A stretch of DNA of 64,000 nucleotides from Candidatus Omnitrophota bacterium (GTDB lineage Bacteria; Omnitrophota; Gorgyraeia; Zapsychrales; JAKLDJ01), in NCBI GenBank assembly GCA_022703585.1, contig JAKLDJ010000003.1, forward strand, positions 206,250-270,249, read 5' to 3'. The notes under the pieces are model-generated. The model searched no databases, was not told where the DNA came from, and saw nothing but the letters and a program-made list of their open reading frames with translations. Below are positions 1-64,000 of this stretch, piece after piece. The position numbers and the translations under genes were made by a program. Each line of letters opens with the position of its first letter. Positions within the stretch are counted from its first letter, which is position 1.

Positions 1-1
1 A

Positions 2-385
2 CCGAACGCGGATGACCAGAAAAACATGCTGGGGATTGTTTGCTGGGGCGGGAATGTCCGGGTCGGAACAGGAGCGTCTGATGACGTCGAAATTCATGCT
101 TCGGTTATGGCGCGTAACGGTATTTTTACGGTTGACAATTACGAATCAGGAAGCCCTCGCGGAACAGCGACTCTTTTAGGCGGGGCGATAACACAGTTTT
201 ACGGCGCTTTCGGAACTTTTAATGGTCAAACCGGATTGCCGGCTTCAGGGTACGGGCGTAATTTTGTTTATGACGGCAGGATGTTGTTAGGGAAAGCGCC
301 GCCGTATTATCCCAGCATGAGGACATTCATCGCGTTTACGAATGACATTGCTGACAAAATCGCCTGGCAAGAAGGAGGATTTTAA
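2..385 (+). CDS. hypothetical protein, C-terminal fragment (reading frame open to the window start, gene begins upstream)
   Basis: Frame is open from nt 2 with no upstream stop. Gly/Thr-rich sequence with no recognisable motif. Sits directly upstream of pilM, so it may be pilus-associated. Confidence 0.4.
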   Translation, partial: PNADDQKNMLGIVCWGGNVRVGTGASDDVEIHASVMARNGIFTVDNYESGSPRGTATLLGGAITQFYGAFGTFNGQTGLPASGYGRNFVYDGRMLLGKAPPYYPSMRTFIAFTNDIADKIAWQEGGF

Positions 386-714
386 TGATGCTGAACAAGA
401 AAAACGGAAGATCCTTAGTGGTAATTCTTATTTTTCTCGCAGCCATTTTTGTGGCAGTTAATTTATGGATCAAAAAGACAATCGATGCAGGTCAGCCCAA
501 ACCGCAACCGGTAAAGAGCGAGGTGCCGGTTAAGGCGGCGGAAAAGCCTTACGCGCAAAACTCCCGTATTGCTGCTCCTATTGTATCGAATCAGGAAAAG
601 ACAGTTGTTAAAACGGCTCTCCCGGCTTCTCCAAAAGCCCAAAAACCACCGGAGGTCAAAGATAATAATATTATTTATGAGCCTTCAATAAAAGGAAATA
701 TTCTGCTACAATAG
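385..714 (+). CDS. small membrane-anchored Pro/Lys-rich protein (hypothetical)
   Basis: Single N-terminal TM helix (LVVILIFLAAIFVAVNLWI) followed by a PKPQPVK / KAQKPPEVK low-complexity tail. ATG overlaps the upstream stop (TAATGATG). Confidence 0.45.
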   Translation: MMLNKKNGRSLVVILIFLAAIFVAVNLWIKKTIDAGQPKPQPVKSEVPVKAAEKPYAQNSRIAAPIVSNQEKTVVKTALPASPKAQKPPEVKDNNIIYEPSIKGNILLQ

Positions 715-725
715 AGATACTTATT

Positions 726-1811
726 ATGAGTATCTTATTAGATAAATACCTTTCTGCCGTAAAAAGGATTATTCCGGAAAAAATTCAGGAATTGTCGGTT
801 GGTCTTGATATAGGGTCGCATTCCTGCAAGCTTATCGAAATTGCGCCTGCCAAAGATTCCTTTACTGTCGTTAACTGGGCTGTGGAGCAGGTCAAGGGAG
901 ACGGCGTCGAGGAGGCCCTAAAAAGAATTCTTAACAAAACCGGTATTCATTCCAAAAGCCCGTTTACGTCACTATCCGGCCATGGGACACTCGTCCGGTT
1001 AGTCGATATGCCGGTGATGTCTCTGGCTGATCTTAAGAAATCCTTCCATATCGAAACCGATAAATATTTTCCCTTCCCCAAAGACCAGGCGTATACCGAT
1101 TGCCATGTCGTTAATCCGAAGAATAAAGACAATAAAATGTCCGTATTGATTGCCGCCGCAAAGAAAGAGCTGGTTGACCACCGGCTGGAGTTGCTTACAA
1201 AGCTGAACCTGCAGGCTGAGCATATCGGGCTTGATTCACTGGCACTTGCTAATATTTTTAGCCTCATGGCTCAAAAGAAAAACACACCGGCTTCAGATAA
1301 GAATGCGGCTGAGGCCCCAAAATCGCAGGCGGTCGCAGTATTAAATATCGGGGATATTGCGACGGGATTAACGATTTTTAAGGATAATCTCCCTTGGTTT
1401 ACCCGCGACATTTTTCTGGCGGGAAGGGATCTCAACAAGAGAATCAGTAATGTTTTGGGCGTGCCGTTTTCAGAGGCAGAGAAGATAAAGTGTCAGCCTC
1501 AGGATAAGGCGGAAGTCGTTACCTCTACCTATGAATCACTTTTTAGCAACTTAGTTTCGGAGATTCGTTTGTCTTTTGATTATTTTGTAACCGAAAATAA
1601 TACGCCTATTACGAAATTATTCTTAACCGGCGGTTCTTCGTTGTTAACCGGTCTTGATGCATTCTTTGTGAAGAATCTGGATATCGCTGTCGAAAAATGG
1701 AATCCCTTTTCTTTGCTTGATCTGTCGCCCGGCGTTGCCGGGGCAGAATTTAACAGCAACAATCACCGTTTAGCCGTGGCCCTGGGCCTGGCCCTTCTTG
1801 CGTATGATTAA
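726..1811 (+). CDS. pilM: type IV pilus assembly protein PilM (actin-like ATPase fold)
   Basis: 361 aa. N-terminal LDIGSHSCKLIEI, FtsA/PilM-like fold. First gene of a pilMNOPQ run. Confidence 0.85.
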   Translation: MSILLDKYLSAVKRIIPEKIQELSVGLDIGSHSCKLIEIAPAKDSFTVVNWAVEQVKGDGVEEALKRILNKTGIHSKSPFTSLSGHGTLVRLVDMPVMSLADLKKSFHIETDKYFPFPKDQAYTDCHVVNPKNKDNKMSVLIAAAKKELVDHRLELLTKLNLQAEHIGLDSLALANIFSLMAQKKNTPASDKNAAEAPKSQAVAVLNIGDIATGLTIFKDNLPWFTRDIFLAGRDLNKRISNVLGVPFSEAEKIKCQPQDKAEVVTSTYESLFSNLVSEIRLSFDYFVTENNTPITKLFLTGGSSLLTGLDAFFVKNLDIAVEKWNPFSLLDLSPGVAGAEFNSNNHRLAVALGLALLAYD

Positions 1812-2391
1812 GATTAATTTTGTTCCGGAAAACTTAAGAAAAAGAAGGAAGGCTGAGGTATTGCCTTCGTTTATGCGCGCCATTCCCGAAGAAACTCTCT
1901 GGGGTCTGGTGGGGGGGTTGGTGGTTGTGCTGTTTATTGTTTCTGCCTTCCTGCAGGCGATTATTTTTGTTAAGTTTTCTCAGCGGGCAAAACTCAATAG
2001 GCAATGGGAGGAGATTTTGCCGGCAAAGGAAAATGTCGATCGCGTCCTCAATGAGCTAAGAGCCTTACAAAGCAAAATTACCGCGATCGAGGAAGTAACG
2101 ACCGCCAAGCGGATTTTCTGGGCGCAGAAATTAAATGATATTAGCGATGCCCTTCCCCGGGGCCTTTGGCTGACTAAGGTATCTTTAGATGAAAGGGTTT
2201 TATTGATTGAGGGCAGCGCGGTTTCTAAGATAAGAGACGAAGTGATTAGTGTGGGCAATTTTGTTTCTAGCCTCAAGAACCGAAAGGCGTTCATGATGAA
2301 TCTTGAGGATATCGAAATGGGGCCCGTTCAGCGCCGGCAAATTAAATCAGCGGAAGTAGCAGATTTTCTTATTACGGTCAAAGTGCGTTAA
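1798..2391 (+). CDS. pilN: type IV pilus assembly protein PilN
   Basis: 197 aa, single TM (LWGLVGGLVVVLFIVSAFL) then a coiled-coil region. Position is between pilM and pilO, with a 14-nt overlap with pilM. Confidence 0.75.
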   Translation: MRMIKINFVPENLRKRRKAEVLPSFMRAIPEETLWGLVGGLVVVLFIVSAFLQAIIFVKFSQRAKLNRQWEEILPAKENVDRVLNELRALQSKITAIEEVTTAKRIFWAQKLNDISDALPRGLWLTKVSLDERVLLIEGSAVSKIRDEVISVGNFVSSLKNRKAFMMNLEDIEMGPVQRRQIKSAEVADFLITVKVR

Positions 2392-2397
2392 AACCCA

Positions 2398-3018
2398 ATG
2401 AATATTACCGAACAATTATCGACTCGATTAGCCGCCTTAAGTGAAAAGAACCGCTATGCGGTCTTAGGCGGTATCATGCTGGCTATTTTTATTTTCTGGT
2501 ATTTTCTTCTGATGCAGCCGCAGTTAAAAAACCTGATGAAATTAAGCCCTCAAATAACAGAGTTGTCCAGAAATCTCGCTGAGACCAAACGGAACATGCA
2601 TTTGATCAATGAGCACCGAGCGCGGCTGGCGCAATTAAGGGATCAGCTAAAGACCTCGGGCGGCAAGATACTCCCTAAAGAAGAAATTCCTGCCATCTTA
2701 GAGGATATTTCCCGGATTGCGAACGAGTCCAAGGTCCGCATTAACCAGATTATACCGATTAAAGAGTCGCAGCAGCTGGTATTGTCTAAAGATGATGGAA
2801 AATATTATTCGCTTCCTATCCTTGTGACCGCTCGAGCGAACTATCATAATATCGGACGTTTTTTCAATCGTATCGAGGGGGCGGATATTTTTATGAGCAT
2901 TACAGATTTTGACATTGTTGCTAATAGCGATGATCCTTTGCTTCATTCCTTGAAAGTGACTGTCAAGGCTTTTGTCCGCGAAAAGGCGGCCGATAAAGAA
3001 ACCAAGGGCAAGAAATGA
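2398..3018 (+). CDS. pilO: type IV pilus assembly protein PilO
   Basis: 206 aa with N-terminal TM and coiled coil. Operon position. Confidence 0.7.
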   Translation: MNITEQLSTRLAALSEKNRYAVLGGIMLAIFIFWYFLLMQPQLKNLMKLSPQITELSRNLAETKRNMHLINEHRARLAQLRDQLKTSGGKILPKEEIPAILEDISRIANESKVRINQIIPIKESQQLVLSKDDGKYYSLPILVTARANYHNIGRFFNRIEGADIFMSITDFDIVANSDDPLLHSLKVTVKAFVREKAADKETKGKK

Positions 3019-3362
3019 TGCGGCTGATTTTAGGGGCGTTAGTTTTTGTTTTACTATCCGGTAATGTCGTTGCCGAAGAGCCTTTTATTTATGACGATCA
3101 CGGCAAAAGGGATCCGTTCTGGAAGTTGGTTACTTCCAGCGGCGCCGTCATGAATTATGATACGGATGTTTTGGTATCCGACATGGCGCTGGAGGGCATT
3201 ATTTATGATCCTAACGGCAATAGTTTGGCGGTTATTAACGGCACGGTGGTGAAAGTCAATAATCGCATAGGGCTGTATGTTGTTTCTAAAATTGAAGAGA
3301 AGAAAGTCACCTTACTTAAGGGTGAAGAAAAATTTATCTTGGAGTTAAAAAAGGAGGAGTAA
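3015..3362 (+). CDS. pilP: type IV pilus assembly lipoprotein PilP-like
   Basis: 115 aa with a signal peptide and beta-rich C-terminus. Sits between pilO and the secretin gene, with a 4-nt overlap. Confidence 0.6.
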   Translation: MMRLILGALVFVLLSGNVVAEEPFIYDDHGKRDPFWKLVTSSGAVMNYDTDVLVSDMALEGIIYDPNGNSLAVINGTVVKVNNRIGLYVVSKIEEKKVTLLKGEEKFILELKKEE

Positions 3363-3363
3363 T

Positions 3364-4794
3364 ATGTTGAAAAAGGCACTTTTTTTGGTGCTTATTCTCT
3401 CGGCGTGCGTGTATTCTTATGCTCAGGATCCGGGTGTCCCTGACAATGGAACGAGCCAGGAAGCAGCTGACCAGGCCATTCCTGCTCAAATGGGAGAGGA
3501 CGTTAATGACGCAGAGGCCGTGGGTTTACCAGCCCCCGAACCGGAAACCAAGACGGAGGTTATGGTTACTACCCAGCCGGGCAATGTCTCCTTGGATTTT
3601 CGTGATGCGGACATCAGAAATGTCTTGAAAATTCTTTCTTATAAAAGCGGTATTAATATTGTGGCAGGCCCCGAGGTGACGGGTTTGGTGACGATACAAC
3701 TAACGGATGTTTATTGGGAGCAGGCCCTTCGGGTTATCCTGGAAACCTACGGATATGGTTATGACAAGAGAGGCAATATTATTGTTGTAACAACTATCGA
3801 GAATCTAAAGAAACGAAGAGAGGATAATCAGGCTCTGGCAGAGCAGGAGCCGTTGGCAACCAAAACGTTTATTCTCAACTACGCCAAGGCAGCGGATATT
3901 GTTACTTCAATCGATAAAATGAAGACGTCGCGGGGAAGCGTTAATTTTGACGATAGGACCAATGCCCTTATTGTTCGTGATACTCCGACCAATTTGGAGC
4001 TGATCAGCAAGATTGTTCCCACCCTTGATTCCACCACGCCTCAGGTGCTGATTGAGGGAAAGATCATTGAGACGACGTTAAGTAATTCCGAGAATCTCGG
4101 TGTTGACTGGGTAGTTAAGGCAGGCATCACCGGGCCTAAACGGCCGCAGCTGTGGCCTTTTACGGCAAGAACCGATAACAGCAAATTTCTACCCGGTACA
4201 TTTCCTGCGCCTTCCGCCGATCTCTTCTCGTACGGAACTCTTAATTTTACGGAATTGCAGGCCGTCCTTGAATTGCTCAAAACAAGATCAAACACCAATA
4301 TCTTGTCAAACCCGCGCATTGTAACCCTGGATAACCAGAAGGCAAACATTGTTGTGGGCACACAGTATCCTATTCCGACGTATACCTATAATGAAGAGCA
4401 GGCAAGGCTTCAGGTGTCCGGATGGAGCTATATGGATATTGGTATTATCTTTGATGTGACGCCGCATGTAAACAATGCCGGTTTTGTTACGCTTGACATA
4501 AAGCCGAAAGTTACTTCTATTCTTGATTATGTTACCGTCGAAAATACCCAGCTGCCGAGGTTAAGCACCGAAGAGGCATCAACCCGTGTCATGATCAAAG
4601 ACGGGGAAACGCTGGTAATTGCCGGCCTTATTAAGAGCCAAGACACTTCGACAAGGAAAAAGATACCCCTGTTAGGCGATGTCCCCATCTTGGGGCTTGC
4701 GTTTCAGAAGTCAGAAAAATCCGTCACCAAGACTGACCTGCTTATCTTTCTGACTCCTCACATCATTACCGTCGATAAGCCATCTGGTTCGTAA
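3364..4794 (+). CDS. pilQ: type IV pilus secretin PilQ
   Basis: 476 aa with a signal peptide, a secretin N-domain and a C-terminal secretin domain ending ...DLLIFLTPHIIT, which is the typical secretin C-terminus. Confidence 0.9.
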   Translation: MLKKALFLVLILSACVYSYAQDPGVPDNGTSQEAADQAIPAQMGEDVNDAEAVGLPAPEPETKTEVMVTTQPGNVSLDFRDADIRNVLKILSYKSGINIVAGPEVTGLVTIQLTDVYWEQALRVILETYGYGYDKRGNIIVVTTIENLKKRREDNQALAEQEPLATKTFILNYAKAADIVTSIDKMKTSRGSVNFDDRTNALIVRDTPTNLELISKIVPTLDSTTPQVLIEGKIIETTLSNSENLGVDWVVKAGITGPKRPQLWPFTARTDNSKFLPGTFPAPSADLFSYGTLNFTELQAVLELLKTRSNTNILSNPRIVTLDNQKANIVVGTQYPIPTYTYNEEQARLQVSGWSYMDIGIIFDVTPHVNNAGFVTLDIKPKVTSILDYVTVENTQLPRLSTEEASTRVMIKDGETLVIAGLIKSQDTSTRKKIPLLGDVPILGLAFQKSEKSVTKTDLLIFLTPHIITVDKPSGS

Positions 4795-4894
4795 GGCACG
4801 CTGCGGCATTTTGCTAGAGCAAGAAGATAGCAGGAATGGACCTGCGGGATGAGTCTGTTTCTGTTTTACGAAAATTTATAAAAAGGAGATTTTA

Positions 4895-6193
4895 GTGTCT
4901 AAAGAAATACTGGTCAGTATTAAACAGGGCGAACGACGGGTCACGATGGTTGAGAACGGCAAACTCGAAGATTTTCATATCGAGGTGGACCGGCAGAATA
5001 CGATCCTGGGGAATGTTTACAAAGGGCGTGTCGAATCGATCCTGCCGTCAATTAACGGGGCTTTTGTTAATATCGGAGAAGAGAGAAACGGATTTTTATA
5101 TCTGACGGATGCTATTAATCCTCTCTTGGAGGAAGAAATTGCCGGTCCCCGCAAATTGATCGACAAGATCCTTCGTCGCAAACAAAAGCCCAAAGAGCAT
5201 AGAGATTCCAAGCCTAAACCTTTAGCCAAAGGCGATGAAGTTTTAGTCCAGGTCGTCAAAGAGCCTTTTGGCACCAAGGGGGCGAGGTTGACGACTCACG
5301 TGAGCCTGGCCGGCCGGTTTGTTGTTTTTATGCCTTACGATAAGCATTTGGGGGTTTCAAAAAGAATTGATGAGTCAGGAGAGCGCCAGCGGTTACGGGA
5401 AGTCTTAAGGGAGCTAAAATTCGGGCAGACCGGCGGATTTATTGTGCGGACTGCTTCTTTGCAGAAAGGTAAAAAAGAGTTAATACGCGATGCAAAGTTT
5501 CTGTTCAACATCTGGCAAAGGGTAAGAAAAACGGCCGATGAAAAACAAGCCCCGGCGCTCATTTATAAAGAATATGATTTGATGTGGCGGATTGTCCGTG
5601 ATTTCTTGACTGAAGACGTTGATAAATTGATTATTGACTCGCAGGAAGAATATCACCGGCTTTGCCGCTTTGTCTACACCCTAATCGGCCGGGAAATGGT
5701 TGCTAAAATCCAGCTTTATAAAGGCAATGTCCCGCTTTTTGATTCACATAACGTCGCTCATGAAATGCGCAAGATTTACGATAAGCGTGTTTTCTTAAAG
5801 TCCGGGGCCTATGTTGTTATTGAGCCTACGGAAGGCTTGATTGTTGTGGATGTCAACAGCGGAAAATTTAAGGCCAATGCCCCGCCTGAAGAAGCGGCAT
5901 TTTTGGTTAATATGGAGGCGGCGCCCGAAATTGCGCGGCAGTTGCGTTTACGGGATTTAGGTGGTATTATTGTCATTGATTTTATCGACATGGGCAAAGA
6001 GTCTCACCGTAGGCGGGTTCTGGAGTGCTTAGAGGCTGCCCTGTCAAAAGACCGTTCTAAAACCGAAGTTTCCAGGATTTCGGCGTTAGGCTTAGTGGAA
6101 ATGACCCGTGCCAGGACAGGAAAGACAATCGAATCAATTTCATTTCATGATTGTCCTTATTGTGACGGCAGGGGCCGCGTAAAAATCGACTAA
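4895..6193 (+). CDS. rng: ribonuclease G/E family (Rne/Rng) endoribonuclease
   Basis: GTG start. N-terminal S1 domain, DNase-I-like catalytic core (VVDVNSGKF), and a C-terminal Zn-link (CPYCDGRG). Confidence 0.85.
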   Translation: MSKEILVSIKQGERRVTMVENGKLEDFHIEVDRQNTILGNVYKGRVESILPSINGAFVNIGEERNGFLYLTDAINPLLEEEIAGPRKLIDKILRRKQKPKEHRDSKPKPLAKGDEVLVQVVKEPFGTKGARLTTHVSLAGRFVVFMPYDKHLGVSKRIDESGERQRLREVLRELKFGQTGGFIVRTASLQKGKKELIRDAKFLFNIWQRVRKTADEKQAPALIYKEYDLMWRIVRDFLTEDVDKLIIDSQEEYHRLCRFVYTLIGREMVAKIQLYKGNVPLFDSHNVAHEMRKIYDKRVFLKSGAYVVIEPTEGLIVVDVNSGKFKANAPPEEAAFLVNMEAAPEIARQLRLRDLGGIIVIDFIDMGKESHRRRVLECLEAALSKDRSKTEVSRISALGLVEMTRARTGKTIESISFHDCPYCDGRGRVKID

Positions 6194-6239
6194 TCTTTAA
6201 ATAGATAAATTTAGAGATTCAACAACAGGAGGAAGCAGG

Positions 6240-6551
6240 ATGTACGCTATTGTTCAGATAGGATCAGCGCAATACAAAGTGTCGCAAGGGGATACCATCG
6301 AGACTCATCTTCTTGAAAGCAAAGAAGGAGCGGATATCACGTTTGATCAGGTCATACTCCTTTGTGATAATTCAACCGTTAAAATCGGCCAGCCTTTCTT
6401 AAAAGAGGTCAAGGTGCTGGCCAAGGTTGTCCGTCATAATCTTGCAGCCAAAGTACTTTCCTATAAATACCGCCCGAAGAAGGATTCTGCCTGGAAAAAA
6501 GGGCACCGCCAAAAGCTGACGACTCTAACCATCACTAAAATCGCAGCGTAA
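6240..6551 (+). CDS. rplU: 50S ribosomal protein L21
   Basis: MYAIVQIGSAQYKVSQGDTI matches the L21 N-terminus. 103 aa. Confidence 0.95.
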   Translation: MYAIVQIGSAQYKVSQGDTIETHLLESKEGADITFDQVILLCDNSTVKIGQPFLKEVKVLAKVVRHNLAAKVLSYKYRPKKDSAWKKGHRQKLTTLTITKIAA

Positions 6552-6567
6552 TCTTTAAGGCAGCAAG

Positions 6568-7557
6568 ATGATTTTTGTTGATGAGGCAAGGATTTATTTA
6601 AAGGCCGGTGATGGTGGCAAGGGTTGCGAGAGCCACTATTCGGATATGCGCACGCGTTACCCCAGGCCCGACGGCGGGGACGGGGGCAAGGGCGGGGATA
6701 TTGTATTTATTGCCGACAAGAATATTCAGACGCTTTTAGATTTTAAATTTAAACAGCATTACAAAGGCGAGAAAGGCCATATCGGCAGCAGTAAGGGCAG
6801 CCAGGGGAGAAGAGGGACGGATTGTGTGTTAAAGGTTCCCGTGGGCACCTTGATTCGGGATGATGCCAACGGCCTTTTGATAAAAGATTTGGTGTCTCAT
6901 GGCCAGCAGGTTATCGCTGTGCGGGGTGGTAGGGGCGGCCGGGGCAATAACCATAACCGGGTACCGGCACCGGCCGAAGAAGGCGAATCCAGAGTCGTAC
7001 GCCTTGAATTGAAATTGATTGCTGATGTAGGGATTGTCGGTTTTCCGAATGTCGGAAAATCGACGTTTATTTCGAATGTTTCGCGGGTAAAATCCAAGAT
7101 TGCCAACTATCCGTTTACTACCCGGCAGCCGATTCTGGGAATTGTTCAGGGTGAGGATTTTGATTTTGCGATAGCGGATTTGCCCGGCTTGATCGAGGGG
7201 GCGCATAAAGGCCGCGGCCTTGGAGATCGTTTTTTAAAACATACCGAACGCACCCGCATCCTTTTGCACATGATCGATATGTCCGGCAGTGAAGGCCGCG
7301 ACCCGCTGGATGATTACGAGAAAATCAATAACGAGTTGGCGCAGTACAGCGACACGCTGTTGTTTAAGAATAGGATCATTGCCGCCAACAAGATGGATTT
7401 GCCCGAGGCTAAAGAGAATTTAAAAAGATTTAAAAAGAAATATAAGGGAAAAATCTATCCGATCTCGGCTCTAAACAAAGAGGGGATAGAAAAACTCATT
7501 GATGCGATAAGGGTTATTTTATGTCGAGAAAATTCAAAAAAACCATCAGACGCGTAG
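6568..7557 (+). CDS. obg: GTPase Obg/CgtA
   Basis: Obg-fold glycine-rich N-domain (GGDGGKGGD, GGRGGRGN) plus a G-domain (GFPNVGKST). Confidence 0.95.
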   Translation: MIFVDEARIYLKAGDGGKGCESHYSDMRTRYPRPDGGDGGKGGDIVFIADKNIQTLLDFKFKQHYKGEKGHIGSSKGSQGRRGTDCVLKVPVGTLIRDDANGLLIKDLVSHGQQVIAVRGGRGGRGNNHNRVPAPAEEGESRVVRLELKLIADVGIVGFPNVGKSTFISNVSRVKSKIANYPFTTRQPILGIVQGEDFDFAIADLPGLIEGAHKGRGLGDRFLKHTERTRILLHMIDMSGSEGRDPLDDYEKINNELAQYSDTLLFKNRIIAANKMDLPEAKENLKRFKKKYKGKIYPISALNKEGIEKLIDAIRVILCRENSKKPSDA

Positions 7558-8600
7558 TTATTAAGGTCGGTTCCAGTACGATCGCTACTTTTGGCCTCAA
7601 GCCTCAGGAAGCGGTTTTAAATTCCCTGGTTGACCAGATCAGCGCCGTGCGCCAGCAGGGCATTGAAGTGATCCTGGTTAGCTCCGGCGCGATCGTTCTG
7701 GGGATGGGGCAATTGGGCTTAACCACGCGTCCCAAGGATTTGGCTTCTTTACAGGCCTGCGCGGCCATCGGGCAGAGTCTTTTGATGCGTTGTTACGTGG
7801 ATTTATTCCGGAAAAGCAAAATGGAATGCGCCCAGGTGCTGTTAACGTGGGATGATTTTGATAAACGCGCCCGCTATAACAATGCCCGTACGACCCTGGA
7901 GGCGATTCTTAAGTACGGCGCTATTCCTATTATCAATGAAAACGATACGATTGCGACCGATGAAATTAAATTCGGCGATAATGACCGGCTCGCGAGCTTG
8001 GTCGCCGGTTTGCTCGGTGCGGATTTGCTGCTCCTTTTGTCCGATGTCGAAGGCCTCTATGACGGCAATAAAAAAGTTTTTAGCGAGGTCAAGGAATTGA
8101 CCGATGAAATCCGAGGGGTGGCGACGGATACCGGCAAAAAACATATGGCTCGCGGCGGGATGATTGCAAAGCTTGAGGCGGTTAAGATTGCGACCCATGC
8201 TAATGTTCCTTGTGTTATTGCGCACGGCCAGACGGCGGATGTTTTACCAAGAATCATAAAAGGCGAGCCGATCGGGACATTTTTTGTGGAGAAAGAAGAG
8301 AAATTGCTTTCAAAGAAACACTGGATCTCGTTTGGGGCAAAACCAAAAGGCACGCTTGCCGTCGATGACGGCGCGAAAGCCGCTCTTTTAAAAGGCGGCA
8401 TAAGCCTTCTATTGCCCGGGGTAGTAAGTTGGGAAGGCCATTTTAAGGCAGATGATGTCGTTACGGTTGTCGATAAAGACGGCAAGGAAATCGCCCGGGG
8501 CATTACAAATTATTCTTCGATTGATTTGAGCAAGACCATGGATAAGAAAGGCAAGAACGAAGTTATCCATTGTGATAATTTAGTTTTGTGCGAGAGGTAA
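7521..8600 (+). CDS. proB: glutamate 5-kinase
   Basis: Amino-acid kinase fold (VIKVGSS..., GGM) plus a C-terminal PUA domain. Followed by proA. Confidence 0.9.
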   Translation: MSRKFKKTIRRVVIKVGSSTIATFGLKPQEAVLNSLVDQISAVRQQGIEVILVSSGAIVLGMGQLGLTTRPKDLASLQACAAIGQSLLMRCYVDLFRKSKMECAQVLLTWDDFDKRARYNNARTTLEAILKYGAIPIINENDTIATDEIKFGDNDRLASLVAGLLGADLLLLLSDVEGLYDGNKKVFSEVKELTDEIRGVATDTGKKHMARGGMIAKLEAVKIATHANVPCVIAHGQTADVLPRIIKGEPIGTFFVEKEEKLLSKKHWISFGAKPKGTLAVDDGAKAALLKGGISLLLPGVVSWEGHFKADDVVTVVDKDGKEIARGITNYSSIDLSKTMDKKGKNEVIHCDNLVLCER

Positions 8601-8605
8601 GGGCG

Positions 8606-9865
8606 ATGGGATTGGACAGTCAAATTGTCAATATGGCAAAAACTGCGCGGGCGGCTTCCTATAAGATGGCTATCGTCTCGCAGGAAGCGAAAAACCGCGC
8701 CTTACGATTAATGGCTAAAGCGCTAATTGGCGAGAGTCGTTATTTGCTTTCCGAGAACAGGAAAGATTTAGCGGCGGCTGCAGCCAAAAAAGGTTATTCA
8801 AAAGCCCTTTTGGACCGTTTGTCGCTTAATGCGGGGCGCATTGAAAACATGGCGAAGTGTCTTCTAGAAACGGCCGCGCTCAAAGATCCGGTCGGTGAAG
8901 TCCTTAAATCGCTTAAACGGCCCAATGGTCTTACTATCAAGAAAGTTCGCACGCCTATTGGGGTGGTGGGGATTATCTTTGAGGCACGGCCCAACGTCAC
9001 CAGCGATTGTATCGGACTGTGTCTTAAATCCGGTAATGCGGTCATTCTAAAAGGCGGGCGTGAGGCCATCCGTTCCAATACGGCTATTGTGAAAATATTA
9101 AAAAGTGTCGCCCAGAAAGCCGGTGTTCCTGCGGATGGAATCCAACTGGTCTCTTCTACGGACCATAAGGCGGTTGACATTCTGCTCGCCCAGGAAAAAT
9201 ATATTGATCTGGTCATTCCTCGGGGAGGAGAACAGCTGATTCGGCTCGTAGTTGAGAAGTCGCGAATCCCGGTTATCAAACACTACAAAGGGATTTGCCA
9301 TGTCTATGTTAGCGATAAAGCGGATATGGCGATGGCCAGAAAAATTTGTTTTAATGCTAAAGTCCAGCGGCCCGGTGTTTGTAATGCTATGGAAACCATG
9401 TTGGTGCATCAAAACGCCGCCAAAAGATTCCTGCCGATGATGATCGATGATTTCAAAAAAGCCGGTGTCGAGATAAGGGGTTGTCCTTTGACGAGGCGTG
9501 TTGTTAAAGGAATTAAAGCAGCCAACGCCCAAGATTGGGATGAGGAATACCTTGATCTTATTTTATCTGTCAAAGTTGTCAGGGATACAAATGATGCCAT
9601 TGAGCACATTAATGCGCATAGCTCGCACCATTCGGACGCTATTGTGACTAAAGATGTTCGCGAGGCTGATTCTTTTCTAAAACGGGTTGATTCGGCCTGT
9701 CTTTTTGTCAATACCTCGACGCGTTTTAGCGACGGTTACCAGTTCGGCATGGGCGCGGAGATCGGGATTAGCACCGATAAACTACATGCCCGCGGGCCCA
9801 TGGGCCTGGAAGAATTAACCACCTACAAATATCTGGTTTACGGCAAAGGACAACTCAGACAATGA
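8606..9865 (+). CDS. proA: gamma-glutamyl phosphate reductase
   Basis: Aldehyde dehydrogenase fold with the catalytic Cys region. The ORF track starts at 8588; the ATG at 8606 (MGLDSQ...) fits the ProA N-terminus better. Confidence 0.9.
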   Translation: MGLDSQIVNMAKTARAASYKMAIVSQEAKNRALRLMAKALIGESRYLLSENRKDLAAAAAKKGYSKALLDRLSLNAGRIENMAKCLLETAALKDPVGEVLKSLKRPNGLTIKKVRTPIGVVGIIFEARPNVTSDCIGLCLKSGNAVILKGGREAIRSNTAIVKILKSVAQKAGVPADGIQLVSSTDHKAVDILLAQEKYIDLVIPRGGEQLIRLVVEKSRIPVIKHYKGICHVYVSDKADMAMARKICFNAKVQRPGVCNAMETMLVHQNAAKRFLPMMIDDFKKAGVEIRGCPLTRRVVKGIKAANAQDWDEEYLDLILSVKVVRDTNDAIEHINAHSSHHSDAIVTKDVREADSFLKRVDSACLFVNTSTRFSDGYQFGMGAEIGISTDKLHARGPMGLEELTTYKYLVYGKGQLRQ

Positions 9866-10437
9866 GGCGTATCGGGATATTGGGTGGTACTTTTAATCCG
9901 ATTCATATCGGCCATCTGGCTATCGCACAGACGGCACGCGAGACGATGCGTCTGGAAAAGGTTATCTTTGTTCCTTCGAATTGGCCGCCGCACAAAAACG
10001 CCAAAGGTATCGCACCGGCCCGGGATCGTTTTAATATGGTCCGTTTGGCGGTTAAAGAAAATCCGCATTTCGAGGTATCTGATTTCGAGATCAAAAAAGA
10101 AGGCCGGTCTTATACCATTGATACGATGTGGTATTTTAAGCGCAGCTTCTCCAAGGATACACAGCTATTTTTTATTATCGGCGGGGATATGCTGCCGCAG
10201 CTTAAGAAATGGAAATATATCGACGATATATTAAAGATCGGAACGTTTATCGTTGTTAACCGTCCCGGTCAATTCAAAAAAAGTTCGGGAATAAAATATT
10301 TCTCTGTCTCGATGCCGGGGATTGACATTTCTTCGTCTTATGTGAGGCAATGCCTCGCCCAGGGAAAAACAACAAAATATTTTGTGCCGGAGAGCGTTTT
10401 GGATTATATTAAGAAGCACGGCTTATATAAAAATTAA
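9862..10437 (+). CDS. nadD: nicotinate-nucleotide adenylyltransferase
   Basis: GILGGTFNPIHIGH (the HxGH nucleotidyltransferase motif). 191 aa. 4-nt overlap with proA. Confidence 0.9.
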   Translation: MRRIGILGGTFNPIHIGHLAIAQTARETMRLEKVIFVPSNWPPHKNAKGIAPARDRFNMVRLAVKENPHFEVSDFEIKKEGRSYTIDTMWYFKRSFSKDTQLFFIIGGDMLPQLKKWKYIDDILKIGTFIVVNRPGQFKKSSGIKYFSVSMPGIDISSSYVRQCLAQGKTTKYFVPESVLDYIKKHGLYKN

Positions 10438-10471
10438 ACACCCTGTGTTTGACATTCTCTAAGGAGGAATT

Positions 10472-11971
10472 ATGAAGCGCAAAAGAATTATCAAAAAAAG
10501 CAAGAAGAGCAGCAAGAAGATCCTGAAATTACAAAAAACTGATGATGCCCAGAAAAGCGAAATAAAATTCGGGACCGACGGCTGGAGGGCGGTTATTTCG
10601 GACACGTTTACGTTTAAAAACGTTTCGATCGTTGCCCAGGCAGTCAGCGAATGGGTCAATCGCGATCTTAGGAAGAAAGCGGGTGCGCCCAAGAAAGTTG
10701 CGGTTGGTTACGATACCCGGTTTTTGTCGGCTAACTATGCCCAAATTGTGAGCCGGGTTTTGGCAGCCAATGGTATTGAAGTCTGCCTTTCCGATTCGGC
10801 TGTTCCGACGCCTACGCTTAGCTTTGCCGTTATCCGTAACGAGGCAGTTGCCGGCATTATGATTACGGCCAGCCATAATCCGGGCAAGTTCAACGGTATC
10901 AAGATAAAAAATGCTACCGGAGGCGCGGCCTCAAGCGATGTCACCGGCACGGTGGAGAATTATTTATATAAAACAGAAGTCAAGATTGGGGATCTTGAAG
11001 CATTAAAACTGGAAAAGAAGATTATTGTTAAAGATTTCCGGGAAGAATATATTAATTTTATCCGGGGGTACGTTGATCTTAAAGCAATCAAGAATTCCCG
11101 TCTAAAAGTTTTGACCGATGTCATGCATGGTAGCGGTGACGGGATTTCGCTGCAGGTTTTAAAGGGGACTAAGGTCAGGATGTCATTGATGCGGGATGAT
11201 GTCAATCCGACTTTCGACGGCGGTAAGCCGGAGCCGGTCAGGGAATATTTAGATGTGCTCTGTCATCGGGTCAAGAAGGAAAAATTTGATCTTGGGCTGG
11301 TTTTAGACGGCGACGCCGATAGGATTGCGGCAGTTTCTTCTGACGGTGAATTTATCAGCCCTCAAAAAATTCTGGGGCTTTTGGCGCTTCATCTAGTCTG
11401 TGACCGCGGGCGCAAGGGAGGCTTAGTTAAAACGATTTGCGGGACGACGATGCTGGACCATATTGCCAAAAAAATCGGCATGAAGCTTTACGAAACGCCG
11501 GTTGGTTTTAAATATATTTCGGAATTGATGATCTCGGAAAATGTGGTGATCGGCGGGGAGGAGGCGGGAGGAATCGGTTTTCAGGATTATATCCCCGAAC
11601 GGGACGGTACCCTGGCGGGCATTCTTTTGCTGGAAATGATGGTTTACCGCAAAAAGGGCATCAAAAAGCTCATCAAGGAAATGGAAGATGAATTTGGCCG
11701 GTACTATTACGAGCGGTCCGATCTAAAACTTAAGGGGAGTGCAGATTCTTTTGATTTGGATAAAGTAAAAGCTCTTAAGCGGATTTTGGGAAAACGCGTG
11801 GTTGAGGTTAAGGATTTTGACGGTGTTAAGTTGATCTGCGAGGACGAGAGCTGGCTGATGTTTCGGCCGTCCGGTACTGAGCCTTTGGTTAGGGTTTATG
11901 CCGAAGCCAAATCTTTAAGCAAGGCCAAGAAACTGATTAAATTCGGCGAATCACTGCTCAAGAAGCGGTAA
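10472..11971 (+). CDS. phosphoglucomutase/phosphomannomutase family (alpha-D-phosphohexomutase)
   Basis: Catalytic loop TASHNPGKFNGIK, metal-binding DGDADR. Has an unusual 30-aa Lys-rich N-terminal extension. Confidence 0.85.
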   Translation: MKRKRIIKKSKKSSKKILKLQKTDDAQKSEIKFGTDGWRAVISDTFTFKNVSIVAQAVSEWVNRDLRKKAGAPKKVAVGYDTRFLSANYAQIVSRVLAANGIEVCLSDSAVPTPTLSFAVIRNEAVAGIMITASHNPGKFNGIKIKNATGGAASSDVTGTVENYLYKTEVKIGDLEALKLEKKIIVKDFREEYINFIRGYVDLKAIKNSRLKVLTDVMHGSGDGISLQVLKGTKVRMSLMRDDVNPTFDGGKPEPVREYLDVLCHRVKKEKFDLGLVLDGDADRIAAVSSDGEFISPQKILGLLALHLVCDRGRKGGLVKTICGTTMLDHIAKKIGMKLYETPVGFKYISELMISENVVIGGEEAGGIGFQDYIPERDGTLAGILLLEMMVYRKKGIKKLIKEMEDEFGRYYYERSDLKLKGSADSFDLDKVKALKRILGKRVVEVKDFDGVKLICEDESWLMFRPSGTEPLVRVYAEAKSLSKAKKLIKFGESLLKKR

Positions 11972-11984
11972 AAAGAGCGTTTCT

Positions 11985-12575
11985 ATGTTCTACTGGATGG
12001 CGCACGGCCTCTTTGTTGTCTTAAGCAAGCTGGTTTTCCCGATTCATGTCCACGGATTAGAGAATATCCCGCCCAAGAAAGGTTTTATTCTTGCCAGCAA
12101 TCATTTAAGCAATATGGATCCTATGATTTTGGGAATGGCCACGGGCCATCGGCTTAATTACATGGCCAAACATTCCCTGTTTAAAGGGAAAGTGTTTAGC
12201 TGGGTCCTTAATCAAGTCGGTGCTTTCCCGGTTAAGCGGGATTCGCCGGATATCGGGGCGGTCAAAGAAGCGTTAAAACGACTTAAGGGGGATTGTGGCC
12301 GCGGTCTTGTTGTCTTTCCCGAAGGAACACGAAAAGCTAAAGCGCTTGAACAAAAAGCCGAACCCGGAGTCGGTCTCTTGTCTGTTAAAAGTGGTGTTCC
12401 TGTCATTCCGGCATTTATTCAAGGTTCTGATAAAGTCTTGGCTCCAGGTTCAAAGGCCTTGAAGCGAGGGCGGGTAACAGTGACTTTTGGCAGAGCTGTC
12501 CCCTATAATAAGGAAGACTCCTACCAGGAAATTGCCAATCAGATTATGGCTCACGTTAACTCTCTTTGCGCCTAA
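11985..12575 (+). CDS. plsC: 1-acyl-sn-glycerol-3-phosphate acyltransferase
   Basis: HX4D motif (NHLSNMD) and FPEGTR motif. Confidence 0.85.
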   Translation: MFYWMAHGLFVVLSKLVFPIHVHGLENIPPKKGFILASNHLSNMDPMILGMATGHRLNYMAKHSLFKGKVFSWVLNQVGAFPVKRDSPDIGAVKEALKRLKGDCGRGLVVFPEGTRKAKALEQKAEPGVGLLSVKSGVPVIPAFIQGSDKVLAPGSKALKRGRVTVTFGRAVPYNKEDSYQEIANQIMAHVNSLCA

Positions 12576-12621
12576 TCCAAAAATCCCAATATTTTTATTT
12601 TAACCTGTCTAAAAATTTTGG

Positions 12622-12650
12622 TTGACAAATAATGGTTTCTTGCGCATAAT
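12622..12650 (+). promoter_or_regulatory. sigma70-type promoter upstream of rpsA (TTGACA-17nt-CATAAT)
   Basis: TTGACA at 12622-12627, then a 17-nt spacer, then CATAAT at 12645-12650. Confidence 0.6.
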
Positions 12651-12719
12651 TGAGTACTTTAGATTTTGGGAATTTTCCAACAATCTGAAGAATCCCAAAG
12701 AAAGAGATGGTATTACGTA

Positions 12720-14276
12720 ATGAACGAAAGTAAAAATGCGCTGTTGATGGAGATGTACAACAAGACCCTTAAAGAAATTCGCGAAGGGGAGGTTGTCAAG
12801 GGAGTCATTGTCGGCATTAATGAAAAAGAAGTTGTTGTTGATGTCGGCTTCAAGTCGGAAGGTTTTGTTCCGGTTGACGAATTTATCGACAAAAGCAAGC
12901 TTGTTTTAAATCAGGAAATTGACGTTCTGGTTGAGTCGATTGAAGATGATAACGGCTATATTGTCCTGTCTCATGCCAAGGCCGAGCGCATGAAGGGCTG
13001 GCAGAAAATCGTTAACGATGTCAACGAAGGCGATCTTGTCGAAGGAAGGGTGGTTAAACAGGTCAAGGGCGGTTATATCGTCGATGTTTCCGGTGTGGAA
13101 GCCTTTTTACCGTTATCGCTTTCGGCATTTAAAGGATTATCTACGAATGAAATAATGTCCAATAAGTACAGATTCCAAGTGGCCAAAATGAATAAGCTAC
13201 GCCGTAGCCTTATTCTTTCCCGCAGAGACGTGGTCCAGAAGGAAAGGGAAACAGCCAAGGCCAAGCTCTGGGAGCAGCTCGAGAAAGGCACTCGGCGCAT
13301 GGGCACGGTAAAAGGCATCACTGATTTTGGCGCCTTTATCGATTTGGGGGGTATTGACGGACTTTTGCATATTACGGATATGAGCTGGTCGAGAATCAGC
13401 CATCCGTCTGAGGTAGTAGCGATCGGCGATAAACTCGAAGTTTTGATCCTGGATTTTGATAAAGAAAATTCAAAAGTATCATTAGGTTTAAAACAAATTA
13501 TTGCCAATCCTTGGGATGGGGTAGAGGCGAAATATCCGGTTGGGTCAAAGATCAAGGGTAAGATCGTTAATATTATGCCATATGGTGTTTTTATCGAAAT
13601 CGAAAAAGGCATTGAAGGTTTACTGCATTCTTCCGAGATTTCCTGGCAGAAGAAAATGGTCAACCCTCAGGAAATGTTTGCCATCGGCGATATTATCGAA
13701 GTACAGATTATCTCAATTGATAAAGATGCCAAGAGAATTTCTTTAAGCCTTAAGCAGCTTGAGGCGAATCCTTGGCTCGAGGCCGAGGGGAAATTTCCCG
13801 TCGGTACAAAAACCGAAGGTAAGGTCAGGGGTTTTACTGATTACGGTGCCTTTATCGAATTGGGATCTAATTTAGAAGGGATGATTCACGTTTCCGACAT
13901 GTCCTGGACCCGAAGGGTCAATCACCCGCAGGAAATTCTAAAAAAAGGCCAAAGTGTGGAAGTTGTGGTTTTAGCCGTCGATGGTGATAACCGCAAAATC
14001 ACATTGGGATTAAAGCAATTAACGCCTAATCCCTGGGCCGATATTGCCCAGAAGTACCCTGTGGGCTTGGAGATGGAGTCGGAGGTTCTGATGAATTCTA
14101 ATTTCGGCGTCTTTGTTAAGATCGAAGATGACCTAGAAGCTCTAATTTATTCTTCTGAGATCGATAAGCCAATCGCAGCCGCGCTTAAACCCGGCGATAA
14201 AATAAAGGTACGCATCATCAAAGTTGATGTTGAGCAGATGAAAATCGGGGTCAGCGCGCGCCTTAATCAGTTGTAA
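12720..14276 (+). CDS. rpsA: 30S ribosomal protein S1 (six S1 domains)
   Basis: Repeated S1 domains (GxV.G.V..I..fGaFV.L). The ORF track starts at 12666; the ATG at 12720 (MNESKN) is the more likely start. Confidence 0.95.
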   Translation: MNESKNALLMEMYNKTLKEIREGEVVKGVIVGINEKEVVVDVGFKSEGFVPVDEFIDKSKLVLNQEIDVLVESIEDDNGYIVLSHAKAERMKGWQKIVNDVNEGDLVEGRVVKQVKGGYIVDVSGVEAFLPLSLSAFKGLSTNEIMSNKYRFQVAKMNKLRRSLILSRRDVVQKERETAKAKLWEQLEKGTRRMGTVKGITDFGAFIDLGGIDGLLHITDMSWSRISHPSEVVAIGDKLEVLILDFDKENSKVSLGLKQIIANPWDGVEAKYPVGSKIKGKIVNIMPYGVFIEIEKGIEGLLHSSEISWQKKMVNPQEMFAIGDIIEVQIISIDKDAKRISLSLKQLEANPWLEAEGKFPVGTKTEGKVRGFTDYGAFIELGSNLEGMIHVSDMSWTRRVNHPQEILKKGQSVEVVVLAVDGDNRKITLGLKQLTPNPWADIAQKYPVGLEMESEVLMNSNFGVFVKIEDDLEALIYSSEIDKPIAAALKPGDKIKVRIIKVDVEQMKIGVSARLNQL

Positions 14277-14294
14277 TTCCTATTCCCAACGCTT

Positions 14295-15470
14295 ATGCAG
14301 GTTGACGATATTATTAAAAAGATTACTCGGGGAACTACCGAGATTATCAGCGTCGAAAACCTCGCGAAGAAGCTGGAAAAAAGCCGCAAAACGGGAAAAC
14401 CCCTGTGTATTAAAGCAGGGTTTGACCCGACCGCTCCGGATATCCATCTCGGCCACTGCGTTTTATTAAAGAAACTCAGGCAGTTTCAGGATTTAGGGCA
14501 CACGGTCTTTTTTCTAATCGGAGATTTTACGGCGCAAATAGGTGACCCGACCGGTCGCGATCAAACGCGCCCTAAAATGGACCGCCGCCAAATCGTCGCT
14601 AATGCCAAAACCTACCAGACTCAAGTCTTTAAAATCCTCGACGGCAAGAAAACAAAAGTCGTATTTAATAGTTCCTGGCTGTCCAAGCTAAATGCCCAGG
14701 ATATTTTATCGCTGTCAGCTCGCTGTTCAGTGGCGCAGATGTTGGCGCGGGCAGATTTTAAAAAACGTTTCGAGCAGCAAAAAGAAATCAGCCTGCTGGA
14801 ATTCATTTATCCGCTTTTACAAGGTTATGATTCGGTTCATCTTAAGGCGGATGTCGAGCTCGGGGGATCGGACCAAAAATTTAATCTTTTGATGGGCAGG
14901 CAATTGCAGGAGACCTTTGGTCAGGAGCCGCAGGTGGTTATGATGACGCCGCTTTTGGAAGGCACGGACGGCGTTAATAAGATGAGTAAATCTTTAGGAA
15001 ATTATATCGGCATCCAAGAAGATCCCAAGGAGATATTCGGCAAGGTGATGTCCATTAGCGATGCACTGATGTACCGCTATTACGAATTGCTGACCAATCT
15101 TGATTTGGAGGAGATTAAGAAGTTGCATCCTAAAGAAGCAAAACTTAGGCTTGCCGAGGAGATTGTCGGCCAATTTTATAAAAAACCGGAAGCTAAAGCC
15201 GCGCGTGAGCATTTTGAACGCACCTTCAGTCAGCGGCAGATTCCCGAGGAGGATATTGTTACTCACCGTTTTGACCCGAAACGTGGTGAACAGCTGCCGG
15301 ATATATTAGTGGCGGCTCGGATTGCCAGCTCAAAAAACGAGGCGAGACGCCTTATTAATCAAGGTGCGGTAACTTGCGGCACTCTTAAAATCGACGAGCA
15401 CTGGGTACTTCAGGAGGGTACCTTAAAGATCGGAAAGAGGCGTTTTTTAAAACTAATTTCTGCATCCTAG
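14295..15470 (+). CDS. tyrS: tyrosine--tRNA ligase
   Basis: HIGH motif (PDIHLGH), KMSKS motif, and a C-terminal S4-like domain. Confidence 0.9.
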
Positions 15471-15530
15471 TTTGTTCCCTAACCTTCGGTATCTGAATAA
15501 ATTATAATCCTGCGAAATAAATAAAAAATC

Positions 15531-15559
15531 TTGACAAAAAATTAGTTGGCGGGTATACT
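15531..15559 (+). promoter_or_regulatory. sigma70-type promoter (TTGACA-17nt-TATACT) driving tRNA-Thr/rpmG/tRNA-Trp/secE-nusG
   Basis: Near-consensus -35 and -10 hexamers, 18 nt upstream of the tRNA-Thr 5' end. Confidence 0.65.
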
Positions 15560-15577
15560 TAACCATTTCCGTTGCCC

Positions 15578-15650
<73 letters not shown>

Positions 15651-15708
15651 CTGAAGAGGATAACGATAAACCTAGAATATATTATTAACAATATATCGTT
15701 GAAATTAT

Positions 15709-15864
15709 ATGGTACGCGAACATACACGATTTGAATGTGCCGAATGCCGTCGGATAAACTACGACGGCACCAAGGATTGGAAGAAGCATCCGGAGCGCTT
15801 GGAGTTAAAGAAATACTGCGCTTTTTGTCAGAAGCACACGGTCCACAAGGAGCAAAAGAAATAA
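15709..15864 (+). CDS. rpmG: 50S ribosomal protein L33
   Basis: 51-aa ORF MVREHTRFECAECRRINYDGTKDWKKHPERLELKKYCAFCQKHTVHKEQKK (CxxC...CxxC zinc ribbon, PERLELKKYC is the L33 signature). Too short for the ORF track. Confidence 0.9.
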   Translation: MVREHTRFECAECRRINYDGTKDWKKHPERLELKKYCAFCQKHTVHKEQKK

Positions 15865-15875
15865 ACAAGGTCCTT

Positions 15876-15949
15876 AGGCCTGTAGCTCTAATTGGTAGAG
15901 CGACGGTCTCCAAAACCGTGCGTTGCAGGTTCGAGTCCTGCCAGGCCTG
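15876..15949 (+). tRNA. tRNA-Trp (anticodon CCA)
   Basis: Acceptor AGGCCTG/CAGGCCT, anticodon loop CTCCAAA, T-arm GCAGG-TTCGAGT-CCTGC. Confidence 0.9.
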
Positions 15950-15974
15950 TAACGATAAAAAATAGAGACGTGCC

Positions 15975-16160
15975 GTGATAGCTAAAGTAAGAAAATTTAT
16001 TTTTGAGGTTGTCGGCGAACTAAAGAAAGTATCATGGTCCACCAAACAAGAGCTTTTCGAAGCGACATGGATTGTTATTTTAAGTTCGATTATCCTGGGA
16101 ACATTCATCGGGGTTTTCGATTTTGCTCTTTCAAAAGCATTAGGGTTATTACTACGGTAA
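15975..16160 (+). CDS. secE: preprotein translocase subunit SecE
   Basis: 61 aa, single TM. Conserved position before nusG. Confidence 0.9.
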   Translation: MIAKVRKFIFEVVGELKKVSWSTKQELFEATWIVILSSIILGTFIGVFDFALSKALGLLLR

Positions 16161-16164
16161 AAAT

Positions 16165-16689
16165 ATGAAGTGGTACGTTGTCCATACCCAAACTGGTTCT
16201 GAAGAAAAGGCGAAAGCTGGCCTGGAGCGCCGTATGGCGACGACTGCTTTGAAAAATTATGTCGGCGAAATCGTTGTCCCTACCGAACAGGTCGCTGAAA
16301 TCAGAGGCGGCAAGAAACGTATTTCCTCACGAAAGTTCTTTCCGGGATATATACTCCTAAAAATGGAAATGAGCAAAGAAAGCTGGTACCTGGTTAAATC
16401 CACGCCAGGAATCACCGGCTTTATCGGTGCAGGCAAAAACCCTTCACCGCTTTCGGATGATGAAGTTACCAATATTTTAAAACGTACCCAGGACACGGAA
16501 TCCAAGCCGAGCCCTAAGGTTGTTTTTGAGATGAATGAACCGATCAGGATTGCCCAGGGGCCGTTTGCGAATTTTAACGGCTCGGTTGTTGAGGTTTATC
16601 CCGATCGAGGAAAATTGAAGGTCAGTGTTTCTATTTTTGGCCGCTCCACGCTGGTGGAGCTGGAATATTGGCAAGTGGAAAAGGTATAA
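16165..16689 (+). CDS. nusG: transcription termination/antitermination factor NusG
   Basis: NGN domain ([15 protein letters not shown]) plus a C-terminal KOW. Confidence 0.95.
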
Positions 16690-16691
16690 CA

Positions 16692-17117
16692 ATGGCTAAA
16701 GAAGTCGTCGCACAAATAAAGCTGTATCTTCCTGCGGGTCAGGCAAATCCTGCACCGCCTGTTGGCCCGGCCTTAGGTCAGCATGGCGTTAACATTATGA
16801 TGTTTTGTAAGCAGTTCAACGAAAAGACCAAGGGTCGAGAAGGTTTAATCCTCCCGGCTGTTATCGCGGTTTACAAAGACAAATCATTCGATTTTATTAT
16901 CAAAACGCCGCCGAGTTCGGTATTGATCAAAAAAGCTGCGAATTTAGCCAAGGCCTCGGGCCAGGCGGGAAAAGAAAAAATCGGCACCATTACCCGCAAG
17001 CAGGTCGAGGAAATCGCCAAGCAGAAAATGGAAGATTTAAACACCGCCGATATGCAGCAGGCGGTCAGCACGATTAAAGGGACCGCCCGCAGCATGGGCA
17101 TTGAAGTCGTAGAATAA
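16692..17117 (+). CDS. rplK: 50S ribosomal protein L11
   Basis: [22 protein letters not shown]. Start chosen at MAKEV (the ORF track starts 24 nt earlier). Confidence 0.95.
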
Positions 17118-17140
17118 AATTTCTTTAGGAGAGTTTTGCG

Positions 17141-17821
17141 ATGGTAAAAATCTGCAAACGCATGAAGGAAGCCGACAAGCTCGTCGATAAAGAAAAGGCG
17201 TATCCCCTGCGCGAAGCTATCACGAATGTCTCAAAATTTCCGAAAACAAAATTCGACGAAACGGTTGAATTGCATTTTCATCTGAATATCGATATCAAAA
17301 ATTCCGACCAATCGGTGCGCGGAACGGTTATCCTGCCCAGCGGTACAGGTAAAAAGGTGCGTATTGCGGTTTTCTGTAAAGGGCCCCAGGCTGATAAGGC
17401 GAGAGATTTAGGGGCTGATTTTGTCGGTGCCGAAGATTTAATAGAAAAAGTTGAAAAAGGTTTTCTTGATTTTGATTGCGCCATAGCGACCCCGGATATG
17501 ATGCGGGACTTAAGCAAGCTGGGAAAGGTTTTGGGGCCTCGCGGGCTCATGCCCAGCCCCAAGGCCGGCACGGTTTCGATGGATGTCGAGCGCGCGATTA
17601 AAGAAGTCAAGGCGGGAAAAATTGAATTTAAATCCGATAAACAGGCCGGTATCCATGTCGGTATCGGCAAACGTTCTTTCTCCGAAGACCAGCTGTTCGA
17701 AAATGCCACGCATGTTATTGAGGCGATCAATCATGCCAAACCGGCATCGGTGAAAGGGAACCTCCTGAAGAGCATTTCCTTGTCGACAACTATGGGTCCG
17801 GGGATGAGGTTGGCCTTATGA
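17141..17821 (+). CDS. rplA: 50S ribosomal protein L1
   Basis: Full-length L1 homology, 226 aa. Confidence 0.95.
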   Translation: MVKICKRMKEADKLVDKEKAYPLREAITNVSKFPKTKFDETVELHFHLNIDIKNSDQSVRGTVILPSGTGKKVRIAVFCKGPQADKARDLGADFVGAEDLIEKVEKGFLDFDCAIATPDMMRDLSKLGKVLGPRGLMPSPKAGTVSMDVERAIKEVKAGKIEFKSDKQAGIHVGIGKRSFSEDQLFENATHVIEAINHAKPASVKGNLLKSISLSTTMGPGMRLAL

Positions 17822-18348
17822 AAACCATCGGAAAAGTTTTAAGAGAAAATATGGTCAACCGCATTAAAAGCGGTATTGACAAAGACGGCAGTATCTTTCT
17901 GATTAGCTATTCCAAGATATCCAGCGGCAAGATGAATGATTTGCGTAAAGCCCTAAAGAAGGCCGGCGCGAAGATGTATGTCTCAAAGAATACGATTGCC
18001 GCCAAGGCCCTTAAGGACCTCAAGCAGGATGTGCTTGCGGACAGGGTACACGGCCAAACCGCATTTGTTTTTTGTACCGGGGATTCCGTTGAAGTTTCTA
18101 AGGCCCTCACTAATTTTGCTAAAACCTGTGAGGGCCTTCTTTTTGAGGGCGGTTTATTAAGCGGAAAGGTCTTAGAAAAAGCCGATATTAAGCGTCTGGC
18201 TGATTTGCCCTCGAGAGAAGCATTGCTGGCTATGCTGTTAGGCACTATTCAAGCACCCCTAACGCGCTTTGCCGGCGCGCTGACGGGTAAAATGCAGGAT
18301 CTGTTATCCATACTGAAACAGTTAAGCGAACAAAAGGGAGGTAAGTAA
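17818..18348 (+). CDS. rplJ: 50S ribosomal protein L10
   Basis: L10 homology and position between rplA and rplL. Confidence 0.9.
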
Positions 18349-18349
18349 A

Positions 18350-18769
18350 ATGTCCGAGAACGCTGTAACAGAAAAAAGCACATCGCCGAAAATCGAAGAA
18401 GTCATTAAGACCATTGGCGGATTGACAGTTCTTGAACTGTCCGATCTGGTCAAGAGCCTCGAAGACAAATTCGGTATTAAGGCAGCGGCCCCGATGATGG
18501 GGATGCCGATGATGGGTGGCGCACCGGCTGGTGGCGCTGCGGCGGCAGCTGAAGAAAAGACGACCTTTGATGTTGTCTTAAAAGCGGCTGGCGCTAACAA
18601 GATCAATGTTATTAAGGAAGTAAGAGCGGCGACAAACTTAGGGCTCAAGGAAGCCAAGGATTTGGTTGAGGCGGCACCTAAGACTGTTAAAGAAGCCCTT
18701 CCTAAAGAAGAAGCGGAAGAGCTCAAGAAGAAACTTGTGGCTGCTGGCGCTACCGTAGAGTTGAAGTAA
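18350..18769 (+). CDS. rplL: 50S ribosomal protein L7/L12
   Basis: Ala/Gly-rich hinge ([20 protein letters not shown]) and C-terminal domain ...[15 protein letters not shown]. Confidence 0.95.
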
Positions 18770-18829
18770 AGCGATTCGCAGAATTAATTTTTGCGATTAA
18801 TCAATTTACCGTAAGAACTCTGGATAAAA

Positions 18830-21800
18830 ATGATAAAAAGAAAAATACGCGATTTTAGCAAGATTCAGGATACCTTTGTCTTGCCTGGCCTGCTGGATGT
18901 TCAGGTGGAGTCTTATGCAAATTTTCTGCAGAAAGATGTGGCCTCTGACCAGCGTAAAGACCAGGGGCTAGAGGAGGTATTTCGCGAGGTTTTCCCTCTG
19001 GAAAGCTACGACGGGCAGATCCGGCTCGAATACATCAGCTACAGCATGGGGAAAGAAAAATATTCTTGCAATGAATGCCAAAGGCGCGGCATGACTTTTT
19101 CCGCGCCTCTGAAGGTTAAGCTACGGCTTATTACGCCCGTTGATATTAAGGAGCAGGAAGTCTATTTCGGCGATTTTCCGCTCATGACCGATACCGGAAC
19201 TTTTATCATCAACGGAGATGAGCGGGTTGTCGTTTCCCAAATACAGCGTTCTCCGGGTGTTTGCTTCGAAGAAGAGGAGCATCCTACCGGAAAGAGTATT
19301 TACTACGGACGTATTATTCCTTTGCGCGGGGCATGGTTTGAAATTAAGTATGACCTTAACGATGTCCTGATTGCTTATGTGGATCGACGCCGCAATTTTC
19401 CCGCAACTCAGATTTTAAGAATCTTAGGGCTTTCGACACCTGAGGATATGCAAAAGATGTTCCCTGAGAATTTTGACAAAATAAAGGGTACTTTGGAAAG
19501 GGATCATACTAATACCAAAGAGGAAGCCCTTTTAGATTTTTACCGTAAGATGAGGCCTACGGAGCCCGCCACGGCGGAGGTAGCGGAAACACTCTTTTAC
19601 AGATTATTCTTTGATCCCAAACGCTATGACCTAAGCAAGGTAGGGCGGTTTGTTATTAACCGGAAGCTCGGTACGGATGTTGCGATCGAAAACCGTGTCC
19701 TCGATCTCTCGACGGTGGTTGCGGTGATGCAGTACCTTATCGGCTTAAGAGACGGCCGCGGCCAGATAGACGATATTGACCATTTGGGTAATCGACGCGT
19801 TAAGAGTGTCGGGGAATTAGTTCAAAACCAGGTGCGTATCGGTCTTGCCCGCCTGGAACGGTCAATTAAAGAGCGCCTGGTCGTTATGAGCAATTTTGAA
19901 AATTTAACGGTTCACCACCTTATTAATTCACGGTTATTTTCGAATCAGGTTCAGGACTTCTTCGCGCGCAGCCAATTGTCCCAATTCATGGACCAGGTCA
20001 ACCCCTTAGCCGAAATGACCCACAAAAGAAGGATTAGTGCTATCGGCCCCGGTGGTTTGTCGCGTGAGCGCGCGGGTTTTGAGGTTCGCGACGTCCACCA
20101 TACTCATTACGGGCGCCTTTGCCCCATTGAGACACCCGAAGGTCCCAATATCGGTTTGATCGCATCCTTAACGACGTGCGCCCGGATTAACGAATTAGGA
20201 TTTATCGAAACGCCCTATCGCAAGGTCGTTGATGGCAAGGTAACTAAAAAGATTGAATATTTAACTGCTGATAATGATCAGGACAAATATATAGCCCAGG
20301 CTGATGCGCCAATTGATAAAGATGGAACTTTCTTAGAGAAGGACGTAGCCTGCCGGTACCGAACGGATTTTCCGAGAATGGTGCCTTCTAAAGTTGACCT
20401 TATGGATGTTTCGCCGAAACAGCTTGTTTCTGTGGCGGCGGCACTTATTCCTTTTCTGGAGCATGACGATGCCAATCGGGCCCTGATGGGTTCAAACATG
20501 CAGCGTCAGGCCGTTCCCCTGGTGGAGACCGAAGTCCCTTATGTAGGAACGGGGATGGAGGCAAAAGTTGCCAAAGATTCCGGTGTCGTGGTTGTGGCGA
20601 AAGAGGGGGGAAGGGTTAATCAGGTTGACGCCAAAGAGATTGTGATTGGCAAGACCTCGTATCCGTTAAAAACATTTGTCCGTTCGAATGCGAATACTTG
20701 TATTATCCAAAGGCCGATTGTGGAATTGGGCGAGCATGTCGAGGCCGGCCAAACGATTGCCGATGGAATTGCGACCAAGGAAGGCAAAATCGCCATGGGC
20801 CGCAACATCCTGGTCGCCTTTATGCCGTGGCGCGGTTATAATTTTGAAGATGCTATTATTATTAGCGAGAAAATCGTGCGCGAGGATAAATTTACCTCTA
20901 TCCACGTTGAAAAGTTTGAAATTGAGGCCCGCGAAACAAGGCTGGGCAACGAAGAGATCACTCGCGATATCCCTAATGTCGGAGAAGAGGCCCTTAAGGA
21001 TTTAACCGAAGAGGGGATTATCCGTATCGGTGCCGAGGTTAAAGCCGGTGATATCCTCGTCGGAAAAGTAACCCCGAAAAGCGAAAAAGAACTCTCCCCC
21101 GAGGAAAGGTTGTTACGGGCTATTTTTGGCGAGAAGGCTGCCGATATTCGGGATACTTCGCTGACACTTCCGCCCGGTATTGAAGGTGTCGTAGTCAATG
21201 TGGAATTATTCCAACGCAGCGAACGCGGCCGTAAATCCAAAGAAGATAAGGCCAAAGAAATGGCCACGATCAACAAAATCCGGGAATATCATAAGCAGGA
21301 AATCGAATTTATTGACCAGGAAAAAGAACGCAAACTCTGTAAAATCCTGGGTGTTGATAAAAAGAAATTTAGAAAGATGGACGCTGGCGATATCAACAGT
21401 AATGACGAAGCCCGCGAGATGCTGGAGTTTCTTAACGATAAGATTAAAGAGTTGGCGGAAGAAGAAGAGCAAGAGATCGATCGCGTTAAACGCGGCGACG
21501 AGTTGCCCGCCGGAGTTTTAAAGCGGGTGGTTGTGTATGTTGCCACAAAAAGAAAATTAGCCGAAGGCGATAAAATGGCCGGACGCCATGGTAACAAGGG
21601 TGTCCTTGCCAGGATCTTGCCTGAGGAGGATATGCCGTTTTTAGCCGACGGGACACCGATTCAAATTGTTTTGAATCCCTTAGGTGTTCCCTCTCGTATG
21701 AATGTCGGCCAGCTTCTTGAAACGCATTTGGGATGGGCTGCACATGCGCTCGGGCTTCATGCCGAGACGCCTGTTTTTAACGGTGCCACCGAAGAAGAAA

Positions 21801-22270
21801 TCCGAAGCCTCCTCAAAGAAGCCGGGCTGCCCGAAGAAGGCAAAACGACCGTTTATGACGGTTATACCGGAATTCCGTTTGATCAGAAAGTAACGGTGGG
21901 ATATATCTATATGTTGAAGTTGAATCATCTGGTCGACGAGAAAATCCATGCACGTTCCATCGGGCCCTATTCGCTGGTTACCCAGCAACCCCTCGGTGGT
22001 AAGGCGCATTTTGGAGGACAGCGTTTTGGAGAAATGGAAGTCTGGGCGCTGGAGGCGTACGGCGCAGCGTATACATTGCAAGAAATGATGACGGTTAAAA
22101 GCGATGACGTCTTGGGCCGCAGCCGTATCTATGAAGCCATTGTCAAGGGTGAGCAAAAATTAACTCCCGGCACGCCGGAGTCGTTCAACGTTTTGATCAA
22201 AGAGCTTCAGGGTTTGTGTCTGGATGTTAAAACCGAAAAGTCAGTCGTAGAGGTAAAGAAGGAAACCTAA
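18830..22270 (+). CDS. rpoB: DNA-directed RNA polymerase subunit beta
   Basis: 1146 aa with conserved beta-subunit blocks ([20 protein letters not shown], the rifampicin-pocket region, [19 protein letters not shown]). Confidence 0.98.
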
Positions 22271-22276
22271 AAAACT

Positions 22277-25200
22277 ATGAGCGAACCTAAAGCCTACGAT
22301 TGTATAACCATAAAGATTGCCTCGCCGCAGATCATTAAATCTTGGTCATTCGGCGTAGTCAAGAAGGCTGAGACCTTAAATTATCGTACCCTTAAGCCCG
22401 AAAAGGACGGACTTTTCTGCGAGAAGATTTTCGGCCCTGTCCGGGACTGGGAATGCAACTGCGGTAAATATAAAGGAATAAAATTCAAGGGGATTACCTG
22501 CGACCGCTGCGGAGTCTTGGTGACACGCTCGGCGGTCCGCCGTGAGCGCATGGGGCATATTGAATTGGCCTGTCCCGTTTCGCACATATGGTTTTATAAA
22601 TCCGTCCCAAGCAGACTTTCGGCCCTCCTCCAGTTGACCTTAAGGGATTTGGAGAAGATTATTTATTACGAAGAATATGTGGTTATTGATCCAGGCACGA
22701 CTCCTTTGAAGAAAAGAGACCTTCTTTCCGAAGACCAGTACCAGGAGAGCCTGTTAAAGTACGGCAACGCCTTTAAGGCAAAGATTGGTGCCGAGGCTAT
22801 TCGGGATCTTCTTAAGGAGTTGAACTTAGACGAACTCTGCAAAAAGCTTCGCAAGGAACTGGACAAAGCGAATCCTCAGGGCACGAATGCCAAGAAGATC
22901 GCCAAGACGTTAAAACTGGCGGAAGATTTTAAGAAATCCGGCAATCTTGCTGAATGGATGATCCTGGAAATTTTACCGGTTATTCCTCCGGATTTAAGAC
23001 CTCTCGTTCCCCTTGAGGGCGGAAGGTTTGCGACCTCGGATTTGAATGATTTATATCGTCGGGTTATCAACCGTAACCATCGTCTTAAGAAATTGCTGGA
23101 CTTAAACGCTCCTGAGATCATTATCCGTAACGAAAAACGGATGCTTCAGGAGGCAGTCGATGCCCTGTTAGATAACGGACGCCACGGGCGACCCGTCTTA
23201 GGCTCAGGCAACAGGCCCTTAAAGTCTTTGTCCGACATGCTTAAAGGCAAGCAGGGACGTTTCCGTATGAATCTTTTGGGTAAACGCGTTGATTATTCGG
23301 GCCGCTCGGTTATTGTTGTCGGGCCTGAGCTGAAACTCCATCAATGCGGTTTACCGAAAAAGATGGCCCTAGAGCTTTTTGAGCCCTTTATTATTAGGAA
23401 GCTTAGGGAAAAAGGTTTTGTGCATACGATCAAAGGCGCCAAACGGATGGTCGAGCGGGCCAAGATCGAAGTCTGGGATATCTTAGACGAGGTCATTAAA
23501 GATCACCCCGTCATGCTTAACCGTGCGCCGACTTTGCACCGCTTAAGCGTCCAGGCATTTCAGCCGATTTTAGTAGAAGGAAAGGCCATCAAGCTGCATC
23601 CGTTAGTCTGCTCGGCCTTTAACGCTGATTTTGACGGAGACCAGATGGCGGTGCATGTTCCCCTGTCGCTGGAAGCGCAGATCGAATGCCGGGTAGAGCT
23701 GTTGTCGATTAATAATATTTTTTCTCCTGCCGACGGAAGACCGATTGTATCTCCGACCCAGGATGTTATCCTCGGTCTTTATTATCTCACCAAGGACAAG
23801 CCGGGGGATTTGGGAGAGGGAAGAGTATTCGCGACGGCCGAAGAGGCAATGATTGCCTTTAACGACGGTTTGATAGGAATGCATGCCAGGATAAAACTGA
23901 ATCTCAAAACCCCGGTCTGGGGCGATGAGAAACCCTCGCTAGTTATTTCGCAGGAACAGATTTTAAAAGAAGGCGATAAGCATATCAAGGAAAAGAAGTC
24001 CGTACCCCTCGTCGAAACGACCATCGGACGGATTATGGTCAACGAGCTTTTACCTAAAGATTACGGTTTCGTGAACGAAACTTTAAGCAAGCAAAAAGTC
24101 GGCGCCGTTGTTTCCGATTGCTATAAAAGATTCGGTCAGCATGAGACGGTATTGCTCTTAGACGCTCTTAAAGGCCTTGGTTTTAAGTCAGCGACACTGG
24201 CCGGGATTTCTATCGGGATCGACGATTTGAAGGTTCCCAAGGATAAGGAAGCCTTTTTGAAGAATGCCAAACAGGAAGTTGCCAGAGTTGAGGACCAATA
24301 TCGCAAAGGTGTTATTACCGGCCGGGAACGTTACAATAAAATTATCGACGTTTGGACGCACGCGACTGAGTCTTTGTCGGACATGGTTTTTAAGAATATG
24401 GATCCGTTTAATCCGGTCTTCATTATGGCAGATTCCGGAGCGCGTGGTTCCCGGTTACAGATCCGTCAGCTTTCCGGGATGAGAGGGTTGATGGCCAAGC
24501 CGTCGGGCGAGATTATCGAGAATCCTATTACCTCCAGCTTCCGCGAAGGGCTTTCGGTTTTGGAATATTTTATTTCGACTCACGGCGCCAGAAAAGGTTT
24601 GGCGGATACCGCTTTAAAGACGGCTGATGCCGGTTATTTAACCCGCCGCTTAGTCGATGTCTCCCAGGAACTTGTTATTACCGAGTCGGATTGCGGTACG
24701 TTAAACGGTACCACTGTTTCGGCTATTATTGAAGGTGACGAAGTTGTTGTCAGCTTAAGAGAGAGAATCGTTGGCCGTGTTGCCCTTGATAACATTGTTG
24801 ATGTCATTACGGACCAATTGATTGTGGAGGCCGGACAGGAGATTACCGAAGAGAAGGCAGATTTGATTGAGCAGCTGGGGATCGAAAAAGTCCGCATCCG
24901 AAGCGTCTTAACCTGTGAATCAGAGCGGGGGGTGTGTATACGCTGCTATGGAAGAAATTTGGCCACCCAGCGCTTGGTTGAGGTGGGTGAGGCCGTCGGT
25001 ACGATTGCGGCCCAGAGTATCGGAGAGCCGGGTACACAGCTGACCATGAGAACGTTTCACATCGGCGGTACGGCAAGCCGTACCATTGAACAATCCTTTA
25101 TCCGCTCCAAGAATAAAGGCCTTATTAAATATCATAAATTGCGGGTTGTCGAAAAGAATAAAGAATACATTGTCCTTAACCGTAACGGATCGATCAGTAT

Positions 25201-26383
25201 TAACGATGACATGGGCCGGGAATTTGAGCGCCATCAGCTGCCGCAGGGCGCGGTGATCACTATTCCCGACGGAGCAGAGATTAACAAAGGGGTCACCTTT
25301 GTCAGCTGGGATCCGTACACGATTCCGATTATTACCGAAGTTAAGGGTATGGTTAATTTTGAGGACTTAAAAGAAGACGTGACCGTCCGGGAAGAACAGA
25401 ATCCGGTCACCGGCATTGTCGAACGTGTTGTGGTTGAGCACAAACATGAATTTCATCCCCAGATTATTGTTACGGACGAGAAAAAAGAAGTTTTGGGAAT
25501 TTACTCTATTCCGGTGGGGGCGCATATTTTGGTTAAAGACAGGGCAACGATTAACGCCGGAGAATTGGTTGCCAAGATTCCCCGTAGTGCCGGTAAGACC
25601 AGGGATATCACCGGTGGTTTGCCGCGGGTTGCCGAATTGTTCGAGGCCAGACGGCCTAAAGATCCGGCGGTCATTAGCGAAATCGACGGTTTTGTCGAAT
25701 TCGGCGAAGACAAAAAAGGTTTACGCAAGATCATTGTCAGAAGCACGACGGGCATGGCAAAAGAATATACGATACCGCACGGAAAACATCCCAACGTTTA
25801 CAAAGGTGACCGTGTTTTTGCCGGGCAGCAATTGACGGACGGCCCTGTTGTTCCTCAGGATATCCTTCGGGTTTGCGGGGATAAGGTTTTGCAGGAATAT
25901 TTATTAAACGAAATCCAGGAGGTCTATCGTCTTCAGGGTGTCCGGATTAATGATAAGCATATTGAGTTGATTATTTGCCAGATGTTAAAGAAAGTTCGCA
26001 TTGAAGAATCCGGTGATACGGAACTTCTTATCGGCCAGCAGGTTGATCGTTCTGAGTTCCGAAAGGCCAATCAGGAGGCTTTAAAAAAGAAGGGAAAACC
26101 GGCATCGGCAACGCCGTTACTCCTTGGTATTACGAAAGTTTCGCTTACAACCGAAAGTTTCATTTCGGCTGCCAGCTTCCAAGAAACAACAAGAGTCTTG
26201 ACAGAGGCGGCTGCTTCTGGTAAAACAGACAACTTGCGCGGGCTGAAGGAAAACGTTATTGTAGGTCACCTGATTCCGGCGGGAACAGGATTTCTAAAAT
26301 ACGATGATATCCAATTGGTAAAATATGCCGACAATATCACAACTGATCAGAATACGAAGAAGACAGAAGGCAAAGAAGAGTAA
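22277..26383 (+). CDS. rpoC: DNA-directed RNA polymerase subunit beta'
   Basis: 1368 aa with a zinc finger (CNCGKYKG...CDRCG) and the catalytic [12 protein letters not shown] motif. Confidence 0.98.
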
Positions 26384-26696
26384 GTCACCGGCTTTAACCA
26401 GCTGCCCGCAGCGTCGGGGAGTGTGTTTGCAGGTTAAGACCATGACGCCTAAGAAGCCTAACTCGGCCTTGCGCAAAATCGCCAGGGTGCGCCTTTCAAA
26501 CGGGGTTGAGGTCACTTCCTACATTCCCGGCGAAGGACATAATCTGCAGGAGCACTCGATTGTTTTAGTCAGAGGCGGCCGCGTTAAAGATTTACCGGGT
26601 GTGCGTTATCATATTGTACGCGGTACCCTGGATACGGCCGGTGTTGCTGACAGAAAGAAATCGCGCTCAAAGTACGGCGCCAAGAGGGACAAATAA
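26325..26696 (+). CDS. rpsL: 30S ribosomal protein S12
   Basis: MPTISQLIR...[10 protein letters not shown]...[13 protein letters not shown]. The start lies 59 nt inside the 3' end of rpoC. Confidence 0.95.
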
Positions 26697-27166
26697 TGCG
26701 TAGACGTCGTCCAGAAAAAAGAGAAGCAATCCCTGACCCGAAATACTTCAGCCCCCTGGTGGCTAAATTTATTAACGCCGTTATGGTTGAGGGTAAAAAA
26801 TCAACTGCCGAAAAAATCGTTTATGGGGCTTTTGATATTTTAAAACAAAAGGCAGGCGAAGAAGATATCGTTAAGATTTTTAATAAAGCGATTGATAATG
26901 TCCGTCCGCGGGTCGAACTAAAACCGCGACGCGTCGGAGGCGCTACCTACCAGATTCCGGTCGAGGTTGACATCAACCGGGGGACGTCGGTGGCCATGCG
27001 CTGGATAAGAGATTTTTCCCGGACTAAAAAGGGAAGACCGATGACCAATAAATTAGCCGACGAACTTTTGGCTGCCTACAAAGGCGAAGGCCCGGCGGTT
27101 AAGAAACGTGATGAAACCCATAAGATGGCGGAGGCCAACAAGGCCTTTGCCCATTTGAGGTGGTAA
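26696..27166 (+). CDS. rpsG: 30S ribosomal protein S7
   Basis: S7 homology, 156 aa. Confidence 0.95.
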
Positions 27167-27170
27167 TTTA

Positions 27171-29267
27171 ATGGCAAAGAAAGCACCCTTAGAGATGGTC
27201 AGGAATATCGGCGTTATTGCTCACATTGATGCGGGCAAGACAACGACGACCGAACGCTTCCTCTATTATACCGGGGTTATCCATAAGATCGGGGATATTG
27301 ACGAAGGAACAACCACGATGGATTGGATGCCTCAGGAGCAGGAGAGAGGGATCACTATTACCTCAGCCAGCACGACCTGTTTTTGGGGTGACTACCAGAT
27401 TAATATTATTGATACTCCCGGGCACGTTGATTTTACGGTTGAGGTCGAGCGGTCTCTTAAGGTCCTTGACGGTGCCGTTGTTGTTCTTTGCGCCTCGAGC
27501 GGTGTTCAGCCGCAGACAGAAACAGTCTGGAGGCAGGCAGACCGCTACAAGGTTCCGCGTATCGCTTTTATCAATAAGATGGACAGGATGGGGGCTGACT
27601 TTGATCATGTCCTGGAGCAAATGTACGATCGCTTAGGCGCTCATGCCGCTCCTATTCAGATTCCGTATGGTCAGGCTGAAGATTTTAAAGGGATCATTGA
27701 TCTGATTAATGAAAAACTTATTACCTATACCGATGCCGAAGGCCTGGAAATAGTCCGCCAAGAAATTCCTGCCGACTGGAAAGAAAAAGTCAAGAAATAC
27801 CGCCACGATTTAATTGAAAAAGTTGCTGAAATTGACGATGCCATGATGGACAGTTTTGTTCACGGCAAGGAAATTTCGGTTGAAGATATCATGTTCGCCA
27901 TCCGCCGGGGCGTTATCAAGAATGAATTTATCCCTGTCCTGTGCGGCACGTCGCTGCGCAATCGAGGCGTTCAGATGGTGATTGATGCCGTCTGCGATTA
28001 TCTGCCGTCTCCTTTGGAGGTTCCGGCGATTACGGGCAAGGAGCCTAAGACCGGCGAGCATATTGAACGCCTGGCCGATGAAAACGAACCTTTAAGTGCC
28101 TTGGTGTTTAAACTCGCCTTGGATCCGTATGTCGGAAAATTATTTTATACCAGGATTTATTCCGGAAAGATTATTTCAGGAAGCACGGTCTATAACGCGA
28201 CCAAGAGGACGAAAGAACGGATTGCTAAAATTGTCTGGATGCATGCCAATAAGCAGGAAATTGTTGATCAGGCTACGGCCGGCGATATTATCGCTCTGGT
28301 CGGTTTAAAGGATTCCAAAACAGGGGACACGCTCTGCGAGCAGGATACGCCGATTATTTTAGAGAGCATGAGAATGCCCGAGCCGGTTGTTTCCATGGCA
28401 ATTGAACCGAAAACAAAAGCCGATCAGGATAAGATCGGTATGACCTTAAAGAAATTTGCGGATGAAGATCCTTCGTTTAGGTTCAAATATAACACTGAGA
28501 CGGCAGAAACCATTATTTCCGGCATGGGCGAACTGCATTTGGATATTATTGTTGATCGCATGCGCCGTGAATTCAATCTGGAGGCCAATGTCGGTCGCCC
28601 GCAAGTTGCCTATAAAGAAACTATTACCCGTAAAGTGGAAGGTGTTACCGGAAAATATATTATGCAAAGCGGCGGTAAAGGTCAATACGGCCATGTCATT
28701 ATTGACGTGGCTCCTGCCGAAGAAAAAGGCAAAGGAGTGGAATTTATCGATAAAATCCGCGGCGGTTCTATTCCCAGGGAATTTATTAAACCTTGCGAAG
28801 AAGGTATCCGCACTGCGGCGTTAAACGGCGTTTTAGGGAGTTATCCTGTCACGGATATTGTTGTTACGCTTGTCGATGGTTCTTACCACGATGTTGACTC
28901 CAGCGAGCTTGCATTCCAACTGGCGGCAAAATATGCCCTGCATGATGCTCTGCGTCTTGGCAAACCGGTTTTCTTGGAGCCTATTATGGATATTGAGGTA
29001 ACCGTTCCCGATGACTTTATGGGGCAGGTTATTGGAGATTTAAATACCCGTCGGGCAAAAATTGTTTCGATGGGAACACGGGGAAAGCTTAAAACGGCAC
29101 GCTGCGAAGTACCTCTGGCAGAAATGTTTAACTATGCAAATGCGGTGCGTTCGTTATCACAGGGCCGCGCCACTTTCTCGATGGAACCGGCGTTTTACGC
29201 CGAGGTCCCGGGGCACGTGGCAGAGAAGATTATAGGCAAAAAAGCAGCAATGGCCGAGAAAAAATAA
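27171..29267 (+). CDS. fusA: elongation factor G
   Basis: G-domain ([21 protein letters not shown]), 698 aa. Confidence 0.97.
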
Positions 29268-29300
29268 AAGGGAGAACAACGTAAAAAAAGGGGGTTAAAA

Positions 29301-30494
29301 ATGGCAAAGGACAAATTTGTAAGAAATAAACCGCACATGAATATCGGTACCATTGGTCACGTCGATCACGGCAAGACCACCTTAAGTGCTGCCATTACGA
29401 TGGCGCTCAGCAAGAAGGGTTTTGCTCAAGTGCGTACCTATGATTCCATCGATAACGCTCCCGAAGAGAGAGAGCGCGGCGTTACCATCAATATTGCGCA
29501 TATCGAGTATGAAACAGATAAGAGGCATTATGCGCATATTGATTGCCCCGGTCACGCGGACTATATCAAGAACATGATTACCGGCGCGGCCCAGATGGAC
29601 GGCGCGATTCTTGTTGTTTCCGCAGCCGACGGCCCGATGCCCCAGACACGCGAGCATATTCTTTTGGCGCGCCAGGTCAACGTTCCTTCGATTGTTGTTT
29701 TCTTGAATAAATGTGACCAGGTCGAGGACAAAGAACTTCTTGATCTCGTCGAGCTGGAAGTAAGAGACTTGTTAACCAAATACAAATTCCCGGGCGATAA
29801 AACACCGATTATCCGCGGAAGTGCTTTGGAAGCGATGAATCACCCTGATGATGCAACCAAGGTGCAGCCGATTCTGGATCTGATGAAGGCGGTGGATGAT
29901 TTTATTCCTCAGCCGGCGAGAGACTTGGATAAGCCGTTTATGATGGCTGTCGAAGATATCTTTTCGATTTCCGGACGCGGTACGGTTTCAACCGGCAGGA
30001 TCGAGCGAGGAATCGTTAAAGTGGGTGAAGACATCGATGTTGTCGGTCTTCGTCCTCAGGTTCAAAAGACAGTTGTGACCGGCGTTGAAATGTTCAGGAA
30101 GGAACTTGACGAAGGCCAGGCCGGCGATAACGTGGGGCTGTTATTAAGAGGTATGGATAAGAATTCTATCGAGCGCGGCATGGTTTTGGCCAAGCCGGGA
30201 TCGATCACTCCTCATACCAATTTCAAGGCCCAGGTCTACATCTTGACCAAGGAAGAAGGCGGCCGCCATACGCCGTTTTTTAAAGGCTACAGGCCGCAAT
30301 TCTATTTTAGAACGACCGACGTTACCGGGACGGCTAATCTTCCCGCGGGCGTTGAAATGTGTATGCCCGGCGACACGGTTCAGCTGGAAGTTGAACTGAT
30401 TACGCCGGTTGCCATGGAGAAAGAGTCACGTTTCGCTATTCGCGAGGGCGGTCGTACCGTCGGCGCGGGAGTTGTTGCCGAGGTTATTAAGTAA
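29301..30494 (+). CDS. tuf: elongation factor Tu
   Basis: [22 protein letters not shown] motifs. 397 aa. Confidence 0.98.
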
Positions 30495-30570
30495 AAGGTA
30501 ACTGACGAAGCGTTTGACACAGTAATTAAAGAAGCAAGAAACGAACAAAAATGCGAGGCGGTACTTTTTA

Positions 30571-30879
30571 ATGGCTGTACAGAAAATAAGAATCAAGCTC
30601 AAGGCATACGACCACAGGCTTATTGACCAGTCGACCCAGGAAATTGTCGATACGGCGGTACGTACCGGTGCAAAAGTTTCGGGCCCCATCCCTTTGCCAA
30701 CGAAAAAAGAATTGTACACGGTACTCAGGTCGCCTTTTATCGATAAGAAATCCAGGGAGCAATTTAGGCTGGCGACGCATAAGCGCTTGATCGACTTAGT
30801 CGATCCTACGGCCAAAACGGTCGAAGCGCTCAGGAAGCTTAATTTGCCGGCCGGTGTGGACGTAGAGATTAAGCAATAA
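30571..30879 (+). CDS. rpsJ: 30S ribosomal protein S10
   Basis: [16 protein letters not shown]. 102 aa. Confidence 0.95.
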
Positions 30880-30897
30880 GCATTAGAGGTGTCTTAA

Positions 30898-31608
30898 ATG
30901 ATACGCGGTTTGTTGGGAAAAAAGATCGGGATGACGCAGATTTTTGATACCGACGGAAACGTTGTTCCGGTGACGGCATTGGAAGCAGGCCCCTGTTATG
31001 TCCTGGCGCTTCAAGATGCACCTTTGAAGGTGAAGGTGGGTTTTGAGGAGGTCAGAGAAACAAGGGTCAAAAAACCGCAGCTTGGTTTCTTTAAGAAGAT
31101 CGGCACAAAACCGCTTCGCATGGTCAGGGAGTTTTCTTCTTCCGACAATAAAGATTACAAGGTCGGCCAGGAATTAAAGGCAGATGTTTTTAAGCCGGGT
31201 GATTTTGTTGACGTGACCGGCACATCGATAGGAAAAGGTTTTCAAGGCGGTATGAAACGCTGGAACTGGAAAGGCGGCCCGAAGTCTCACGGTTCAATGA
31301 GTCATCGTCGCCCCGGTTCTATCGGTTCGAGCAGCTTTCCGTCGCGCGTCTGGAAAGGGCATCACATGCCCGGCCATATGGGCGCGGTCAGGGTGACGAC
31401 TCAGAATTTACGCGTTATGAAGGTCGACCCTGAAAATAATATGATTCTGATAAAAGGCGCGATTCCGGGCCATAAAAATAGTTATGTGGAAATTAACCGC
31501 TCCCTTAAGAAAGTCTTCCAGCCGCTTGATCAAAAGAGGGAAACCGTGGCGAAGAAGCGAAATCCGATGAAGCAAAGCAAGGCCAAGGCTAAAGGAAAAG
31601 GCGAATAA
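30898..31608 (+). CDS. rplC: 50S ribosomal protein L3
   Basis: L3 homology with a C-terminal basic extension. Confidence 0.95.
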   Translation: MIRGLLGKKIGMTQIFDTDGNVVPVTALEAGPCYVLALQDAPLKVKVGFEEVRETRVKKPQLGFFKKIGTKPLRMVREFSSSDNKDYKVGQELKADVFKPGDFVDVTGTSIGKGFQGGMKRWNWKGGPKSHGSMSHRRPGSIGSSSFPSRVWKGHHMPGHMGAVRVTTQNLRVMKVDPENNMILIKGAIPGHKNSYVEINRSLKKVFQPLDQKRETVAKKRNPMKQSKAKAKGKGE

Positions 31609-31609
31609 C

Positions 31610-32236
31610 ATGCCGTTATTACCGATCATTAACAATCAAGGCCAGAAGGTAGAGGATGTTGAATTGCCCGATACGCTTTTTGGCGGGCCGGTGAATCAAG
31701 ATGTGATTCATCAGGCGGTTGTCATGTATAACGCTAACCACCGTCAAGGGAACGCCTCGACTAAGGAAAGAGGCGCTGTCTCCGGCGGGGGCAAGAAACC
31801 TTTTCGCCAAAAAGGAACCGGCCGGGCACGCGCGGGTTCTATTCGTTCTCCTTTGTGGCACGGCGGCGGTGTCGTATTTGGCCCGCACCCGAGGGATTTT
31901 AGCTATAGCATTCCTCAAAAAATGAAGGTGGCGGCGCTACGCGAAAGCATTAATGCTAAATATCACTCCAAAGATTTATTGTGTGTCGACCGGCTAACAG
32001 TCACCTCGCCTAAGACAAAAGATTTTGTTAAAACGCTGATCGCGCTTAAGCTAACCGAAGGGAAAACCTTAGCTCTTTTAGACACGAATGATCCTGACAT
32101 CAAAAAGGTATCGCGCAACATCCCGTTTTTCAGCTTCATGCGCGCCGAGGATGTTAACGCCTACGATATTTTGAGGAATCAAAAAATTTTAGTGACCAAA
32201 GCCGCGTTAAAAAATTTACTGAAGAGAATAAAATGA
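31610..32236 (+). CDS. rplD: 50S ribosomal protein L4
   Basis: L4 homology, 208 aa. Confidence 0.95.
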   Translation: MPLLPIINNQGQKVEDVELPDTLFGGPVNQDVIHQAVVMYNANHRQGNASTKERGAVSGGGKKPFRQKGTGRARAGSIRSPLWHGGGVVFGPHPRDFSYSIPQKMKVAALRESINAKYHSKDLLCVDRLTVTSPKTKDFVKTLIALKLTEGKTLALLDTNDPDIKKVSRNIPFFSFMRAEDVNAYDILRNQKILVTKAALKNLLKRIK

Positions 32237-32511
32237 AGATCAGCTACGACGTCATCAAGACGATTATCCGTACCGAAAAAGGCGTGACTTTAGAACCGCA
32301 ACGGCAGTATTTATTTCACGTTGCCAAGACGGCGACCAAGATCGACATTAAAAGAGCGGTTCAGGAGATTTATAGCGTTAAGGTTCAGGATGTCCGCACC
32401 ATGGTTATGCCGGGCAAAGAAAAAAGAGTGCGCCAGCAGCTGGGCCGCACCCCGGACTGGAAAAAAGCTATTGTGACCCTTCGAGAGGGCCAGAAGATAG
32501 AGGTTATGTAA
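32233..32511 (+). CDS. rplW: 50S ribosomal protein L23
   Basis: L23 homology, 92 aa. Confidence 0.9.
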
Positions 32512-32512
32512 A

Positions 32513-33349
32513 ATGGGTTTAAGAAAATTCAAACCGACGACAAACGGCCTGAGACATACGGTGATTTCCGATTTTGCGGAGATTACTAAAAGCACTCCCG
32601 AAAAGGCGCTCTTGGAACCTTTAAGAAAGTCGGGGGGGCGCAATTCCTACGGCCGGGTAACCATGAGATTCCGGGGCGGCGGGCATAAACGCATGTATCG
32701 CGTCATTGATTTTAAACGCGACAGGATTGATGCGGTTGCCAAGGTTGTGGCGATCGAGTATGACCCTAACCGTTCGGCGCGCATCGCGTTGATCCAGTAC
32801 GCGGATGGCGTTAAGAATTATATTTTGGCGCCGCTTGAGTTGCAGGTGGGGCACGAAGTTATTAGCACTTACCAAGGGGATGTTGAAATGAAGCCGGGCA
32901 ATTGTTTACCGATTGGCAGAATTCCCTTAGGAAGGGCGATACACAATATTGAACTTGTCGCCGGTCACGGCGGACAGATTGTCCGCTCGGCGGGGACGTC
33001 AGCTCAGATTATGGCCAAGGAAGGCGATTTTGCTCATGTGCGCCTTCCCTCGAGTGAAATACGTAAAATCAAAATAAATTGCCGCGCCACCATCGGCCAG
33101 ATGGGTAACGTGGAGCATGATTCACTCGTTGTCGGTAAGGCCGGCAGGTCCAACTGGCTGGGGCGTAAAGCCCACGTTAGGGGCGGTGCCATGAACCCGC
33201 ACGACCATCCTCACGGCGGCGGTGAAGGGAAAGCCCCTCAAGGGAATCCGCACCCCGTAACCCCGTGGGGAAAACCGACAAAAGGTTATAAGACGCGAAA
33301 GAGACGTAAGTATTCCGATCGGTTTATTGTTAAAAGAAGGATGAAATAA
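32513..33349 (+). CDS. rplB: 50S ribosomal protein L2
   Basis: [13 protein letters not shown] and the C-terminal HPHGGGEG motif. Confidence 0.97.
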
Positions 33350-33350
33350 T

Positions 33351-33638
33351 ATGCCCAGGTCACTCAAGAAAGGCCCGTTTATTGCGGACCATCTTCTTAA
33401 GAAATTGCAAAGGATGCAGCGTTCCGGGCAGAAACAGCCCATCAAGACATGGTCGCGTCAGTCGACGATTACGCCGGAATTTGTCGGCTACACGGTTGCG
33501 ATTCATGACGGACGAAAACATATTCCGGTTTTTATTACCGAAAACATGGTCGGATATAAGTTCGGCGAATTTGCCCCGACAAGGATCTTTAGGAAACACG
33601 GTGGCGTCAAGGCTAAAAAGGCAGCCGACAAGACCTAA
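33351..33638 (+). CDS. rpsS: 30S ribosomal protein S19
   Basis: [10 protein letters not shown]...[10 protein letters not shown]. Confidence 0.95.
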
Positions 33639-33659
33639 AATAAGACTTAAGGCTCAACG

Positions 33660-33995
33660 ATGATATCTAAAGCTCATTTAAGATTTGTGCATGTGTCGCC
33701 GGTCAAGGTGGGCCAGGCGATTGATTTGATCCGCGGCCGTGATGTGGAGACCTCGTTGACCATCTTGACCCAGGTTCCCAAAGGGCCGATGGCAATGATC
33801 AAGAAGCTCCTTAATTCGGCGATCAGCAATGCCAAACAAAAAGGCTTTACAGAGGATCAGCTGGTTGTTTCCAAAATTCTGGCTGATAAAGGGCCGGTAT
33901 GGAAACGGTACCGGGCAGCGGGTTTTGGACGTGCCTCGCGCATATTAAAAAGAACAACACATTTAACGATTGAGCTGGATTTAAAAGCGAAATGA
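33660..33995 (+). CDS. rplV: 50S ribosomal protein L22
   Basis: L22 homology, 111 aa. Confidence 0.9.
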   Translation: MISKAHLRFVHVSPVKVGQAIDLIRGRDVETSLTILTQVPKGPMAMIKKLLNSAISNAKQKGFTEDQLVVSKILADKGPVWKRYRAAGFGRASRILKRTTHLTIELDLKAK

Positions 33996-34005
33996 GAGGG
34001 TAAAC

Positions 34006-34692
34006 GTGGGTCAAAAGGTTAGTCCGTTACTTTTAAGAATGGGATATATCAAAAACTGGAGCGGCCTTTGGTTTGCCGACAAGCGTGATTTTCCCAAGAA
34101 TTTAGTTGAAGATGTAAAGATCAGAAATTATATAAAGAAAAAGTTTTTACAGGCCGCTGTGTCTCAGGTTGTTATCGAGCGCATGGCCAATCAGGTAAAG
34201 ATCAAGATTTGTTCAGCCCGGCCCGGCATTATCATCGGCCGCCGCGGCGCTGACGTTGAAAAATTAAAAAGCGATTTAGCGCAAATTACGGCCAGGGAAG
34301 TAGCGATTGATATCATGGAAATCAAGAATCCGGCTATTGACGCGCAGCTGATCTGTCAGACCATTGCCTTTCAGCTTGAAAAAAGAGTTGCCTTTCGCCG
34401 GGCTATGAAACGGGCCTTGGAACAGGCGATGACGTCGGGCGCGCAGGGAATCAAAATCAGCTGTGCCGGCAGGCTTGGCGGCGCAGAGATGTCCCGCCGG
34501 GAAACGTACAGACAAGGAAAACTTCCTTTGCAAACATTTAGGGCCGATATCGATTATGGATTTGCAGAGGCCACAACAACCTACGGAATCCTAGGGATTA
34601 AAACCTGGGTTTACAAGGGGGACATCATCCTCGGTAAAGAGGCCCCTCGGCAAGCCCCTGTTTTTGTTCCGGAAACCCCCAAGGGAGCATAG
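34006..34692 (+). CDS. rpsC: 30S ribosomal protein S3
   Basis: GTG start. KH domain (GIIIGRRGADVEKL) and S3 C-terminal domain. Confidence 0.95.
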   Translation: MGQKVSPLLLRMGYIKNWSGLWFADKRDFPKNLVEDVKIRNYIKKKFLQAAVSQVVIERMANQVKIKICSARPGIIIGRRGADVEKLKSDLAQITAREVAIDIMEIKNPAIDAQLICQTIAFQLEKRVAFRRAMKRALEQAMTSGAQGIKISCAGRLGGAEMSRRETYRQGKLPLQTFRADIDYGFAEATTTYGILGIKTWVYKGDIILGKEAPRQAPVFVPETPKGA

Positions 34693-34695
34693 ATC

Positions 34696-35115
34696 ATGGC
34701 CCTGATGCCCAAAAGAGTAAAATACCGCAAATCCCAGGTGGGGAAAACCCGTGGAATTGCAAGCCGTGGAAACCGCTTAACCTTCGGAGAATATGGTCTT
34801 AAGGCTATCGAAAATGGTTTTATTAAGAGTAATCAATTGGAAGCCGCCCGTGTTGCCGTTGCCCGTAAGTTAAGAGGGGCGGGTAAGTTTTGGATAAGGA
34901 TATTTCCCCACAAGCCTGTTACCAAAAAGCCTGCCGAAACCCGTATGGGAAAAGGAAAAGGTGATTTGAGCCACTGGGTAGGGATTTCTAAACGGGGTTT
35001 GGTTTTGATGGAGTTAGGCGGTATCCCGGAAGAATTTGCCCGGCAGGTGTTTCGATTGGTTGCGTTTAAACTGCCGGTCAAGACACGTTTTATTTCTCGC
35101 GCCGGGGAACATTGA
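34696..35115 (+). CDS. rplP: 50S ribosomal protein L16
   Basis: MLMPKRVKYRK... typical L16 sequence. Confidence 0.95.
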   Translation: MALMPKRVKYRKSQVGKTRGIASRGNRLTFGEYGLKAIENGFIKSNQLEAARVAVARKLRGAGKFWIRIFPHKPVTKKPAETRMGKGKGDLSHWVGISKRGLVLMELGGIPEEFARQVFRLVAFKLPVKTRFISRAGEH

Positions 35116-35144
35116 TTTTAAATATTGAGTGATTCTAAACAACT

Positions 35145-35348
35145 ATGAAAATTAAAGATTTAAAACAGTTAGGTGACGAGGAGTTGAATCTCAAAGAGAA
35201 ATCTTTTAAAAAAGAACTCTTTGACCTCAATTTCCAACGTAAATACGGCAAGGTTGAAAAGCCGGGCCGCTTTAGAACTCTTAAAAGGGATATCGCCCGC
35301 ATTAAGACGCTTTTAAAAGAAAGAGAAAAAGATGGATCTAAGAAGTAA
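35145..35348 (+). CDS. rpmC: 50S ribosomal protein L29
   Basis: 67-aa helical protein with LKEKSFKKELFDLNFQ. Confidence 0.9.
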   Translation: MKIKDLKQLGDEELNLKEKSFKKELFDLNFQRKYGKVEKPGRFRTLKRDIARIKTLLKEREKDGSKK

Positions 35349-35589
35349 TAAGCGAAAATTTCTCTCAGGGGTTGTCATTAGCGATAAGATGAACAAGACC
35401 CGCGTGGTCCAGATCCGCTGGACGTCGACTCATTCCGACTACGAAAAGACTATGAAACGTGCGGTTAAGTTCAAGGCCCACGATGAAAAGAATGCCACCA
35501 AGGTCGGAGACGTTGTGACGATTATGGAAACCCGTCCGCTTTCGAAGGAAAAACGCTGGATTATTGTCGAGGTTGCCAAAAAAACTTAA
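35332..35589 (+). CDS. rpsQ: 30S ribosomal protein S17
   Basis: GVVISDKMNKTRVV OB-fold signature. Confidence 0.9.
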   Translation: MDLRSNKRKFLSGVVISDKMNKTRVVQIRWTSTHSDYEKTMKRAVKFKAHDEKNATKVGDVVTIMETRPLSKEKRWIIVEVAKKT

Positions 35590-35620
35590 CGGATTATAAA
35601 GACGGCAGGTCAAGGAAAAC

Positions 35621-35989
35621 ATGATTTTCTTAAAAACTCTTTTAGATGTTGCCGATAATACCGGGGCCAGAAAGGCTTCCTTTATCGGAGTGTTGAAAAG
35701 CAAAAACCGGAACTACGCCCACGTCGGTGATTTAATCAGGGCCAACGTGAAGGAGTCGTCACCGGAGGCCGCGGTCAAAAAAGGCGAGGTGGTGCGCGGT
35801 ATCGTGGTGCGTACCAAGTCTCCGATCAGGCGCACGGATGGGACCTATGTACGGTTTGATACAAATGCCATCGTGATTATTGATGAGGGTGGTAACCCCA
35901 AAGGGACCCGTGTCTTTGGCCCCGTAGCCAGGGAATTGCGCAATCTGGAATACATGAAGATCATCTCCTTAGCCCCTGAGGTTGTTTAG
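35621..35989 (+). CDS. rplN: 50S ribosomal protein L14
   Basis: [18 protein letters not shown]. Confidence 0.95.
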
Positions 35990-36302
35990 TATGTTGAAAA
36001 TTAAAAAGAATGATAACGTTGAGGTTATCAGCGGAAAAGATAAAGGGAAAAAGGGAAGGGTGTTGGCCATATTTCCTTCCGAGAACAAGGCGCTTATTGA
36101 GAATATTAATCTTGTCAAGAAAGCGCAGCGGCGTACGCAGCAAAATCAAAAGGGAGGCATTGTCAGCATCGAGTCTCCTATTCAGATGTCGAAACTGATG
36201 CTGGTCTGCAAGCAGTGTAACAAGGGTGTGCGCTTTAAGACAAACGTTCTTAAAGATAAATCAAAGTTGCGCGAATGTAAAAGGTGCGGGGCGGCTGTTT
36301 AA
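35982..36302 (+). CDS. rplX: 50S ribosomal protein L24
   Basis: KOW motif ([10 protein letters not shown]). Confidence 0.9.
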
Positions 36303-36304
36303 CT

Positions 36305-36847
36305 ATGAATACTCGTCTATTAGAGAAATATCGAAAAGAAATTATACCGGCTGTTCAAGAAAAATTTGGCATCAAAAATGCGATGGCAGTGCCGTGTTTA
36401 GAAAAGATCGTGGTTAACATGGGCGTGGGGGAGGCGGTTAACGATGTTAAAGCCGTCGAGTCGGCGGCCATGGATTTGGCGATGATTACAGGCCAAAAAC
36501 CGATTATGCGTAAAGCCAGGATCGCCATCTCAAATTTTAAGCTAAAGATCGGCGTGCCGGTTGGCTGCAAAGTGACTTTACGCAAGGCCAAGATGTATGA
36601 ATTTATGGACAGGCTTTTTAATGCTGCCTTGCCGCGTATCCGCGATTTTAACGGTATCCCCAAAAAGGCATTTGACAAAGAAGGCAATTTTACCATGGGC
36701 TTAAGGGAACAGACGATTTTTCCCGAAGTTGAGCTGGATAAAATTCACCATGCCCAGGGCATGGATATCACATTTGTTTTTAATCACGGCCCGAAAGAGC
36801 ATACCTTTGAGGTCTTGCGTCTTTTTGGTATGCCGTTTAGCAAATAA
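36305..36847 (+). CDS. rplE: 50S ribosomal protein L5
   Basis: L5 homology. Start chosen at MNTRLLEKY (the ORF track starts 21 nt earlier). Confidence 0.95.
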
Positions 36848-36861
36848 TTGAGGAAAAGTTC

Positions 36862-37047
36862 ATGGCAAGAAAAGCATTAATTCTCAAGTCTCGTAAGAAG
36901 CCAAAGTTCTCCACGCGCCAGCATAACCGTTGCATCTTGTGCGGCCGTCCGAGAGCGTTTTTAAGGCGTTTCGGCATTTGCCGTATTTGTTTTCGCGAAC
37001 TGGTTTGGAAGGGCGAAGTGCCCGGGGTTAAAAAAGCAAGCTGGTAA
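36862..37047 (+). CDS. rpsN: 30S ribosomal protein S14, type Z (zinc-binding)
   Basis: 61 aa with CILCGRP...CRICFREL zinc ribbon. Confidence 0.95.
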
Positions 37048-37061
37048 AAAAGGATTAAAAT

Positions 37062-37460
37062 ATGTCTTTGTCAGATCCCATCAGTAATTTACTAACGAAT
37101 ATTCGTAACGCCTCGCGTATTCAGCATGAAACCGTTGATATTCCGGCTTCTAAGTTAAGCGAGAAGATTTTAGAGATTTTTAAGCAAGACGGCTATATCG
37201 AGAACTTTCGCCTCTTAAAAGACAACAAGCAGGGGATCCTGAAAGTTTATCTGAAATACGACAAAAATCGAGGCAAGGCTATTACCGATCTTAAGAGGGT
37301 TTCAAAGTCCAGCCGAAGGGTTTATGTCCATTGCGACGAAATTCCCCGGGTTTTAAACGGATTGGGGACGGCGGTTATTTCTACCTCGAAAGGAATTATG
37401 ACGGATCGCGAAGCGCGCAAAAATAAAATCGGCGGCGAGGTTCTCTGCTATATCTGGTAA
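37062..37460 (+). CDS. rpsH: 30S ribosomal protein S8
   Basis: MSLSDPISNLLTNIRNA. Confidence 0.95.
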   Translation: MSLSDPISNLLTNIRNASRIQHETVDIPASKLSEKILEIFKQDGYIENFRLLKDNKQGILKVYLKYDKNRGKAITDLKRVSKSSRRVYVHCDEIPRVLNGLGTAVISTSKGIMTDREARKNKIGGEVLCYIW

Positions 37461-37589
37461 ACCCCGTTAGAGAACTTAGTTCTCTGGCGGGTTGCGCCGA
37501 CGGTGGCTTTAAATCACCGTTGGCTTTAAACGGCAATAACCGCCGATTAAAACCGGCGACTTTCTCTAACGGGGTAAAAGAAAGAGCAT

Positions 37590-38129
37590 ATGTCAAGAAT
37601 AGGCAAAATTCCGGTTGTTGTTCCTAAGGGTGTTAAAATCACCGTCAAAGACGGGGGCGTATTGGTTGAGGGCCCTAAAGGAAAGCTGACTTTTAAACTT
37701 CCCTTAGGTATTGCGGTTGAGAGCAAGGAGGACAAACTCCTGATCAATCGTACGTACAACTCAAAACAAACCCAGGCTAATCACGGCACGACACGGGCTA
37801 TTTTGGCCAATATTATAATCGGGGTAACCCAAGGCCATAAGAAAAATCTTGAAATCCAAGGAGTGGGTTTTAGGGCTCAGGCTCAAGGCCAAAAGCTTAC
37901 TTTAAATGTTGGTTTTAGCCGCCCGCTAGAATATGATGTCCCCGCAGGCATTACCGTCAAGACTCCCAAGCCTACCGAGATCGAAGTTGACGGTGTTGAT
38001 AGCTCTGTGGTTGGAGAGGTTGCCGCGAACATCAGGCGCTTAAAACCTCCGGAGCCGTACAAGGGCAAGGGCATCCGTTATTTAGGCGAAATGGTTCGCA
38101 AAAAGCAGGGTAAAACGGTTACCAAATAA
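37590..38129 (+). CDS. rplF: 50S ribosomal protein L6
   Basis: [17 protein letters not shown]. Confidence 0.95.
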
Positions 38130-38140
38130 ACTTTATTGAT

Positions 38141-38503
38141 ATGAAAAAAATTACTGAAGTAAAAAGGGTTGCAAGGCACGAACGGTTACGAAAGAAGATT
38201 ATCGGCACGCTTGATCAGCCGAGGCTTTGCGTACATCGCAGTATAAAGAATTTGCATGCCCAAATAATCGATGATGTTGCCCAGAAGGTTCTGTTCGGGA
38301 TATCGACGCTGGATAAGCAAGTGCGCGCAAAGATAAAAAGCGGCGGCAATGTCGGCGCGGCAACTGTTTTAGGTGAAGCTTTGGCCGTAAAGGCGAAAGA
38401 AAAAGGTATAAAAAAGGTCTGCTTTGACCGCGGCGGTTATCTTTACCATGGACGGGTAAAGGCATTCGCGGAAGCAGCAAGAAAAGGCGGATTGGAATTC
38501 TAA
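38141..38503 (+). CDS. rplR: 50S ribosomal protein L18
   Basis: L18 homology, 120 aa. Confidence 0.9.
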
Positions 38504-39162
38504 TGGCACCAGAGGATATAAAACCAGAAAACGCGGACGTTAAAGATGTCAAGCCGGAAAATCCGGAAGCAGAAAAACAGCCCGGCCCTGTAAGTGAACG
38601 AGGGTCAGAACGAGGTTCAGGAAGAAGGCCGCAAGGCCGCAGGCCTCGCCGGCCCAGAGAGGTTGTTGCTTCGGATTTTATCGAGAAAGTCGTCTCCATT
38701 AATCGGGTAACCAAGGTTACCAAGGGCGGTAAAAAGATGTCTTTTAGTGCCCTGGTTGTGGTGGGAGATGCCAAGGGACAGGTTGGATATAACCTGGGAA
38801 AATCTAATGAGGTTGCCAATTCCATAAAGAAGGCCCTCATTGCCGCTAAGAAAAGCATGATAAGAGTTTCGCTTAAGGGTTCTACCATTCCGCATGAGAT
38901 TCTCGGCCGGTGCGGAGCGGCGGTGGTGATGCTTAAACCTGCCTCCGACGGTACCGGAGTTATCGCAGCCGGCCCGGTTCGCGCGATTTGTGATTGCGTA
39001 GGAATCCGTAACATTCTGACGAAGTGCCACAAGTCTAATAATCCCATTAATGTTATCAAAGCAACCATGGACGGGTTAAGCCGTTTAAAAGTTCAGAGAA
39101 TAGAAGAAGCCCAAGTTCCACAGCCGGAAGATAAAAAAGAAGAAAAAGATGCAAATACATGA
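38503..39162 (+). CDS. rpsE: 30S ribosomal protein S5 (with N-terminal Arg-rich and C-terminal acidic extensions)
   Basis: Core EKVVSINRVTKVTKGGKK..., plus about 55 aa of N-terminal extension (ERGSERGSGRRPQGRRPRRPRE). Confidence 0.95.
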   Translation: MAPEDIKPENADVKDVKPENPEAEKQPGPVSERGSERGSGRRPQGRRPRRPREVVASDFIEKVVSINRVTKVTKGGKKMSFSALVVVGDAKGQVGYNLGKSNEVANSIKKALIAAKKSMIRVSLKGSTIPHEILGRCGAAVVMLKPASDGTGVIAAGPVRAICDCVGIRNILTKCHKSNNPINVIKATMDGLSRLKVQRIEEAQVPQPEDKKEEKDANT

Positions 39163-39802
39163 TATCCGAGCTCCTAAAGGAGCGCATAAAAGACGTAAAA
39201 TTGTCGGCCGCGGACCCGGGTCGGGACACGGCAAGACTTCCTGCAAAGGTCAAAAAGGGCAAAGTTCCCGCTCCGGTAGGGCTGTCATTCTAAGCTCCGA
39301 AGGCGGTCAGGTACCCATGATTAAAAGATTGCCCAAAGTAGGCTTTCGTCCTAAGACTTCGATTATTTATCAGATTGTTAAATTGGAGAGTCTGGCGCGC
39401 TTTAAAGAAAATACGATTGTTAACGCTGAGTTCTTAAAATCGCACGGTTTGATACGCAGCGCCACTTTACCGTATAAAATTTTAGGAGACGGAGAACTCA
39501 AAAAGCCTTTTATCGTTCATGCCAACAGATTTTCTAAAAGCGCCCAGGAAAAAATTACAAAGGCAGGCGGCAAGACTGAATTTCTAGACAAAGAATACGA
39601 ACAGGAACAAAAAGATATTTCCGATAGGAAACTTAGAGACGCGGCCTATGAAAAGTCTAGGCCCGCTCCTGTTGAGAAGCCTAAGGAGGCTCCTATCGAG
39701 AAATCTAAAACGGCCTCTGCTGAGAAGCCTAAAGTTGTCTCCGCTGAGAAGCCTAAAGTTGTCTCCGCCGAGAAGCCTAAAGATAAAAATAAGGCAGCGT
39801 AG
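39149..39802 (+). CDS. rplO: 50S ribosomal protein L15 with about 70-aa C-terminal tandem-repeat tail
   Basis: L15 core (GRGPGSGHGKTSCKGQKGQ) followed by (SAEKPKVV)n repeats. No rpmD (L30) lies between rpsE and rplO. Confidence 0.9.
   Translation: MQIHDIRAPKGAHKRRKIVGRGPGSGHGKTSCKGQKGQSSRSGRAVILSSEGGQVPMIKRLPKVGFRPKTSIIYQIVKLESLARFKENTIVNAEFLKSHGLIRSATLPYKILGDGELKKPFIVHANRFSKSAQEKITKAGGKTEFLDKEYEQEQKDISDRKLRDAAYEKSRPAPVEKPKEAPIEKSKTASAEKPKVVSAEKPKVVSAEKPKDKNKAA
39717..39790 (+). repeat. 24-nt tandem repeat (about 2.7 copies; degenerate copies extend back to about 39668) encoding the SAEKPKVV units of the L15 tail
   Basis: gctgagaagcctaaagttgtctcc is repeated in tandem and in frame. Confidence 0.8.
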
Positions 39803-39805
39803 CGC

Positions 39806-41152
39806 ATGCTCAAGGCCTTTACAAATTGTTTTCGGATACCCGATCTTAAGAAGAAGATACTTTTTACGCTTGGTATTATTGTGGTTTACCGCATCGGGTG
39901 TTTTATCCCGACTCCGGGAATTAACGCCGCTGTCTTAGCTGAATTCTTCCAGCGGATGAATCAATCCGGGGGCGGTACGATCTTTGGCATTATGAATATG
40001 TTTTCCGGCGGTGCCCTCGAGAAAATGACTGTTTTCTCCCTGGGGATTATGCCTTATATCTCCAGCTCGATCATTATGCAGCTTTTGACGGCGATTATCC
40101 CGGCATTGGAAAAGCTGGCCAAGGAAGGACATGCGGGGCATCAAAAGATTACCCAGTACACCCGTTACGGGACGCTGGTTTTATCGCTGATCCAATCTTA
40201 TTTTATTGCCTTGTGGCTGGAGAGCCCCCAGGCATTTCAGGGATTACGCGTTGTTAATGATCCCGGGTTAGGATTTCGTTTTACCACGGTCTTAACGCTT
40301 ACCTGCGGGACGCTTATTTTGATGTGGCTGGGAGAGCAGATTCAGGAAAGCGGAATCGGTAACGGAATTTCTCTGGTTATCACGGCGGGTATTCTTTCGC
40401 GCGGCCCGGATGCGCTTCAAAACCTCATCCTGCTTCTTTCGCCGAAGGTTGCCACCATGCGCCAGATCCAGCCGTTGACGCTTTTGATCATGGTGTTTTT
40501 TCTGGTAGCGGTTGTTCTTTCAATTACCCTGATAACTCAGGGGCAAAGAAAGATTCCGGTGCAGTATGCGCGCCGCATTGTCGGAAGACGTGTTTATGGC
40601 GGACAAAGCACCTATATTCCGCTTAAAGTTGATACCTCGGGTGTTATTGCGATTATCTTTGCGCAATCGATTATTCTTTTCCCGGCGACGATAGCGACAT
40701 TTATCCCGCATAAATCGGTCCAGATGCTTGCTACTTTTATCACCCGCGGGCATTTCTTGTACTATACGATTTACGGGCTGCTGATTGTTTTCTTTTGTTA
40801 TTTTTATACGGCGATTGTGTTTAATCCGGTGGATGTGGCGGAAAATATGAAGAAGTACGGCGGGTTTATCCCCGGCGTAAGGCCCGGGACGCCGACCGCG
40901 GATTTTCTGGATTTTGTTATGACCAGAATTACGCTGGCCGGGTCGTTATTTATATGTATCGTTGCTATTATGCCGGATGCGATCATGGCGGCGTTTAAGG
41001 TGCCGTATCTGGTCGCGTCGTTCTTTGGAGGAACCGGAGTCTTGATTATCGTTGGCGTCATGCTGGACACGATGAAACAAATTGAATCCCAGCTTTTAAT
41101 GCACCACTACGACGGCTTCATGAAATCCGGCCAACTTAAAGGTAGGCGATGA
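39806..41152 (+). CDS. secY: preprotein translocase subunit SecY
   Basis: 10-TM SecY homology, 448 aa. Confidence 0.97.
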   Translation: MLKAFTNCFRIPDLKKKILFTLGIIVVYRIGCFIPTPGINAAVLAEFFQRMNQSGGGTIFGIMNMFSGGALEKMTVFSLGIMPYISSSIIMQLLTAIIPALEKLAKEGHAGHQKITQYTRYGTLVLSLIQSYFIALWLESPQAFQGLRVVNDPGLGFRFTTVLTLTCGTLILMWLGEQIQESGIGNGISLVITAGILSRGPDALQNLILLLSPKVATMRQIQPLTLLIMVFFLVAVVLSITLITQGQRKIPVQYARRIVGRRVYGGQSTYIPLKVDTSGVIAIIFAQSIILFPATIATFIPHKSVQMLATFITRGHFLYYTIYGLLIVFFCYFYTAIVFNPVDVAENMKKYGGFIPGVRPGTPTADFLDFVMTRITLAGSLFICIVAIMPDAIMAAFKVPYLVASFFGGTGVLIIVGVMLDTMKQIESQLLMHHYDGFMKSGQLKGRR

Positions 41153-41835
41153 GATTAGTCCTTTTAGGCCCTCCCGGTGCCGGCAAGGGAACGCAAGCAG
41201 GTTCTTTGAAAGAAGATTTAAAGGTGCCGCATATTTCAACCGGCGATATCTTGCGGGAAGAAATGAAGGCGGGAACAGCGCTGGGGCTTGATGTTAAGAA
41301 ATATGTGGAGTCGGGAAAGCTTGTTCCCGATGAGGTTGTTACCAAGATTATCGAAACCAGGCTGGTTGCCGGTGACAAAGCGAATCAGGGTTTTATGCTC
41401 GACGGCTTCCCCCGCACCAAGAAACAAGCGGAAGACTTGGACGCGATTTTGACAAAAGCGAATAAGCCGTTGGATTACGCGATATATTTTGATACGTCCC
41501 TGCCGGTTATTGTCCAGCGTTTGACCGGCCGGCGGGTTTGCCGCCAATGCAACGCCTTGTACCATACGGCTAACAAACCACCCAAGAAAGAAGGGGTGTG
41601 CGACACCTGTGCTGGGCCATTGTATCAGAGGCCTGACGACAACGAGGAAACCATCAAGACCCGCATGGATGTTTACTTAAAGAGCACGGCGCCGATTATC
41701 GATTATTACCAGGCGCAAGGCAAATTAAAGAAAGTGAATGCCGACAAAGATGCCCTGGACGTAAAGGGGCATCTGATGAAAATATTCCATGCAGACGGAA
41801 AGATTAATCAGGATAAAGTCCGAAGAAGAAATTGA
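41149..41835 (+). CDS. adk: adenylate kinase (zinc-lid type)
   Basis: P-loop GPPGAGKGT. LID with CRQC...CDTC. Confidence 0.95.
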   Translation: MRLVLLGPPGAGKGTQAGSLKEDLKVPHISTGDILREEMKAGTALGLDVKKYVESGKLVPDEVVTKIIETRLVAGDKANQGFMLDGFPRTKKQAEDLDAILTKANKPLDYAIYFDTSLPVIVQRLTGRRVCRQCNALYHTANKPPKKEGVCDTCAGPLYQRPDDNEETIKTRMDVYLKSTAPIIDYYQAQGKLKKVNADKDALDVKGHLMKIFHADGKINQDKVRRRN

Positions 41836-42547
41836 GTGCTTAAGGCGCTCGGGAAAACTTTTAGCTTCGATTGTACGTGAACTAAAAGGCTTTTTGAAAT
41901 TAGGATTGACAACGAAAGAGATTGACGGCAAGGTTGAGGAGTTGATTGCCGAACATGATGCCTATCCTGCGTTTAAGGGCTACCGGGGATTTCCGGCGTG
42001 TGCGTGCATTTCATTGAACAATGAGGTCGTCCACGGAATCCCCAGCGAGAGGCGCTTAAAAGAAGGCGATATCGCCAGCATTGATATCGGCATTGTCTTT
42101 GAAAAATTTTATGCCGATATGGCATTTACGGTCGGCATGGGGAAAATAAGCCCCGATTTAAAACGGCTCATTGAGGTTACGGAAAAGTCTCTCTATAAGG
42201 GAATCGAACAGGCGGTTATAGGCAATCACCTTTCGGATATTTCGTTTGCGGTGCAGAGTTTTGTTGAGTCGAATAACTTTTCTGTGGTCAGAGATTTTGT
42301 CGGCCACGGGATAGGGCGACGGCTGCACGAAGATCCTGAAGTGCCGAATTTTGGCCTTCCGCATTCGGGACCTGTTCTTAGAGAGGGAATGGTGTTGGCC
42401 ATTGAACCGATGGTTAACGTAGGTAAGTGGCAAACGCGGATACTCGATGATGGCTGGACGGTAGTCACCCAGGATGGAAAGCCTTCCGCCCATTTCGAGC
42501 ATACCGTGGCCATTACCAAAGAAGGGCCGGAGATCTTAACCCAGTAA
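41789..42547 (+). CDS. map: type I methionine aminopeptidase
   Basis: Pita-bread fold with the metal ligands D, D, H, E, E. Overlaps the adk 3' end by 47 nt. Confidence 0.9.
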
Positions 42548-42548
42548 A

Positions 42549-42767
42549 ATGGCAAAAGAAGACTTAATCGAAGTCGAGGGTGTTGTGCAGGAGGCGTTGC
42601 CGAACGCCATGTTTCGCGTTCAGCTCGATAACGGGCATAAAGTTTTAGCGCATATTTCCGGAAAAATACGCATGCATTTTATCCGGATTCTCCCCGGAGA
42701 CCGGGTTAAAGTAGAACTATCGCCCTATGATTTAACCAGGGGGCGAATAACATTTCGGTGCAAATAA
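42549..42767 (+). CDS. infA: translation initiation factor IF-1
   Basis: 72-aa OB fold: [30 protein letters not shown]. Confidence 0.95.
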
Positions 42768-42768
42768 A

Positions 42769-42885
42769 ATGAAAGTAAAATCATCGGTAAAAAGAATTTG
42801 CAGCAAATGCAAGATCGTGCGTCGCAACCGGGTGGTCCGGGTTATTTGCACGAATCCGAAACATAAGCAGAGACAGGGTTAACCT
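42769..42885 (+). CDS. rpmJ: 50S ribosomal protein L36
   Basis: 38-aa [40 protein letters not shown] (C-x2-C-x12-C-x4-H zinc ribbon). Missed by the ORF track. Coordinates +/-1. Confidence 0.9.
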
Positions 42886-42909
42886 TTCTTAAACAAAAAG
42901 GATTGAAGA

Positions 42910-43314
42910 ATGCCAAGAGTCTTAGGTATTGACTTGCCCAAAGAAAAAAGGATTGAAGCCGCATTGCCGTATATTTACGGAATAGGGCCGGCTTTGGCCC
43001 GTAAGATATTAACGGATGCGGGAATCGATTTTAATAAGAGGGCCAAGGATTTAAGCGAAGAGGAGGTTTCAAAGATTACCTCTATTCTTCAAAAAGAGTA
43101 TCGGACCGAAGGTGATTTGCGCCGGGAAGTGACCCAAAATATCAAAAGGCTTATCGATATCGGTTCTCACCGCGGTTATCGCCATAAAAGGGGGCTTCCG
43201 GTACGCGGACAGCGCACCAGAACAAATGCCCGCACGCGTAAGGGAAAAAGAAGAATGGTCGGGGCCATTGTCAAAGTAGCGGCACCGGCTGCCAAGCCAG
43301 CGAAAGCAGCTTAA
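42910..43314 (+). CDS. rpsM: 30S ribosomal protein S13
   Basis: [26 protein letters not shown]. Confidence 0.95.
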
Positions 43315-43343
43315 AAAAGTTATTCTAAAGAGGAAACAAAAGC

Positions 43344-43730
43344 ATGGCAAAAGACAGCAAGACAAAAAAGAAGTTACTGCACGGGATCACCAGCGGCATT
43401 GTTCATATTCAGGCCACGTTTAACAATACCATTGTTACCATTACCGACAAACAGGGTAATGCGATTGTTTGGTCGACTCCCGGCATTGTCGGATTCGGCG
43501 GTTCGAAGAAATCAACGCCGTTTGCGGCCCAAATTGCGGCCGGAGATGCAGCCAAGAAAGCAAAAGAACTGGGATTAGAAACGGTGGATGTTTATGTTAA
43601 AGGCGCCGGGTCGGGCCGCGAATCAGCCATACGGGCACTTCAGGCGGCCGGCCTTTCGGTCACATCGATTAAAGATGTTACCCCGATGCCCCATAATGGT
43701 TGCCGACCGCGTAAGAAACGCAGAGTATAA
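43344..43730 (+). CDS. rpsK: 30S ribosomal protein S11
   Basis: S11 homology, 128 aa. Confidence 0.95.
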
Positions 43731-43745
43731 AAAGGAACAAATCAA

Positions 43746-44372
43746 ATGGGAAAAGATAGAACAGCGCAATGTCGAAAGTGCAGGCGAGAAGGCGAAAAAC
43801 TCTTTCTAAAGGGTGTACGTTGTTTTTCAGATAAATGCGCCGTCAACCGTAGGGAATATGCCCCCGGTCAACACGGCGAAAAGCGCACCAAGCTCTCCAA
43901 CTATGGGTTGCAGCTTCGCGAAAAACAGAAAGTAAAAAGAATTTACGGTGTCCTTGAGGGGCAATTCAGGAATTATTTTTTCAAGTCGACCAAGATTAAA
44001 GGTGTTACCGGCGCCATATTGCTGCAATTCTTGGAGAGAAGGCTGGATAATGTTATTTTCCAAATGGGTTTTGCAACCTCGCGGCAAGAGGCGAGGCAGA
44101 TCGTCAGCCATGGTTATGTTAATGTGAATGACCGGCGCGTCAACATCCCGTCTTTTCTTGTCAAGAAAGATGACGAGATCGAGTTGAAATTCAAAAAGAA
44201 GGGCATGAAGAACGTCCAGGAAAATCTCGAAGCATCAAAGCAGCGTACATCCCCGGCATGGTTGGAAATAGATGCGGGGCATGTCAAAGGGAAAATTCTT
44301 CGCTTGCCGGAACGGGAAGATATTCAGTTTCCGGTTAATGAACAATTGATCGTCGAGCTTTATTCGCGGTAA
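43746..44372 (+). CDS. rpsD: 30S ribosomal protein S4
   Basis: N-terminal zinc-ribbon-like CRKCRREGEKLFLKGVRCFSDKC plus an S4 domain. Confidence 0.95.
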   Translation: MGKDRTAQCRKCRREGEKLFLKGVRCFSDKCAVNRREYAPGQHGEKRTKLSNYGLQLREKQKVKRIYGVLEGQFRNYFFKSTKIKGVTGAILLQFLERRLDNVIFQMGFATSRQEARQIVSHGYVNVNDRRVNIPSFLVKKDDEIELKFKKKGMKNVQENLEASKQRTSPAWLEIDAGHVKGKILRLPEREDIQFPVNEQLIVELYSR

Positions 44373-44437
44373 TTTTTTGGAGCAGTTAAAGTTTAGCACA
44401 GGTTAAGTTCTTAATTTTCACCAGTCAGGAGGATGAC

Positions 44438-45430
44438 ATGGGGGTTAAGTGGCGAGATTTCCAAATGCCGAAGAGGCTGGATTGTGATGAAGCCAGCTAT
44501 AACAATACCTACGGCAAATTTATTGCTGAACCTTTTGAGCGGGGTTATGGCGTTACCCTGGGAAATTCACTGAGAAGGATCTTGCTGTCCTCGATTGAGG
44601 GCAGTGCGGTTACCTCGGTTAAGGTGGACGGTGTGCAGCATGAGTTTTCGACCGTCCCCGGCGTCATGGAGACAGTGACGGATATTATACTCAATATCAA
44701 AAAACTTGTTATCCGTTCGCACTCCAAGACCGCCAAGACGATTTATGTTAAGGCCGATAAAAAAGGCGAGGTAACGGCCAAGGATATTATCTGCGACGAG
44801 ACGATCGAGGTATTAAATCCGGATCTGCATATTGCCACACTGACCCAGGATACAAAATTTAATATCGAGATGGAGATTTCCCGCGGGCGCGGTTATGTTC
44901 CGGCGGAATTGAACAAAAAGGAAGATGCCCCCGTGGGGACAGTCGCCATCGATTCCATCTTTACCCCGATAACAAAAGTTAATTTCTTCGTCGAAAATAC
45001 CCGCGTGGGCCAAAGGACCGATTACGACAAGCTGATTTTGGAAATTTGGACCAACGGCGGCGTTAATCCAAAAGAGGCGCTTTTGTATGCTTCCAATATC
45101 CTACAGCGCCATTTGGATGTTTTTGTCAGTTACGGCCAGCTTCCCGAAGAGGAAGAGGAAGAAGAGGAAGTAACGGTTGAAGAAAAGGCCTTGTATGAGA
45201 AATTGCGTTTGCCTATTTCCGAGCTCGAACTTTCCGTCAGGAGTTCCAACTGCCTTAAAGAGGCGAACATCAAAAACATCAGCGATCTTGTGCGCAAGAC
45301 CGAGGAAGAACTTCTCAGCTTCCGTAATTTTGGTAAGAAATCTTTAACCGAAATCGGCGAGCTCTTAAAGACCATGGGCTTAAGCTTAGGGATGAAGATC
45401 GACTTAAAGAAATTAAGAAAGAAAGAATAA
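44438..45430 (+). CDS. rpoA: DNA-directed RNA polymerase subunit alpha
   Basis: N-terminal dimerisation domain plus a C-terminal alpha-CTD with an acidic linker (EEEEEEEV). Confidence 0.95.
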   Translation: MGVKWRDFQMPKRLDCDEASYNNTYGKFIAEPFERGYGVTLGNSLRRILLSSIEGSAVTSVKVDGVQHEFSTVPGVMETVTDIILNIKKLVIRSHSKTAKTIYVKADKKGEVTAKDIICDETIEVLNPDLHIATLTQDTKFNIEMEISRGRGYVPAELNKKEDAPVGTVAIDSIFTPITKVNFFVENTRVGQRTDYDKLILEIWTNGGVNPKEALLYASNILQRHLDVFVSYGQLPEEEEEEEEVTVEEKALYEKLRLPISELELSVRSSNCLKEANIKNISDLVRKTEEELLSFRNFGKKSLTEIGELLKTMGLSLGMKIDLKKLRKKE

Positions 45431-45431
45431 C

Positions 45432-46052
45432 ATGCGACATCAGGTATCGGGAAATCGATTAGGTAGAAATTCCAGTCTTCGTAAAGCCACGATGCGGGAT
45501 CTTGCCCGGGCAACCTTGAGCTGTCAGAGGATTCAGACCACCAAGGCCAAGGCAAAAGAGGCGCGCAAACTCGTAGACAGGATGATTACCTTAGGAAAAA
45601 AGAATACCCTAGCAGCCAAACGAAAGGCATTCGCGGTTCTTTGTGACCATAATCTGGTCAGTGATCTCTTTTCAAAGATTGCGGTGCGTTTTAAGGATAG
45701 AATGGGCGGCTACACGCGCATTATCCCTCTTTCGACAACCAGAAGAGGCGATAGGGCCGAACTTGTCTTATTGGAGCTTACGGAGCAAGAAGTCGTTGTC
45801 GTCAAAAAGCCGGTAGCGGAAAAAACAAAAACGGCTGACGCGACTGCTGTAACCAAATCTTCCGTCAAAAAGGAAGAAGCCCATCCGGATGCCAAAAAAG
45901 AAGATCCGGAAGCAAAAAAAGAACAACATCCGAAATCAGAAGCGGCCAATCTCCCCCCGGAACGGCTCAAACCGTCAAAAGACATGACGAAGCCGGCCAA
46001 GAAACCGATGGGAGGTTTTAATAAAATATTCCGCAAGAAACCGGCAGAATAA
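45432..46052 (+). CDS. rplQ: 50S ribosomal protein L17 with about 80-aa K/E-rich C-terminal extension
   Basis: L17 core MRHQVSGNRLGRNSSLRKA... followed by a lysine/glutamate/proline-rich tail. Confidence 0.9.
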   Translation: MRHQVSGNRLGRNSSLRKATMRDLARATLSCQRIQTTKAKAKEARKLVDRMITLGKKNTLAAKRKAFAVLCDHNLVSDLFSKIAVRFKDRMGGYTRIIPLSTTRRGDRAELVLLELTEQEVVVVKKPVAEKTKTADATAVTKSSVKKEEAHPDAKKEDPEAKKEQHPKSEAANLPPERLKPSKDMTKPAKKPMGGFNKIFRKKPAE

Positions 46053-46108
46053 TTTCTTTAATAGAGATTTCTTTCTTTAAAGGCGGCCGGATAGGCTCTG
46101 GCGATCTC

Positions 46109-47278
46109 ATGAAAGTAAACCAAAGAATAAAGAGCCTTTTGGGTTCAACGACTCTCGCTATCACCGCCAAAGCCAAAGAGCTGAAGGCCAAGGGCGTTGA
46201 TGTGGTTAATTTTGGCGCCGGAGAACCCGATTTTGATACGCCGGATTTTATCAAAAAAGCGGCTATCGACGCTATCGATAAAGGCTTTACCAAATACACT
46301 CCCAGTGTCGGCACCCTCGAATTAAGAGAGGCCGTCTCCCAGAAATTCAAGAAAGACAATCACCTCGATTACGCCATCAATCAAATTGTTGTCTCCTGCG
46401 GGGCCAAGCATTCTCTCTATGGCCTTATCCAGGTGATGGTTGATGAAGGGGATGAGGTTATTCTTCCCTCGCCGTTTTGGGTCAGTTATCCGGAGATGGT
46501 CAAGCTTTCCGGCGCATCCTGCAAAATTCTAGAGACCTCCGCCCAAAACAATTTTAAAATAACTGCCGATCAATTAAATAAAGCTGTCTCAGCGCGCACA
46601 CGCCTGTTGATTCTTAATTCGCCGTCGAACCCCACCGGATCGGTTTATTCCAAAAAAGAGCTTGAGGGAATCGCCGAAATCTGCGTGAAAAATAATATTT
46701 ACGTTATCAGCGACGAGATTTATGAAAAGCTTATTTATGATTCGGATGAATATACTTCGATCGCGTCTTTTGGAAAAGAGATATACAATCTTACCGCGAC
46801 CGTTAACGGTGTTTCCAAGGCCTATTCGATGACCGGCTGGAGAATCGGTTATTGCGGGGCGCCGAGCGAGATTATCGGATACGTGCAAAAATTTCAGGAC
46901 CACACCACATCGAATCCGGCTTCGATCAGCCAGATGGCCGCTTTAGCGGCACTGAAGGCACCCCCGGAAAGTGTTACCGCAATGTGCCGTGAATTTAAGA
47001 AAAGACGTGATATAATGATGCAGTGCCTGGATAAGATTCCTCAAGTTAGTTATGTGCGCCCCCAGGGTGCGTTCTACGTCTTTTGTGATGTCAGCCGGTT
47101 AAAGATGAAATGTGCTGTTGCTGCCGAACGGATTTTGACCGAGGCGAATGTGGCGGTTATCCCCGGTGATGGTTTTGGGGCGGAAGGGTATATCCGGTTA
47201 AGTTTTGCAACTTCGGTTGAAAGAATCCAGGAGGGGGTACAGCGAATCGGCGCCTGGGTTAATAAGAATACCAAGTAA
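46109..47278 (+). CDS. class I/II PLP-dependent aminotransferase (aspartate aminotransferase-like)
   Basis: GEPDFDTP motif, PLP lysine in SKAYSMTGWRIGY. 389 aa. Confidence 0.85.
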   Translation: MKVNQRIKSLLGSTTLAITAKAKELKAKGVDVVNFGAGEPDFDTPDFIKKAAIDAIDKGFTKYTPSVGTLELREAVSQKFKKDNHLDYAINQIVVSCGAKHSLYGLIQVMVDEGDEVILPSPFWVSYPEMVKLSGASCKILETSAQNNFKITADQLNKAVSARTRLLILNSPSNPTGSVYSKKELEGIAEICVKNNIYVISDEIYEKLIYDSDEYTSIASFGKEIYNLTATVNGVSKAYSMTGWRIGYCGAPSEIIGYVQKFQDHTTSNPASISQMAALAALKAPPESVTAMCREFKKRRDIMMQCLDKIPQVSYVRPQGAFYVFCDVSRLKMKCAVAAERILTEANVAVIPGDGFGAEGYIRLSFATSVERIQEGVQRIGAWVNKNTK

Positions 47279-47315
47279 TGCTGCTATAGATTTTAAACGA
47301 GAGCAAGGAGCAAAA

Positions 47316-48362
47316 ATGGAATTAAGAGATCTGCTGCTTCTGACGATTCAAAAAAAGGCATCCGATTTGCACTTAACGGAAAATACGCCTCCGGTTTTAA
47401 GAATCGATGGAAGGCTTCTGTTGGTCAAGGCTCCGCCGCTGACACGCGAAGAACTTAAAAAGATGATTTATTCCATTCTGGCGGATTCCCAGAAGGAAAA
47501 ATTTGAAAAGGACCTCGAGCTTGATTTCTCGCTTTCTCTTCCCGGGCTGGACCGTTTTCGGGCCAATGTCCATGTTCAGCGAGGTTCGGTTGAAGCAGCC
47601 TTCCGCAGGATTCCGCTCTTTATCCCCAAGGCGGACGAATTAGGCTTGCCGGCTGTTATCTCTGATTTAGCCCGGCGGCCCAACGGCTTGGTTTTGGTTA
47701 CCGGCCCCACCGGTATGGGAAAAACCACGACCTTAGCGGCCATGATTGATTTGATTAATAACGAGCGTTCGTCTTTGGTCATCTGTATCGAGGATCCTAT
47801 TGAGTATATCCATTACAATAAGAAATGTATTATCAAGCAACGCGAGGTCTACAGCGATACCCATTCTTTTGCCGAAGCCTTAAAGCGGTGCCTGCGCCAG
47901 GACCCGGATGTTATCGTGGTCGGCGAGATGAGGGACCTGGAAACGATTTCAACGACCCTAACCGCCGCCGAAACCGGCCACTTGGTTTTGGCAACCCTGC
48001 ATACCCCCGATGCGCCGCAGACGATTGAGCGTATTATCGATGTCTTTCCGCCTTACCAGCAACAGCAGGTGCGCCTGCAGCTTGCTGACTGCCTTCAGGG
48101 TGTTGTCTCGCAGCTTTTGCTTCCCCGGGCCAGCGGCGAAGGACGAGTCTTAGCGACGGAAGTCATGACGGCAACGGCGGGCGTGCGCAACCTTATCCGC
48201 GAGCAGGCCATTGAACAGATTCCGACGGTTATCCAGACCGGAAGCCAGCACGGGATGAAATCGATGGATAAATCCCTGAAGGAACTGTATCAATCCGGCA
48301 TTATTACCTACGACGTGGCCCTGAGTAAGGCCAAGAATCCCGAAGAATTCAAACAGCTTTAA
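47316..48362 (+). CDS. pilT: type IV pilus twitching-motility ATPase PilT
   Basis: Walker A GPTGMGKTTT, Asp box, His box, PilT-type C-terminus. Start chosen at MELRDLLL with an upstream AGGAG (the ORF-track start at 47205 overlaps the aminotransferase). Confidence 0.9.
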   Translation: MELRDLLLLTIQKKASDLHLTENTPPVLRIDGRLLLVKAPPLTREELKKMIYSILADSQKEKFEKDLELDFSLSLPGLDRFRANVHVQRGSVEAAFRRIPLFIPKADELGLPAVISDLARRPNGLVLVTGPTGMGKTTTLAAMIDLINNERSSLVICIEDPIEYIHYNKKCIIKQREVYSDTHSFAEALKRCLRQDPDVIVVGEMRDLETISTTLTAAETGHLVLATLHTPDAPQTIERIIDVFPPYQQQQVRLQLADCLQGVVSQLLLPRASGEGRVLATEVMTATAGVRNLIREQAIEQIPTVIQTGSQHGMKSMDKSLKELYQSGIITYDVALSKAKNPEEFKQL

Positions 48363-48398
48363 TCGTTTAAAATCAAACAGTTTTTTAAAGGATACGAT

Positions 48399-49478
48399 AT
48401 GTATCGCGTTACGCTTATTCCCGGAGATGGTATCGGGCCTGAAGTGGCTGAGGCCATGAAGCAATGCATTGAAAAGACCGGGGTTAAAATCCAGTGGGAT
48501 GAACAACCTGCCGGCGAACACGCCATTGCCCAATACGGCACGCCCTTACCCGAAAGGGTTCTTGAATCTATCCGAAAAAATAAAGTCGCTATCAAAGGCC
48601 CTATTGTTACTCCGATCGGCAAAGGATTCCGCTCGGTTAACGTGCAGTTACGCCAGGCGTTGGATCTTTTTGCCTGCGTTCGCCCGGCCAAGTATTACGA
48701 GGGCACAAAATCCATTGTCAAAGATATCGACCTGGTGATTGTCCGGGAAAATACCGAAGACCTTTATGCGGGGGTTGAATTTGATTTGGGCACTCCTCAA
48801 ACGCAGGAACTGATAAAGATGATCAATCGCTTGCAGCCTAAACAGGTGAGGGAAGATTCGGCGATTACTATAAAGCCGATTTCGGCTTTTGCCTCAGAGC
48901 GCATTATCCGTTACGCCTTTGAATATGCGCTAAAAAATAACCGCAAGAAAGTAACGGCGGTGCACAAGGCCAATATCATGAAATTTACCGACGGCCTTTT
49001 CTTAAAAACAGCCCAAAAAATCGCCGAGGAATATAGGGGCAGAATTAACTTTGAAGATGTCATCGTCGATAATATGTGCATGCAGCTGGTGCAGCGGGCC
49101 AGCTTCTTTGACGTGCTGGTTTTGCCCAATCTTTACGGGGATATCGTGTCGGATCTGTGCGCGGGCTTAATCGGAGGCTTAGGCATTGCCCCCGGAGCCA
49201 ATATCGGCGACGAAATCGCCTTGTTCGAGCCTGTTCACGGTTCGGCGCCCAAGTACACCGGTAAAAATAAGGTTAACCCGACGGCAACCATTCTTTCCGG
49301 GGTTCTCATGCTCCGGCATATCAAGGAAAACAAAGCCGCTGACCGCCTGGAATCCGCGGTCAGAGAAGTCATTAAAGAAGGCAAGTTTGTTACCTACGAC
49401 CTTAAAGTCAACCGGGATGATCCTTCCGCGGTCGGAACGCGTGAAATGGCGGACGCGATCTGCCGTAAGCTCGGTTGA
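48399..49478 (+). CDS. isocitrate/3-isopropylmalate dehydrogenase family, NAD-IDH-like
   Basis: LIPGDGIGPEV and the NLYGDIVSDLCAGLIGGLG signature. IQWDE resembles NAD-dependent IDH subunits. Confidence 0.8.
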   Translation: MYRVTLIPGDGIGPEVAEAMKQCIEKTGVKIQWDEQPAGEHAIAQYGTPLPERVLESIRKNKVAIKGPIVTPIGKGFRSVNVQLRQALDLFACVRPAKYYEGTKSIVKDIDLVIVRENTEDLYAGVEFDLGTPQTQELIKMINRLQPKQVREDSAITIKPISAFASERIIRYAFEYALKNNRKKVTAVHKANIMKFTDGLFLKTAQKIAEEYRGRINFEDVIVDNMCMQLVQRASFFDVLVLPNLYGDIVSDLCAGLIGGLGIAPGANIGDEIALFEPVHGSAPKYTGKNKVNPTATILSGVLMLRHIKENKAADRLESAVREVIKEGKFVTYDLKVNRDDPSAVGTREMADAICRKLG

Positions 49479-49614
49479 TGCCTCGAGGCCGCCGGGCTCT
49501 CCGCAGTAAAATTCTTTTCCAAAATCGTACCTCTCTTGCTAAAATAGTACTCAAAATTATCGTATCCTCAAGATTTCTTTCAGCATTTTCTGTCCATAAA
49601 CCGCGAGGAGAAGC

Positions 49615-50277
49615 TTGATTCTGTCTCAGGATCTTCTAATCTGCAGGACCAAAGATATCGGACTAACGGATTTCTTTCAAGCCTGTCAGCTGCAGAAAAA
49701 ATTCGTCCAAGAGGTTATTGACGGTGGCACGGATATCCTGCTTTTAACCGAGCATGCACCCGTGCTGACCTTAGGCTCCATGGCGACGGAGTCAAATATC
49801 TTGCTATCCGGGGAAATGGTTAAGGCGCGAGGAATCGGGATTGCGCGCGTTGATAGGGGCGGCGAGGTCACTTTTCACGGCCCCGGGCAGCTGGTTGTTT
49901 ATCCTATCTTGAACCTGAATAAATTCGGCCGTGATTTGAAGTCGTATCTGTCTAAATTAGAGCAAGTCGCGATTGATTTATTAAGATATTTTGGTATAGT
50001 GGCTAATAGTGTCGAGGGCAAGCGAGGTGTTTTTGTCGGGCCTAAGAAAATCGCTTCGATTGGCATCGGGGTACGTAAATGGGTTTCCTATCACGGCATG
50101 GCGATTAACGTGAACACGGACCTTCGCTATTTTTCGACCATCAAACCCTGCGGGCTAGAAGTCGAAATGACCTCCATGGAAAGAATTTTAGGGAAATCTT
50201 TGAGCATGGACGCGGTTAAGGGGCAGGCCATAAATTGTTTTTGCGATGTATTCAATCTAAAAATTACTAAGGCGTAA
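49615..50277 (+). CDS. lipB: octanoyltransferase (lipoyl(octanoyl) transferase LipB)
   Basis: RGGEVTFHGPGQLVVYPIL and the catalytic Cys region (KPCGLE). Confidence 0.85.
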   Translation: MILSQDLLICRTKDIGLTDFFQACQLQKKFVQEVIDGGTDILLLTEHAPVLTLGSMATESNILLSGEMVKARGIGIARVDRGGEVTFHGPGQLVVYPILNLNKFGRDLKSYLSKLEQVAIDLLRYFGIVANSVEGKRGVFVGPKKIASIGIGVRKWVSYHGMAINVNTDLRYFSTIKPCGLEVEMTSMERILGKSLSMDAVKGQAINCFCDVFNLKITKA

Positions 50278-50279
50278 CG

Positions 50280-50513
50280 ATGACGGTTTCGGTTAAAATG
50301 CCCGATTTGGGAGAAGGGATCTCGAAGGCCACTGTCGCTTCCTGGCTTGTCAAGGTTGGAGACCGGGTTAACGAAGGGGATGATCTTGTCGAGTTGGTTA
50401 CGGATAAGGCTTCTTTTAATGTCCCCGCTGCGGTTACCGGTATTGTCCGTCAAATTCTTGTTCAGGAAGGCGAAGAGATTACCATTGGCGGAGACTTAGC
50501 GGTAATCGAATAA
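50280..50513 (+). CDS. stand-alone lipoyl-attachment domain protein (77 aa)
   Basis: MPDLGEGI...LVTDKASFNVPA. Lipoyl-lysine in a TDKA context, similar to E2/GcvH-type carriers. Directly follows lipB. Confidence 0.6.
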   Translation: MTVSVKMPDLGEGISKATVASWLVKVGDRVNEGDDLVELVTDKASFNVPAAVTGIVRQILVQEGEEITIGGDLAVIE

Positions 50514-51650
50514 ATGAATTTAAAACCTATGCAAAAAAGAAGAATTTTATTGATGTATATCAGCGAGGTCTCGGGCCACCATCAGGCGACCCTGGCGATA
50601 GAAGCAGCGTTAAGGCTGATGGATTCTACCGCCGAGATTAAGAACATCAACGGTTTTGCCTACGTGTATCCTATCCTTGAGAAGGTTGTCAACAAAGCGT
50701 ATCTCAGCGTTATTAAGCGTACGCCTAAAGTGTGGGATTATCTTTACGATAATCCGAAAGTCGCCCGCAGCCTTCAAAAGATCAAAGAGGCTATTCATAA
50801 AGCCAATCATGCTAAATTGGAGAAATTATTCCGGGAGTTTAATCCCGATACGGTTGTTTGTACCCAAGCCTTTCCTTGCGGGCTGGTTGCTGATTACAAA
50901 GAGACATACGGCCTGGATGTGACGGTCATGGGGGTATTGACCGATCACGCGCCGCACTCTTACTGGCTGCACCGGGGCGTGGATTACTATATCGTGCCTT
51001 CCCAGGAGCCGCGGGACAGGTTTATTGAAAAAGGAATTTCCGAAGACTCTGTTAAGCTCTTCGGCATTCCCGTTGACCCGAAGTTTTCCGTTCCCCTAAA
51101 CCGAAATGCCGTCGCCCACAAGCTGGGCTTAAATCCCTGGATGCCGACGGTTTTGGTCATGGGAGGGGGGCAGGGTTTGGGCCCGATAAAGAAGATTATT
51201 CCTTCTCTGCTGAAGGTTGAAACTGATTTTCAGCTTTTGGTTGTCGCCGGCACCAATAAAAAACTTATCAAGTGGCTTAAAAAAATAAATACCAAGAGCC
51301 GCAAAAAAATGATTGTCTATGAATTTATTCGCAACATCGAGGAGCTTATGGATTTATCAAGCCTTATCATCACCAAGCCCGGCGGTATGACGACCTCGGA
51401 AGCCTTGGCTAAGGGCTTGCCACTGGTCATTGCCAAACCTTTGCCGGGGCAGGAAATGTACAATACGAATTTTTTAATAAAGAAAGGCGCCGCGATCCGG
51501 ATCAATAATTTAGAGACGATCGGCAAAGAGGTGGAATTTCTTTTGGAATCTCCCGAGCGGCTTGCCGGCATGCGCCGGGCAGCCCGGGAAATCGGCAAGC
51601 CCTATTCTGCGCTGGATATTGCCAAATTCATATTATTCCATCATGTTTAA
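50514..51650 (+). CDS. GT28-family glycosyltransferase (MGDG synthase / diacylglycerol glucosyltransferase UgtP-like)
   Basis: N-terminal ILLMYISEVSGHHQATLAIE and the C-terminal GT-B nucleotide-binding half (ITKPGGMTTSEALAKGLP). Confidence 0.75.
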   Translation: MNLKPMQKRRILLMYISEVSGHHQATLAIEAALRLMDSTAEIKNINGFAYVYPILEKVVNKAYLSVIKRTPKVWDYLYDNPKVARSLQKIKEAIHKANHAKLEKLFREFNPDTVVCTQAFPCGLVADYKETYGLDVTVMGVLTDHAPHSYWLHRGVDYYIVPSQEPRDRFIEKGISEDSVKLFGIPVDPKFSVPLNRNAVAHKLGLNPWMPTVLVMGGGQGLGPIKKIIPSLLKVETDFQLLVVAGTNKKLIKWLKKINTKSRKKMIVYEFIRNIEELMDLSSLIITKPGGMTTSEALAKGLPLVIAKPLPGQEMYNTNFLIKKGAAIRINNLETIGKEVEFLLESPERLAGMRRAAREIGKPYSALDIAKFILFHHV

Positions 51651-52497
51651 ATATCTCATTTATAAATTTGGACAGTTTTGGGCGAATATTCTCCCCTTAA
51701 AGATAGCGTATCGAGTGGCGATGTCTCTGTCCGATCTGCAGTATTTTCTTTCTCCCCGGGATCAGAGGGCGGTTAAGGATAATTTGAGGGTCATTCTTTC
51801 CACGGATGACAATGTCTCCAACATGGCGCGGGAGGTCTTTCGTAATTTCGGAAAATACCTGATTGAATTTTTCCGCATGGCCCGAAACATCGATAAGGCC
51901 TATATTGAAAAGAACATTAAGGTTAACGGTATTGAATTTATTGATCAGGCTCTCGAGAAGAAAAAAGGGGGAATTCTCTTAACCGCCCATATGGGCAACT
52001 GGGAGCTGGGCGGTGCGGTCATCAACATGCTGGGTTATCCGATTATTGCCATTGCCCTTCCCCATAAGGAGAGGCCGGTTAATGACCTGTTTAACGAGCA
52101 ACGCCAGGCGCGCGGGATGACAATCATTCCGACGAATACCGCCATACGCCGTTGCATTGAGACTTTAAAGAAAAACGGCCTGGTTGCTCTCTTAGCCGAT
52201 AGGGATTTTGGCGCCAATGGCGAGGTCCTGGATTTTCTGGGGAAGAAGGCAATGATCCCCCGGGGCCCGGCTGTCTTTTCGGTTAAAACCGGAGCGCCGA
52301 TTATCCCCGCTTTTCTTATTCGCGGAAAAGATGATGCATTTACGATGTCGTTAAAGGCGCCGATATGGCCCGGGCATGACGGCAGCGAAACGGACCGGGT
52401 ATTAAAGCTCATGAAGACGTATACGGTTATTATCGAAGAACAAATCAGAAAAAACCCGACGCAGTGGCTGATGTTTAGAAGGTTCTGGTGCGCATGA
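51643..52497 (+). CDS. LpxL/HtrB-family (lysophospholipid/lipid A-type) acyltransferase
   Basis: HMGNWELGG motif and family architecture. Start chosen at MFKYLIYKF. Confidence 0.7.
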   Translation: MFKYLIYKFGQFWANILPLKIAYRVAMSLSDLQYFLSPRDQRAVKDNLRVILSTDDNVSNMAREVFRNFGKYLIEFFRMARNIDKAYIEKNIKVNGIEFIDQALEKKKGGILLTAHMGNWELGGAVINMLGYPIIAIALPHKERPVNDLFNEQRQARGMTIIPTNTAIRRCIETLKKNGLVALLADRDFGANGEVLDFLGKKAMIPRGPAVFSVKTGAPIIPAFLIRGKDDAFTMSLKAPIWPGHDGSETDRVLKLMKTYTVIIEEQIRKNPTQWLMFRRFWCA

Positions 52498-53165
52498 AAA
52501 CCTGCATTGTTATTCCGGTTCATAATGAAGCAGCGGTTATAGGCCAGCTGATTGAGAAGCTTAAAAACCTGAAATATGATGTCGTTGTTATCGATGATGG
52601 CTCTACGGATGATTCGGGATTAATCGCCCGGAAAAAGGGGGCGGTGGTTATCGTTCATCCGGTTAAGAAAGGCAAGGGGCTGTCATTGCGCGACGGTTTT
52701 GATTATGCGGTTAAAGAAAATTACGATGCGGTTATTGCCTTGGACGGCGACGGCCAGCACGCGGTTGAGGATATTGCTCAATTTATCGAAAAATCGAAGG
52801 AAATGGGAGTCGGTATTGTTACCGGCAGCCGTATGCAGGATTATAAAGGGATGCCTTGGGTGCGGCTTTGGGTTAACCGGATGATGTCGGCCGTCATTTC
52901 TTCGATTTGTAAGCAGAGTATTCCGGATACCCAGTGCGGATTTCGATTGATCAGCGTCCCGGTCTTAAGGCAAGTCCGCCTGTCGAGTTCGGATTTTGAA
53001 ATTGAATCCGAGGTTTTGATCAAGGCAAGTAAAAAAGGTTTTAAAATCCACTCCGTTCCGGTAAAAACGATTTATCAAAATGAAGTAAGCAAAATTAACC
53101 CCTTTAAAGATACGATTCGTTTCTTTGTCTATCTGTTTAAAGAGATGCGCGGTTCGGATTCTTAG
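52494..53165 (+). CDS. GT2-family glycosyltransferase (polyprenol-phosphate sugar synthase-like)
   Basis: CIVIPVHNE..., VVVIDDGSTDDS, DGDGQH DxD region. Confidence 0.8.
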   Translation: MKTCIVIPVHNEAAVIGQLIEKLKNLKYDVVVIDDGSTDDSGLIARKKGAVVIVHPVKKGKGLSLRDGFDYAVKENYDAVIALDGDGQHAVEDIAQFIEKSKEMGVGIVTGSRMQDYKGMPWVRLWVNRMMSAVISSICKQSIPDTQCGFRLISVPVLRQVRLSSSDFEIESEVLIKASKKGFKIHSVPVKTIYQNEVSKINPFKDTIRFFVYLFKEMRGSDS

Positions 53166-53194
53166 CGAGCATGCGATAAGGCGGGACAGTCCCC

Positions 53195-53899
53195 ATGGAA
53201 GGATTCGAAAGATTTCAGGGCACGGCGGCGGAAGACGAGGCGTTTAAATATGCCCTGGCGGTTTCCTGTGTTATCCATCTATGTATCCTTGTGCCCTTGT
53301 CTATTGCTAACGCCCATCATATCCGTAAAGTCACCAAGGCTATCGAGGTCAAGTATCAGCGCCTGAAGCTGCAGCAAAAAGAGATTAGCCGGCCGGTTCC
53401 TAAAAACACAATAGCCAAGGAAGACAAGGGAAACCGTACTCAGGTGGCGTTGGGCAGGGAAGTTAACCCGGTGCCCTTTGCCAAGGACGTCTCCAAACTC
53501 TCCGAGAGCCGCTTTGAACTTCCTAAAAAACTGCCGGCGGAGGTGGTGAAGCTCGAGGTCAAGCGCAAGGTTTCTGTTCCTCCTTTAAAATCCGAGAAAA
53601 TCAACAATCCCATTTATCAGGATTATTATCAGATTGTCCGCGGCCGGATCAAGGACCGGGCCTACGCGAATTATTCCAAGCTGGATTCCGGGGAGGTCTA
53701 TTTGACGTTTGTCATTGTCTCCGACGGGACTTTAAAACAGGTCAAGATCATCGACGAGCGGACCAAGGCCAATGAATATCTAAAAACGATCAGCCTCAAA
53801 AGTATTCAGGAGTCAATGCCCTTTCCGCCTTTTCCGCCGAATTTGAGCTACCCTGAATTATCATTTAATGTTGTTATTTCTTTTGAGCTGGAGGAATAA
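53195..53899 (+). CDS. TonB C-terminal-domain-like membrane-anchored protein (hypothetical)
   Basis: One N-terminal TM segment and a C-terminal region resembling the TonB_C fold pattern (GEVYLTFVIVSDGTLKQVKII...SMPFPPFP). Confidence 0.4.
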   Translation: MEGFERFQGTAAEDEAFKYALAVSCVIHLCILVPLSIANAHHIRKVTKAIEVKYQRLKLQQKEISRPVPKNTIAKEDKGNRTQVALGREVNPVPFAKDVSKLSESRFELPKKLPAEVVKLEVKRKVSVPPLKSEKINNPIYQDYYQIVRGRIKDRAYANYSKLDSGEVYLTFVIVSDGTLKQVKIIDERTKANEYLKTISLKSIQESMPFPPFPPNLSYPELSFNVVISFELEE

Positions 53900-53901
53900 G
53901 C

Positions 53902-54381
53902 ATGGCCCTTAAACATACCGAGAATTTCTTTGTGCGCACTCTTCTTAGTAAGGTTAAGCTTAGTGAGATTATGGTGGAGGATGTGATCGCGCTAAACGTC
54001 AATGACCCTTTTAGCCGGGTCGAGGAGCTAATGAGGGAGAAGCATATCCGTCATATCCCGATCGTGGATGAACATTTCAAGCTGGCGGGTATTATTACCC
54101 AAAGGGATTTGTACCGCATCCAGCCGCCCCGCAAGGATGAAGAGGGAAACTGGTTTTACGATAAAGAGATGCTGGACAAGAATATTCTAAGGCATGTGAT
54201 GACAAAAAATCCTTTTACCTTAAGCCCCGAAAACACCGTGGCCGAAGCCCTGTTGGCTATGGTGGATAGAAAATACGGCTGTATTCCTATTGTTGATAAA
54301 AGTCAAACCCTGTGCGGTATCGTGACCCAGATTGATATTTTAAGAATAGGGGCACAGATCATAAGGGAGGGGAAGACGTAG
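53902..54381 (+). CDS. CBS-domain pair protein
   Basis: Two CBS motifs (HIRHIPIVDEHFKLAGIITQRDL and GCIPIVDKSQTLCGIVTQIDIL). Confidence 0.85.
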   Translation: MALKHTENFFVRTLLSKVKLSEIMVEDVIALNVNDPFSRVEELMREKHIRHIPIVDEHFKLAGIITQRDLYRIQPPRKDEEGNWFYDKEMLDKNILRHVMTKNPFTLSPENTVAEALLAMVDRKYGCIPIVDKSQTLCGIVTQIDILRIGAQIIREGKT

Positions 54382-54388
54382 GTTTTTT

Positions 54389-54468
54389 AGCTCTGAGCTC
54401 TGAGCCAGGAGCTATGTGCTGTGAGCTCACAGCTGCTCAAAGCTCCCAGCTCCAAGCTCAAAGCTCAA
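54389..54468. repeat. array of at least 8 AGCTC/GAGCT pentamer words
   Basis: tAGCTCtgAGCTCtgagccaggAGCTatgtgctgtgAGCTCacAGCTgctcaaAGCTCccAGCTCcaAGCTCaaAGCTCaaaac. Confidence 0.7.
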
Positions 54469-54473
54469 AACAT

Positions 54474-54502
54474 TTGACATCTTGTACGAATTTATGTAAT
54501 AT
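54474..54502 (+). promoter_or_regulatory. sigma70-type promoter (TTGACA-17nt-TAATAT)
   Basis: Near-consensus hexamers about 110 nt upstream of the ORF6N fragment. Confidence 0.55.
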
Positions 54503-54615
54503 CGCCCCTATGACGTGCCATAATTGACATTTCCACCCCCACCTTTCAACAATCAATCACATCCTAACCTTTCAGCCCACTTTCCAACTTAATATTTTTA
54601 AGGAAAGGAAATTTT

Positions 54616-54945
54616 ATGAAAAAGGGCGACTTGGAAGTCGTCGAGCAAAAGATATTTTTGCTGCGAGGTCAGAAAGTCATGATTGACCGGCATTTGGCCG
54701 AACTTTACGGTGTTAGGACAAAAGTTCTTGTTCAGGCCGTCAAGCGCAACAAGAGAAGGTTTCCTAAGGATTTTATGTTCCAACTGACGGGTCAGGAATT
54801 TAAGAGTTTGAGGTCACAATTTGTGACCTCAAACCGCGGTGGCAGCCGGTACCGGCCGTATGCCTTTACGGAACAGGGTGTCGCCATGCTCTCAACTGTC
54901 TTACTGACTTTTTCCTTTCGAATATTCAATTTGGAAGGTATCTAA
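54616..54945 (+). pseudogene. ORF6N-domain protein, N-terminal fragment (gene interrupted)
   Basis: [76 protein letters not shown] matches the ORF6N family. Family homology is lost after ...AMLSTVL and the frame hits a stop. Confidence 0.7.
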
Positions 54946-54973
54946 GGAAGAATTCTCGTCGAAAGGAAAAAGT
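54907..54973. mobile_element. 67-bp palindromic insertion with perfect 15-bp terminal inverted repeats (ACTTTTTCCTTTCGA ... TCGAAAGGAAAAAGT), MITE-like
   Basis: Seen directly. It lies inside the roughly 114-bp non-homologous segment that splits the ORF6N gene and introduces stop codons. Confidence 0.6.
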
Positions 54974-55002
54974 AGTACTGCCTTCCTCTATGAAAATTAT
55001 TA

Positions 55003-55263
55003 AGGAAAAGGCCAGTAAATAGCGAGCGTGCCATTGGCGTGAATATTGTTATTATGCGCGCTTTTGTCAAGCTGCGCGAGATATTCTCGGCGCATAAAGA
55101 GCTCGCCCAGAAACTGGCTGAACTTGAGCGAAAGGTTGAAAGTCACGACGCCCATATCCAGGGGATCTTTGAAGTTATCCGTAAACTGATGGCAGTGCCT
55201 GCCGAGAAACCAAAAAGGACAATCGGGTTTCATCCGTCTCCTGCTGACCGGTCAGGAATTTGA
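55003..55263 (+). pseudogene. ORF6N-domain protein, C-terminal fragment
   Basis: (RP)VNSERAIGVNIVIMRAFVKLREIFSAHKELAQKLAELERKVESHD...PKRTIGFHP is the canonical ORF6N C-terminal half. It is in the same frame as the N-fragment. Confidence 0.7.
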
Positions 55264-55295
55264 GGGTTTGAGGTCACAAATTGTGACCCCAAGCC
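55243..55295 (+). repeat. about 52-bp partial duplicate of the ORF6N internal segment (54782-54834), a remnant of a second ORF6N copy
   Basis: ctgaccggtcaggaatttgagggtttgaggtcacaaattgtgaccccaagcc versus ctgacgggtcaggaatttaagagtttgaggtcacaatttgtgacctcaaacc. Confidence 0.65.
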
Positions 55296-55360
55296 ACCTT
55301 CCAGAAATTAATTGACTAAAATCCCCCAGAGGCGTAGCCTAAGGGCTAGTATCCATAATA

Positions 55361-55470
55361 AGGGACGCTCTTTTGGCTCAATAGAAGTCTGTCCCTTTCC
55401 CAGGAAAAAGGGACACACTTCCATAGCACGGAAAGAGCGTCCCTGATACAGACGTGTCCCGGGAAATCAA
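55361..55470 (+). promoter_or_regulatory. GGGAC/GTCCC-rich nested inverted-repeat element in the leader of the PEP-CTERM gene
   Basis: 13-bp perfect inverted repeat AGGGACGCTCTTT (55361-73) / AAAGAGCGTCCCT (55432-44) enclosing hairpin GTCCCTTT...AAAGGGAC (55391-55414). Two more GTGTCCC words downstream. Confidence 0.5.
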
Positions 55471-55537
55471 GGTGTCCCCGAAATTCTGGTTAGGCTCAAG
55501 GGTCCAGAAATTAGCTATCGAAAGAAAGGATCGAGAC

Positions 55538-56284
55538 ATGAAGAAGATGTTTATTGCGCTTGGTTTCTTAGTTGTAGTTAATTTCGTGATAGCTTCAAAA
55601 GCTAATGCGGCCTTAATCGGCTATTGGAATTTTAATGAAGGTTTAGGGGATGTTGCTAATGACAGCTCTGGTTTTGGAAATGACGCAACTGGATTAAATT
55701 CAAGCTGGATAGCTGGTAAGCATGGTTACGGTACGAATAGCAGTAGTATTATAGTTCAACCGGATGCGTCACTTCTCCCTTCTTCAAGCCTCACTATTTC
55801 GGCCTGGGCTAGAATTGATGAATTTAATGGCCTTCAGCGTAGAATTGCGGAAATGGAATATCGCTACGGGCTTCTTTTTAATCCGCCGAATATTGATTCT
55901 CAGACGGCATTCTATCTGAATTTAAATTCGGATAATTACTCTTTCGAATATCAGGATATTCCGTTAGGGGAATGGTTTCATACGGCAGTGAGTTGGGACG
56001 GAAATATCGCACAGTATTATATCAACGGAATTCCCGTAACTCCTGTTGTTGCCGATGCAGTCATCAATCAAAATGGTGGCATCCCGCTTTTCATGGGGGC
56101 AGAGGGTTATTCTCTGGACGAAGTTCGGATTTATAATAATGCTTTGAGCCGGGAAGAAATTCTTAGAGATATGAATTTCGACAGCACTGTCATTCCAGAG
56201 CCCACAACCCTTTTTCTCTTGGGCAGCGGTATTTTAGGAACGCTTTTTAGCAGAAGAAAACTTTTCAAAGCAAGAAGGTGCTAG
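55538..56284 (+). CDS. PEP-CTERM sorting-domain protein with LamG/concanavalin-A-like lectin domain
   Basis: Signal peptide (MKKMFIALGFLVVVNFVIASKANA). LamG-type start LIGYWNFNEGLGDVANDSSGFGNDATGL. C-terminal VIPEPTTLFLLGSGILGTLFSRRK, i.e. PEP motif, TM and basic cluster. The ORF-track start at 55454 is rejected in favour of the MKKM start. Confidence 0.8.
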   Translation: MKKMFIALGFLVVVNFVIASKANAALIGYWNFNEGLGDVANDSSGFGNDATGLNSSWIAGKHGYGTNSSSIIVQPDASLLPSSSLTISAWARIDEFNGLQRRIAEMEYRYGLLFNPPNIDSQTAFYLNLNSDNYSFEYQDIPLGEWFHTAVSWDGNIAQYYINGIPVTPVVADAVINQNGGIPLFMGAEGYSLDEVRIYNNALSREEILRDMNFDSTVIPEPTTLFLLGSGILGTLFSRRKLFKARRC

Positions 56285-56297
56285 GCGCTCTTAAAAG

Positions 56298-56358
56298 GGA
56301 CAGGTCAGTTGTCCCGCCACCCCCGTCGCATGGAAGCGCAACGGGGATTAGCGGCGGG
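56298..56358 (+). terminator. nested GC-rich hairpins downstream of the PEP-CTERM gene (possible terminator or structured RNA)
   Basis: GGGACA-ggtcagt-TGTCCC, then CCCCGTCGC-atggaa-GCGCAACGGGG, enclosed by TCCCGCC...GGCGGGA. There is no clear U-tract. Confidence 0.35.
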
Positions 56359-56449
56359 ATTAACTCGGCGGCCTCGTTTAAGGATATTTAGAAACGGTCC
56401 TAGAATTCTTATGGGTACTTGTTTTTAGGGTTTAAATGAGGAGGAAACA

Positions 56450-56803
56450 ATGAAGAGAGTTAGAATTAAATGCTCACCTTTTACATCGAATTTAGAAGTG
56501 GATGATGATCTTGTATTAAAGTTACATGTGCCATATTCTGATAAGGAGGTAACGATACAAATCAACCCCAATATTCAAGACTACAAGGAGAAGAATGATA
56601 ATCCGGGGGCGAAGATTCGCCAAACGATTGTAACGACTCCAACCGATGAAACCCGAACGCTGAAATTTGACTTTAATAACATGAGAGCACAAAAAATTGT
56701 TGTTGGTGAAACGGCATATAAAATTGAATTGCTTGAAATCGGCAAAGAAGAGGCTGAAGGGCAAAGATTTCCATACTTCGATTTTTCTGTTAGTCGGGAA
56801 TAG
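56450..56803 (+). CDS. hypothetical protein (117 aa, soluble, no recognisable domain), AT-rich
   Basis: Good RBS (GAGGAGG). Open frame with no family match I can recognise. Confidence 0.55.
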   Translation: MKRVRIKCSPFTSNLEVDDDLVLKLHVPYSDKEVTIQINPNIQDYKEKNDNPGAKIRQTIVTTPTDETRTLKFDFNNMRAQKIVVGETAYKIELLEIGKEEAEGQRFPYFDFSVSRE

Positions 56804-56890
56804 AATCTTGAAATCAGGCGGTCCTAAAATTACGGGGACAGCTCTGGTATAACCGCTTGATGTCGTAAGGGATATCCAGAAACGGTCTAA

Positions 56891-57622
56891 ATGGTTAATA
56901 TTGGTTTTCTTCTTAATCTAATTAGTAGATTTATAAATATTGATAGCTTTCAAATCAGCTTATATTTCTTATCAGCACTCGGCCAGTCAATGGCAGCGCT
57001 ACTCGCCATAGGTGGAATTTTTGCAATTTATCAATTCCAAAGAATTGAAAATCGCATCGAACACACATGTAATGCGTTTAAGAACTACATTCGGGTAGCT
57101 GATCCCGATGAGCCAGGCAAATGGTTGAATAAAGATGTTATATCCCATCTATTACGTCGTTTTAAAGAGAAGAAAGATGGAGATTCTAACGATCTGCAAG
57201 ATGCGTTTATCGATTATTTTAATGAGCTAGAAGCCCTTGAGGACTTTCGTATAAAGTTGAGACAAGAACTACTGTCCCCAACCATATTAATTACTATAGT
57301 ATTTGGATTAGCATTATTCGCATTGATTGAAATGCCTCCCAATGGCTATGATATATTTACTTTATTTGGAATATTCTTACTTGGGGCTGTAGCAGTTCGC
57401 CGCTTAATTAGTTATATCTTTATGGCTCTTGGTGACCCCGATTCTAAGATTTTTAATAATCCTATCACTTCAGGGGATGAAGAGCTGAGTGAGCTCCGCA
57501 AGGTATATCTAAGAGAACGCGGACGGGAGATGCTTAAGAAATATGACATTTTACGAGCGAAATTGAAAATAAATTTGAAGAAACTTACCACCAAGATAGA
57601 GAAAGAAGAGAACGGTTCCTAA
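56891..57622 (+). CDS. hypothetical membrane protein (243 aa, about 3 TM helices, then a charged coiled-coil C-terminus), AT-rich
   Basis: TM segments at about residues 20-47, 129-147 and 155-176. Lys/Glu-rich helical C-terminus. No known family. Confidence 0.55.
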   Translation: MVNIGFLLNLISRFINIDSFQISLYFLSALGQSMAALLAIGGIFAIYQFQRIENRIEHTCNAFKNYIRVADPDEPGKWLNKDVISHLLRRFKEKKDGDSNDLQDAFIDYFNELEALEDFRIKLRQELLSPTILITIVFGLALFALIEMPPNGYDIFTLFGIFLLGAVAVRRLISYIFMALGDPDSKIFNNPITSGDEELSELRKVYLRERGREMLKKYDILRAKLKINLKKLTTKIEKEENGS

Positions 57623-57726
57623 AAAAGGGATAGCGTGATTATAGGAAAAACGGGACAATGCCCTTTTAGGCCGAATCAAGTAATGTATCGCAGGAATTAG
57701 AATGTTCTATTAACCTAAGCAAACTA

Positions 57727-59163
57727 ATGAAAAATACAAAACCAAAGGTATTTATTTCTTATAGTTGGAGTTCTCCGGGACATCAAATGCGTGTAAAGCA
57801 ATGGGCTGAGCAACTCATTGCTGATGGGATAGATGTTGTTCTGGATATTTATGATCTCAAGGAGGGACATGATAAGTTCGCGTTTATGGAAAGAATGGTC
57901 ACAGATAAAGATGTAACCCATGTCCTTGTAATTTGTGACAAAGTGTATGCAGAAAAATCTGATGCAAGAAAAGCTGGCGTTGGAACAGAGTCACAAATTA
58001 TTTCTAAAAAAGTTTATGAAAGAGTTGATCAATCGAAATTTATACCAATTGCTTGTGAATTTGCAGAGGATGGCAATCCTTATTTGCCAGTTTTCCTGAA
58101 ATCTAGAATTTGGATAGATTTTTCTTCCTCTCAGGCAGTAAGCGACAATTGGGAGAAGCTTGTTCGGCTAATCTTTGGTAAGCCGTTACATGAGAAGCCA
58201 AAACTTGGAAAGCCGCCCGTCTACATAACAAGCGATATAGCGGTTCCATCAAGTCCAGCAACAATTAAATTTAATACTTTTCGCCAGGCACTACTTCAGG
58301 GCAAAATAGGTCTTTCACTGTACAGAAATGATTTCTTATCTGCATGTATTGAGTATATCGATTCGCTTCGAACTAGGGAGAGACCTGATGTCGATTCTCT
58401 AGGAAAAAAGGTTCTTGAGGATTGCACGAAACTAAAACAAGCGAGAAATCAGATTGTTGATTGGATTTTGATAGAAAGTGGAATATCGCCAACCGAAGAA
58501 TTTTCAGAAGCACTCCTAGCATTTCTAGAAGAATTGCGTGAACTAAAATCCAGGCCAGCAGAACTTAACTCATGGAATGATGCTTGGTTTGAAGCACACG
58601 AATTATTTGTTTATGAAACCTTTCTTTATATTATCGCCGCTCTTTTGAAGTCTGGTGCATATAAAATATTACACGAGGTTTTTACTTCACATTATCTTTG
58701 CCTAATACACGGAGAACAGAAATTTGATACCTTTGATTGTTTCTATGGCTACTCTAAAACTCTTCAATCGGAATTGGCTCCAGAGGGCAAGAGGCTTTAT
58801 AGTCCTGCTGCTGAACTTATAAAAAGACAAGCAGATCGCTTGGATGTTCCATTTGAGTCTGTAATAGAAGCGGAATTGCTTGTGTTGTTAATGGCGTTTC
58901 TGATTCCCAATGTTAGATGGTATCCACAGACATTGCATTATTCTTCTTATGGCAAGGAATTCCTCTTTTTTATAAGAGCAACGCGACATAAGAATTTCTT
59001 AAAACTGGCTCAAATAACAGGGATTAATGATGTTAATCAGCTACGTGAGGCAGTAAAAGAAGGACATAAAAGACTTGGAGTGGACCAGTGGCACGATTTT
59101 CATCTTCAGGACCGCTCATTTTGGTCATCTATGAATATGGATAATTTAGATACGTTGAAATGA
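57727..59163 (+). CDS. SEFIR/TIR-like N-terminal domain protein with about 320-aa alpha-helical C-terminal domain of unknown function
   Basis: N-terminus KVFISYSWSSPGHQMRVKQWAEQLIADGIDVVLDIYDLKEGHD...HVLVICDKVYAEKSDARKAGVGTESQI...KFIPIACEF follows the bacterial SEFIR/TIR_2 pattern (kVFISYShd...Wv..la..L...G..V.lD..dl..G). The C-terminal domain is unassignable. Confidence 0.65.
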   Translation: MKNTKPKVFISYSWSSPGHQMRVKQWAEQLIADGIDVVLDIYDLKEGHDKFAFMERMVTDKDVTHVLVICDKVYAEKSDARKAGVGTESQIISKKVYERVDQSKFIPIACEFAEDGNPYLPVFLKSRIWIDFSSSQAVSDNWEKLVRLIFGKPLHEKPKLGKPPVYITSDIAVPSSPATIKFNTFRQALLQGKIGLSLYRNDFLSACIEYIDSLRTRERPDVDSLGKKVLEDCTKLKQARNQIVDWILIESGISPTEEFSEALLAFLEELRELKSRPAELNSWNDAWFEAHELFVYETFLYIIAALLKSGAYKILHEVFTSHYLCLIHGEQKFDTFDCFYGYSKTLQSELAPEGKRLYSPAAELIKRQADRLDVPFESVIEAELLVLLMAFLIPNVRWYPQTLHYSSYGKEFLFFIRATRHKNFLKLAQITGINDVNQLREAVKEGHKRLGVDQWHDFHLQDRSFWSSMNMDNLDTLK

Positions 59164-59264
59164 GAAAAACGTGCCAATCACAAAATAGTGACAGGTAGAC
59201 TGAGACAATATAACTTATGACCACCTGTGTGTTGGTTGAAAATAAAGTCTATTTGCGCAGGTTA

Positions 59265-59470
59265 AGAGCAATAACCAATAACCAAGAAACAAGCCCAGAT
59301 TGCACGCTGTAAGTTAAGATACAATAACCAAGAAACAAGATACAAACAAATTTCAATGCCCAATTACCAAACACCAACCCTGTTTCTGTTTGATTATTGA
59401 GGCGTTTGTTATTTGGGCTTTGTTTGGTTATTGTCTCTTGGTGTTTGGTTATTGTCTGTGCTGTTTGTTG
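59265..59470. repeat. about 200-bp mirrored palindrome built from AATAACCAAGAAACAAG words (left arm) and their complements (right arm)
   Basis: Left: caataaccaataaccaagaaacaag, acaataaccaagaaacaag, aagccca. Right: tgggctt, tgtttctgtttg, tttggttattgtct x2. Confidence 0.7.
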
Positions 59471-59500
59471 AGTAAATACTAAATTCTAAAGGCACAAGCC

Positions 59501-60325
59501 ATGACGATACGTAATCCCATCGTTGCCGGGCAGTTTTACCCGAAAGACAAAAAGAAGCTGGAAGGGACTATTGCCGCGCTCTTAAAGGATTATCCGGTTT
59601 CCGGCATACAAAAGCGCGCCGTAAAAGGGATCATTCTTCCTCATGCGGGCTATGTGTATTCCGGCATGGTGGCCGCGCAAACTGTGTCATACTCCGAGCT
59701 CAAAGATACTTTTGTTATTTTGGGACCTAATCACACCGGTTTAGGGGAGGCTTTTAGTGTGATGAGCGCTGGCCTCTGGCATATGCCGATGGGGGATGTT
59801 GAAATTAACGAGGACTTGGCGCAGGCGATGCTTGAATCCTCAAGTTATCTTAAAAAAGATACCCTGGCTCATCACTCCGAACACTCTATCGAAGTTTTGA
59901 TTCCGTTATTGCAGTATTTTAATCAAAGTATTAAAATGGTTCCCATCGTTATCAGCCACGCTGATATATCGGCTTACAAAGAAATTGCCGGGGATATATA
60001 TCAGGCGATTATGAAACTTGGGCTAACGGATCAAGTGACGTTGGTCGCAAGCTCGGACATGACCCATTACGAATCACAGAAATCAGCCCAGGCAAAAGAC
60101 CGCCAGGTTATTAGCGCAATCGAGCGGCTGGATGTGCAGGGGTTATTAAAGTGTGTTGAGGATTCCGACATTAGCATGTGCGGGGTGGCGCCGGTCGCGG
60201 TCATGCTGGAAATAGCAAAAAAGTTAGGGGCAAAACAAGCTGACCTGGTCCAATACCGCACCAGTGGAGATGTTACCGGTGACCAAAATTCGGTCGTAGG
60301 TTACGCGGGGATGAGGGTGTATTGA
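59501..60325 (+). CDS. Memo1-like / AmmeMemoRadiSam system protein B
   Basis: IVAGQFYPKD...ILPHAGYVYSGMVAA...DMTHYES is the Memo/AmmeMemoRadiSam-B signature. Confidence 0.8.
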   Translation: MTIRNPIVAGQFYPKDKKKLEGTIAALLKDYPVSGIQKRAVKGIILPHAGYVYSGMVAAQTVSYSELKDTFVILGPNHTGLGEAFSVMSAGLWHMPMGDVEINEDLAQAMLESSSYLKKDTLAHHSEHSIEVLIPLLQYFNQSIKMVPIVISHADISAYKEIAGDIYQAIMKLGLTDQVTLVASSDMTHYESQKSAQAKDRQVISAIERLDVQGLLKCVEDSDISMCGVAPVAVMLEIAKKLGAKQADLVQYRTSGDVTGDQNSVVGYAGMRVY

Positions 60326-60360
60326 GCGTTTTGGAAATCTTATTGGGTAGAGCATTGAAT

Positions 60361-60447
60361 TAACACAGATTGACACAGATCGAACACAGATTAGCGCAGA
60401 TTTATCTGTGAGAATCTGTTCCCATCTGTGAACATCTGTGTTTAATA
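60361..60447. repeat. about 87-bp palindromic element: 4x CACAGAT direct words then 4x ATCTGTG inverted words at about 10-11-nt phase (copy 1)
   Basis: ttaACACAGATtgACACAGATcgaACACAGATtagcgCAGATttATCTGTGagaATCTGTTcccATCTGTGaacATCTGTGtttaa. Confidence 0.8.
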
Positions 60448-60475
60448 TCAGCCTAATTAACTAAAAGGATGCGAC

Positions 60476-60883
60476 ATGGACGAAAATAAATATATCGATG
60501 AATCCTGGAAGGATTCGGTAGAAAAAGAAAAAACGAGCGTGCCGGAAGCTAAAGGCAATAAGCCGCAAGAGGCGGCGCATCAGCACAAAGAAGAATTACC
60601 CGCGGATGATTTGTCAGGCGCCGAGAACGAATCGTTTGAAATCAACTTTATAAGCTATATTACCAGCCTTGCCTTTCAGGCGATGGTTTTTTTAGGGGAA
60701 ATTCCTAACCCCGGCACCGAACAAATTGAGAAAAATGTAAAACAAGCAAAGTTGATCATCGATACGCTGCTTTTATTAAAAGAAAAGACCGTTAATAATT
60801 TAAAACCCCAGGAATCCGAGACCTTAACCGCGTATCTCTATGAATTGCAGATGAAATATGTCGAGATCGCGGGGAAAGAATAG
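60476..60883 (+). CDS. DUF1844-family conserved hypothetical protein
   Basis: FISYITSLAFQAMVFLGEIPNPGT...LIIDTLLLLKEKT resembles the DUF1844 pattern. Confidence 0.6.
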   Translation: MDENKYIDESWKDSVEKEKTSVPEAKGNKPQEAAHQHKEELPADDLSGAENESFEINFISYITSLAFQAMVFLGEIPNPGTEQIEKNVKQAKLIIDTLLLLKEKTVNNLKPQESETLTAYLYELQMKYVEIAGKE

Positions 60884-60902
60884 TGGAGTAAATTATGCTG
60901 GT

Positions 60903-60990
60903 ATTTAACACAGATTCCCACAGATCAAACACAGATGAACACAGATAAATCCGTGATAATCTGTTTAGATCTGTGAATATCTGTGTTGGT
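60903..60990. repeat. second copy of the CACAGAT/ATCTGTG palindromic element
   Basis: tttaACACAGATtccCACAGATcaaACACAGATgaACACAGATaaatccgtgataATCTGTTtagATCTGTGaatATCTGTGttggttaaa. Confidence 0.8.
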
Positions 60991-61043
60991 TAAAGGAAAC
61001 CCAGCAATATTTCTGAATTCTCAGGAAAAAGAGGGAGGAAGCG

Positions 61044-61199
61044 GTGATTGACAAAGAACTTTTAGCTATTCTTGCTTGTCCGGCTTGCAAGGGTGACGTC
61101 CAGATGAAGGATGAAAAGATCGTTTGTACCAAATGCGGGCTCAAGTACCCCATCAAGGACGGTATTCCCATTATGCTAGTGGATGAGGCAGAAAAGTAA
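61044..61199 (+). CDS. Trm112/YcaR-like (UPF0434) small zinc-ribbon protein
   Basis: GTG start after GAGGGAGG. VIDKELLAILACPACKGDVQMKDEKIVCTKCGLKYPIKDGIPIMLVDEAEK (CPxC...CxxC). Below the ORF-track length cutoff. Coordinates +/-1. Confidence 0.7.
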   Translation: MIDKELLAILACPACKGDVQMKDEKIVCTKCGLKYPIKDGIPIMLVDEAEK

Positions 61200-61210
61200 G
61201 AAAAGCTGGT

Positions 61211-61260
61211 TAATGGTTAATAGTAAATAGTGAATAGTGAATAGTGAATGGTGAATAGGG
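61211..61260. repeat. heptamer microsatellite (TGAATAG/TAAATAG)n, about 6 copies
   Basis: taatggttaatagtaaatagtgaatagtgaatagtgaatggtgaatagg. Confidence 0.8.
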
Positions 61261-61269
61261 GAATATAAT

Positions 61270-61436
61270 TTTACAGGTTACAAAGGTTATAAATGTTAAC
61301 GATGTTACAGAGGTTGCATTAAAAAAGGTTAGTTGAGGTTACAAAAAGGTTGTCTAACCTTAAGTAACCTCATGTAACATTCCAAACGTAACCTTGATAA
61401 CCTTTAAAACCTTGGTAACATGAGTAACTTTTAAAA
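61270..61436. repeat. mirrored array: about 6x AGGTT(AC) words followed by about 5x (GT)AACCT words, upstream of aroQ
   Basis: cAGGTTACaaAGGTTat...gAGGTTgc...aAGGTTag..gAGGTTACaaaaAGGTTgtctAACCTtaaGTAACCTcat...cGTAACCTtgatAACCTttaaAACCTtgGTAAC. Confidence 0.7.
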
Positions 61437-61457
61437 AAAATCAAAAGGAGCATTCCA

Positions 61458-61892
61458 TTGAAAAAAATCTTAGTTATCCACGGCCCCAACCTCGATCTCT
61501 TGGGCGAGAGGGAAACAAACGTTTACGGAAAGACAACGCTTAAGAAGATCAACGAACTGTTGACCAAACTGGCCAAAAAAAACAAGGTCACTCTCGAAAT
61601 TGTCCAATCGAATCATGAAGGCGAGCTCGTCGATATTATCGGCCAGGCCAAAAAGAATAAATTTAACGCGATTTTGATCAATCCGGCCGCCTATACCCAT
61701 ACCAGCGTCGCCATCCGTGACGCTATTGCGGCTATCAGTTTGCCTACGGTCGAGGTTCATTTGTCCAATATCTATGCCCGGGAAGAATTCCGGCATACGT
61801 CTTTGATCGCGCCGGTCAGTTTCGGCCAGGTCAGCGGGTTTGGCGTGGATAGTTACCTTCTGGGGCTTCAGGCAGCCATTTCTCTAATCTAA
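61458..61892 (+). CDS. aroQ: type II 3-dehydroquinate dehydratase
   Basis: TTG start. [16 protein letters not shown]...HTS signature motifs. Confidence 0.9.
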
Positions 61893-61901
61893 AATCTAAA
61901 A

Positions 61902-62969
61902 TTGAACGAACGGCTCAAAAAACTCGTCTCTCTCCTTAAAGAGCAACGTATCGACGCTCTTCTCGTTACCAAGGATGTCAACATCCGTTATCTGACTGAT
62001 TTTCCTGCCGCTGATTCATGGCTGTTGGTCTCTCCTAAGAAAACGTATTATATTACCGATTTTCGCTATATCCTGGAGGCCAAAAAGAGCCTCAAAGGGA
62101 TAGGGGTTGAACGCTGCACCAAATCCCTTTCCGAGACCGTTGCCAAGCTTTCGGGGGCGTTACGGGTCAAAAGATTAGGCTTTGATGAGCGATTCTTGCC
62201 GGTTTTATATTTTAAAAAGCTTAAAAGCTGTTGCGGCAGCCGGATCAAACTTGTTAGTGCTAACGGCCTTGTGGAGAGCTTGCGGGAGGTTAAAACGCCG
62301 GAGGAGATCAGCCGGATTCGTAAGGCCATTAAGGTTAATCTGGAGGCGTTTGAATTCCTCAAAGGCGTTATCAGACCCGGCTTAAGCGAGAGAAGTATTT
62401 TAGATGCCCTTGAGTCGTTTGTTAAAGGCAAGGGGGCGACGTTTTCGTTCGCGCCGATCATTGCTTCGGGGCCGAATTCCTGCTTTCCTCATGCCCGCAT
62501 TTCTGAACGAAAAATCAAAAGCGATGATATCGTCATGGTAGACGCCGGAGTGGATGTGGACGGCTACAAATCTGACTTGACACGTGTATATTTTTTGGGT
62601 AAAATACCGCGTCTTGTAAAACAAGTTTATATCCACGTTCAAACGGCCCAGCAGAGGGCCATCAAGAAAATCAAAGCCAAAGCCACGGCTTGTGAAGTTG
62701 ACCAAGAGGCACGTAACTATTTAACGAAGAATGGCTTAGGTAAATTTTTCGGCCATTCTTTGGGCCACGGCGTGGGGCTGGAAATTCATGAGAGCCCTAC
62801 CGTATCTTCAAAAAGTTCATCTGTCTTAAAAGAGGGAATGATTTTTACCGTAGAGCCGGCTGTTTACCTGCCGGGAAAGTTCGGTATCCGTATTGAAGAT
62901 ATGGTTTTAGTGACCACTAACGGCTGCGAGGTCTTAAGCGGAAATTCTCCCGCGCAAAACATCAATTAA
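61902..62969 (+). CDS. M24-family Xaa-Pro aminopeptidase/dipeptidase
   Basis: Creatinase-like N-domain plus HSLGHGVGLEIHE metal-binding motif. Confidence 0.85.
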   Translation: MNERLKKLVSLLKEQRIDALLVTKDVNIRYLTDFPAADSWLLVSPKKTYYITDFRYILEAKKSLKGIGVERCTKSLSETVAKLSGALRVKRLGFDERFLPVLYFKKLKSCCGSRIKLVSANGLVESLREVKTPEEISRIRKAIKVNLEAFEFLKGVIRPGLSERSILDALESFVKGKGATFSFAPIIASGPNSCFPHARISERKIKSDDIVMVDAGVDVDGYKSDLTRVYFLGKIPRLVKQVYIHVQTAQQRAIKKIKAKATACEVDQEARNYLTKNGLGKFFGHSLGHGVGLEIHESPTVSSKSSSVLKEGMIFTVEPAVYLPGKFGIRIEDMVLVTTNGCEVLSGNSPAQNIN

Positions 62970-63001
62970 CAATAATCCAATTAAAAAATTCAAGGAGAGC
63001 A

Positions 63002-63571
63002 ATGGGAGCTTCAATTAGTGATATTACATCCGGCATGGCGCTTCGTGTCGATGACGGCAATTATATTGTGGTGGATTACAGCCATGTGAAGCCCGGCAAG
63101 GGCGCGGCCTTTGTCAGGGTCAGGCTCAGGCATATGAAGACGGACCTTATCTTAGAGCGTACGTTTCGTAACTCGGATAAAATCGAGGTCTTGTTCCTTG
63201 AGGACAGGACTTATCAGTATCAGTATAAGGCCGGCGATTCCTACCACTTTATGGACCAGGAAACGTATGAAGAGATGGTGGTCTCCGCCGAAGAGTTAGG
63301 TGACAAGGCGGTTAAATACCTGCAGGATAATATCATCGTTACCGCAACATTCTGCGAACACAAACTTCAGAGAATTACCCTTCCCAATTTTATCGTTGCC
63401 CAGATTATCGAGACCGATCCGGGTTTTAAGGGGGACTCGTCCAAGGCCGGAAACAAACCGGCAAAAATCGATACGGGCGCGACTGTCCCGGTACCTTTAT
63501 TTATCAACACGGGCGATTTTGTCAAGATCGATACCCGTTCTGACGAATACATTGAAAGGGTACAAAAATGA
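63002..63571 (+). CDS. efp: elongation factor P
   Basis: KPGKGAAFVRVRLR (modified-lysine loop) and three OB/KOW-like domains. Confidence 0.95.
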   Translation: MGASISDITSGMALRVDDGNYIVVDYSHVKPGKGAAFVRVRLRHMKTDLILERTFRNSDKIEVLFLEDRTYQYQYKAGDSYHFMDQETYEEMVVSAEELGDKAVKYLQDNIIVTATFCEHKLQRITLPNFIVAQIIETDPGFKGDSSKAGNKPAKIDTGATVPVPLFINTGDFVKIDTRSDEYIERVQK

Positions 63572-64000
63572 ATTTAAAAGAAATCAAAGAAATGATCAGC
63601 CTGATGAACGAGAACAACTTAGTTGAGCTGGAAGTCGAGAAAGAAGGGATGCGGATTAAGCTGAAACGGTCATCTCCGGAGTTTTCCGAGATGGTCCGTA
63701 CCCAGCCGGTTGAATATCGCATCGAGTCTGTTCCTGCCGCAAAGGCCGTTGAAGCCGTTTCTCCCGGAAAAGAGACGGCCAAAAACAACAAAGAGATCAA
63801 ATCGCCCATGGTGGGGACATTCTACCGGGCACCGTCGCCTGAGGCCGCGCCGTTTGTCGAAGTCGGCCAGGTGGTCGAAGTCGGCCAGGTGGTTTGTATC
63901 GTGGAAGCGATGAAATTGATGAATGAGATCAAATCCGAAGTCCGGGGCCGTGTGGCGGAGGTGGCCGTACAAAACGCCGAGCCGGTTGAATTTGGGCAGA
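63568..64000 (+). CDS. accB: acetyl-CoA carboxylase biotin carboxyl carrier protein, 3'-truncated by the window end
   Basis: Biotinyl-lysine motif CIVEAMKLMNEI. ATG overlaps the efp stop (ATGA). Runs off the window. Confidence 0.85.
   Translation, partial: MNLKEIKEMISLMNENNLVELEVEKEGMRIKLKRSSPEFSEMVRTQPVEYRIESVPAAKAVEAVSPGKETAKNNKEIKSPMVGTFYRAPSPEAAPFVEVGQVVEVGQVVCIVEAMKLMNEIKSEVRGRVAEVAVQNAEPVEFGQ

Follow-up and report, generated by a model that had tools for sequence, protein, structure and literature searches.

The closest described relative of the locus analysed here is bSEFIR, a published single-protein system that acts by depletion of NAD+ (Millman 2022; Osterman 2024). A single SEFIR gene protects B. 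subtilis from phi29, the D40A substitution abolishes this defence, and SEFIR homologs have been found in 460 genomes spread over more than 20 phyla, Methanosarcina included (10.1101/2022.05.11.491447). Phage-triggered NAD+ depletion together with phage protection is known only for the Bacillus homolog (10.1101/2022.05.11.491447), and capsid mutants escape the validated SEFIR homolog (10.1101/2022.08.27.505566). The selection rule for bSEFIR in the methods of Millman et al. (10.1101/2022.05.11.491447) is an N-terminal SEFIR domain that outscores TIR. The SEFIR domain of B. cereus has been solved in isolation (PDB 5Y8E/5Y8F, Yang et al. 2018), a structure that is silent on the C-terminal domain. 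Thoeris and other TIR NADase systems share with bSEFIR the TIR-superfamily fold and an NAD+-centred abortive infection, but Thoeris combines its TIR sensor ThsB with a separate ThsA effector (SIR2/SLOG or Macro) and a signalling nucleotide, whereas in bSEFIR the reported NADase activity is that of the SEFIR domain. The eukaryotic SEFIR proteins, comprising the IL-17 receptors and Act1/TRAF3IP2, are unlike bSEFIR in that they serve as adaptors by means of SEFIR-SEFIR contacts and have no known NADase activity.

Here, we report a bSEFIR gene in an uncultured Omnitrophota genome and describe the genes that surround it. In the window, by which we mean the whole 64 kb stretch of DNA analysed, three consecutive open reading frames of 117, 243 and 478 codons are found on the forward strand: gene 1 (56450-56803), gene 2 (56891-57622) and gene 3 (57727-59163). 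The original prediction had placed three reading frames of these lengths here and had proposed them as a candidate for a new defence system that could not be mapped onto Thoeris, CBASS, Pycsar or a retron, with a TIR-like, a membrane and a small protein as its components. Our analysis supports a different reading with high confidence, namely a small, horizontally acquired island of the defence type that holds a solo bSEFIR gene and two independent passenger genes, genes 1 and 2. The island extends over about 55.5-59.5 kb, and the sole identifiable system within it is the stand-alone bSEFIR gene at 57727-59163.

The last of the three genes had been considered assignable to no family, which proved wrong. 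The PADLOC bSEFIR profile PDLC03957 matches the gene 3 protein at full length (E=5.4e-98, with residues 1-476 aligned to positions 35-384 of the 412 in the profile), and phrog_11745 does so with E=3e-144. In Pfam, SEFIR (55.4 bits, E=1.1e-14, residues 6-124) scores above TIR_2 (47.6 bits, E=2.8e-12), so that the protein has the N-terminal SEFIR outscoring TIR by which Millman et al. selected their homologs. The 'Sefir domain protein' of B. cereus, 5Y8E/5Y8F, aligns to residues 4-159 (E=3.5e-38), and the N-terminal 150 residues of gene 3 share with it the motifs VFISYSW, VxLD, GHD and GVGTE. The earlier assignment of this N-terminal domain to the SEFIR/TIR-like type of antiphage NADases is borne out, as is the motif KVFISYSW...DVVLDIYDL on which it was based and which scores as both SEFIR and TIR_2. 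Among the eukaryotic proteins of the same Pfam family, Act1 gave a weak match in sequence (9OT1, E=0.005). Over 1,600 homologs with a length near 477 amino acids were found across phyla at 65-78% identity, and gene 3 has the standard length and architecture of the family, without an additional domain. Judged by its sequence, gene 3 is an unexceptional example of bSEFIR, the single-gene anti-phage system already described. It has in common with that system the N-terminal SEFIR scoring above TIR, a long and conserved C-terminal domain and a conserved Asp that is probably the one of the interface, as well as its nature as a solo gene with a patchy spread over phyla, plasmids and prophages. It differs from the validated Bacillus protein in that it is a member of a very conserved subclade of 477-aa proteins, resides in an uncultured Omnitrophota genome and has a predicted activity. 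Its identity to the Bacillus plasmid homologs, among which the validated protein is counted, is only about 30%, and its NADase activity and role in defence are therefore predictions from the family. Thoeris was rejected as an assignment, as no ThsA-like gene is present (genes 1 and 2 being without a PADLOC, Pfam or NCBIfam match) and gene 3 matches bSEFIR and not ThsB. The database gene call for gene 3 leaves out 20 residues of the protein and with them the first strand of the SEFIR domain.

Two domains can be told apart in the gene 3 protein. The SEFIR domain, a predicted NAD+ glycohydrolase and oligomerisation module by comparison with Pfam SEFIR and 5Y8E/5Y8F, covers approximately residues 6-150 (57742-58176, forward strand). 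In an alignment of 23 diverse homologs, D40 and the GVGTESQI motif (E88) were invariant. D40, in the motif VVLD, aligns with the Asp of VILD in the B. cereus SEFIR and is probably the counterpart of the residue mutated in the validated protein of Bacillus sp. NIO-1130. The remaining domain of about 320 amino acids (approximately residues 160-478, 58204-59160, forward strand) is conserved throughout the family with many invariant columns, and it had no significant Pfam match and no PDB match by sequence; it is the presumed phage sensor. By analogy with the published system, this C-terminal domain would sense an infection cue, upon which the N-terminal SEFIR domains would associate through the conserved Asp interface. 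The associated domains may then cleave NAD+ into ADP-ribose and nicotinamide, and the loss of NAD+ would starve the phage and abort the infection.

Conservation of the three genes as a unit, which the original prediction had proposed as a check, was examined in 111 loci, of which 85 carry a homolog of gene 3, 7 one of gene 1 and 19 one of gene 2. A second member of the triplet was present in none of the 85, none of the 7 and none of the 19, and no pair of the three families was thus found together, an outcome that the original prediction itself had named as refuting its proposal. The gene-1 loci represent 5 distinct contexts and the gene-2 loci about 7, which are small samples. Around bSEFIR, searches of 73 genome loci by tblastn and phmmer retrieved no relatives of gene 1 or gene 2, and there was no conserved partner of any kind, the largest neighbour family occurring in 5 of the 73. 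Even the closest bSEFIR relatives, at 74-77% identity, have quite different neighbours, among them IS200 with a type II restriction-modification (R-M) system, genes of a conjugative element, and a group II intron. Relatives were located on 76 plasmid records, in temperate phages, on a conjugative element carrying a TIR gene and beside a type II R-M system with IS200. The three genes do not constitute a new three-gene system, because gene 3 is a known solo bSEFIR and genes 1 and 2 are absent beside its relatives. Genes 1 and 2 are rather regarded as neighbouring passengers, because each of their families recurs independently in other accessory or defence islands.

Gene 1 encodes a small, soluble and beta-rich protein, as first suggested; its AF2 model (pLDDT 84) is all-beta with 10 strands. 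Its 24 homologs are 42-85% identical and AT-rich relative to their own contigs. No match was obtained in Pfam, NCBIfam, PADLOC or PHROGs, structure comparison returned generic fold matches only, and neither a scan of viral contigs nor tblastn of plasmids gave any match. Four of the five distinct contexts of gene-1 homologs directly adjoin known defence genes, these being a type I R-M system with RadC, an MmeI-type R-M system with PLD-SNF2, a complete AbiEi/AbiEii pair and a ResIII helicase with Schlafen, while the fifth (L005) is not defence-related. Some homologs also adjoin a primase, a recombinase or IS elements. No common upstream partner was found for the gene-1 homologs, the sole exception being a marginal match of 27% that links two loci (E=0.002-0.003), and no downstream DNA was common to the gene-1 loci. 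The family of gene 1 is real and conserved, small and so far uncharacterised, and gene 1 is no partner of bSEFIR.

The same holds for gene 2, whose family is likewise real and conserved, small and uncharacterised, and which is no bSEFIR partner either. Its protein was correctly described as a membrane protein with three transmembrane (TM) segments, since hydrophobic stretches are found at about residues 22-46, 128-146 and 157-179, followed by a long, amphipathic C-terminal helix (residues 197-240), and its AF2 model (pLDDT 91) is all-alpha. A word-indexed homolog search returned the query alone, and it required an exhaustive HMMER search to recover the family of 49 distant relatives. Matches were absent from Pfam, PADLOC, NCBIfam, PHROGs and the PDB, the latter searched also with the family profile, and tblastn against plasmids and phages found none. 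DUF4760 (PF15956) was rejected, with 15.4 bits against a gathering cutoff of 25 and a match in only 1 of 18 family members. The 967-aa protein P0146 was dismissed as a domain fusion, as it appears to be a gene-2 homolog with a low-complexity insert and is uninformative. The gene-2 homologs are found in other islands, all without SEFIR, and the neighbours of the relatives include PDC-S15 (FRG), a SIR2-like gene, AbiTii with Schlafen, an MNT/HEPN-type pair and an SNase with a Dam-type methyltransferase.

The base composition sets the island apart from its surroundings. At 57-59 kb the GC content drops to 0.375-0.38, compared with about 0.47 in the whole window, and GC3 is 0.36 in gene 1, 0.33 in gene 2 and 0.30 in gene 3 against 0.49-0.61 in the flanking housekeeping genes, by both of which measures the stretch is more AT-rich than its flanks, as had been pointed out. 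The gene upstream of gene 1 (55538-56284, forward strand), encoding a PEP-CTERM/LamG-like secreted protein (Pfam Laminin_G_3 E=1.7e-19, PEP-CTERM E=7e-6), has a GC3 of 0.38 and is a member of the same AT-rich accessory stretch. Of 72 loci compared, 67 have a bSEFIR gene that is AT-richer than the flanking DNA (median -0.078), and AT-richness, being a trait of the bSEFIR family, is therefore not evidence for a joint arrival of the three genes. Repeats flank the stretch on both sides. At the left edge an array of AGCTC words (about 54378-54470) and a split ORF6N (KilA-N-like) gene are found. The right edge is marked by an imperfect palindrome, roughly 190 bp long and composed of CAATAACCAAGAAACAA-type words, which lies between the bSEFIR gene and the Memo gene (59264-59457). 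The palindrome contains the inverted repeats I1 and I4-I9 and folds into a long hairpin (z=-4.2), and its words have no other occurrence in the window. Integrase, transposase and tRNA genes were not found at the borders, and Rfam and tRNA scans of the island gave sub-threshold noise only and no tRNA. The description of the stretch as an accessory island of the defence type is upheld.

Within the island, the word AGAAACGGTC occurs in exactly two copies in the 64 kb, whereas two or more matches were obtained in none of 100 shuffles. The word falls within an 18-nt direct repeat, GGATATnnAGAAACGGTC, at 56382-56399 and 56870-56887 on the forward strand, and the two copies bracket gene 1. The sharing of an upstream word by genes 1 and 2 is therefore real, while the co-regulation read from it is weakly indicated, because the spacing to the start codon differs, being about 50 nt for gene 1 and 3 nt for gene 2. 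Local duplication explains the repeat at least as well as a common operator. A further candidate explanation, in which AGAAACGGTC is a piece of a mobile gene-1 cassette, was rejected, as the word is absent beside gene-1 homologs elsewhere and the few matches at other loci are at chance level.

If the three genes did belong together after all, the Omnitrophota bSEFIR would have recruited one or both of its neighbours into one operon-encoded system particular to this lineage, in which the 3-TM protein might be a membrane effector or anchor and the beta protein a sensor or regulator. We consider this highly improbable. The genes are adjacent, on one strand and alike in their low GC3 (0.30-0.36), the 18-nt repeat lies 5' of both gene 1 and gene 2, and no convincing intrinsic terminator was found between genes 1, 2 and 3, so that, by the sequence, co-transcription and a functional link restricted to the lineage may exist. 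However, only gene 1 has a clear (and strong) Shine-Dalgarno sequence of its own, the genes are separated by gaps of 87 nt (1-2) and 104 nt (2-3) without translational coupling, and the repeat is unequally spaced from the two start codons. Co-occurrence was zero in the 111 loci, including those of the relatives at 74-77% identity, and bSEFIR acts as a single gene, of which the protein in the window has the standard length and architecture.

Somewhat less doubtful, yet still improbable, is that the stretch is the cargo of an eroded mobile element and that genes 1 and 2 are remnants without a role in defence, the one perhaps a small structural protein and the other a membrane protein. Against this, both reading frames are intact and their families conserved, and neither integrase, transposase nor tRNA is seen at the borders, although the split ORF6N gene and repeat arrays to the left, the long palindrome to the right, the low GC3 throughout and the primase, recombinase or IS elements beside some gene-1 homologs are in line with it. 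Such erosion is compatible with a functional bSEFIR in gene 3. Of greater weight, though still less likely than not, is the possibility that gene 1 and/or gene 2 are undescribed defence or defence-modulating genes in their own right (a single-gene system, a regulator or an anti-defence factor) and only island-mates of bSEFIR. The defence genes adjoining four of five gene-1 contexts and several gene-2 contexts point in this direction, as do the conservation and confident folds of both families and the AT-richness of the gene-1 homologs relative to their contigs. Set against these are the character of the argument, which is guilt by association from few loci and without background statistics, the absence of a catalytic motif and of an informative fold match, the gene-1 context that is not defence-related, the absence of both families from the phage and plasmid records searched, and the small size of the families, which are possibly limited to a narrow lineage.

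The main value of the reading preferred here, a solo bSEFIR with two independent passengers, is one of correction, in that what seemed to be a system combining a TIR-like, a membrane and a small protein is the published bSEFIR beside two unrelated neighbours. It also places bSEFIR on record for the Omnitrophota, whose biology has seen little experimental work. The gene-1 and gene-2 families, which recur in defence islands of uncultured bacteria, are candidates for defence-gene screens. If they are independent defence genes, the island would hold up to three separate defence functions.

Gene 3 (57727–59163, + strand, 478 aa) belongs to the bSEFIR family. It matched PADLOC bSEFIR (PDLC03957) over its full length (residues 1–476, E=5.4e-98), so that the original prediction that no family could be assigned to it does not hold, and the SEFIR/TIR pattern read at its N-terminus was recovered by Pfam with SEFIR (residues 6–124, E=1.1e-14, 55.4 bits) ahead of TIR_2 (E=2.8e-12, 47.6 bits). 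A SEFIR score above that of TIR is the criterion of Millman et al. for bacterial SEFIR genes (10.1101/2022.05.11.491447). A profile built from 23 homologs of gene 3 matched the SEFIR domain structure of B. cereus (5Y8E/5Y8F) with E=3.5e-38 and human Act1 weakly, and gene 3 matched phrog_11745 with E=3e-144. D40 (VVLD) and E88 (GVGTESQI) are invariant in the alignment, and D40 falls opposite the Asp in the VILD motif of the B. cereus structure. The SEFIR gene of Bacillus sp. NIO-1130 alone protects B. subtilis from phi29, and this defence is lost on D40A mutation (10.1101/2022.05.11.491447); D40 of gene 3 is probably the counterpart of the mutated residue. The C-terminal domain that follows is conserved and matched no known fold in Pfam and PDB profile searches.

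The family counts more than 1,600 matches, nearly all about 477 aa long and 65–78% identical, in Verrucomicrobiota, Chloroflexota, Nitrospirota, Planctomycetota, Proteobacteria, Bacteroidota and one Methanosarcinales archaeon, and is also carried by 76 plasmid records and temperate phages; SEFIR homologs have been reported in 460 genomes from more than 20 phyla (10.1101/2022.05.11.491447). The consistent length of the homologs supports the 478-aa start. The public gene call (P0026) is 458 aa long, starts at M21 and omits the first 20 codons (57727–57786) and with them PKVFISYSW, which is invariant and forms strand one of the SEFIR domain; its precomputed Pfam list contains TIR_2 and lacks SEFIR. 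Among 80 genomic loci collected for their bSEFIR relatives, the sole other one from Omnitrophota, in Candidatus Zapsychrus exili, is 47% identical to the window copy, whereas copies in other phyla are up to 70–78% identical. Horizontal acquisition of gene 3 agrees with these identities better than vertical inheritance does.

As originally predicted, gene 3 is the last of three consecutive + strand reading frames, following gene 1 (56450–56803, 117 aa) and gene 2 (56891–57622, 243 aa). They are separated by 87 and 104 nt, and a canonical Shine-Dalgarno sequence is found at gene 1 only. The AT-richness of the stretch is likewise evident: GC falls from about 0.47 in the window to 0.375–0.38 over 57–59 kb, and GC3 is 0.36, 0.33 and 0.30 in genes 1, 2 and 3 versus 0.49–0.61 in the flanking CBS, Memo, aroQ, pepP and efp genes. 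A gene for a PEP-CTERM/LamG-like secreted protein upstream of gene 1 (55538–56284) resembles the three with a GC3 of 0.38, so that the AT-rich accessory stretch begins 900 bp or more ahead of the module as first delimited. Such composition is no proof of joint arrival, since in 67 of 72 loci the bSEFIR gene is AT-richer than the DNA flanking it (median −0.078) and gene-1 homologs are AT-rich relative to their own contigs.

The original prediction took the three genes for an undescribed defence-type system and named their never co-occurring elsewhere as evidence against it. Neither gene 1 nor gene 2 was found by tblastn and phmmer in the 80 bSEFIR loci, whose identity to gene 3 reaches at most about 71%. 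The neighbours of bSEFIR differ in size, strand and transmembrane content, and when 356 neighbour proteins from 73 loci were clustered the biggest family occurred in just five. Because the genomic loci topped out at this identity, the closest metagenomic relatives (74–77%) were added; one has an IS200 transposase on one side and a type II restriction-modification (R-M) system on the other, one has ArdC and a DUF1883-TIR gene as neighbours on a conjugative element, and one adjoins a group II intron. Conversely, a SEFIR gene was never seen near homologs of gene 1 (five distinct contexts) or gene 2 (about seven), nor were these homologs ever close to one another. Pairwise overlap is zero in 111 loci (85 with gene 3, 7 with gene 1 and 19 with gene 2), the very outcome that had been named as refuting the system, and genomic distribution gives no support to genes 1–3 as a unit. 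Of the original interpretation, the SEFIR domain stands and so does the island of defence type; the three-gene system does not.

Genes 1 and 2 are both real genes. Homologs of gene 1 close a series of defence genes on one strand in four of the five contexts, the remaining one being unrelated to defence; the four comprise a type I R-M system with RadC and a PD-(D/E)xK protein, PLD-SNF2 with Bro-N and MmeI-type R-M, a complete AbiEi/AbiEii pair, and Schlafen with a ResIII helicase. They are typically last in the run (L001, L003, L005, L093 and L094), and the non-coding gap that comes next is unusually long (234–823 nt); no common sequence was detectable among these gaps. Relatives of gene 2 occur with PDC-S15 (FRG), a SIR2-like protein, AbiTii and Schlafen beside IS21, with an MNT/HEPN-type pair, with SNase and a Dam-type methyltransferase, with Schlafen, or with a ClpP-like SDH protease. 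One relative, called as 967 aa (P0146), has gene-2-like N- and C-terminal parts, and the low-complexity read-through of about 500 aa between them is probably an insertion; another relative (L101:1681–2282) appears frameshifted. A Schlafen/AlbA_2 protein recurs near homologs of both genes in otherwise unrelated islands, with an extra HATPase_c_4 in L003/L004, L094 and L086–L088 and as AlbA_2 alone in L101. The two families look like independent defence-island passengers. That either or both are independent, undescribed defence-island genes we consider rather unlikely, the argument being guilt by association over few loci.

The word shared upstream of genes 1 and 2, AGAAACGGTC, had been taken as a hint of co-regulation. 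It does occur exactly twice in the window (two or more matches in 0 of 100 shuffles), at the heart of the two copies of an 18-nt direct repeat that lie on either side of gene 1 (56382–56399 and 56870–56887). The repeat lies about 50 nt from the start codon of gene 1 and 3 nt from that of gene 2, and the 18-nt word does not accompany gene-1 homologs elsewhere; a shared operator is no likelier an explanation than a local duplication bracketing gene 1. Together with a third, partial copy just past the gene 1 stop codon, the sites are at 56382–56403, 56818–56833 and 56870–56890. The partial copy reads GCGGTCCTAAAATT, versus ACGGTCCTAGAATT, and CGGTCCTA is confined to these two places in the 64 kb. 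The copies may be the scar of an insertion or duplication that put gene 1 there.

Repeats border the island on both sides, as had been described. On the left, the CBS-domain gene gives way at once to an array of AGCTC/GAGCT-type words (approximately 54378–54470), which has no Rfam match and whose words are absent elsewhere in the window. Next comes a split ORF6N-domain gene (Pfam E=1.6e-36), with an N-terminal frame at 54616–54945 and a C-terminal coiled-coil frame at 55039–55263. A 57-nt direct repeat of 86% identity, containing the perfect palindrome TTGAGGTCACAA/TTGTGACCTCAA, has one copy within this gene (54779–54835) and the other just past it (55239–55295). GGGACA/TGTCCC words abound in an inverted repeat just upstream of the PEP-CTERM gene (55358–55447; 41-nt arms with 80% complementarity around an 8-nt loop), and words of the GGGACA type reappear in intergenic gaps at about 56297–56315, 56835 and 57652. 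On the right, the gap separating bSEFIR from Memo holds an imperfect palindrome (59264–59457, about 190 bp) composed of CAATAACCAAGAAACAA words. Its fold is one long hairpin, at −64.7 kcal/mol and z=−4.2, and it has no further copy in the window and no Rfam family match.

Thoeris was excluded by the absence of a ThsA-like partner at the locus. Gene 3 has every feature of bSEFIR membership that is testable by sequence and, like its relatives, stands as a solo gene; the locus is a further occurrence of bSEFIR, in a MAG of Candidatus Omnitrophota, a poorly studied phylum. Phages escape SEFIR through capsid mutants (10.1101/2022.08.27.505566). We infer that bSEFIR is a self-contained abortive-infection protein whose C-terminal domain would sense a late infection cue tied to the capsid, upon which the SEFIR domains would oligomerise, by way of the interface that holds the Asp, and break NAD+ down to ADPR and nicotinamide by hydrolysis. 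The window's protein would share this NADase activity, this trigger and the defence phenotype.

Follow-up and report, generated by a model that had tools for sequence, protein, structure and literature searches.

Judged by its sequence, the gene at positions 57727..59163 (+ strand) of the window, i.e. of the 64,000-nucleotide stretch of Candidatus Omnitrophota DNA analyzed here, is an ordinary member of the known bSEFIR anti-phage family and not a new fusion. Its product, 478 aa followed by a stop codon, is a predicted single-protein anti-phage defence system. The bSEFIR family was described in 2022 (Millman et al. 2022) and is covered by DefenseFinder and PADLOC under the system name ‘SEFIR’. 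In this single-protein system, the N-terminal SEFIR domain depletes NAD+, which is converted to ADPR and nicotinamide. In B. subtilis, the Bacillus bSEFIR confers protection against phi29 that is lost with the D40A mutation, and the phage NARP1 pathway, which rebuilds NAD+, counters bSEFIR.

The initial annotation had described the protein as a SEFIR/TIR-like domain fused to an unassigned partner that could be a new sensor. The pairing is not novel, since the same two-domain protein defines bSEFIR and has been known since 2022. The PADLOC bSEFIR profile PDLC03957 matches the whole protein at E = 5.4e-98 (residues 1-476). When the protein is divided into halves, the N-terminal half matches at E = 2.4e-77 and the C-terminal half at E = 1.4e-13, the latter over profile positions 191-384. 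Since the C-terminal half matches the bSEFIR profile on its own, the domain previously regarded as unassigned belongs to the definition of the family. In addition, the PHROG family phrog_11745 matches the protein over its full length (3e-144).

A closer comparison was made with the verified bSEFIR of Bacillus sp. NIO-1130, whose reference sequence was taken from the supplement of the discovery preprint and comprises the first ~399 of 468 residues. BLASTP aligns the two proteins colinearly over 410 aa with 32% identity (E = 7e-62), and hhalign matches a profile of 32 diverse C-terminal domains to the NIO-1130 C-terminal domain at 98.75% (E = 1.5e-16). The two proteins thus share the two-domain architecture, a similar length (478 vs. 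468 aa), homologous C-terminal domains and encoding by a single gene, and residues D40 and E88 bear the same numbers in both. The window protein differs in being a distant orthologue, known from sequence alone, of an uncultured Omnitrophota bacterium. According to the rule of the discoverers, a protein is assigned to bSEFIR if its N-terminal part matches SEFIR more strongly than TIR. The SEFIR match of the window protein is N-terminal and outscores TIR_2 (55.4 vs. 47.6 bits, using hmmscan and not HHsearch), so that the protein is a bSEFIR by this rule as well.

The ATG-to-stop frame spans exactly the interval given above. It should be noted that public gene calls differ on the start codon, namely: a 478-aa form starting at 57727 (P0365) and a 458-aa form starting 20 codons downstream at 57787 (P0001). 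The shorter call drops the first β-strand, PKVFISYSW, and with it the Pfam SEFIR annotation, so that only TIR_2 stays. No obvious Shine-Dalgarno sequence precedes either ATG. The start at 57727 is favoured by the homologues of ~477 aa, which keep the PKVFISYSW N-terminus, and by an NCBI record identical to the 478-aa form (‘TIR domain-containing protein [Candidatus Omnitrophota bacterium]’). The full-length AlphaFold model has a pLDDT of 91.7.

The SEFIR domain and its conserved residues

The N-terminal SEFIR domain comprises residues 6-159 (57742..58203, + strand) and is the predicted NAD+ glycohydrolase effector of the protein. SEFIR and TIR domains together make up the STIR clan, and matches to both are found here: Pfam SEFIR matches residues 6-124 at E = 1.1e-14 (55.4 bits; cut-off 23), and TIR_2 matches residues 8-145 at E = 2.8e-12, above its curated cut-off. 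The crystallised SEFIR domain of B. cereus (PDB 5y8e) matches residues 6-159 at E = 1e-30 using phmmer and at E = 3e-53 using a profile. The best structures returned by Foldseek are 5y8e and 5y8f (TM 0.84-0.89), followed by the Act1 SEFIR domain and the TIR domains of SPARTA. The initial annotation, which had staked its reading of a SEFIR/TIR-like N-terminal domain on a profile-level match, thus stands on this point. The two motifs that it had pointed out are also in place, with the FISYS strand at residues 9-13 and the DxxD helix at D40-x-x-D43 (DIYD), which is modelled as a short helix.

Conservation was assessed using an alignment of 62 diverse homologues, down to ~31% identity. The residues that are invariant in this alignment are S11, Y12, D40, Y74, G84, E88, P121, L145, R147, P158, P164 and W398. 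D40 (codon 57844..57846, + strand) is a predicted SEFIR-SEFIR interface residue; unlike D40, D43 is not invariant. E88 (codon 57988..57990, + strand) lies in a G-V-G-T-E-S loop and is a candidate catalytic glutamate, also found in 5y8e and, as residue 88, in the verified Bacillus bSEFIR. We infer that E88 is the counterpart of the TIR catalytic Glu; the alignments to the TIR NADases AbTIR and BtTir span the first ~40 residues and end at profile position 51, before E88, and E88 belongs to residues 83-88, the one loop that is modelled with low confidence.

The SEFIR domain is joined to the C-terminal domain by a conserved linker rich in Pro, Lys and Gly (residues ~150-175; 58174..58251, + strand). 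Across the 62 sequences, P158 and P164 of the linker are accompanied by the nearly invariant P153, K157 and G161, and the pLDDT of the linker is lower in the model (69-81).

Among the structurally characterized relatives, the SEFIR domain of B. cereus F65185 (BcSEFIR; 5y8e/5y8f) is ~41-42% identical to that of the window protein and shares with it the FISYSW strand, the D40-equivalent and the GVGTE loop. However, the close relatives retrieved with 5y8e (P0330-P0363) are all short, with 89-259 aa. Four of them (214-259 aa) were scanned and show no Pfam match to any large C-terminal domain. One 5y8e relative has HEAT repeats. It thus seems that bacteria use SEFIR domains in two or more architectures.

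The TIR NADases, i.e. SPARTA TIR-APAZ, AbTir/BtTir and ThsB, have in common with the window protein the STIR-clan fold and the expected conversion of NAD+ to ADPR and nicotinamide, with a Foldseek probability of 1.0 for both BtTir and the TIR domains of SPARTA. The window protein differs from them in belonging to the SEFIR subfamily and in having no Argonaute, ThsA or other partner.

The C-terminal all-alpha domain

Residues 165-478 (58219..59160, + strand) make up the C-terminal all-alpha domain, a predicted sensor or regulatory module. The helical and aromatic-rich character that had been noticed in the last ~320 aa is evident: the AlphaFold model, which is confident in this part (pLDDT 90-92), contains 61% helix and 2% strand with one small hairpin, and Trp, Phe and Tyr account for 12.2% of the residues vs. 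7.2% in the other long ORFs of the window. The AF2 model of the domain alone has a pLDDT of 90.4 and a pTM of 0.91. As had also been stated in the initial annotation, the domain carries no recognised motif; it matches no Pfam or NCBIfam family, and its fold has no Foldseek match in the PDB or in BFVD, a collection of viral structures. A Pfam PqqD match (E = 0.086) was dismissed as noise. A missing catalytic Glu together with a C-terminal domain related to a metabolic enzyme, the combination that the initial annotation held to be incompatible with its reading, is not what we found, since an invariant Glu, the candidate E88, is present.

To place this domain, residues 160-478 were compared with 1.84 billion cluster representatives using HMMER, yielding 628 proteins at E ≤ 1e-3. 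Nearly all of the full-length matches have 470-490 aa and are fused to SEFIR, with the domain starting at about residue 160. Even the distant homologues, which are 23-28% identical in this domain, bear SEFIR and match the bSEFIR model at E values of 1e-87 to 1e-109. The search with the C-terminal domain alone, which had been proposed as a check on the new fusion, thus returned almost exclusively the known pairing.

Among the 62 aligned sequences, mean pairwise identity is 31% for the C-terminal domain vs. 54% for the SEFIR domain, which indicates that the former evolves faster. A fast-diverging partner joined to a conserved enzyme is the usual pattern for a fused sensor. It is reasonable to infer that the C-terminal domain may act as a phage sensor, a predicted role that applies to the whole family and is not specific to this locus. 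In the literature that was searched, no paper was found on the role of the bSEFIR C-terminal domain, on its trigger or on a full-length structure.

In one protein, P0256/P0364, a ParA/MinD-like ATPase with a KGGVGR motif takes the place of SEFIR ahead of the bSEFIR C-terminal domain. P0364 (648 aa; L084 7600-9947, also L085) matches PDC-M28B at 5e-28 and positions 209-364 of the bSEFIR profile at 3e-15. Its gene is preceded by an overlapping gene for a 134-aa protein, and this arrangement is conserved on both contigs. At the level of sequence, the architecture of P0364 suggests that the bSEFIR C-terminal domain is a reusable module. We put forward only tentatively, and as the less probable case, that the domain is an undescribed portable sensing fold that occurs in the SEFIR NADase as well as in at least one ATPase of PDC-M28, a candidate system.

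Two other proteins depart from the common architecture. P0240 (659 aa) has an N-terminal extension of ~150 aa ahead of its SEFIR domain, and P0023 (542 aa) has Pfam matches to HTH_3 and HTH_31 on top of the bSEFIR architecture. Each may be a true fusion or the product of merged gene calls.

Eukaryotic SEFIR domains (IL-17 receptors, Act1/TRAF3IP2) share the fold of the window domain, with Act1 in 9ot1 matching at a Foldseek E of 7e-4 and a profile E of 0.008, but they are non-enzymatic adaptors of receptor pathways and show no homology beyond the SEFIR domain. The resemblance of our model to the Act1 SEFIR domain agrees with a 2018 proposal for bacterial SEFIR, according to which the domain is only an interaction or oligomerisation module; in that case, the effector would be the C-terminal domain, or the protein would have a role outside immunity. 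It also agrees with this proposal that D40, which is important experimentally, was picked as an interaction residue, and that the C-terminal domain has no known fold while its polar or aromatic residues R240, E268, E297 and W398 are invariant or nearly so. However, later papers assign NAD+ cleavage to SEFIR, an activity that is countered by the NAD+-rebuilding phage pathway. Furthermore, a conserved G-V-G-x-E loop contains the invariant Glu, and of the two halves SEFIR varies less, as expected for an enzyme. We thus regard a purely adaptor-like SEFIR domain as improbable and retain the reading of an NAD+-depleting SEFIR domain.

Genomic setting of the gene and of its relatives

Among the species-representative genomes scanned, at least 552 carry a relative of bSEFIR; these come from many bacterial phyla as well as from Methanosarcinales. 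The clade of the window protein is itself very widespread, with members that are 64-78% identical across many phyla. Mobile elements are among the carriers: Klebsiella phage ST15-OXA48phi14.1 encodes a relative with 46% identity over 99% of the protein, and full-length relatives are also found in other temperate phages and on 16 plasmids at ≥80% coverage. In Escherichia phage 500465-1 (CP025900.1 / NC_049342.1; positions 5221-6644), the alignment of the relative is split into four pieces and overlaps with two annotated genes; this copy may be frameshifted or inactivated.

We examined 80 bSEFIR loci in other genomes, and none of the neighbour genes of the window recurs in them. The 368 neighbouring genes at these loci fall into 333 clusters. 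The absence of a conserved partner across the 80 other genomes agrees with bSEFIR being a single-gene system. The genes that adjoin bSEFIR elsewhere include those for Type I, III and IV restriction enzymes, Dsr2, PbeA, ThsB, PifA, a KAP NTPase, HEPN/Toprim proteins and phage portal and terminase proteins, with housekeeping genes mixed in.

These neighbourhoods bear on whether the SEFIR domain might be a signalling enzyme resembling ThsB, which would signal to a separate effector by means of a nucleotide second messenger instead of depleting NAD+ itself. The membership of SEFIR in the same clan as TIR domains, the TIR_2 match and the weak PADLOC matches of the window protein to TIR-containing Argonaute-associated proteins are in line with such an enzyme. 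Nonetheless, no effector gene is conserved beside bSEFIR in the 80 genomes, and neither the protein nor its neighbours in the window have a PADLOC match to ThsB or ThsA, which sets the protein apart from Thoeris, where ThsB is paired with ThsA. The system described in the literature is, moreover, a single protein that depletes NAD+. A messenger-producing SEFIR domain is, in our estimate, highly improbable, and direct NAD+ depletion by bSEFIR remains the preferred reading.

In the window, the bSEFIR gene lies in a strain-specific variable region, an insertion of ~5 kb at 54382..59500 that is absent from related genomes. The region is flanked by conserved housekeeping genes, with a gene for a 234-aa protein and a CBS gene upstream and Memo-DUF1844-aroQ-pepP-efp downstream. 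The distance from the 234-aa gene to Memo is 5.6 kb in the window vs. 0.25-1.2 kb in related metagenomic genomes, and none of 80 related loci contains ORF6N, LamG, the two genes of no assigned family described below or bSEFIR. In the relatives, either nothing or one unrelated gene (e.g. a 307-aa ORF at L164) separates the 234-aa gene from Memo. In the window, positions 54382-59500 hold the CBS gene, a disrupted ORF6N gene, a gene for a LamG/PEP-CTERM surface protein (55454-56284), the same two genes and bSEFIR. No nearby tRNA gene and no clear repeats were found at the borders of the island, and promoter and terminator scans were not informatively above the expectation from shuffled sequences. 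The only Rfam match between 54.3 and 59.7 kb, mir-515, is a chance match far below threshold.

The part of the region that contains bSEFIR is a low-GC block (56400..59500), with a GC content of 0.365-0.40 vs. 0.465 for the window in composition profiles and per-gene values, and it was probably acquired horizontally. In addition to bSEFIR, this block encodes a 117-aa protein (56450-56803) and, directly upstream of bSEFIR, a 243-aa protein (56891-57622), both on the + strand as is bSEFIR. Judged by eye, the 243-aa protein has about three putative membrane-spanning hydrophobic stretches and a Lys/Glu-rich tail, and a metagenome scan gave no relatives of it. Neither protein belongs to a PADLOC, Pfam, NCBIfam or PHROG family, the only match being a weak one to DUF4760 (E = 0.02). 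A role as conserved partners of bSEFIR was ruled out, as both are absent from 80/80 other bSEFIR loci; the two genes may simply be unrelated cargo, or they may form an unrecognised pair with a defence or accessory role.

In the window, bSEFIR is not flanked by any recognised defence system, the only candidate being the disrupted ORF6N/KilA-N anti-repressor-like gene (PADLOC PDC-S05; 54616-55263), which is split into two ORFs. The split is caused by a 114-nt in-frame insert (54904-55017) that carries three stop codons and is bounded by imperfect inverted repeats of 38 nt (TTACTGAC...GGCCAGTAA). It sits precisely at the junction of the conserved segments ‘...AMLSTVL’ and ‘NSERAIGVNIVIMRAF...’, is present as a single copy in the window, and interrupts the gene in the same way in an independent assembly (L001). 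The insert looks like a MITE-like insertion.

It is very unlikely that the bSEFIR gene is decaying or lies silent on the acquired segment, without function in its host, as could be supposed from the low-GC insertion with its disrupted ORF6N gene, the lack of a clear ribosome-binding site and the possibly broken copy in E. coli phage 500465-1, since the frame is intact over its full length, every invariant residue of the family is kept and identical copies of the protein are present on several independent assemblies.

Proposed mode of action and its implications

Taken together, we consider it probable that the gene is a stand-alone, abortive-infection type bSEFIR defence system that acts by NAD+ depletion and lies, in an Omnitrophota genome, on a segment acquired by horizontal transfer. 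Based on homology, the window protein most likely acts like the published bSEFIR. In an uninfected cell, the protein would be inactive. Upon infection, the C-terminal all-alpha domain, which evolves fast, would most likely recognise a phage-derived cue, and recognition would lead to association of SEFIR domains via the D40 surface, as the mutation in the Bacillus orthologue leads us to expect here. The assembled SEFIR domains would then hydrolyse NAD+ to ADP-ribose and nicotinamide, the reaction published for the family, with the invariant E88 probably being part of the site. The loss of NAD+ would halt phage replication, and a second gene would not be needed.

This scheme has a parallel in DSR1 and DSR2, which, according to the literature, likewise combine an N-terminal NAD+-depleting domain with a C-terminal phage-sensing domain and are countered by NARP1. 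However, these proteins carry SIR2 instead of SEFIR and are much larger.

PADLOC or DefenseFinder would label the gene as bSEFIR automatically, and its detection as such carries little weight as a discovery. What the locus adds is that the range of bSEFIR extends to Candidatus Omnitrophota, by way of a small horizontally acquired insertion. For studies of how bSEFIR senses phages, the analysis offers several pointers, namely: a C-terminal domain with no assigned fold or function, its fast divergence, and one alternative N-terminal partner. If the domain is indeed a portable sensing fold, a reading that concerns the whole bSEFIR family and not this locus in particular, identification of its ligand would uncover a new way of detecting phages.
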